The notes below the pieces were generated by a model, which was not told where the DNA came from, searched no databases, and saw only the letters and a program-made list of their open reading frames with translations. From Paraspadella gotoi (Eukaryota > Animalia > Chaetognatha): 64,000 nucleotides of DNA. Positions 1 through 64,000 of the stretch are shown here, in pieces. A program made the position numbers and the translations under genes. Every line of letters begins with the position of its first letter. The stretch's first letter is position 1. The DNA lies in contig CM119268.1 in the NCBI GenBank assembly GCA_051294375.1, positions 22,571,996 through 22,635,995 on the forward strand, given 5' to 3'.

Positions 1-1119
1 ATCACCTGTCGACGAAGGACGAAGTTGATAGCAGACTCACTCACTCACTTCTTTTCTACTTGTGACCAAAGGCGGCAAGGGTGCCTCTTAACATTACGAC
101 ACTGCTGTCAACGATAATATATCTTCTCTTCTTCTTCTTCTTCTCTCTCTCTTCTTCTCCTATTCTCTCTCCTCACCTTGTGCCAACCCTCAAGACGTCG
201 ACGCTGTCAGCAACAATCTTTCTCTCCTCTTCTCTCTCTTCTCTTCCCCTCTCTCTCTCTCTCTCTCCTCACCTTGTGCCCAAAGGCGGCAAGGGCGACC
301 CTCAGCACTTCGACGCTGCCAGCGACGATCTTGGGTTGTTTATTGGCGAATCCATTGATCAACTCTTCCTGCGCGACTTCGGGTCGATCGATTTCTATAA
401 TCATCAGGCAAATCTCCAACGCCTTCTCCTTTACTTTGGCTCTGAGGGAAATGGAAGAAGGAAGAATTTACTGCAAATAAACTGAATTGTAAACACGGCT
501 CTTTTTACAAATATCCCATTCTTTTCCAAAATTCATATAAAAAAATAAACAAAATAAATGGATTGTGAAGTCTTGATGGAAGGCTTTCAACGTTCTGCTA
601 TTATTATTATTGAATGATTGGATAATTTTAAATTGTAACAATTTTATAAAGGTAAACCATTTCCTTGATGGAAAAAAAAATTCTACATTGTACATATACA
701 TATACAGTTCCGCCAAAACAATTAATTTGTCCCCACATCCTCATCTCCTACTTCCTCATGGTCCACGTTTCCTCACCACCCCATCTCTCCCCTCCCCAGC
801 CCCCCCCTCCGCTACCTGGGCGAGTTGAGGCATTTGTTGACGATGCCGGCGACCAACTCGGCGGCGATCTTGACGGCGACTGCGGCGTTCTCCACGAAGG
901 CCAACGTCGCCTCCATCGCCTTCTCGTGGGCGATGGCGTTGGACTCGACGACGAACTTGCGGACGAGGCCGAGGAACTTTTGGAATTCGGGCGACTTCTC
1001 GTCGTCGATGCGGGCGAAGAGTTTGGCGCACTCTTCGTAGCCGGCCTGACGGGCCTTCCACGCTTTGTGCTGCACCTTCTCGTCCGGGGAAGCTTGAGCC
1101 ATTCCGTGTCGTCGCCCAT
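1..1119 (-). CDS. CKAP5: CKAP5/XMAP215/mini-spindles microtubule polymerase, first exons (TOG1); runs off the window
   Basis: MGDDTEWLKLP..DEKVQHKAWKARQAGYEECAKLF..FVVESNAIAHEKAMEATLAFVENA..ELINGFANKQPKIVA resembles the XMAP215 N-terminus. Exons 1119-816, 441-273, and one starting at 5, with GT/AG ends. A 1-bp frameshift falls in the G run at 1086-1089. Confidence 0.93.
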
Positions 1120-2352
1120 CGCAGTCGTTTGATTGCGACGGTGTGGAGAGAAGGGGAAGAGGGGGTTGAAGGATCAAGAGGCTTGTCGCTTTATTGTCTT
1201 TCCGAGATTCGAGTCTTTGATTGTCAACGAAGGGAAGAATTACGGATCAGTGTTTAAAATCATCGAGATCACGCAGAACCCTCGAAATAACGTAGGCTCC
1301 GAAATTCTGCCTTGGTTTTATGCGGCACTGTAAATACGAATTACGTGAAAATAATCATTACAAATAAACAAAAATAAACAATAATAACGGACTAATAACT
1401 TATAACTAATAACGGTCGCCGGTTCGAAACGGCGTTCGAGATGCCAATGAAACGTCATTTGAGATGGCATTTCATCGTCATAGAGACGACAATAACGTGA
1501 CGGTTATCGGTTCAAAGTTGCCGACGATTGTCAAATAGCAAGTGGAGAAAAATCTTTGCAGCTGCCTGAGAAGAAAAATGGGCGTGGCTGAGTTTTTTTC
1601 CGGATCCTGGTCCAACTCGTCGACGTTAAATGGTCTCAAGTTCGAATCCGCCCTTTAAGGTTCTGCGCGGTTCTTGGTTTTAAACGAAGAAAACAAAGTG
1701 AAGTGTCTTTTGTTCCGCAGATAGAATCGGCATTGATCGTTTACTAATCCCAATACAATTATAATTAAAAGTAATACCGATAACGGCGTAAAAGGAAGCG
1801 ACATAATATTCTTTTTTTTTAAATTAACGTAACCCCGCCGTATTCTCTCTCCCCTTCTTCGACGAGTAAACACGAGGGCGGCGGGACGAGACAGAAGTTG
1901 ATTCACGTTCTCTCTCTCTCACTCACCCTTCTTAGTCTTAGAAGACTTGACGGATAGAGACAGAGTCGATGCACAAAAGAGCATCGAGAGGGAGACGAGA
2001 CATTCCGGGCCGACGGAAAAGCAAGGCCCTTAGCAACGGGCAAGCCGTACAACCGGGGCCTACAGTCGAACAAAAATTTGAAACCTAAGGGTGCTCGCAA
2101 AACCCGTCGTCGGTTCGTTAAAAGCGACGCTCGCTGAATCGGTTTAACGAAAACGGACGGAACGAGAAAATATATATAAGTTTTATCGGACCTGGGAAAA
2201 AGTTTTGGACACAAGAGGAGAGAGAGAGAGAAACATCATCGGGGAATCGCGTGCCGAAGCCGCGTCCAGACTATGGGGACACGAAAAACCTTATAGAATT
2301 AGAATTATAACTTTATTTTAAATGAATATAAACAAAAGTTGATAACAAGAAA

Positions 2353-5300
2353 ATGTCCCTCAAAGCCGTTCCTTTGCTGTACCTTAATTTGGGAGGGGAA
2401 ATGCTTTACATTTTGGATCAACGACTCAGAGCGCAGAACATCCCGCAGGTCGGTCACATTGCATCGTCGCCGACGGTGGACTGGGCAGGAATTTATTGGG
2501 ATTTGGGTTAGAGTCAAAAAGGGGTCTGTAATAATTAAAAATTAATCACCAAAAATTTTGACAACTAAAAAGGCGTTTATGACAATTCCTAAGCCAAAGA
2601 AGAGCAAGAATAAATGCTACGATGAAGAGCTATTGAGTCTTGTTCTATTATTCAGGACAAATCGAAACGAGTCCTTCACGACATCCTGTGCCACATGTTG
2701 GCCAAACCCTTCGTGGTGGAACTGTTTAAGCCCCAAGAGATCTACTCTAAAAAGGCCATGCGTACCGTTTTCGATCACCTGGCGCATTCCTCGATCATGA
2801 GGCTCAACACAGGTAATAAATGCTAAGTTTTCTTTACTTGTTGAAAAATATTTGTTGAAATGAATTTTTATATTATGAACGTTTGGTTTGAAGAAGTAAA
2901 GGTCATTAGAGTTGCGAATTCAGATTACGGATTACAGATCCACAGTAGTCTTGATGTCGCCACTTTAGTCCACACTGCTCAAACCCACCGCCCCCCCAGC
3001 GTCAATGGACAAGTTGTTCGATCTGATGACGATGGCAGTCAAGTATCAACTCTCGATGGCAAAAAGACCCAAGGAGATGCTCCTCATCACCCTCAATCAC
3101 TTCGACACTGTCTACGAGTTCGTTAGAGACAACGCCTCCTGTCGCGCCCTCATGGAGGAATTTTATCAACTGTTCACTGTGGTGAGTGAGGATTGATCAA
3201 AGTATTTGATAATGTTCAGTAGTAATGAATTAATAACTAATCGCAGACTTACGGCACATGTCCCCGGGAGAGCTGCAGTTCATCAGATACACCCTCCTCA
3301 ACTTCTTTCAAGACATGCACATTCGCGTCTCGATATTTCTGAAGGACAGGTCAGACTTTCGGCTATATTCTATTATAAGTTTATGTTCTTTTAGAAGAGT
3401 TGATTTCCTTTTTCTAGTTCATTTTTATGCTTCAATTATCAACATCAAGTTTATTTTTTGGTCCCTTGATTAAAAGAAAAACCTTGAGCTGAGGTTCCCT
3501 CGTTCATTTTCCTTAACTTCTTTTTAATTCTTGCTATCAAGAGTCCAAAGTCAAGACGGATTCTTCATTTACGAAAAGGGAGGATCGGTGCCTCATGATA
3601 CGGAAATACCAGGAACGATTAGGTGAGTTTCCTTGGAAATATCAAAATTTAATGAGTAAATATTAATATTATAAAATATGCATATTATTGGACCAGTATT
3701 GATTGATGAGCGACTCTCAACGATTTCCAAATAAAATATTCAATGAGAAATCGATGTTCGACTTCTTTCAACCTTTCGCTTTCTTTTTTTTTATTTTGTT
3801 CTATTTATAACTTTCTCAACTCTTTTATAATTCTGGAAAAAACTCTGCTAATCTTTTTTGCGCCGAATAAATAAATTCAGGCGGGAGAAAAGAAACGCGA
3901 TCCAGTGTTTTCGTTTTCGTTTGATCGATGGGAAGGAAAAAAAAAAAGGAGCAACGTTTAGGAAAATGATCCTTTCTTCATGGCCTCTGGGCTAAAGAGG
4001 AGGATGATTAGAAAGTCCATAGAAGATATCAAGACTCAAGAGGCAGTCAAATCCGTTACAGAAGAAGTCCCCCCTCTAAAAATTTTAGATACAAAAAGTA
4101 TATAATAACTTCCCATAATTTATTTCAATGGATCCTCGCAATATCCAACAATTTTCTCCCTCCGATTGTCATCTTTCAAACAGAGTGTATGGGTCGGATG
4201 GAACGCCGTCCAAGATGGAGACATTCAGCCCAGGGGAGATCTATCAGTTGTCGGAACCAGAGGGATCGGACGACCGGTTCGGGGCGAGGGGCACCACTCT
4301 CGGCAACAACATGTAAGGCTCATGAGTTAGAAGAGTTAAGTTGAATAGTCTTTCAAAAAAGGAAAAGAAAGGATAAGAAATAATATTGACTAATTGAGTA
4401 AGCAATGGCAAAAAAAATGACAAAAGTACAATGTAGTAGCTATCAAAACCTCTCTCAAACCAAGACTAAGAATCATATCTCCCTCCCCTCCTTTCCTCAA
4501 GGTACGCCGGAAAAGCGCAAGCCGCCTCCAACGCCCTCCAAACTCGTCCACCAGCGCCTCCTCGACGGGAGTCGGAGCTCGAGGATCTCCAAATCGCCGC
4601 CAGCAAAATCTTACCCGTCAAAGTCTGAATCCGGTAGGAGAGAGGAGTTTGACTGGATAGGATGGAAAAAGAGGGTTAAGGAGAGGGCGGAGGAGAAGGC
4701 GGTTGGAAGAGATCGACAAAGGGGAGAGAGGGAAGGGTGGAAGTAATCGGAGATTAAAGAAAATAAACAGCTTCGAGGGACAAAAGAAAAACAAAGGCAG
4801 TTTTGGAAACTTCAAGGAAAAAAGAGGCCAAGGTGCTTTAACTTCGGTTTTGAATCGATGGAAAAAATCATGTGATCAAATCATTTAGTAATGAGTAGGG
4901 ATGTCAAATGGGTATTCTTTCAATGAGTACGAAACATTTTTATAACGCATTGACGTAGGTGGAGTGAAGGTGGGGTCCAACCCTCTCGCCGAGACGGAAC
5001 TCCGGCTTCTGTCCACGTTGATCGGAGCGGCGCCGCGAAAAAGGGAAAGGAACCAAAGTGCAAGAGGCCGAGTTCAAGCTGAATCTCTTCAACGACGCCC
5101 ACGAGGAGCAAGAGTATCAAGAGAGGTAAAGGACAAGAGGATAAGTCATAGGATGTCGGGCAATGATGGAGGATCGATATTAAGAGTTGGGAGACAAGGT
5201 GCTAATTGTTTGTGGCAATGAAAAGGATGATTAAGAGATGCGTAGCAGTATTGAACAAATGAGTCACTCAACTTTAGAAATAAATTGATTAAAACAGGAT

Positions 5301-5696
5301 TTGTGAGATGGGAAAGTTTTGGAGAAAAGAAATCGCGATCAGACCTACGCCATTGATCTCTCGCATCGAGTCATACTTTTCTTTTGCATAGTTATTGTGT
5401 GTTATGTATGTTTTATTGTTAACCTTTTGCGCATAATCAATCTCTATTTCACGGATCCCAGGCAAAGCGGAGACGGCCTGGTCTCCCGCACGATCAGCAT
5501 AGACGCAGCTTCGTCGGACAAAAGGAAGAACGAGAAACTCGCGAAAATCATGACCGACTTGAGTTTGGACGACAACGACGACGACTACGACGACAGGAAG
5601 GGATCGAGACGAGGATCGGGAAAGGGGTCGAGGATCAAAGGGTCGAGGGTCAAGGACAAAGGCGAAGATCTGCTCGACCTCATGGATCAGCTCTGA
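2353..5696 (+). CDS. OSCP1: Organic solute carrier partner 1 (OSCP1), multi-exon
   Basis: Begins MSLKAVPLLYLNLGGEMLYILDQRLRAQNIP; contains HLAHSSIMRLN, SMDKLFDLMTMAVKYQL, IRYTLLNFFQDMHIRVSIFLKD and RGTTLGNNM; ends KGEDLLDLMDQL*. Divergent from CKAP5. Confidence 0.93.
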
Positions 5697-7129
5697 CAAT
5701 CAAAAAGAGAAGGAGAAGGGAAGGTGTTCTTTGTGTCGAGTTCCGTCGATTGGGGGGGGAAGAAGACAGATGGAAAGTGAGAGACTAGTTTCGTTTAAAC
5801 GTTCGTTTAAATTCTGAATGTGATCTTTTTTTTCTTAGAAACAAAATCTAGTGACAATTTTATTTTTTTCATTTCACCGCGAAACAAACAACACCGCTTT
5901 CACCAAAACAAAAACCGTGAAAGGTAGAAAATTGTGGGTTACTTATTCCCTCGTACCAGTCACCATCCTTCCCTCCTTTTCGTTTTCGTTTTTTTAGAGA
6001 AGCGCACTTATACATGTTACGACGATACGATTATCAAGTCGTTAATAACATTAGCTATGTCGTTAATTTATTAAAACGTTAATGGGGAAGTGCTCAACCA
6101 ATAGGCTAGTTTTATTTACTTCTTATTATTGCGACTTCAGTTTTTTTTTTTTTTTTTTTTTTTTAAATTTCTGACCACCATTTTTTTATGAGATGGTTAA
6201 ACACGTTGCATATCGGCTTCTAACATCGTCATTAGTCAGAGACCAACTGTTTTTTTGCACGTTTTTCTTTTCTTTCCCGAATGCTGAATCTGAGAAATAT
6301 TCAAAAAAAAAAATATCTGTCAACTCAAATTAAAATCGTATCTGCGAGGTTTACTGCAAAACTAAATCTGGCATTGCTTAGTGTTTCTTTAAGAGTTAAT
6401 TGGCATTAGGAAGACAATACATTTGTATGTACTTACTAGCTAGCTTTTTTACTGCATAAAAAGGACTTGGTGAGTGAAAATATGAGTCGCCTCATTATTT
6501 TCTACATAAGGCATGCCTAAAAATTTTCATTGATTAAAAAACATTTTAATAATCACGATGTTGATGTTCATGATGACGATGATGATTGATGATGACCGAT
6601 AAAGGGAAAAGGAAGGCGAAAAAGATGGGAAAGGCGGAGGATAAAGGAGAGAAGATTTTTCCGCGATTCACGTTGCGAGAATTTTTGACGTTAAGAGTTA
6701 AAATAAAGAAAAATCAAGAAAAAACTAAGCGTTGCATTTAATTTCGGATTAAAAGATGGAAGAGGAATCAGAAGAAACTGAGAAACTAAAAAACACAAGT
6801 CACATGCGCGCGTCACAAAGGAAGAAAAATTGCGACAACAAAAATATAAAAACTTATCAACGTAAGTAATAAATATTGAGAAAATAATTTGGACTATCGA
6901 CAAAATAAAGGCGAACAAAAACTACCCAAAAATAAATGACAAGGATTTAGCGACAACCACGGTCGTAATTCAACTGAAACAACCCGACCCCATCTATTGA
7001 CCTCTGCTGCATTTTTTTTTTATTGAAGTCTCGTTGATGTCAATGCCGTCTTACAATTGAATCCATTCAATATGGAGATGGTACAATTTGGACATGCAAT
7101 GGACAATAATCACATCTCCGACCTTTCAG

Positions 7130-8015
7130 GCAACGCGGCCAACGCCAGAGAAAGAGCGAGGATGAGAGTCTTGAGCAAAGCCTTCGGTCGATTGAAGACG
7201 ACGTTACCCTGGGTTCCGCCCGACACTAAACTCTCTAAACTGGACACGCGTTAGGACTCGACCTCAAGCTACATCGGTGAGACCATCTATCATTATTCAT
7301 CGACACAGCAATACACTCAATACAATATGACAAAATTGAACGTTTCCAAATTCATCGTCAGGTCACTGAGAGCGATTCTCGAGGACAGCGATGAACAACG
7401 AGTCTTTTCTCATCCTCTCAATTGGTAACTTGAGTGTAAAGTGAAAGAGAATGTATTGTCCCTTTAATAGTGGCCCGTTATATAATACATTAATTTGAAT
7501 GAATGATATTGGTTGTACCATTTCATAAATTAACTTAGTTTGAGATTTCTTTTGCATCTATGGCTAAGAAGTATTTTCCACTTGCAGTGACGTAATGACA
7601 ATGGACTTTCGCAAGCATATCCTTTTTATTGACTCTTTCAGATAAGGCTTTCCTCATTCTCTTCTCTTTCAAACAGTCTTTCCCACTTCTTTTACAGAAA
7701 AGGCCTTGCGCCATTTCTCTCTTTTAGAGAGGGCCTTTCCAACGCATTAGTGTATATTTGTTTTCGGACATGACTTGGCCTTTCCGACTTTCCTCTCAGA
7801 CATTCCCTTTTCTTAATTTGTTTCAGACATGGCCTTTCACTTTCGGGGAGCCGAAATCTCATCTCGTCCTCGGGAAACGAATCTCTCGATCGAACTCAAG
7901 ATTCCAGTCAAGAATCAGAATCGGGTCCGTGAATAATAATGAGCATCAGTTATTGAAAATGGACGAGGACGTTTGGCATTCAATTTATTATTTATTTTTC
8001 ACAGAAACTGTTTGA
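7130..8015 (+). CDS. bHLH transcription factor of the MyoR/musculin/TCF21 family, reading frame disrupted by single-base indels
   Basis: [39 protein letters not shown] at 7130-7250; HLRAILED..HPLNL at ~7362-7425 after restoring missing bases; TWPF in the exon from ~7828. First exon not resolved. Confidence 0.8.
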
Positions 8016-8742
8016 ACGACATTCTCAATTTATACTATCCGGGCAAAAAAGTTATATCGCCATACGTAAACAAAGATTATTATTTTTTTTAATTTTATTT
8101 TTTTTAAAAAATATTATAAATTTCTATATCCATTTTTTTTATTAAAATCTTTTTGCTTCTTCTTATTATAACAGCATTTAAAAATAGTGAACAAGATATC
8201 AAAGATTGTTTACCTTAAATATTTTTTTTTTTGCTTTTTACTTAAAATAATGATATTAGTTTCAAATTCTTTTTTTAATTTGAGCTAAAAAATATATAAT
8301 TTAATTTATTTTTTAAATAATAATTTTTAATTATATATATGGCTACATACATTTTTCCTAGATAGTATTTAATATTAAAAATAGAGAATCAAATGACTCA
8401 TAAATAAATATATGCTGACAAGTTTTTTTGATTTCATCAAAAAAAACCATTTTTTTTATTTAAAAAAAAAATTATTTTTATTAATCAAAAATCCAGACTC
8501 CGTTCCATGGTTCGAAGACAAAGATTGCAAGAAAAAAAATAAATAAAATTAAAAGCAAAATGGGGTGAGTCTCTCTATTATAAGAAATACTACTGAGTAT
8601 TCGTGACCAATCAATTTAAACTTAAAGTAAAAAATAGACAAGTTTTCTTGACGAGCGATGAATTTCCCGAAATTCCGAGACCCGACATTTTTTTTTATCA
8701 CAGATTTTTTTTTTCGATTCCAATTCGTGACGTTTCTCATCG

Positions 8743-9840
8743 TCACGTGACACTTCCAGTCGGCGTCACTCCAGGTGTCTCTTCGAGAGGCGCCACATCT
8801 GGCGCGCCGATAACGTTGTCAGCGAGACGTGGCGCCGGATCGAGGGCAACTGGCGACGCAGTCTCCGACGCGAATTCCTCTGGCGGTGCTCCCGGCGTCA
8901 TAGTCCTTTCCCGTCCAACACCGGCAGTGACGCCGCCTTCCAGAGAGAAAGTAACATCTTCTTCGTCGGAGGGAGAAGGTGCTTTTGCGGCGTCGCCGCT
9001 TTCGAACGCGGCTTCTGCGGCGGCGACGAAGCATTCCGACTCCGGGTGGCAGAGGCCTCGAAAGAAGTGTTCCTCGTCACGGCAGCATTCGCGCGGCGGC
9101 TGCGCTGCTGCCGCTGCAGCACTCGGCCGCTGCCCCGAGTCGCGTTTCTTCCGACGGTGAGGTTTTCGTCTTCCAACGCGACGAGGTGGTGAGACCTCGT
9201 CGTCCACATCGTCGTCATATTCGTAGTCCTCAATGTCATCGTCACCGGCGCAAGAACCCGAGCGCGAATTGATTAGCGGCAATTTCGTCGTCGTCCTCGT
9301 TTTGTCCGGTGGTTTTTCTCGAGCGCCGATCAGAAAGGATCGCGTCAAAGGATCGAAGCCTCGCGTCAAAGGATCCACGGATCTCGTCAAAGGATCGAGC
9401 GCCAATCGCGTCACTTTCTCGTCGTCGTCGTCTTGCTCGTCCTCGGATCGACCGCAGGGCGTCGTCGCAGCAGCGGCAGCCGGCGACGCGACGCCGGAAG
9501 CAGCGTCGCCGGACGACGTCGAGCGAGAGTCCAATCTCGGAAGTTTGGTCGGAGATTTAGTGGGCGGACTGTTGGAGTGGCTGGTGTGGGCGCGGCTGCC
9601 GACGCTGGTCCGGCTGAGCCATCCCGGTTGAGCGACGTCGGTGCGGGATTCGCACGAGTCGCTGCCCGATCGAGAACCCTCGCGATCGGGGAAGATTGGC
9701 GGGAGAAATGAAGAGGACGAATCCGCGCGCGGCGGTTTGAGAGAAGACGATGACTCGGAGGTTGGGAGAGGCGGCGGTGCTGACGCCGACGTTCCGGACG
9801 ATTCCGGCGGCGGCGGCGAATCTTCGGCGCCGGACATCAT
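8743..9840 (-). CDS. Uncharacterised Ser/Pro/Asp-rich protein, ~365 aa, apparently single exon
   Basis: Long ORF with exon-like GC content between AT-rich flanks; ATG ATG at 9840; basic cluster RRKPHRRKKR; three DPLTR repeats. No family recognised. Confidence 0.6.
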   Translation of the reverse strand: MMSGAEDSPPPPESSGTSASAPPPLPTSESSSSLKPPRADSSSSFLPPIFPDREGSRSGSDSCESRTDVAQPGWLSRTSVGSRAHTSHSNSPPTKSPTKLPRLDSRSTSSGDAASGVASPAAAAATTPCGRSEDEQDDDDEKVTRLALDPLTRSVDPLTRGFDPLTRSFLIGAREKPPDKTRTTTKLPLINSRSGSCAGDDDIEDYEYDDDVDDEVSPPRRVGRRKPHRRKKRDSGQRPSAAAAAAQPPRECCRDEEHFFRGLCHPESECFVAAAEAAFESGDAAKAPSPSDEEDVTFSLEGGVTAGVGRERTMTPGAPPEEFASETASPVALDPAPRLADNVIGAPDVAPLEETPGVTPTGSVT

Positions 9841-10313
9841 CCTCGCCGAGACTCGAGGGTCTTCGTGCCGCACGAGAATTTTTTTTGTTTTTAAGTTTTT
9901 GTTTGTTTGTTAATAAATAAATATATCCTACGGGGCAACGATATCGTCGATGGAGTTCGACATCGATTACGAAAATGAAAAATTCCGAAGAAGTGACCGG
10001 GCGATTTTTTTAATCCAATTTAAAAAGGAGATTAATTCGATGGAAAAAAAAAGATAGTTTCTAAAAAAAAAAAATATTTAACGAGTTTCCGGGAGAAAGA
10101 TTAGAGAAACATAACGATGTAAAATCGAAATGAAATGAAGAAGGGGGGAGAAAGAAAAAAATCCGGGAGGACAAATTATCAGACAGACGAAATTAATGAC
10201 GGTCAAGTTTATCGGAATCGAAACTCGACGAACGAAAGAAAAAAGTCGGGGAAAAAGGATCCTCATCTTAAAATGGGAACGAAACCAAAACTTGATAAGA
10301 TATCATTTGGTCT

Positions 10314-10344
<31 letters not shown>

Positions 10345-10543
10345 TGAGACGAGAGAGAGAGAGGCGGGGGAGAGGTGGGAGGGAGAGAGCGGAAACCGCG
10401 AGGAATCAAGACTGCGTTAACCACTTCCGATTTATTCCTTTATTCATTTTCTCTCTTTATAAGAAATTCTTCTCTCGTCTTTGTTTAATGCGTCATAGCG
10501 GATGGAAAATGGGTAGAGGGGTTAGGGATAAAAATGGTGGGGT

Positions 10544-10655
10544 GACTGGAAAGAGTGGAACCAACCATTCGGACTGGAAAGAGCGGAACCAATCATTAGG
10601 ACTGGAAAGAGCGGAACCAATCATTAGGACTGGAGAGAGTGGAATCAACCATTTG
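10544..10655. repeat. 28-bp minisatellite, 4 copies
   Basis: Unit gactggaaagagcggaaccaatcattag and close variants. Confidence 0.9.
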
Positions 10656-11694
10656 AATAGCAAAATGTACTCGATTTTAAGAAAAACGAGGCCTCCGTAC
10701 GAAAGACTCAATTACTTTTGTCAACATTCGAATATTTTTAGTTTTTAATCGAATCATTTGGATTAAATTCGTGTTTATATCAAAAAGGAGAAAATTGGTT
10801 GGCATGAAAAGAGTTCCGGTCAAAAAGGTGGAAGCGACTCGGGGAATGTGTAAAGCACGAGGATTTAGGGTAGTAACTAGTAAGGATTAATATTTGCGGG
10901 CCGAATAACGATCTTTAACGTTTATGATATCCCTGACGAAAATTATCCGCATAATATTATTAATAATTGGTGTAAATTTAAAATTAGAATCCTAAAAAAC
11001 GATAAACAAAGATAAAGGGGAGTCTACAAAATAGCCATGATTAATAATCCATCGCTAATAGTTGGAATAATAGCAGGATAACGATGAAGTTAAATTGATC
11101 TATATCTGGCTTTTTCGGATACTTGTTGTTTCATTAATAACGTCGCCAAATCGAAAAACAATGATCATTCGGCCACAAAAGGAAATCTCGATAACAAATA
11201 CTTTGTCAACGTCAATTCCTATCATTGACTCAAATTTGACCCTCGCTGAAAATGACCTTCGCGTCAACGTCATTGGAATTTCGCTCAAGTTCTTCGTCTT
11301 CCTTCATAGAAAATCGCGTATGACCCGAAATGGGGCCAAAGACGACGACGACAACGTCGATGATTGGGCCTGGTCCAATTGCCATAGCGTGCTAGCCTAG
11401 GACGTAAGACCATCCATGGAGAAAATGAAAAGAGGAAGGGAAGGGGGAAGAATGAAAGAAAGACAGTTCGGGAAAAGTTGCTCAGCGAATAGACAACTCG
11501 TATTCTCAAAGCTCACGCGCAAAGCTCAATTTCATAAATTGAGAATGACGTTATTTTTGAAGTTTAAACAAACCAAAAAGAACAAAGGGGAAATAATAAA
11601 ACTTTTGTGCTTAAGACTGACCTTTTCTTTTCTCTCCTCCGACATCGGTTATAAATAATTACTTCCTTTTAATTTCCGCTCTGGTCGAAGTCTT

Positions 11695-11697
<3 letters not shown>

Positions 11698-11753
<56 letters not shown>
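11698..11753. repeat. (CT)n microsatellite
   Basis: Pure tc run. Confidence 0.95.
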
Positions 11754-11756
<3 letters not shown>

Positions 11757-12885
11757 GAAGGCCCATTTCCAAGGGACCTACGTCAAAGATTAAATATTTG
11801 TTCTAATCATATTTAAACCGAATCCTTTTGAAAGAATTACGAATCAAACGTAAAAGTGAGAAGGACCAAATCAAATGATATAACTCAAACGGTTAACCAA
11901 CCGTGAATAAAATATTTTCTTCGAGTCGAATAATAATAATTACTCCGATCAGCCATACCAATAAATCATTTCGGTACGCGAAAGTGAGGAATGTAGCTCC
12001 TATGGCTATAAAATATGTCCTAAAATTATACTACATGCAATCTTCAAGTTAAAAAACTTAAAATTGCACAGAAAGAATTTTTTTTTAAAGAAAAGCAAGT
12101 CAGTTTCTAAAAAAAAAACATTCAGAACGATGACTTTTTTTTTCCTCAAAATAAATTCTTAACGAGAGACCATCTTTAGCCTTTCATAATAGTAAAGAGC
12201 CGTAGACGTACACGAGCCATTCCCGTCCCCTGGTCACGAGATCGCCGTTCGTCTCGACGGCGGAAGAGGCTTCTCGATCGGGAATGAGAAATCGGAACCA
12301 GGATGCGTCCACCGTCGAATCCTCATCATAGAATCCGTCAGGGAGAGAGACCGACGCCATAAATCACGGCTCTTCCTACCCCCCCCTGTTGGCCTTGACG
12401 AACACGGGCGAATATATTTAGAAAAGAAGTTTTCTTTTACCTTTTTTAATTTTTTTTTTAAGGAATAAAAATAAAATCCCCGTAGCCTAATTCAAGGTCG
12501 ACGAAAAGTGGGAGGGATTTATTGTCGTTTCGAGAGACGACGGGAGCTTTTGATTTTGTCCGCCAGGGGATCAAGTTTCAATTGGGTTAAGGAAGTAGGG
12601 CTGATCTCCATGAGGGGATTCATAGCGCAATAGATGCGGATTAATGAATACAAATGAACAAATTATACAACCAAGACCAAGAACTTAAACGTTTTATTGC
12701 GATGGTGTTTTCCCCCCCTTCTTTTTCCATATCTTGATAAACACTTTTTTTTCGAAATTCCAATATTTATTTAGTTCTAAATTAATTTTTAAATGGAATC
12801 TATTTTAAATAAATATTTTTTAGACTGATTGCAATTGAAACTTAACTAATCCTAATAATGACAGCAAATGAGACGGATAATTTCT

Positions 12886-13114
12886 AAAAACAAGGAACGG
12901 TTATTCCAAGGTGTTGCGCCGCATTACATTTATTTTTACTTATAAGGCGGCGCCAGTAATCGCTTAGATTTGATTTTTAACAAATGAACAACAAACTATA
13001 AGCAAGTTATAAGCGTTTTTAACGTAAGAGGGACAGATCGACGGACAGACATAACGACCGACCGAAAAGTGACTTATAGAGTTGCTCCGCGAGTACTCGC
13101 GGCGCAACTAAAAA
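12886..13114 (-). mobile_element. Non-autonomous Helentron-associated (HINE/DINE-1-like) element
   Basis: Minus strand begins tttttagttgcgccgcgagtactcgcggagcaactctataagtcac (hairpin), then gtcg/gtct/gtcc tetranucleotide-type repeats, and ends gcggcgcaac...cttgtttt. Subterminal inverted repeat ttgcgccgc/gcggcgcaa; T-rich target. Confidence 0.7.
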
Positions 13115-13860
13115 AGTTAACTAAAGAGCTGGGACTTCAAAGACGTTACAGAATAAACAGTGAAACTGACTAACTTTTCTTCACAGTTGACCGGCATTTT
13201 AGGATTTTCGGATTCCTTCAAGACCAAGTGATTATCTTTTTTTTTTAATTAGGCAAAAAGTACCTAAGGCTCGGTAATAATAAAAAAAAACAAGAATAGA
13301 AATAATATAACAAACAAACATGCAGATGAGACACGATGACCCGTGGGAGGAGAGGAGAAAAAAAATAGAAAAACGGTTTCAGGTCGAGATATTAAATTAA
13401 ATCCGACGTAAAAAAACAATCGGAAATAAAAATATAATAATTGCGACGGATGGATGGATGGAGGGAGGAAGAGGAGGCGGGGTTCGAATACAAGGAACAT
13501 GGTAAAGTCATGGAAAAGGAGCAGGGAGGAGGAGGGGGTTCGAATACAAAGAACATGGTGAAGTCATGGAGAAGAAGCAGGGAGCGAAAGACAAAAATAA
13601 AACATCGACATGAAATCTAAATATAATAACGAGAAGCGTCAAAGACGATTTCACGTCAACGCGTCAACACGTCAGAACGCGCTGCTACTTGCTGCTGCTA
13701 CTGCTGCGTTACATTTTGTGTTTTGTTTTGGTTTTATGGTTTGTTTTTAATCTCGGACACACAAAAAAAAACAAAAAAAAAACGATAAAGCGGCTAATAC
13801 GAAAAAAAAGACGGAAAAACGTCGGTGCCATGCGCCGCTTTGTGGATTCACGAAAAGCGA

Positions 13861-13898
<38 letters not shown>

Positions 13899-14069
13899 AG
13901 GAGAGAGAGAGAGAGAGAGAAGAGAGAGGAGAGAGAGAAAGGAGAGAAAAGAGAGACGAATACGATTGTTGTAAAAGGGGGCGAGGAAAGGGAAAAAATG
14001 CCGGGAAATCCGTATTTGATAATAAATGCCGAGAATTAATTTCTTTTTTCTTTTCGTCGCGTCGTTACG

Positions 14070-17000
14070 TCAGTCGACGGACAAATACTTGAGCGCCTTG
14101 ATGCCATACTTTTGACTCATGTCTCGTTGGAATTCGCTCTTCAAGACTTTCAGGCAATGCCTACGGAAAGAAAGTCGGGAGAATATAATTTAAAGTTAAA
14201 TATGGCATCAACTTTTGTTAAACCAGGCGACTAGGAAAAGAGGGCGATGCGAATCCTGGCGGATTTCGCCGAAAAGAGAGAAAAGAAAAGGACAATGACC
14301 TGTATTGCTCAGAGGATCTGAACTTGGCGATGTCAAAGGACGGACTGTGCGGCATGTGGATCATAAATGCGTCGGGCACGACGATCAACTCGTAGCCCTG
14401 CGCGTCCAACTCCATCACGTGGGACACTTTGTTCCAACTGAGAAAAAAAAACGCAAATATATGACCGATATCTATCACAAATCTATCACTTGTCTCACTA
14501 CTAACCCGAATCCTATGAATCTGGTGTCGTATCTCGGCAGACCTTCCTTCCTCGCCACCACGTAGGGCTCGAAGTCGGGCTCCCATTTGACGCGATACGG
14601 GTTGACGGCCTCGCGCCACCGGGAAAAATCAGTGGGGGCGTGACCCTTTTGCCAGACGTGGAACCGAAAGGTGAAGAGGTCGCCGGCGTCCCACTGCGTC
14701 AACAGGTCCGCCTTGGACCGCGGGAAGTTGACGCGGTACCGCTGAGATTCGAAGGCGGGAACGACGAGGGCGGCGCGAGCGGGAGGCGGCGGCGAAGGGG
14801 CGGCGGTGGCGTTGGAAGAGGCGGCGGGATTGGGGGGTGGACGGAGAAGGATCATGGCCACGGCCTTTTTGAGGTAATCGTAGAGGCCAAACATCGGAAG
14901 GAAGTCGATGTCCATCAGGAAGACGTAGGGCGTAATCACCTTTTTTTTAATTGGTAAGTGGAGATTGTATTTAAGCAGAGACGCATGCGCAGCAGATGTA
15001 TAGGAGTGGGACTCAGGTATATTGTTGCATCTTTAGTGATTGATGAAATCTAAATCTCACTGAGTATTGTTCTAAGAATCTATCTCTTACAGATGCAGAC
15101 GAGCTCACCTGCTCGAGGGCGACGTTGCGCAGATAGTTGACGGGATAAAACTGACCCTCGCGATAAACGATGTGGTAGCCGATGTTGCGACGAGACTTCA
15201 AGGCGTCGGCGGAAAGGGCATATCTGAGATTAAGGAGGGCGTGGGAAAAATTTAGTCTAACATCCAAATTAAAAAGTGAAAAGAAATTAAAAACATAAGG
15301 ACTATGCAATGAAATTGGTACAACAAATATGGATTATTAATTTATTTAATAAAGAAGCTATCGTGCATCTGATTAGAGACACTGGGACAGGCTATGATGG
15401 GTTAGGCCTCCATCCCTCTTACCAGAGTTCAATCGAGGTTCTCTCATAGTCTAGATAATTAACTCCCAGAGTACTATTTGGCTTCCCTATAAATTGATAT
15501 AATATTTCTTTAAAATTGAATGCTTAAATTACTTAAAAGGACCACTCCCTTAAGTATTAGATAATAGATATAATACATTGTACTTTGCACTTTCATGAAA
15601 AGATGATAATCTTTAAAGAGAAATGGGGGGGGGTCTTAACCCACCATAGCTTGTCCAAAGTCAGGAAACAAGAAGGCTTATACAATATACATTGAATTGA
15701 ATTATATAAATATTTTATAATAAAAAATGACCCCACATACACACCGCACCTCAAAAACTGTTGCGCCTCCGCGTCGGACATGTAAAGGGCGAGCGACATT
15801 GGTCCCTCCCAGTGTTTGACGAGAGAGTTGAGATGCTGCAGCCTGTCCATGCTCAACTGCGCCACGAGAGTCACGTCGACGTCCGCGCCCTCCGGCGGCG
15901 GAGAATAAGCGAAGTCGACGTAGTAGAGGTGAGTTCGATGGACGAGTTTTTCTTCGCTGCGAAAGTCGAAGCAGGGATCCTCTTCCTCATCGTCCACTGG
16001 AGAGGATGCGGCGGCGGCTGCGCTGGCGGATTCGGCTCCTGCGTCTCCCTGAGGCAGCGGCGGCGACGGCGTCTCCGATTTTGTCGCGGCGTCGGTCGCC
16101 CCTCTGTCCGAAGCACCGATGGCTGAAAAGATCGGTCAAATTAATTTTATTTTTTTACTTTTACAAGTATGTATTTATTTACAATAACTACTTTCAAGAA
16201 TTTATTTGCCTCTAAATATTTTTTATTTATTTATTCATTCATTTTATCTATTTGTAACTTCACTCCAAAACTAACCCGGCGCCGCGTCGACGGCGTGCGG
16301 CTGCGGCGTCGGAGGGCAGCTGAAGAGTTCGCGCCGCAGGAGATTCCCGTCGTACTCGAGGAAGGTGAGGAACTGATTGCGGAAGAAGTCGGCGTGTTTG
16401 TGCTTCACCTTGAGCTTCTTGGGCGAATTCCAGTGGACGACCTTGAGGTCGGCGGCGTCGACCGAAGAGTAGCAGATCTCCTCGGATCGAGTGTTGTCGG
16501 AGAGTTGGACGTTCCACTCGCAGGGGAGACGGTGGACGAGGAAGGGATGTTGCTTCAAGACCTTTGTGTATGAGAGAGAGGGAGAGATAGCGTTGTTAAA
16601 TCTCAATTACATATCGTAGCAGTTGAGATTCTCAAAATCTTTTAAGTCGGTTTTTGTGGAACTCTTACTTTGTAATTTACTACAAGTAAACTTTTCCACA
16701 TCCAGTTCTCATCGTTCATCTTTCAAGCCTCTCGTCCGAAGAACCCACCGTGTTGAAGATGTCCTGATCCGCGAGCGAAGTGGACAACATGTTCATGAGC
16801 TCCTTCTCCGCCACGAGTCTCCACACGTGCGACCACTGCATAGAACGGAGTCGATCTAAACGCAGGAGGATCACGCCAGTGTTGAAGCCGCGCCCCAAAG
16901 CCGGCCAAGGGCGGTGGTTCTTCCAGAGTTTGCCCAAGTACCAGTCAGATTGATTCTCTACGAGCCCCATCACCTGTCAAGGGACAAATGAGGTAGTAAA

Positions 17001-19331
17001 AATATAAATCGCGACTTTACTTTAGTGTTTATTTAGAATTTGAAGGGATTTTGATATATTATATGTAGCAAAACAACTTTTGTTTAATTTCAAATGAGAG
17101 TTCTTTAATCTCATTTGCATATTGAAGAAATTTATAATACATTGAATACGATTTTTGAGCTTTTAATAGAAGTTACTATTTGAGCAATACCAATACCAAA
17201 ATTAATGAAAATGTTTATCTTTACTTCGGAACAAGTAAAAAGTGTGAATTCCTTTCATTTCGTAAAACTGACCAATTTGATTTACAGCCTCACCTTTTTC
17301 CCGGTGATGAAACGAAAGAGCGACCAAAGTTCGGCGATGTCGGTGGCGAAGGTGACGTCCGTGTCGAGGACGATCACTTTCTCCAGATCCACGGGTAAGG
17401 TCTTAGGGAGGGTGAGTTTCATGAGGCCGTAGACGCCCGAGTAGTGTTTGTTGGGGATCCAAGAAACGTGAGATTTGAGTTCGTCCGCCGGGTAAAAGTT
17501 CACCTTGAGAATGAGGTGTGAAAAAACGTAAGAATGAGGTGTGAAAAAACGTAAGGTGACTGCGAAAACATGTTCGTCTGTCAGGAACAAACTCTTGTGG
17601 AATCTCGATTGGATCTTTGTGGAAATCCGTATAAACATTTGTGGATTTAATTTATTCATTGATTGACTTATTTAAATAAATATTCATTGATTATTCATTC
17701 ATTCGCCATTGATAATTATTTAATAATTTATAAATAATTTAATAATTATTTAATAACATTTGTTCGTTTCTGTTGATATACCTCGACGGCGGGGACGCGC
17801 CATGACTCGAAGAGAGCTTCCAGCGTTGTCTGCGCTGCGGCGTCTGAGACGAAGTGGAACCGCAGCGGATTCTTGCGGTAAAAGAGAATCGACTTAACGA
17901 GGGTGACGACGACGCGGGACGAGTTGTATCCCGCGCAAACGATCGCAATGTGGATCGTCTCGCATTTCGGCACCTTGGAACAATATTNNNNNNNNNNTTT
18001 AATTTATTCATTGATTGACTTATTTAAATAAATATTCATTGATTATTCATTCATTCGCCATTGATAATTATTTAATAATTTATAAATAATTTAATAATTA
18101 TTTAATAACATTTGTTCGTTTCTGTTGATATACCTCGACGGCGGGGACGCGCCATGACTCGAAGAGAGCTTCCAGCGTTGTCTGCGCTGCGGCGTCTGAG
18201 ACGAAGTGGAACCGCAGCGGATTCTTGCGGTAAAAGAGAATCGACTTAACGAGGGTGACGACGACGCGGGACGAGTTGTATCCCGCGCAAACGATCGCAA
18301 TGTGGATCGTCTCGCATTTCGGCACCTTGGAACAATATTACATACATACAGACCTTGGAACAATATTACATACATGGGAAAGCCTTCGTAAAAAATCAAC
18401 ATTTCTAAACTCATTATGGCGGGAAAATCATGTAAATTATCCTCATCAAATTTGTTGTCTCGACCATTAGGAAAAATCTAAATAAACAAATATAACAATG
18501 ATAAATTCGTCTTAAGAAAATTCGCGATTCAAAAATTAGCTTGACTAAACTTTAATCGCGAACAAAAAAAAAATCCGATTCAGTCAAGAAAAATAATATG
18601 CGTTTTCCTCATAAAACGATGTTAATCACCAATACTATGTACTCATACCGCATATACGATAAATCTCAAGCAAGTCAAGAATTACTGCAACATGCAAAAA
18701 GAATTTATGTTCCCTTAAAAAGGAATTAATTCCAATTAATTTTACAACAACGGCATCAGCCATGAACCACCTTTACCTGGTGTTGTCGGCGAGGGTTGTC
18801 GTCGCGACACGGGGGCGGTGGCGGCGTCGACGAAGCGGCGTCGTCCTCCGCCGCATCTCCTGCCACAACCGCGGCGTCGTCGCCGCCGGCGGAAAAGAAA
18901 GAAGACGGAATGACGGAGGGAATCGAATCGCGACGCCGCTTTTCCAAACGGAGGCGACGATCGGCGTCGAGCGCCGTTCTCTGATTGGCGCCGGGTAGAG
19001 CGGCGTCCTCGACGGCTCGAAGCGGTGACGCCTGGAAGGCGCGCATCAATTGGTTCTGCGACAGAGAGAGTTGATGGCGAAGGATTTGGTTCTGATCCTC
19101 GACCTCGCGGACGCGCGCCGCCAACCTCGCCTCGCGGTCGTTGAAGCCCAAGAGGTCGGCCGTGTCGAGGCGCTCCTTGGCGCTGGCGGCGCCGCGGACG
19201 AAGCCGAAAAGGAGCCGGCCCCGCGTCGCCGCCAACCCTTTGCCGCCCCCGACGGCCAGGAGATAGACGACGGCGCCCAGGCAGGCCAGGGCGAAGAGGA
19301 GCAACGCCAAGAGTTTGCGTCGCTTTCTCAT
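14070..19331 (-). CDS. LARGE: LARGE xylosyl- and glucuronyltransferase, about 10 exons
   Basis: N-terminal TM helix and coiled coil; [17 protein letters not shown]; [21 protein letters not shown]; VIVLDTD; [19 protein letters not shown]; [14 protein letters not shown]; [10 protein letters not shown]; [13 protein letters not shown]; ends [13 protein letters not shown]. Confidence 0.97.
17648..18339. other. Exact ~340-bp duplication across a 10-N scaffold gap (LARGE exon 2 appears twice)
   Basis: 17648-17987 matches ~17999-18339, separated by Ns at 17988-17997. Confidence 0.9.
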
Positions 19332-20148
19332 CGCGACGCCTTTGTTTTTTTTTTCTTATTTGCGGTTTATTTTGAAAGCGACTGTTAGAGGCGAGTTTAA
19401 AGCCATGGTCTTTAATTTTTTAGCTATAGTTGAAAAAAAAAATAGTTAACGGAAAAAATTAGCAAATAGTGTAGATAATAAACAATTGAAAATAATAGTA
19501 TTCAACAATGGAACACCGTTTTTTTTTTGTTGTTTTTTTGTAATTGTGATTTGTGAAAGAGATTTTTACCAAATAAATGAGAGAAAATCGAAAAAAAAAA
19601 ACATTTCTTGTCTCAGCGGAAGTTTGTTTTTTAGATTCTTTGATTTCATGACATTATAGAGAAGAATAAGAGAAATAAAAAAAGGAAAAAATTGGAAAAA
19701 GGAAAAAGTATTGAAAAAAAAACAACAAAACAGAAGAGAAAACATGGAGCGATTCAATGATTATTTTGATAATGAATTGAATTTCATGGGGCATCTTTTT
19801 TTTTTAACTGGATGAACGAGAAATATCAGATTCTCTAAAAAAATTCGTCATATGTACAACACTCGTGGAGAAAAAAAAAAAACGATCATCATCATTCTCC
19901 AGATTCGCCGAGTCGATTACCGGACGTAATTGAATACAACGGGGATGTAATTGTCTTCGCGTTTTACGAATTACGGTGCGACCAGTTTCCCGTCCACTGA
20001 GATTTCGATTATTATTTTGTTTTTTTTCAGAACCCAACCAAAAGTCAACCTCATTGTCTCCGCAACCACCTTCCCCCCCCAATTCCCCACCCAAGAGAAG
20101 CCAACTTCCGCCACATCCAAACCCATCCCACCCCCAAATATTTAAAGA

Positions 20149-23100
20149 CTACCCCGGCAATCCGTCGTCCAAATTGTTAATGACCATCCCTCTGAGTCCG
20201 GGCGGGACTCCGCCGTCTCTCAATCGTCGATCGTCGTCGTCCGACGACAACGTATCCTCCTCCTCCTCCTCATCATCACCTCCTCCTCCTCCGTTCCTCC
20301 TCCTATCCACCTCCTCTTCGTCCGAGGATTCCTCCACTCCTTCCAACCTCCTCCTCCTCGGCGACGACGTCTCTCCTCCTTCGAGGATCGAATCGTCGTC
20401 GTCATCGTCGTCGTCGACTTCCAGCAGATTCGCCGTCGACGGACCCATCGATCCCGCGCTGATGAGGCGTTTGCTGCTGCTGCTGCTCTTCTTGCTGCGG
20501 AAGTGGAAGACTTTGGCCAACTGAGCGAATTTCTTCCGCGAGAATTTGCCCATGTGTTTGAGTTGCTTGCGGAACTCGGCCTCCTCGTCCTTGGGAAGGG
20601 GTATGCCCGGAGGGAGAGGGGGCTCGCCCTGTGGACCGCAGGGACCCTGCATGGTGGGGGAGTCTCGCTCGCAGTCGCGGAGAAAGTCCTGGAATTGAAA
20701 TGGGCATAAGAGAGAAGGTATCTCTATCTCTCTATGAGTAAAAAAAAAAAAAAGCAAAAAAAGTATTTTCTCTGAGAGGGAGCTCTCGAGCTGAAGTATA
20801 ACCCGAGACAGAACTAAAATCTCTCTCTTTGCTCCTTCTTCTGTCGTCGCTCGATGAGGAGGAAGGGAAAGGGAGGAAAAGAGGCGGAAGAGGAAGAAAA
20901 AAAGGAATCTGGAAAGTGATCGAATTGAGAGGATAACCTAACCGACGCCTTACCTGGTCGTATCTCAGGGCCTCCATGAACTCGTCGTTGCGGCGAAGTT
21001 CCCCCAAAAACTCTTCGTTCTGTAAAATTCAATTACTTTAAAATACATTACGCCTATTTGTAAGTCGAAGAGAAAAATTAACTGAAAAAATAAACTAAAA
21101 AAAATGTAACTCATTTGAAAAAACTGACTTGATTGACGATGACAGAATTGCAAGCTTTTCATCTTTTAATTATAAATTTAAATGAATATAAAATGTAGCA
21201 ATATAAAAAATCCCTCCACTCACTCCCCTCCCGACCTGCAAGAAAATGGCGAGTCTCTCGTCCTCAAGAAATCTCGCCGTCTGTGGATCCAATTCGGGAT
21301 CCGTCGCCAAACGGCGCTGCTCGTTGTTCGCCATTTGTTGGGACAAAGACGGCAGAGTCAAAGCGGCGTTGGCGTCGCCGCTCGGCGCCGTTTCCTCGGT
21401 CCGGCGTCGGTGGTGAGAATGGAGGCTGTGGAATCGGCCGCCGGATCTCGGCGTCCTCAGAACGCTCTTCTCGCTTCCGCCGGAGGAAAAGGCGCCGCCG
21501 CTGCTGAGGGTGAGGCGTCCGGCGCGGGTGGGGACGCCGTGGTGACGAGTCGATGACTGCAGGGTCGGAAAGGCGCCGCTGCCGCCGACGGCGTTGTTGT
21601 GAGTCAGGCGAAAATGACGATTCGACGCCTGATGGAACCTGGAAGAAGAGAAGCCGGCGTCGCCGTCCGTTTCGACGCCCGAAGGAGAAGCGGCGCCGCG
21701 ATGCGAAGAACGCCGATCGTCGAGGTGGAGGTGGTGCTGCTGCAGCGTCTCGTGGTGATGGTGGTTCGACGCCGCAGCCGCTTCAGAAGGATCGACGGCT
21801 GCGGCCGCGGAGTAAGAGGGCAGACCGGTGAGGCCGGGCATCGGCGCTGGGTAAGGGCGCCGGTGGCCGGGCAGATCTAAGGAGGCGGAGGAGAGGGTTG
21901 GGGGCGAAGGATGATGACGATGATGATGATGAAAAGAGGAAGAGTGGGAGGAACGGAAGGCGTCGGCCGAAGAGGAGGAAGAGGAAGGAAAAGCGAAGCG
22001 GGGAGATGAAGAGGAAGAGGAGGGAGTTGCAGGTGGAACGAGACGTAGAAAGTCTGCCGGCAATTTTCCGAGTAGAGGTGGATTCCAGTTCTTAAAGGGG
22101 CGCGTCGTCGTGGCGTTGGTCGAGGCGCGACCGCGGCGTCGATGCGCGTGTTCGACCGGCGTCCCAGCGACGTCAGAGCCGCCGCCGCGTCGGCCGCCGC
22201 CCAGCACGCGCATGTGATGTTGGATAACTTCCGGTGGAGGGCGTGGGAGGGAATGAGGGGAAGAAGGCGAGACGCCGAAGATCTCATCCCTTCCCGTCGG
22301 AGCCACCATCCTCAACATCGCGGCTTCGGCGCCGTCCTCGGCCAATTTACGATGCCGATCCGATCCGGCGCCGAGACTCATCGATCGATCGAATCCGCCT
22401 CCGACGCCGGAAGATCGATTGGGGGGTGAAGACGAATTCCGGCTGAGGCGAGCTTCGTCGTCGTCGTCGCGGCCAACGCCGAGACGATGATGATGATGAT
22501 GACTCGGATGACGAAGAGGCGATTCGCCGACGGCCGCTCGATAAGTCGGCGGATTGTCGAGGTAAGGTCCGGGGGATCTTTCGGCGGGAGGGCGAGTTTC
22601 TTGCTGCTGCTGGTGATGATGATGATGATGATGTTGAGAGGGAGAGACGGGGTGACTATGGGAATGTCGAAGCGGCGCGGCTCGAGGCGGCGAATACTTT
22701 GGAGGGGGATCGTCGTGTCCGGCGCCGCGCGACGCCGCGCCTACACCGGCATCGTCGGTTTTGAGCGACGAAGCGGCGTTTTTTTTCGGCGGCGGCGGCG
22801 GCGGCGGAGATGGATTCGGCGGTTGAGAGTCGGTCAGCGACGAGGCGACGCTGCCTGGCAACAAGAGTCCGCCCATTGCGCCGAGTTGGTCGACCGACAA
22901 GTTCTCGAGTTTTTCTGTCAACGCGTGACGACGAGAGGATTCGGCGTCGGTCGCCATCTCGCCGTCGGGTTCGTCGAAACGAATCATGTTGGGTTCGTCG
23001 CTCAAAGGATTCTTACGCTGTTTGGAGAAAAAAAAAGGGTTTGGGTTTTACTCGTGGGTCACGGTGACTCAATTTAGATTCTGCTTTTGCCAAACTGGAA

Positions 23101-23924
23101 TAATAAAGGTGGAGCGAATAACTGATGCAGGAAAGAGTTCTTGTTTGCCAAAGTGAAATAACTATATTACACCTTCAAGATAATAATATAGAATATTATC
23201 AAAACTTCATAAAAAGACGACAATATGCAAATGAGATTTATGAACTCCATCATCATAATCAAGTAGAAAAAGGAGGCAGAAGCAAATTACATCGCTCATG
23301 TTCCCTCTCCTCGTTTCACCTTGGATTCCAAAGCGACGACGACGACGTCTCCCAACTGAATCATATCCACGTCGTTACCGACGTTCATCGTGAGGAGTTG
23401 ATCGACGGTCGGGTCGACGGCGCCGTCGTTGGCGCGGAGAACCGCCTCGATCACCTCGGCGTCCATCGAGGGAAACATCCGGGCGAAGTCGGACATTGCC
23501 TGAGGTGGGCATATTATTATATTAATTGTATTTCAAATATTACATTTAATTGATTATTGCTGAATCAACGGAGTTCTATTGTTGTTTAATGACAGTATCA
23601 CTATCAGTAAGAGCTAGTACAGTCGCCATCAAACTAAAGTTATTATACAAGTTTATTTTGTTAACCCTAATGTTTATTTATATTGAACTTTTTACATTTG
23701 TATTATAGAACAAGATTTTAAAAATCAATCTGCTCGACTGACTTCTTCACCTGATGAAAATCCAGTTGCTGTTGCTGCTGCTGCGACGGCGCCCGGTGAG
23801 GATTGGCGCCGGGTCTTTGCGAAGCGGCGTCGCGACTCGAAACCGGCGTCGACGCCGATATGAAGTCGCTATGGCGCCTGTGACCCGCGGCGCCGTTGTT
23901 CGCCATCCCAAAGTCTCCCTCCAT
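20149..23924 (-). CDS. CUEDC1: CUE domain-containing protein 1
   Basis: CUE domain LDFHQ/AMSDFARMFPSMDAEVIEAVLRANDGAVDPTVDQLLTM; WNPPLLGKLPADFLRL; FLEDERLAIFLQ/NEEF; FRKQLKHMGKFSRKKFAQLAKVF. Confidence 0.92.
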
Positions 23925-24462
23925 ATTTCGGGCTTAAAGTTTTAGTATTGAGATGACGTCAGTCGCTCGATCGCGAATCGATCACGAGTTTTCAAGTTAA
24001 TTTCATTCGAAAATATCGTCCATCTCGAGATTTCGTGACTAGAAAGGTTTCGCTGTACTGGCGCCACATTTTTATTTCCTCGGACTCTTCTTTCCCGGCT
24101 TCGGGAAAGTCCGATTAATCTTGACGAAAGAAACAAAATTATAATTTACAGGGAATGATGCGAAAGAACGACTATTCAACGAGAAAATAAGACAGATGGG
24201 GAAAACATTACAAATGAATATCTACGTACATAATAGTAATAAAATGGGCCAAACAGAAATAAAAAAAAGAGTGAATAGAAAGCACTACCAGGAATATTTC
24301 CCATGAAAAAATTCCTTCGCGTCATCATCTTTGCGCAGTTTTTTTCTAAGTCTTTAAAACCAAACTATATCCCGCCGCCGCCGCCGGCCCACGTCGCCTG
24401 CCGTTGGAAGAGGAAGTTGACTCTGGCTAATTTTCTTAGTCACTCCACTTTCTTAGTCTCCA

Positions 24463-24502
<40 letters not shown>

Positions 24503-25660
24503 TTTAAATTGTCTTTCGATTAATGTCAATCAATGACCAAACGAGTCGGAGAAAAGTCCATCGATTTATATCAAGAGTGAAGTCCCGTTCTTTCCAAACG
24601 GAATATGTATCGGAAAATTTAAAACATTATATTTATATGACCGATATAAGTAAGTCCGTTGTCGATAGTCGGTTTTTTTTCCCCCCGAAGTTTCTACCGG
24701 GATTTTTGGGATCATGTATTTATAATGAGAGTGATTGAGAGTTTATTATTTTTCACTGAAAGAAATTCCCCGAGCGTGACTTGAAATTTCTCTACCGGTG
24801 TCTGCAAGAAAAGAGAATAAACTCAAGACCCGCATTCTCCCCTTTTTTTTTCAGATTTGCGAATTTTTTCCATTTCGAAAAAAGGAAATCAGTGCGAAAT
24901 CCGCGTCGAAATTTCGCAAATCCGCCAAATCTGAAATAAGAAGCGGAAGCGAAGTTTCTAGGAAGAGAAGATCTCGTTTCGACTCGGCCACGCCCACTTG
25001 CCAAATGACCATCGCGAGGGAGTGGTGTAGCAGCTTTTCGATCTTTCGCCTCCTGCAAAGAACGCGCGATTGGGTTCAACTCTTTGGTGCACCTCTCTCA
25101 CCGAACGGGAAAATGGTTAAGACTTTCATTAAACTTCTACATTAAATTAAAAACCTATTTTAAACAATGACCATTTTAGCGATCGATAAAGATGAGGTCA
25201 CATGCAATGTCATAAAAATGTATTTTTTAAGTAAACCTCTTTTTCTCATTGTTCAGACGTTTACGTAACAAATGACATTTCCATGAATAATTGAACCATT
25301 CTGCCCAATGCGAGGGTACCGTCTCGCTAAGAGGAATATTTCTTAATTATCGTTGGTTAAACAACAATTAAATAGAATTAAGGTCTACCAGGTGGTTCAT
25401 TACTTCCTCTGCACGAGACGGCCGAATACTTCCTGCCCCACGGAGTTTCAAGTTTGATAAAGTGAATGAATTTGTCATTGGATTCGATTCGTTGAGTTTT
25501 TTTGCTTTTCGCGACTGACGCCTGCAAGAAACGCAATATACGGTTGGCTCCACGCTGATGGCTAACGATTTCGTAAAGCGGTGGCTCGATATTATGACAG
25601 TAAATCACTTTGTACGCAAAACTATTGTTTGACTTTTCTGGTAAAATATTTATACTAAAA

Positions 25661-25726
25661 ATGTAGCAGACTAATTTGTGGATTATTTCAAATGAGATTG
25701 AGTTCCTAAATCTCATTTGCATATTG
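25661..25726. repeat. Most complete copy of a dispersed hairpin/octamer element (about 15 copies in the window)
   Basis: atgtagcagactaatttgtggattatttcaaatgagattgagttcctaaatctcatttgcatattg; near-identical at 60995-61060 and similar at 17063-17124. Confidence 0.85.
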
Positions 25727-27153
25727 TCGTATTCTAATTGAAATATGGAAATATTAAGCGAAATCCCTATACCTCAAGAACCTCAAAATTTATTTTAATA
25801 TCAAACCTGCCACTTTCGAAATCGTTATCGGACTATTAATAGACGACTGAAGTATATACTAAAATTTGTTGATTTGTTATTCTCCAAAAATCTAACAAAT
25901 TCATACTTGAGTCGACATTTAATAATTCTGTCAGGAGGTACAGCTTCTTGATGAGAGGAAAATTAATTTTGTCAATAAAAAAATGAAAAATCAATACCGT
26001 TTTTAATTTTTTGGGTATTAATAAAAAAAATAAACAACAACAACAATAAGAAAACAAAGTCTTACAGTTGTTATTAAAAATTAAATAGAATGTTTTTCCT
26101 CGGCACGAGAGGCTGAAATACTTTCCCGCCATCCGCGTTTCGCCCTTTTGTTTCTCTCGCTCTCTTGAACCTGACGAGAAAGGGGAACAAGGAGGAGGGG
26201 AAATCAATGAGACGAAATGAGAACATACTCGTCATTTGTACTATGCTATGAAATTATAATCTGGAATATACAACGGGAAGAACATGAAAAATTGACAGGG
26301 AAAATAGAAATTCTGGTGAAACGTCTTCTTACCATAATCTAAAAGTTGGGACGAGATCAGGTTTAGCATCGGCGATCGATCTCCACCGCCTTCGCAATCG
26401 AACCTACGGAAAGACCACGAGCCCCGTTTGCTCTAATTTCCCACTTTTTTTTTTCAATAAAAAAAATGCGGCAAAAGCTTCTAGACATTTACTCAATGAT
26501 TTCTCAAACCTTATTCCTTTTTAGATGCGGAATTAAACTTTACTTAGTTTAATTAACTGTTAAGATTTTAAAATTCATTGAGTAAAAATACAAACCGTTA
26601 AAAATTCTATCCTTGGAATTTGAATAAGCTTAACCACCTCAGGAGTTACAAAAGAAACTCTGTATTGACAAATAAGATGTATAAATGTTGTAAATACTAC
26701 GGTATTCGAGCCCGCTTCGAAGGTCGAAGAGTGGAAGACAGCGGGGACGATCCGCTATTACTCCTCAACATTTTTTTTTCCTTTTTTAATTGCCGAGAGA
26801 GAGTTTTTTTTTATTATTTTTATACAAGAGACATTAAGCAACGTCTTTCTTTTTTACTAATGACGATGCTCATAAAAGTCTGATTTTTTTTTGAAGCATC
26901 ATTGAACAACCTAAAGAACCTAAAACCTGCGCAAGAAATTCTCGAAAGAAAAAAAAGAGAAGAACAAGAAAAACAAAAGACGACGACGACGACAAATATT
27001 CAGTTTTCTTTTTTCTTCTTCTGCAGATGACGAGGAGGAGAAAAGACGAGAGAGAGGACGAAGTAGAAGACGAAAATGAAGAGAAGAGGGTTGAAAAGGA
27101 TCGTCAACATGGTCCCTTTTCAATCCAGCGATGTCATCCGATCCGGTACAAAA

Positions 27154-27449
27154 TCAGGCGTCAGGGACGACGGCGTCTCGAGGGAGAAGGCCCATCGCCT
27201 GGCGAATGGAAAGGAGTTTTTAATATTTTGTCGATCATTAGCCAATAAATCAATATTTAATATTTTTTGATTCATTATCTAAATGTTTTTTCAATCTCCA
27301 TTCTTCCTCCCCCCCTTGCTAACTGACCTGAAGGCAAACGGTGGCGGCCAAGGATTTGGCGTGTTTCTTTGTGGACGACGCCACCGTCGGTTGATACCAA
27401 GTCCCTCCCACGTGAACTAATAATGGATGACAGGAAGCGTTAAGTCTCT

Positions 27450-27487
<38 letters not shown>

Positions 27488-30400
27488 ACCTTTGAACATA
27501 AAGTGGCGAATGTGATGGGGTCCGCCGGCTTCGACGAGCTCCCACTGCGGAGGTCCCCACTTCTTGCGGCTCGCAAGTTCCATTAGAGCCGAGACTGGGA
27601 AAGTACATTATTAAATTATTAATATTAGATTATTAATTTAAAGAAAGACAAAACAAAAAGCGGCGAACGTAATAATAACAAAACGGCCTTCAGTTCGTTA
27701 TGTTGTATTGTAGCAGATTATTTTTAACTTGTACAGTATATTATAAAATAAAATAAAGTTCAACAATCTCATTTGCATATAGTAGAATATGATTAACGTT
27801 TTATGCACTGTCTAAATAAGTTGCTTACTTTTAGGTTTTGCAATGTTGTTCAGTAGTCTAAATGATTGATAAATTAGCGATATTTTGTTAGAATAATTCG
27901 TAGATTTTAACTCCGAATTGCATGAAATCTATTAAATAAATCTCCCCCTCCAAGTACCCGGATGTTTTCCCGACAAATCCTTAGCGGGCGCGATGGCGGC
28001 GGCGACGACGGGCTGCGGCTTTTTCGGTCCTTCCTCTTGACTCATGAGTCCCTTCCTGTCCGTCTTGATGTCGAGGAGCAAAGGCTCCAGCGCCCCCTCG
28101 TTCGTCTTTCCCAGCGCCTGTCCGTCTTTCCACCCCATCTTCTCCAGCAGTCGTCGACCCATCTCGCTCTGCACGGGGGCGGCCATCTTGAACATGTCCT
28201 TCTTGACCCAAGCCTGAAAAGGGGATGAGGGAGATTGATTCTCGGGATGGTGCTAGGGTCACGTTCAATGGTGACATATGATGAATGTGTTTTTTTGGGT
28301 TTTTTTTTTATTACTAACAAAAACGATATTAACACAATTGTTAAAAAAATAAATTAGATTGATAAAATAGATTGATGTCGCTTGTAAGGGTTTGTTGAAC
28401 ATTGAACAGCAGAGACGAATGGTTAGCAACAGAATCTTAAGTCTCACTGTCTTATATTTACGATACGAGAATTTTTATTTTATTTTCTGAAAACAGAGTA
28501 ATTCAAAATAAAATCCGAAGAATTCTAAGATATAACAATAATAAAAAAATATAAATGGTCTAAAAAGTGTTCGTCTTTCACCGCAAAATGCAAATGAGAT
28601 TAAAATTAACATGGAAAGCAGGAGTTTTAATGCGACAGTCCAAAACTCACCTGGTTCCTGGGATCGCCAGTGGGCAGAATATTCTCGGGTCGCTGAACGA
28701 TTCCCGTAGATCCTGTGAACAAACCCGGAGCCTCTTTGCTCTTGGCCCAAGACTGCATCGCGTCCTGAGCACGTTGGACCGTCTTCAACGCTTCCACGTC
28801 CAACGGATTATCCTGCAGAATTTATTCGTGAAGTTTGAAGTTTCCCCTTTTTTAATTACTTTATCTATCACATACTTCCATCAAATGAAAGGTAAGTCAG
28901 CGAACTTACCCGCCCTCCGCCCCAACCCGCACCTGCAACTTCCTCATGGCGTTGAGCCTCTCCGTGACGACGGATCCGATGTCCATCGACTTCACGTCGG
29001 GTTCGGGTTCCTCGAAGACTCGCTCCTCCCGCGGGACGGGCGTCTTGACCCAAGGCATCAGCGCCATCTGCTTCTTCAGGTTCTTCTTATCTTCCTCCAT
29101 CTTGGCTTTTTCTTCCGGCGTCACTTCGTGCCACTCCAGCTCCTTTTGTCGGTGCTGGTTGCCGGAGGAGACGGGAAAGACTGAAGGGGAATGGGGAAGG
29201 GGAAGGGAAGAAGGGTAAGAAAAAGGTAAAGAAGAATAACAGAGTGAAACATCACGCATTTTGGCAGAGTGGACATATTAAGTTCGTAAGATCATTTAAA
29301 GAACACACGACGCTGTCAGATTGAATAGAGTTATCTTTAGCTCAACAAATAAATGTTATGCATCAGTAAACAAAGTCTTGAGATGATAATATTCACAGAG
29401 TTGTCTCCATCAAAAATGTTGCAGTGAAATTAAATCCCTCACCAACTTAAAAGCACTGAGCCTCTGATAGTAGAGCTAATCCCTAAATCCCTAACCTATT
29501 ACGAAGAACTAATCCTACCGATTGTCGAAGTAAACAAAGTAAATTCTTACCCCACGATGGAGACAATTCTGCAAAGAAGCTCATCTAAGACTCATTGATT
29601 ACAAAGAAATATAATTCCCTCATCAACAATAAACGGGACTGACCCTGTCTCAATTTCTCCGCGGACTGAATCGTCCGCTCCTCGTGCGGTTTCGCCGGAA
29701 GTTGCGTGGCGTTGCGGATGTTGAGGGTGATGGTGGTCGTGGGATTCTTGAGGGCGAAGGGATGATGGATGGCGGCGCCGGTGTTGGGATTGAGAGACTC
29801 TTCCTCCTCGTCCGTCCTCATCCTATTCCCGACGTCTTCGTCGGAATCCGAGTCGCCGGCTTTCTTCTCCTTCTCAGAAATCTTCTTGCAAAACTGGGTC
29901 AGTTGGACGAGGTCTTTGCCGCCCGCTTTGAGGGACGCCTCCTCTTCGCGGGTCAGGTTGGGAATGGCCACGCCCGGAGGGAGGACTCCGGCCTGAAAGG
30001 GATGGTGGGAAAATAAGAGAGAGAGAGAGATTGAGTCCAGTTTTTTTCCCGCAATCAAAATGCTTGGTCCAAACCTGCATGGCGCGAAGGGCGTTGGCGC
30101 GAGCGATTTCCAACAGTTTCGCCTTGTCGATCTTCAACTGCGGCGAGCGACTTCGAGGACGCGACCGGGGTTTGCGGGGATCGTCTCGAGAGGCGGATCG
30201 GGATCTAAAAGATGAGAGGGTAAGGGATGGAAAGTTTTGGAAAAAGGGACTCAAGTTTCTCATGTTAATGCGAGAAAATCCGGTTGTATTACTATGTACA
30301 TTATTATTGTGGAAGGAATAACCAACCCGAGATTGTCCAAATACACGAGTAATATAGCTTTTTATTGAATAAATGGATAATTTTTATATTGGTTATGGTA

Positions 30401-32380
30401 ATATTACACGCCTTCTAGTAAATTAATTAACGTTAACCATATTAAATCCTTTAATTCATCTCCCTTCCTTACCTTGATCTCCTCTCGTAATCGTATCTTC
30501 CCTTCCTTCCTCCACGCGACGAGGACGGCGGACCCCATCGCTGGTACGAATACCAATCTTCGTAATAGTAACCCCGCCGTCCGCCTCTACCGCCTCTGCC
30601 GCCGCCGCCGCCGCCGCGATAATCGCCGCTCCACCGCTCCTCGCCGTAACGACGCCGCTCGTCTTCGCGAGGTCGTCGTCGTCGTCCTTCCTCGTCGTCA
30701 TAATTGTCATCGTGGTCGTCGTCTCGTCGTTTCTTCCTCTTCGCCGGTGGAGGGCTCTGAGAGCGAGGAGGGGAAGTGGAAGAGTAGGAAGAAGAAGAAT
30801 CTAGAGACGAGGATCGACGAGTCTCCTTCCTCTTTTTCTTCTTCTTTTCTTTTTTCTTCTTCTCTTCCTCTTCCTTCTTCTTCTTTTTCTTCTTCTTCTT
30901 CTTCTCGTCGAGGATGTCGAGGGAGCATTCTCCGGCGAGCATGGCCTCGATCTCCGTCATGCTGATGTCCGAGTCGCTCGAGGAATCGTCGGTGTAGTTG
31001 ACGAGGAGATCCTTGAAGCTTCCGAATTTTCCGAAGCCTGAGGAAGAGGCTTCCGTCTCCTTCTCCTTTTTCGTCTTCTCTTCATTCTCTTTGTCCTCTC
31101 TCTTCTTCTCTTTCTTTTCTTTCTTCTCCTTCTTATTCTTCTTCTTTTCCTTCTCTTTCTCTTCTGAAGGCGAATCTTCCCTCTCCTTCTCCTCCTCTTC
31201 CTCCTTCTCCAACAGATTCATCTTCTGCACGATGAAGTCGCGGAACATGTCGTCGACGTCCCGCGCCTCTGACTCTTTATCCCGACTGCTCGATCGCTCC
31301 TTTTCCCCGCTCCTCTCCTGTTCCTTTCGCTCCTCTTCACGCTTTTCCCGGCGCTCTTTTTCGCGCTTCAAGCGGCGTTCATCCTTGGCCGCGGTGTCTC
31401 CGTCGGCGTCGACGGAAGTCTCCTTCGTCTCGACCATTTTCTTGTACTGCTTCATCTTTATCTCCAGGCGCATGCGCAGGAGCTTTTCCGTTTCCTATAC
31501 AAGTAAAGCAAGAACACATTTTATTAACAGAAATATAACTTATATAATTTATGAACTTGTGGCAGCAAGACTTAAAGCTGCCTCACTGCTGTCCGTCCTC
31601 AGCCTCGTCTCAATGGCTGAGCAGGCTAAATCATCTCATTCCATCCGTGCGTCCCGGGTTCAATCCCTGGGTATCCCGGTTCTGGCTTAAATGTGACGGT
31701 GCCGGTATAAACATGCCAGTGACAGGAGGCGGTCACTGAGGGTCCGCAGCCCCTACGCCAGTTGGTGAGATACCCCGCGCCCCGGGTATCACAGGCTATC
31801 CTCCCGTTGCCATAAACTCATAAAGGAGATCTTAATATTTTCTACCCGCCCGGCCCTTTAATTTAGGAAAATATTTGCGCAGTTATTTTTCATGCCCTAA
31901 GTATTAGGTATAGATTTATACATCGATATTCAAATCTCACCTAAATTTACCAGACCAAGTAAAATTTTATGACGAAGTTTATTTTTCACGAAGGCTCGCA
32001 TAACAAAAGGAGAAAACTGAACGTTCTCAATAAAAGCGTTGTTTGTGAACAAAAGTGAACAGTTTATCTAGATTCGTCAACCCACCCCAACTCCCCCTCA
32101 ACACCCCTCCAACCTGATTCGCCTCCAATTCCTTCATCCTTTCCTCGGCGACGCCTTCTTCGCCTCCATCGACGACGCCGTTAACTTCCTCCAACGCCGC
32201 CTTTGGAATCGGCGCCTCTCTCTCCGCCTCCTTCGACTTCTTTCGTTTCTTGTGATGATGATGATGATGATGATGACGCCGTGATTTGTCGTCGTCGTCT
32301 TTAGCGTCGCGTTTGTCCTTCTTTCGCTTCTTGTGCTTCTCCTTTAGCGGCGGAGAGGCGTGGCCCTCCGAGGTCACCAT
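27154..32380 (-). CDS. SON: SON splicing cofactor (RS-rich region, G-patch, dsRBD)
   Basis: IDKAKLLEIARANA; NPLDVEAL..GLFTGSTG; G-patch MGRRLLEKMGWKDGQALGKTNEGALEPLLLDIKTDRKGL; KDLSGKHP; dsRBD end KKHAKSLAATVCLQ/AMGLLPRDAVVPDA*. Confidence 0.94.
29396..29571. mobile_element. Small MITE-like element in a SON intron
   Basis: Terminal inverted repeats cagagttgtctccatc / gatggagacaattctg; internal ccctaa repeats; no TSD visible. Confidence 0.5.
31557..31817. mobile_element. Structured dispersed repeat (SINE-like); related copies at ~39500-39575 and, inverted, ~51191-51296
   Basis: Shared blocks gcaagacttaaagctgc.tcactgctgtccgtcctcagc, ctcaatggctgagca, ccagttggtgaga..cgccccgggtatcaca and cctcccgttgccataaa; B-box-like gggttcaatccc. 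Confidence 0.75.
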
Positions 32381-32808
32381 GGTAACGGGAGGTTGGATAT
32401 CTACTTTTAAGCGCTAGATTTTTATTGAATATTTTGTCCTTTCGTAAACACGTACAAACGAATCTGAAAAAAGAAAAAGAATCAGTTAAGTACAGTAAAG
32501 TCGCAAATCAAAAAAAAAAGAATAAGATATACGAACGCATCGACACACAGATTTAATTAGAAATACGATGATGAGAAAAATCAATTAAATCAATAACAGG
32601 AAAACAACAGGAGAAAAAAAAATTATTTTTATGAGAATTCGGAACATTTGTGTCTCGGAAATTTGCGTGTAAAATTTGGCATCAGGATTTTTTTTTTTAA
32701 AAGTCGAAATAACAAAAAAAAATGGGGGGAGGGGGCCGAGGGAGGATAAGAGATTTGGCATCGCAGATACGTCGGGGGCGAAGAGAACATATTTTAGTAG
32801 TTCTTATT

Positions 32809-48887
<16,079 letters not shown>

Positions 48888-49278
48888 GGCGGAGAAGCCG
48901 TCACCGGGCGACGTCGCGCCGTCTCCGGAAGATCATTACGAGCGCGATCACTGCGTTCGAATCACAGAGCGCCATCTTTCACCTCTCTGTATTCAGAGAG
49001 AGAGCACTGTAAAAAAGAAAATTTAACAAAATCCAACAACTTCGCGCCTTTTCTTTTTCTTTTTTTTTATTTTTTATTTAAATACTACATTGCGTCTAAT
49101 ATTCGATGACCTAAAAATAACTCGAGCCTAAAACGAGGGGAAAAAATATCACAAGAGAATCGTCTGAAGACGATTCCATTCCAAAACAAAATGACATCGC
49201 GTGTCTTTTTCTTTTTATCCGATCGATCTTTGAGTCTTTCTTCGCCGACATCAATCTCTCCCCATTTCCATTTCAATT

Positions 49279-52200
49279 TCAAGTGGATTTCGTTGTCTCT
49301 TGAGCCTCGAACTTTGGATATTTGGCCTCCACCTCCGCCCAACTCATCTTCCCGTCCGCCAACCTCTGTAATTAAAAGTCATATTTTTATTTAAGAGAGA
49401 GAGATGATAAATAAACAAACATATAACATTCCCTCCCCTTCCTCCTCTCCTCGACCTGCACGACCCCGGGAATCTCTTCCAACGGCATCCTGACTTGCGC
49501 CATCGAGTCGCGCTCCCTCAGCGTGGCAGTGGGCGGTGCCCGGTTGACCGTGTCAAAGTCGACGGTGACGCCGAAAGGGATGGCGATGCCGTCCGTGCGG
49601 GCGTAGCGCCGACCGATGGAACCGGAAGAGTCGTCCACCCGATGGGAGACGCCGAGTGAGGTGAGGGAAGTGGATAAGGACTGGGAGAAGAGGGAAGAAG
49701 GAAAGTTAAAATTAATGGTAAGTTCGAAACTCAACTTTTAACTTTGACATTCATGTATTTGTCAAGTTACTTAATTTGAAACGCAACAACAACTTGAAAC
49801 CAAAAAAATTTGATCCTTTTTTTCATTTATGTAGAACACGAAAATAATATGAAAAATTTGCGTACATGTTTATTTATAAATTTGTTTATTCTCTCTTACC
49901 TGCACGAACGGCGTGAACTCTGGTTTATCCGAGAGCGGAAGCACGGAACACTTGTAAGGAGCAATGATGGCGGGAAGGGAGAAGAAGGACCTTTGCTCGT
50001 CTCCGTCGCGGACACGGAAGTTGTGCTCGAAAACGGCGTACATGATGCGGCCGACGCCGAAGGAAGGTTCGATAACCGACGGCACCACCTCCTCCACGTG
50101 AACCTTCTTCCTCTCCCGCTTCACCGCCACCATCTCCGAGGTGATTCGGACGGAGCCTGATTGATTGAAGGGAGGGAGAGAGAGAGAGAGAGAGAGAATC
50201 GGGTGAGCGGTCAAGTTCTTTGTTATTCGATAGTTTTGTGAGTCTCACATTTAAAACTATTCACTCACTCGATCACTCAATCATCCTTACCGGAAAGCGG
50301 CGTCGCTACTTCCACCGCCGCCGCGGCGCCTTCCGTCTTCTCCGCCAGTTTCCTCTCCTTGACTCCGACTCCCTTCAAGCCGGATACCTCCTCCAAAGCC
50401 GCGACCACCAGCGGCAGCTTCTCCGCGTCCGTCTTCGCAGCGCCGGGAAGCGCTTCCCGCCCTTCTTTGCCGAAGGAGAAGATGTGGGCGAACCATCGAT
50501 GAAGATGAGGATAAAACTCTTTGGACGGCGGAGATCCTCTGGACAAGCGGTTCCACAGGCAGAGGTCGTCCTGCGTCGGCGCGTGACCCTCAACGTAGCT
50601 GTTGGCTGCGAAATGAGCGTCGATTACGCGACGAACCGACGCCGAATCTATCGTCGGAGCCTCCAGGGGATCGTCCACCGGCGCCGGTCGAGACGGAGTC
50701 GGCGCAGTCTCCGGCGGCGCTACAGATCCTTCGCCGATCGAGAGAGCGAACCATCCTTGAGACTCCAACTGCTTCTCGATGACGGGAATGTCCTTCGCCT
50801 CCAAGAGAGCTAAAGCGTCCATGACGATCTTGGCCTCCTTCTTGAAGGCCTTCCCCAGCGCCGCCTTGTTCTGCGTCAGTTTGACGACGTCTTCGAGACG
50901 CGGGTCGGCCAATTTCTTCTCGGCGACCAGTTTGACGCCGGTGGCGCGGGAGTGCTGAGTGAGATCGAAGGCGGCGCGATCGGCGCACCCTACCGTCTCC
51001 ACCCAACCGTAGGTCGTTTTCACCTCAGCGTCCCAACAGTCGGCGGCGTAGTGGGCCATCTCGTTGGACATGTGCTGACGGAAGCGGACGCGGTCGGGGG
51101 ACACGCCCACCTGGGAAAAAGAGGAGGAAAAGGAAATATAAACAAACAACATATGAAATTGGTACATGACGGCAAATTCTAAAACCATCTATTTATGGCA
51201 ACGGGAGGAATGCCTGTGGGACGCACGGTTGTAACGAGATGATTTAGCCTGCTGAGGACGGACAGCAGTGATGCAGCTTTAAGTCTTGCGACAACACATT
51301 CATTAAATAAACTTGACATTCCCCTTTGGTTCTGGGCCTTTTCATCGTCCTTTGCAGTCAGCGCCCTCACCTTGACGAGGAACTGGAATATCCTCCCGAT
51401 GAAATATCCCAGCGTCTGATTGGCGATGAGACCGGAGTCGACGGCCGACTTGAGGGAAACTTGCTGGATGCCTTCACCGTCCATCTGAGCGCAGGCGGAG
51501 AAGAGCGGGAGGACGAGATCCTCCACTTGGTGGAACTTGGGATGGAAGGCTTTGGCGAGGGGGTCGACGAAATGCTCGATCTCCGCCATGGTGAACTCGC
51601 GGACGCGGATGAGGCCGGAACGAGGGGCGATCTCGTTGCGGAAGCTGAAGGGAAAATCAGTCAGTTAGGGAAATTCAACTCACCATAACTATTAGGGTTC
51701 TCACACACCTGCAGCCAATCTGCGCCGCGGCAAAAGGCAGCTTTCCGTTGTTAAACTCCAGGAGCCTCTTAAAATTGACGAACATGCCCTGCGCCGTCTC
51801 GGGCCGAAGAAAGCCCTTGGCCAGCCCCGTGGGTCCGATCGAGGTGGAGAACATGAGATTGAAGGCGACGCATTCGGAGACGGCGTTGCCCGTCGTCGGC
51901 GAAGTCATCTTGAAGCGGGCGATGATGTCGTCCATGTGGACGCCGCTCAAATCGTCGAGCCGAGCGAGGATCGTCTTGGCTTCGTTCCTGAGGATAAGGA
52001 TTTAATTGAATTTCGTACTAGAATTCTAAATATTTAGATATTTCAAGAGAGATAATTCAATTAATGCATTAATAAGTTGGCTTGTAAATCTACCATCTTC
52101 TTTCTTCATTTCAATTTTGAGAGACGGAAAGAGGGAGAAATAGTGGAATGAAAGATCTAAGAGATGATTATTTAATATGATATTAAATGAGATTGAATTT

Positions 52201-53860
52201 CTCAATATCATTTACATATTGTGGTATTAAATGTAAATGTATCCATTTTCATTTTGGATTTCAATATTAGTTCTGTTTTTCGGATACAGAATAGAGATCT
52301 TTCATTAACTAGTCTCTGAGGCAAATACCTCTGGACGCAAAGTTAATTTAAGGGTTGTCTCTATATTTATAGAAGTCCTTCGAAAATCTGCAATATGTAA
52401 ATGAGAATAAAGACTTTCAAAATAAACTCCTTCACCTATTTTCGTCCGTTGACTTTTTATCGACGAGCAACTTCTGCAGATGATCCTTGATGAGATGATC
52501 GGCGCGGAAGCACTCGCCCGTCTTGACGTCCTTAACCATGAAATCGGCGAAGCGGTCCACGTGACCCGAAGCCTTGAGGACCTGTTCCGGCGTTAGCATG
52601 GAGCACTCCACCTCCAGCATGTGCTCCTCGAGGACGAAGTGACGACGCCATTCGGCCAGGAGGTTCGCCTGAGCGAAGATCGGAATAGAATTATTGGGAC
52701 GAGTAGAAGTGAGAGTTTGACTTTTGATCGCATCACAATCAAAAATTGACACTCATGAAAATAACACAGAATTGTCAGCTTGTCAGCTTATCCCACTGCT
52801 TACATTTCAAAGTTTGGCAGAAATAAGCAAAAGCTCATCATAGTAACGATGTATTTTACGACTGATTAAAACGATTTTTTTTATAGGTTCTTGAAAAATT
52901 CGATCGTGGAGCTTAATTCAAAAATGTTGATTTCCTCGCTGAAAAACATCACGGGGCGAGCAAACTCAAAGCCAATTCCTTCTACGTCCCTTTGCAAGCT
53001 AAGAAGCTCGTTGATATATATTAAAAACTATTTTTTTTACGCTTATTTGACTTCATTTAAAAAATAGTCTATACGGCAACATGTAAATGAGATTAACGGA
53101 TTCACAAGATCGTTAAAGATCTCATAAAATGTCATATTCACAAGTCACCAACTTCTTAAACTTTGCACCAATAAAGGGCTAGCCCTACCATCACCATCAG
53201 CAGCCAACAAACCTTCATGGCGCACCCCATGGGTCCGAAGTCGTACAGTCCGCTGACTCCTCCATAGATGGCGAATGACTGATCGTAGAAGAATCTCTGT
53301 TTGAGGAGATCCTCCATCTTGAGTCGATCAATCGTCTCCTCCTTCGGCGTCAACTCTAACTCTTTCTCCTCCAACGCCTTCTTCCTCGCCTTCAACTCGG
53401 CCACGGCCTTCTTCAAGTCCATCTCGTTATCGCCCACTTCCTTCAGCCGGCGCACCAGGTCGCCCTGCTCCTTGACCCGGGCGCGGAACGGCGCCAACTG
53501 AGCCTCCATGGCGACGACGAAGGAATCGGAGAGTTCGGAGCGATCCACGGGCTGCAGGAAGCGACCCTCGGCGGTCAACGAGTATCTGGCGGAGAGAGCG
53601 GTTCTCTTGCGCGAGAATTTCCCGCTCGTCCAAACTGGGGTGGCGGTGGAGGGTTGAGTGGTGGCGGGGGAAGATGTTTCGTCGGGACTCGACGGAAATG
53701 TTTGAGGCGATGACGAACTCGAGCGAAGAGTTAAGATCGAAGCCGCTTGTCTTTTGTTAACGAATTGACCGACCGTTAGAGGCGCGAAGTCGCCGGAACC
53801 GAATCGAGTACAGATCCTACCGAAAACCGAAATCCTTAATACAGAGACGAGACGAACCAT
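49279..53860 (-). CDS. GARS1: Glycyl-tRNA synthetase (mitochondrial/cytosolic, WHEP domain) with an extra inserted domain
   Basis: Presequence-like region from ATG 53860; [17 protein letters not shown]; [25 protein letters not shown]; [11 protein letters not shown]; [11 protein letters not shown]; [13 protein letters not shown]; [15 protein letters not shown]; ends [13 protein letters not shown]. Confidence 0.97.
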
Positions 53861-54100
53861 AATCTCGTCTCGCGACACATGAGCGGTCGGACTGCGGCGA
53901 GATCACGAGATCACGAGTATAAATAAAATTAAATTCGGATGTGAATATAACATTTTCGATTGACATTCGAACAAACGCGAGCTATCGAGTTTCGCAACCT
54001 TAACGTTCACGTTAAATTAATAACGACGCAGATAATGTATAAAAATGTATTTCATTTAAGAAACAAGATTTAACAAGAAAAATATAAACTTAACGATCTA

Positions 54101-55204
54101 CTAATTCTCCCCGAAATCGTCAACCTCCAACGCGATTCCCTCTCGATCCACCGCGTCGTCCAAATCGTCGTCGTCGTCTTTTTTCTCTCGATATTCGACG
54201 AAGCTTCCTTCGATGTGGCTCGACTTAAAGGTCGCTCCTAGTCGCGCCGGCGCCGACACATCCTCCAGTCGCAGCCAGGGTCTTTCGGGAACGTCCACCG
54301 ACGCGGCGCCAACGCCCGACGCGCCTTTGAACCTCTCGGCGAGTCGAGAGACGGCGTCGGCGACGACACGATTGTCTCTCGACGCCTTCAGCTTCTTCTG
54401 CAGCTCGAGCGACTCGGCGAGGGAGACCAGCGCCGTCGTCCGATCGGAAGTCGACGGCGGATGAAGACAGTCTTCGGGAGGTGTGAGCGAAGACTCGCGA
54501 GAGGCGGGGCGGGCGGCGGCGAGGCGGACGATGGCTTCCGGTTTAGGGAGAACTTTGGGATCGGTAGATTTAAGAGGCACGTTGGGTTTGAAGCGGACCG
54601 TCGACGGCGCGAGTTGGCGTGTCTCCGCGAAGATCTCGCGCAAGACGTTGCGTCGCTCGTCGACGTCGTCATCGGGCAACGCCGCGGCGGCGGGCGGCGA
54701 GGATTTGGCGGCGACTCGATCCGCTTTGAATTTCGAGACGCGGACGATGGGTTTGGCGAAGTCGGTGTTTGTTCGAGAATCAGCGATTCTAATCGGTTCC
54801 CGCGATCCGTCACTACCTTCCGCTGGTCGCAGTCTTTCGACAATGTCTACGTCTCCCATCAGAGTTCTTTTCTCACCAGACTCTCGAGTCTTAGTTCCAC
54901 TTTCATCGTTAACCGACTTTTTCGTGTCGACCTCCATCGGCGAGACCATAACGCGACTCGAGAATGCCCTCGACAAAGCCTCGACGCCGTTGTTGTCTCC
55001 GTCGTCAAGGGCAACGCCTTTCTTTCTCGCGATTCGCTCCTTCAACGAAGACGCGAACCTAGAGACTTTCTCGCCGCCGTCGGGCAGAGTCCGCACCAAG
55101 TTGCTGTTATTGAGGATGTTCTCTTGTCTCCGTAGCAAGTACTCCAGCTGCTGGAGTGGGGCGGAGTCGAGGTCCTCTAGTTTTCCCTGCTTTTCGTTGT
55201 ACAT
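54101..55204 (-). CDS. POLR2M: RNA polymerase II subunit GRINL1A/Gdown1, uninterrupted CDS
   Basis: LEYLLRRQENILNNSNLVRTLPDGGEKV (LPDxG motif); C-terminal LVSLAESLELQKK..RLAERF..VEYRE followed by an acidic tail. Confidence 0.82.
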   Translation of the reverse strand: MYNEKQGKLEDLDSAPLQQLEYLLRRQENILNNSNLVRTLPDGGEKVSRFASSLKERIARKKGVALDDGDNNGVEALSRAFSSRVMVSPMEVDTKKSVNDESGTKTRESGEKRTLMGDVDIVERLRPAEGSDGSREPIRIADSRTNTDFAKPIVRVSKFKADRVAAKSSPPAAAALPDDDVDERRNVLREIFAETRQLAPSTVRFKPNVPLKSTDPKVLPKPEAIVRLAAARPASRESSLTPPEDCLHPPSTSDRTTALVSLAESLELQKKLKASRDNRVVADAVSRLAERFKGASGVGAASVDVPERPWLRLEDVSAPARLGATFKSSHIEGSFVEYREKKDDDDDLDDAVDREGIALEVDDFGEN

Positions 55205-55674
55205 TGTTCTTTTGTTTGTTTGTTTTTTTTAAAAACTTGGTCTAGGAATGAAATTGAAAAAGTTTTTCGACTCGATTCATCTGTAATTTGGGGAAAACAT
55301 ATTTCGGTTTCCTCGAGCTAACGAAATTTAATTTATATAAAGACTCCTCGCTCGCAAGTGTAAATCGTTTTCGGTGCTTTAAAGGCAATTAACTCGAAGG
55401 TGTAAAACGGGATAATCTGATATAAAATATATAAATATTCGGGAAAAAATTGTGTAAATCAAAGACACAAGTCAACGGTTTTTTTTTCTTTTAGCTTTAC
55501 TTGTTCCGAACGGTACAACGAATTTATTTATTTTGTACAAATTGATTAGAATCCAAAAGGCGTTTGTAATTCAGTTTAATTTAGATACAAAGTACAAAAA
55601 AAGGTGAAAAGAAGGCCACAGCGGATCGATCACGTTCAGTCGGAAATATGATATCAATCAATATCACGATAATC

Positions 55675-55798
<124 letters not shown>

Positions 55799-56685
55799 AG
55801 CATAAAAGGTTCACAAACCTACGGGTTCCCGAAAGACAGAAAGGGGACTTTTTTATGCGCTCGTTGTTTGTGTTAGGCTGGATGGTATTCATGCTCGAGT
55901 ACGAATTAAAACTATGATAATTAACGAGGACAGACGGAACGAATAACTCAAGAAAAAAGAGAGATAGAAAAAAAGTAAGCGAAAGAAACGACTAAACCAG
56001 AGAAATAATACATTAAGGCAATTTGTCACACTAACAAATTAAAAAGAAGAATAAAAGAGAGAAAAACCATTACGACTTTTTTTCTGTCCCAACGTTAGAA
56101 GTCGATTTATGCCAAGTAAAGAACAGGCAGTGCACGAAAAAAAAAGGGGGGGTGGACAAATAACTGTCTTTGAAACTACATTGACAAGTTTTGTCATTTT
56201 TTTTTCTCTTAGAAAATGGGAGGGGAAAGGAGAGAAAATATTTAAATTATGTTTATACATTCCTCTCCTTCTGACGTCGTGCCGAATTAGTTCGAGCGGC
56301 CTAAAGGGGAATAGGGAAGGAGAGTTATATTTCTATATTCCCTTTCTAGTTTATTCTAATGATTTTTATTTATAATTTAATAAAGTCGCTAACGTTCAAA
56401 CAACTAGTACAACTATCACTTTATCAACATCTTTTTATTTTAGATAATAATGCATTTTTTAATAATTGAAAAGTCGGTGAATCAGTTTAGAGTCGAAGAT
56501 GACGGAAAAAAATTTTTTTCTCGCTCAAACTCGATTGGATTTCTTCGATCAAACATGTTTTTTCTTTAAAAACATCAAATATTTTCTTCGGCGACGCATG
56601 ATTTTCACGTGACGATCACGTGATTTCAACGAGATCGTCTCTCGATCGATCTCCGCCTCCCAACTCTTCCACCCCCCCGTTCGAA

Positions 56686-61442
<4,757 letters not shown>

Positions 61443-64000
61443 GGTCTACTGATGGGGGAGAAGGGCGTCTCGTCGAGGAGCGATGGTGGCCTGGTGGGAG
61501 GCGGAAGAGAAGAAGTTCGTTTGACGCCAAGAAAGAAAGAAGTCGTCGGTCGAATTGAGTAATAAAAAACGGAATTAACCCGAATCACGTAAAACAATTC
61601 GGTCGAGTCGCAATTAATTTCCCCGAATGTTAATCGAATTAAAGGAAGGAGAGACCGCATGTTGCGAAGTCGAGAGAGAGAAACAAATGGACAACGTTTT
61701 TCGAGAAAGTCACTCGTGAAGGGGGGGGGAGAGAAGAGAACCTCTTTTCAATTCCCCACTTGATTTATTAACTATACTAATTATCGTCCCTCAACCCCCA
61801 AACAAAAAAAGGGGGAACAAAAAAGAAAAAACACCATAAATTAAGACGAAAAATTGGTTCGGTTTAAAAAAAAAAAACAAAACAAAAAAAAAACCGGGAG
61901 AAATACGTCATTCTCCCCGCGAAGTCGTAAAATAAAAGTTCTCGCGAATAACAACCACAACAACAACACCTCTCGGACGGGCCACCCCGAGGCTTTCCCT
62001 CCCGTCACTCTCTCTGGGATCGTAAAAAACAAGGCAGCCTACGATCGAGACCTAAACGAACAAACAATAACAACAACAACGACAAACGAAGAATCAATAA
62101 CAACAACAACGATAAATGAGGGCCCCGATTACCCGAGGGATGAGGGGCGGTCGTAACTTACCATGAACTGGAGAGTTGGTCCCGCGCGTCCCGACGAAGT
62201 TGATCCGAGGGGTTTTTATAAGAGAGTAAGTGAAGACGCGAAGGGGAAAAGTCAAGTTAATTAAAAGGGGAAGAGAAGAGAGGATAAACTATATAAATTC
62301 TCTCTCTCTCTCTTTCTCTCTATCCATCGTTTTCAATCCTTCACTTTTTTTTCTCTCTCTCTCTCTATCGACTGGTTGAACGATAAAACACTACCAGATA
62401 TGTGGGGTATTTTGTCCGAGCGGAGAGAGAGAGAGAGAGAAAAGAGGGCGAGCGGGAGAGAGTTGAGACGATGGAGAGCGAGCGATGGAGAAAGGTGAAT
62501 CGCCGACAAACTAGAGAGAGAGAGGCCGAGAGAGAGAGAGAGAAAAAAAGTCTCGACGCATTTGAGGGACGAATTGAATGATGTATCTTTGTTTCGGTAG
62601 ACGGACGTTGTCCTTCGTTTATAAACGAGAAACAGGCACGCGTGGTGGAGGGGGAGAGGGAGAGAGAGATGATCAGTGACACACTTTACGTGAGATTTGA
62701 ATGACGTGAAGTGAAAAAAATACAGAGGGAGAGAGAAAGAGGGAGGAAAAGTGGCCAAAATCAGATTTTTTAAAAAAAATCTTTGCCCAAGTTTTTTTTA
62801 ATTCTGTGGTTAAACAACGAAGGAAATTCCGTCAATCGTTTTAAAGGCGGCGAGTAGAGTATTTCATCTTTTCAATTTAAGCGCAGATAATCTTCGTCAT
62901 TCCACTATTTCCTTTTCGCCTTTTTTTTTTCTTTCCCAGTTGCGAGAACGAGACAAAAAGTCGTCGAGTTCTCTCTCTCGTTTTGGCATTTAGGGATTGG
63001 CAATTGCCCAGATGGCCAAAGTTATTGCAGATTCGAAGTAATAAAAGCGGGAAAAAGGGGCGGAGGGAAATCTCTTTTTTTTTGGTAGTAAGGCGAGTAG
63101 AAGGAGATGTGTTAGGATGGGGGGGGGGAGGGTCGATGGGGATGTTGAAGAAGACGATGGGGAAATGTTAAAGAGGGCGTTGCGCCGTAGATTTTGCGAG
63201 TTTGTCCTTGAATCGTGACGAGTACGACGTCCGGGCGCCCGATTCCCACGCCCGAGTTGCGCAGCCCCAACGGAAAATGCCCCAACGGAAAATAAGGAAA
63301 CAAATTGTGCGGGAGAGCGATTGCCTTTAAAAGTTGAACGATGCCGAAGAGCGGATGCCAAAGTATTGCAGCTCAAGAAAGAGAGCGAATGCCCAAGAGC
63401 GAATTTTGCCTCATCGATTTTAAAGACGATTTTTTTTATCCGTTGAATGAAATCATTTCGTCGAAGACCCGAGGGGAAAAAAAAACTCTGGCCTACATTT
63501 CCGATTATCGTTTTAAAAATGCAATGATTAAAATTTTTGTTATCGTTTATCATTTATATTTGATATTTGCGTTTCGTTCACTTTTCGCAACGATTCGCGA
63601 GTGGAACATTTCGATAATTTTTTTTCCCTTTTGTATTTTCAATATTCAGTTTTCGTGTGCTCTTATTATTTTTATTATTACTATTATTTTCAAGATTCAG
63701 TTTTCGTGTGCGATTATTTCCGTCGATCGAAAAGTCGAGGGCGAAAATATCCTTTTCGCTCGCGTCGGTCAGAAAGAGAGAGAGAGTGCGCTCTCAATCT
63801 CTCTCTCTCGCTCGCTCTCTTCTTTTTCCAGACACGTGATCGTGACTTTTAATCGATGATCACGTGACCCCTTCCGAACCAAAGAGAAAGAGAGAATTTA
63901 GCGGCGGCGAAGTTGATTCGATTAGCGCCGGTCGGCGGGGGGAAGGAGGAGGATGAGGAGGAGGAGGAAGAGAGGATCGACGTCCTTCGACTAAAAAAGG

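Follow-up and report, generated by a model that had tools for sequence, protein, structure and literature searches.

What is a domain of a translation elongation factor doing inside the catalytic domain of a glycyl-tRNA synthetase (GlyRS)? The question is raised by an animal GlyRS gene of 8 exons that runs from 53860 to 49279 (minus strand) in the window, by which we mean the whole 64,000-nucleotide stretch of Paraspadella gotoi DNA analyzed here. Joined across GT..AG introns, the 8 exons give an 823-aa GlyRS without a stop when read from ATG 53509. An earlier note on this DNA had described a stop-free, in-phase insert of about 145 aa between conserved GlyRS segments; we find 146 aa, and the exon spanning 51110-50291 holds the peptides that it quoted. 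The enzyme belongs to the eukaryotic alpha2 GlyRS class (exon 5 matches human GlyRS with E 7e-44), and PF00458, PF00587, and PF03129 lie above the Pfam cut-off in its orthologues, which are ~80% identical to it and were the sequences scanned. It resembles human GARS1 (PDB 2PME, 4KQE) in having a WHEP domain, a class II core, an HGTP anticodon domain, and two in-frame starts, and differs from it in the far longer stretch across the insertion-3 anchors. By analogy with the dual-targeted human GlyRS described in PMC11580382, the stretch added by ATG 53860 is likely a mitochondrial presequence; relatives also have an extended N-terminus, as well as the WHEP domain. Other genes in the same window, namely Fer-like kinase, INO80, and LARGE-like neighbours, are of animal type.

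The insert is retained on splicing. The evidence comes from run X1, which is probably RNA and is kept as assembled contigs; it alone contained the gene, on a contig (contig 1) of 4944 nt, and runs X2 and X3 gave no match. Positions 3282-4099 of this record correspond to 50290-51107 and positions 4102-4355 to 49900-50153, with no mismatching letters, and the loose contig end at 50290 consists of the first letters of exon 6 (only 1 contig fits 50206-51160). Because the contig joins exon 5 to exon 6, the intron 50290-50157 has been removed and the insert retained, so that the 50291/50156 junction is used as had been proposed; the other six introns are skipped as well, leaving all seven absent. 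No insert-skipped isoform was seen in the 1 contig over 50206-51160, a form of data that can drop rare isoforms, and the insert's 5' edge offers no in-frame GT donor of fitting phase. That the insert is a retained intron, an assembly error, or a chance match could be suspected from a gene found in a single run, taken to be RNA by guess and kept as contigs. This reading is refuted by the spliced contig and the orthologues, and we give it practically no weight: the contig lacks all seven introns yet keeps the insert, there is no in-frame GT donor at the 5' edge to fit the acceptor, four orthologues carry the insert in independent, intron-free sequences, and the best PDB match (E 5.9e-8) speaks against chance. 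The reading frame is intact (823 aa, no stop), with all exons joined in one contig.

In human GlyRS, insertion 3 comprises residues 412-518 and is described as highly mobile (PMC9731397). The alignment of exon 5 to the human enzyme ends at residue 489, and we therefore place the insert within insertion 3, where the earlier note had also put it. The hairpin that it occupies is only a short turn in ordinary GlyRS, and the anchor-to-anchor distance across insertion 3 is 261 aa here versus 112-117 in ordinary GlyRS. The parts of the insert and of the gene are collected in Table 1. The domain core, which had been estimated at ~50441-50650, is present with exact bounds of 50657-50442. The 30-aa segment behind the core is basic, its helix (233-242) is predicted at low confidence, and it is absent from the crustacean carriers described below.

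Table 1. Parts of the GlyRS gene and of its insert, in window coordinates
Feature	Position	Strand	Remarks
GlyRS exon 1	53213..53860	-	upstream in-frame ATG 53860; second ATG 53509 opens WHEP domain
GlyRS exon 2	52436..52668	-	GT..AG ends; joints in contig
GlyRS exon 3	51709..51987	-	GT..AG ends; joints in contig
GlyRS exon 4	51371..51644	-	GT..AG ends; joints in contig
GlyRS exon 5	50291..51110	-	stop-free; catalytic-domain segment (human GlyRS 366-489) with whole insert appended without intron
Insert in insertion-3 hairpin	50291..50726 plus intron-split codon	-	146 aa, residues 490-635, near human residue 493
Linker 1, Pro/Ala-rich	50658..50726	-	length and sequence both vary; 22-30% identical to the four relatives
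EF-1-beta (eEF1B-alpha) N-terminal GST-C-like helical domain	50442..50657	-	72 aa; phmmer, AlphaFold2 model, conservation
Loop matching eEF1B-alpha D21-V29 (gamma-contact segment in 5DQS)	50580..50606	-	alignment; PMC9458455
Helix matching eEF1B-alpha C50-I59 (second gamma-contact segment)	50481..50510	-	alignment; PMC9458455
Clade-specific conserved segment behind core	50355..50441	-	predicted helix and Gly/Val/Lys motif; 60-63% identity
Linker 2, Ala-rich	50291..50354	-	17-33% identity to relatives
Intron at 3' edge of insert	50157..50290	-	phase 1, 134 nt, GT..AG
GlyRS exon 6	49900..50156	-	rest of insertion 3, catalytic-core motif, start of anticodon-binding domain
GlyRS exon 7	49456..49680	-	anticodon-binding domain; GT..AG ends; joints in contig
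GlyRS exon 8, coding part up to TGA	49279..49365	-	joints in contig

Sequence comparison and structure prediction both support the identification of the core as the N-terminal helical domain of EF-1-beta, the UniProt name for the protein called eEF1B-beta in the earlier note and eEF1B-alpha in structural papers. In a phmmer search of the PDB the best match is 5dqs_D, the human EF-1-beta N-terminal domain (E 5.9e-8), and 25 of 65 aligned residues (~38%) are identical to the human protein. With a profile built from 11 carrier rows the same chain is matched at E 3e-18, compared with ~1e-5 for AIMP3 and 2e-3 for EPRS; the GST domains of the multi-synthetase complex (MSC) as a group give weaker matches (E 1e-5 to 1; VIA-align Z 5.8-6.0). 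The AlphaFold2 model has pLDDT values of mostly 90-94 across the core (exon residues 151-220), and 5dqs_D ranks first against it both in Foldseek (E 0.013, probability 1.00) and in VIA-align (Z 9.4, rmsd 2.6, 82 residues aligned), where it is the sole chain of 48,161 at Z >= 8 and the next unrelated row has Z 7.0. The Foldseek E is only 0.013, and a Z of 9.4 is modest for a helical domain. The input consisted of 11 diverse rows over the domain (8 near-identical rows gave a mean pLDDT of 42); only the domain is folded in the model, whose GlyRS part, modelled from a single row, is incorrect and attracts helical matches that are unrelated.

The eEF1B match anticipated from a profile search was obtained through 5dqs_D, and Pfam gave no hit above its thresholds: GST_C (PF00043) scores 17.4 bits on the window insert, below its cut-off of 20.7, Arc1p_N_like (PF21972) scores 12.5 against 27 in one orthologue (P0001), and both families are under their cut-offs for the window and its four relatives. 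In a Pfam scan of 14 proteins, just 1 of the 11 carriers passes, the Palaemon protein (P0049, 30.7). The top feature match in the Atlas is an Arc1p_N_like cluster (0.92; the family is on 24% of members), and an Atlas query with another orthologue (P0004) returned generic GlyRS clusters only. With carriers mostly below Pfam cut-offs, the fusion is better regarded as unremarked than as absent from databases. A catalytic glutathione S-transferase was considered and rejected: the core is a 72-aa helical unit with no predicted strands, and since the thioredoxin-like N-terminal half is missing the insert is not a catalytic GST.

We find the insert at the same place in four full-length orthologues (P0001-P0004, 813-944 aa), in agreement with the expectation that related taxa would share it, and in a fifth relative, P0278, a fragment from the window's clade. 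Relative to the window, the core of the four full-length proteins is 62-73% identical and the flanking enzyme 70-72%, whereas the two linkers retain 17-33%. Five orthologues, with enzymes that differ from that of the window by up to ~20%, keep the frame of the insert open. A core as conserved as the surrounding enzyme while its linkers drift is, at the level of sequence, a sign of selection. That the insert is instead a piece of an eEF1B gene which became exonised and is tolerated as a passenger without function is highly unlikely against this pattern, the intact frame in five orthologues, and the repeated presence of the domain in crustaceans. It would fit the flexible and likely tolerant nature of insertion 3, the 183 of 202 GlyRS representatives that manage without the domain (in a carrier-enriched sample holding the best 120 of each larger search), and the absence of the C-terminal domain from some forms in two copepod-like clusters. 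A metagenome scan gave 13 loci, one of which (L001) is the P0004 transcript; the remaining 12 match only weakly, and the one inspected, L013, is unrelated.

The fusion had been thought peculiar to one lineage, which does not hold: it also occurs in GlyRS from Palaemon, Penaeus, Cherax, Oratosquilla, and Neocalanus, and in other copepod-like GlyRS proteins. Our sample comprised 202 GlyRS cluster representatives from three homologue searches, taking the best 120 of each larger search, and is enriched for carriers; within it the domain is found on 19. Four of these belong to the window's clade and have it in insertion 3, and two copepod-like proteins, P0014 and the truncated P0127 (full-length cluster mate, P0363), carry it in that insertion-3 hairpin too, flanked by different linkers. 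Four malacostracan proteins in RefSeq, from Palaemon, Oratosquilla, Penaeus, and Cherax (XP_068250972.1, XP_076058191.1, XP_027224622.1, and XP_069944946.1), have it in insertion 2, and nine copepod-like proteins, including one from Neocalanus flemingeri (EukProt), have it at the C-terminus. The 183 representatives without the domain come, within the best 120 of the larger searches, from insects, chelicerates, a myriapod, a barnacle, molluscs, an annelid, and others; among a further 149 GlyRS representatives the domain is present in 1, the fragment P0278. The profile used (A2) included GlyRS flank, so that it ranked GlyRS rather than free eEF1B domains, and the counts concern the domain on GlyRS, not on other synthetases. 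All four other members of the Cherax cluster keep the domain, and the X2 and 763-aa forms differ at the N-terminus only. Two copepod-like clusters contain members of 734-735 aa that end before the C-terminal domain, which may therefore be optional there.

Since the domain occurs at three distinct positions in the protein, GlyRS likely gained it more than once. Mean domain identity between sites, including comparisons with the window clade, is 25-34%, no higher than that between the window and human EF-1-beta (38%), which fits separate captures. Our enzyme tree (30 rows, LG+G4, quick search, columns filled in <70% of rows dropped) groups the copepod-like insertion-3 carriers with the domain-less sisters P0073 and P0074 (SH-aLRT 99), and the domain state requires a minimum of 4 changes on it. 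A single clade of all 14 carriers in the tree is rejected (p-AU 5e-79), as is a clade of the window group with the copepod-like insertion-3 carriers (p-AU 2e-43); a clade of the window group with Malacostraca is not rejected (p-AU 0.4), and the number of gains is therefore not firm. In two quick trees the window clade branches apart from the arthropods, molluscs, and annelid that were sampled (SH-aLRT 95), in trees whose named rows do not include deuterostomes, nematodes, flatworms, cnidarians, or sponges, and a FastTree run places it weakly with Malacostraca (support 0.48). The window GlyRS lacks a Leu common to 17 of the 17 arthropod-type sequences that cover the site. Instead of separate gains, the distribution may reflect a single early capture combined with relocation and hidden exons.

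GST-type additions to synthetases are known, and the fusion of this domain to GlyRS is new with respect to the literature searched. No description of a GlyRS with a GST or eEF1B domain was found there (most subscription journals and supplements were outside its scope), as the earlier note had supposed. Table 2 of the AARS Online article (PMC11580382) lists GST domains on CysRS, GluRS-E, MetRS, and ValRS and none on GlyRS, and the same article gives WHEP as the sole such add-on for GlyRS-E. The closest known relative of the insert is the N-terminal domain of human EEF1B2 (5DQS chain D), the top match in sequence and structure, with stretches of the window protein aligned to both gamma-contact segments; here, however, the domain is placed within a class II synthetase, lacks the acidic region and the GEF domain, and is followed by a clade-specific conserved segment. 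In human CysRS (CARS1), a cassette exon encodes a GST-C-like domain tied to EF-1 (PMC2582632). Both enzymes are free-standing synthetases with a GST-C-like module and a proposed link to EF-1 for tRNA transfer, a likeness drawn from their descriptions. CysRS is a class I enzyme with an alternatively spliced exon 2, whereas the GlyRS domain lies inside a class II catalytic domain and is fused to its upstream exon without an intron, with no skipped form seen. The GST-C-like, elongation-factor-associating domain of CysRS is reportedly the subject of an original paper by Kim et al. in 2000. GST-fold modules also serve as heteromeric docking domains in ValRS-eEF1H, MetRS, EPRS, AIMP2, AIMP3, and yeast Arc1p, as far as the published accounts cover them; unlike the insert, those of ValRS, MetRS, EPRS, AIMP2, AIMP3, and Arc1p are N-terminal and mostly larger folds.

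By analogy with these systems we propose, with a probability of roughly 0.55, that the conserved, spliced-in domain in the mobile insertion-3 hairpin docks GlyRS on the GST domain of eEF1B-gamma. In 5DQS the N-terminal domain of eEF1B-alpha contacts eEF1B-gamma via D21-V29 and C50-I59 (PMC9458455), and the copy on GlyRS would have kept its parent's partner. Docking would hold GlyRS beside the site of eEF1A recharging, for hand-off of Gly-tRNA; the two variable linkers would let the domain hang off the enzyme and leave catalysis undisturbed, and the alpha2 dimer would offer two docking arms, which would compete with eEF1B-alpha for one site. By a hand count, 9 of 19 residues in the contact segments are identical to human, compared with 16 of 46 in the rest of the domain, so that by itself this count shows no clear enrichment. 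When 20 carrier domains are aligned, 7 columns are conserved in >=85% of rows, and 6 of these fall within the 19 contact columns out of 70 (hypergeometric p 0.0012), although near-invariant contact columns may be fold core and the profile was partly built from the same rows. Human GARS is outside the MSC and binds eEF1 delta weakly, according to PMC12781879, so that building the plug into the enzyme would strengthen a tendency already there. The longer, likely mitochondrial GlyRS form also carries the domain, which counts against docking on eEF1B. The eEF1B complex is not expected in mitochondria.

The domain might instead dock on another GST-fold partner, either a gamma-type GST on ValRS, AlaRS, or CysRS or one of AIMP2, AIMP3, EPRS, and MetRS, in which case GlyRS would enter a lineage-specific synthetase complex. 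GST folds are described as the usual means by which synthetase complexes are held together (PMC1557820, PMC10452860, PMC4394549), and ValRS is reported to bind the delta-type subunit and not gamma (PMC4394549); the same account cautions, against our main proposal, that the complex to which a synthetase belongs cannot be predicted from its sequence. Weak profile matches to the AIMP3 and EPRS GST domains (VIA-align Z 5.8-6.0) speak for such a partner, and the identity of only ~38% to human EF-1-beta and the clade-specific segment leave room for it. We nonetheless consider it unlikely, as the insert is far nearer to eEF1B-alpha than to AIMP3 or EPRS in sequence and structure and contains only the three-to-four-helix eEF1B-alpha portion, not the full GST-C bundle of canonical GST dimers. 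Quite improbable, in our judgment, is a role in cis or outside translation, with the domain steadying or restraining insertion 3 or presenting a tRNA- or signalling-related surface without any GST-fold partner. The region is mobile and is predicted in PMC9731397 to touch tRNA, and the core is followed by a basic, clade-specific segment, but the three unrelated positions, including the C-terminus, better fit a position-independent tether, and the long variable linkers isolate the domain. In favour of our main proposal, a module that works on flexible linkers from three positions would behave like a tether, for which eEF1B-gamma, as the partner of the parent domain, is the simplest candidate, and several gains would point to repeated selection for a link between GlyRS and eEF1B. 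The broader proposal that animal GlyRS took up the eEF1B-alpha domain in four or more independent events, which reached three positions and hit one insertion-3 hairpin twice, each copy plugging into eEF1B-gamma, is tentative, and we rate it somewhat short of an even chance.

The fusion is real, expressed, and conserved; what surprises is that one docking domain turns up on GlyRS repeatedly, at three sites. Whether charged tRNA passes directly from synthetase to elongation factor has long been asked, and hard-wired cases are few (ValRS-eEF1H and the CysRS splice form). A built-in eEF1B-type plug on GlyRS would offer a clean test of hand-off in one 72-aa domain, feasible with proteins of farmed shrimp or crayfish, which RefSeq already contains. 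One domain at three positions, twice in one hairpin, would be an unusual convergent capture in a housekeeping enzyme, and insertion 3, whose mobile loop has come under discussion in connection with CMT2D, is marked out as able to accommodate an entire folded domain.

Immediately upstream of the glycyl-tRNA synthetase (GlyRS) gene, and likewise on the minus strand, lies a GCOM2/POLR2M-like gene, whose end is separated from the GlyRS start (53860) by a gap of ~240 nt. The GlyRS contig, a sequence assembled from run X1, continues unbroken to position 54000 of the window and carries 1,704 further letters past this point that are not aligned to the window, so that the two genes may share a common precursor, in an operon-like arrangement, or may have been joined by assembly.

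Features in and around the GlyRS gene
Feature	Position	Strand	Evidence
GCOM2/POLR2M-like gene, single exon	54101-55203	-	Pfam PF15328, E 1e-9
GlyRS extension 5' of second ATG	53509-53860	-	alignment
Short repeat, GlyRS intron 4	51180-51290		many other contigs match
Second occurrence of repeat	~31000-31100		translated stretch

The final ~40 residues of the N-terminal extension are conserved in the GlyRS homologues P0002, P0005, and P0009, a degree of conservation that, judged from the alignment, is above expectation for a presequence. Contigs matching the intron 4 repeat reach a summed depth of ~1000; the repeat, which occurs a second time in the window, is likely a small interspersed element.

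Among homologues, four annotated proteins are tandem double GlyRS (P0011, P0012 [ladybird GlyRS isoform X2, ~1290 aa], P0013, and P0035 [date palm]), and these may be gene-model fusions. The RefSeq malacostracan GlyRS P0049, P0065, P0087, and P0128 carry the same eEF1B-alpha-type domain as the window's GlyRS, here in insertion 2, and it is present in all isoforms of the Cherax protein. Two copepod-like clusters (P0015/P0365/P0367 and P0057/P0370/P0372/P0376) include forms with and without this domain at the C-terminus, for which alternative splicing, read-through, and species differences are candidate explanations.

P0278, a fragment from a relative, begins mid-domain in intron-like sequence and departs from the alignment at the position of the window's 3' intron, together hinting that the two share this intron and that P0278 has an additional one within the domain.
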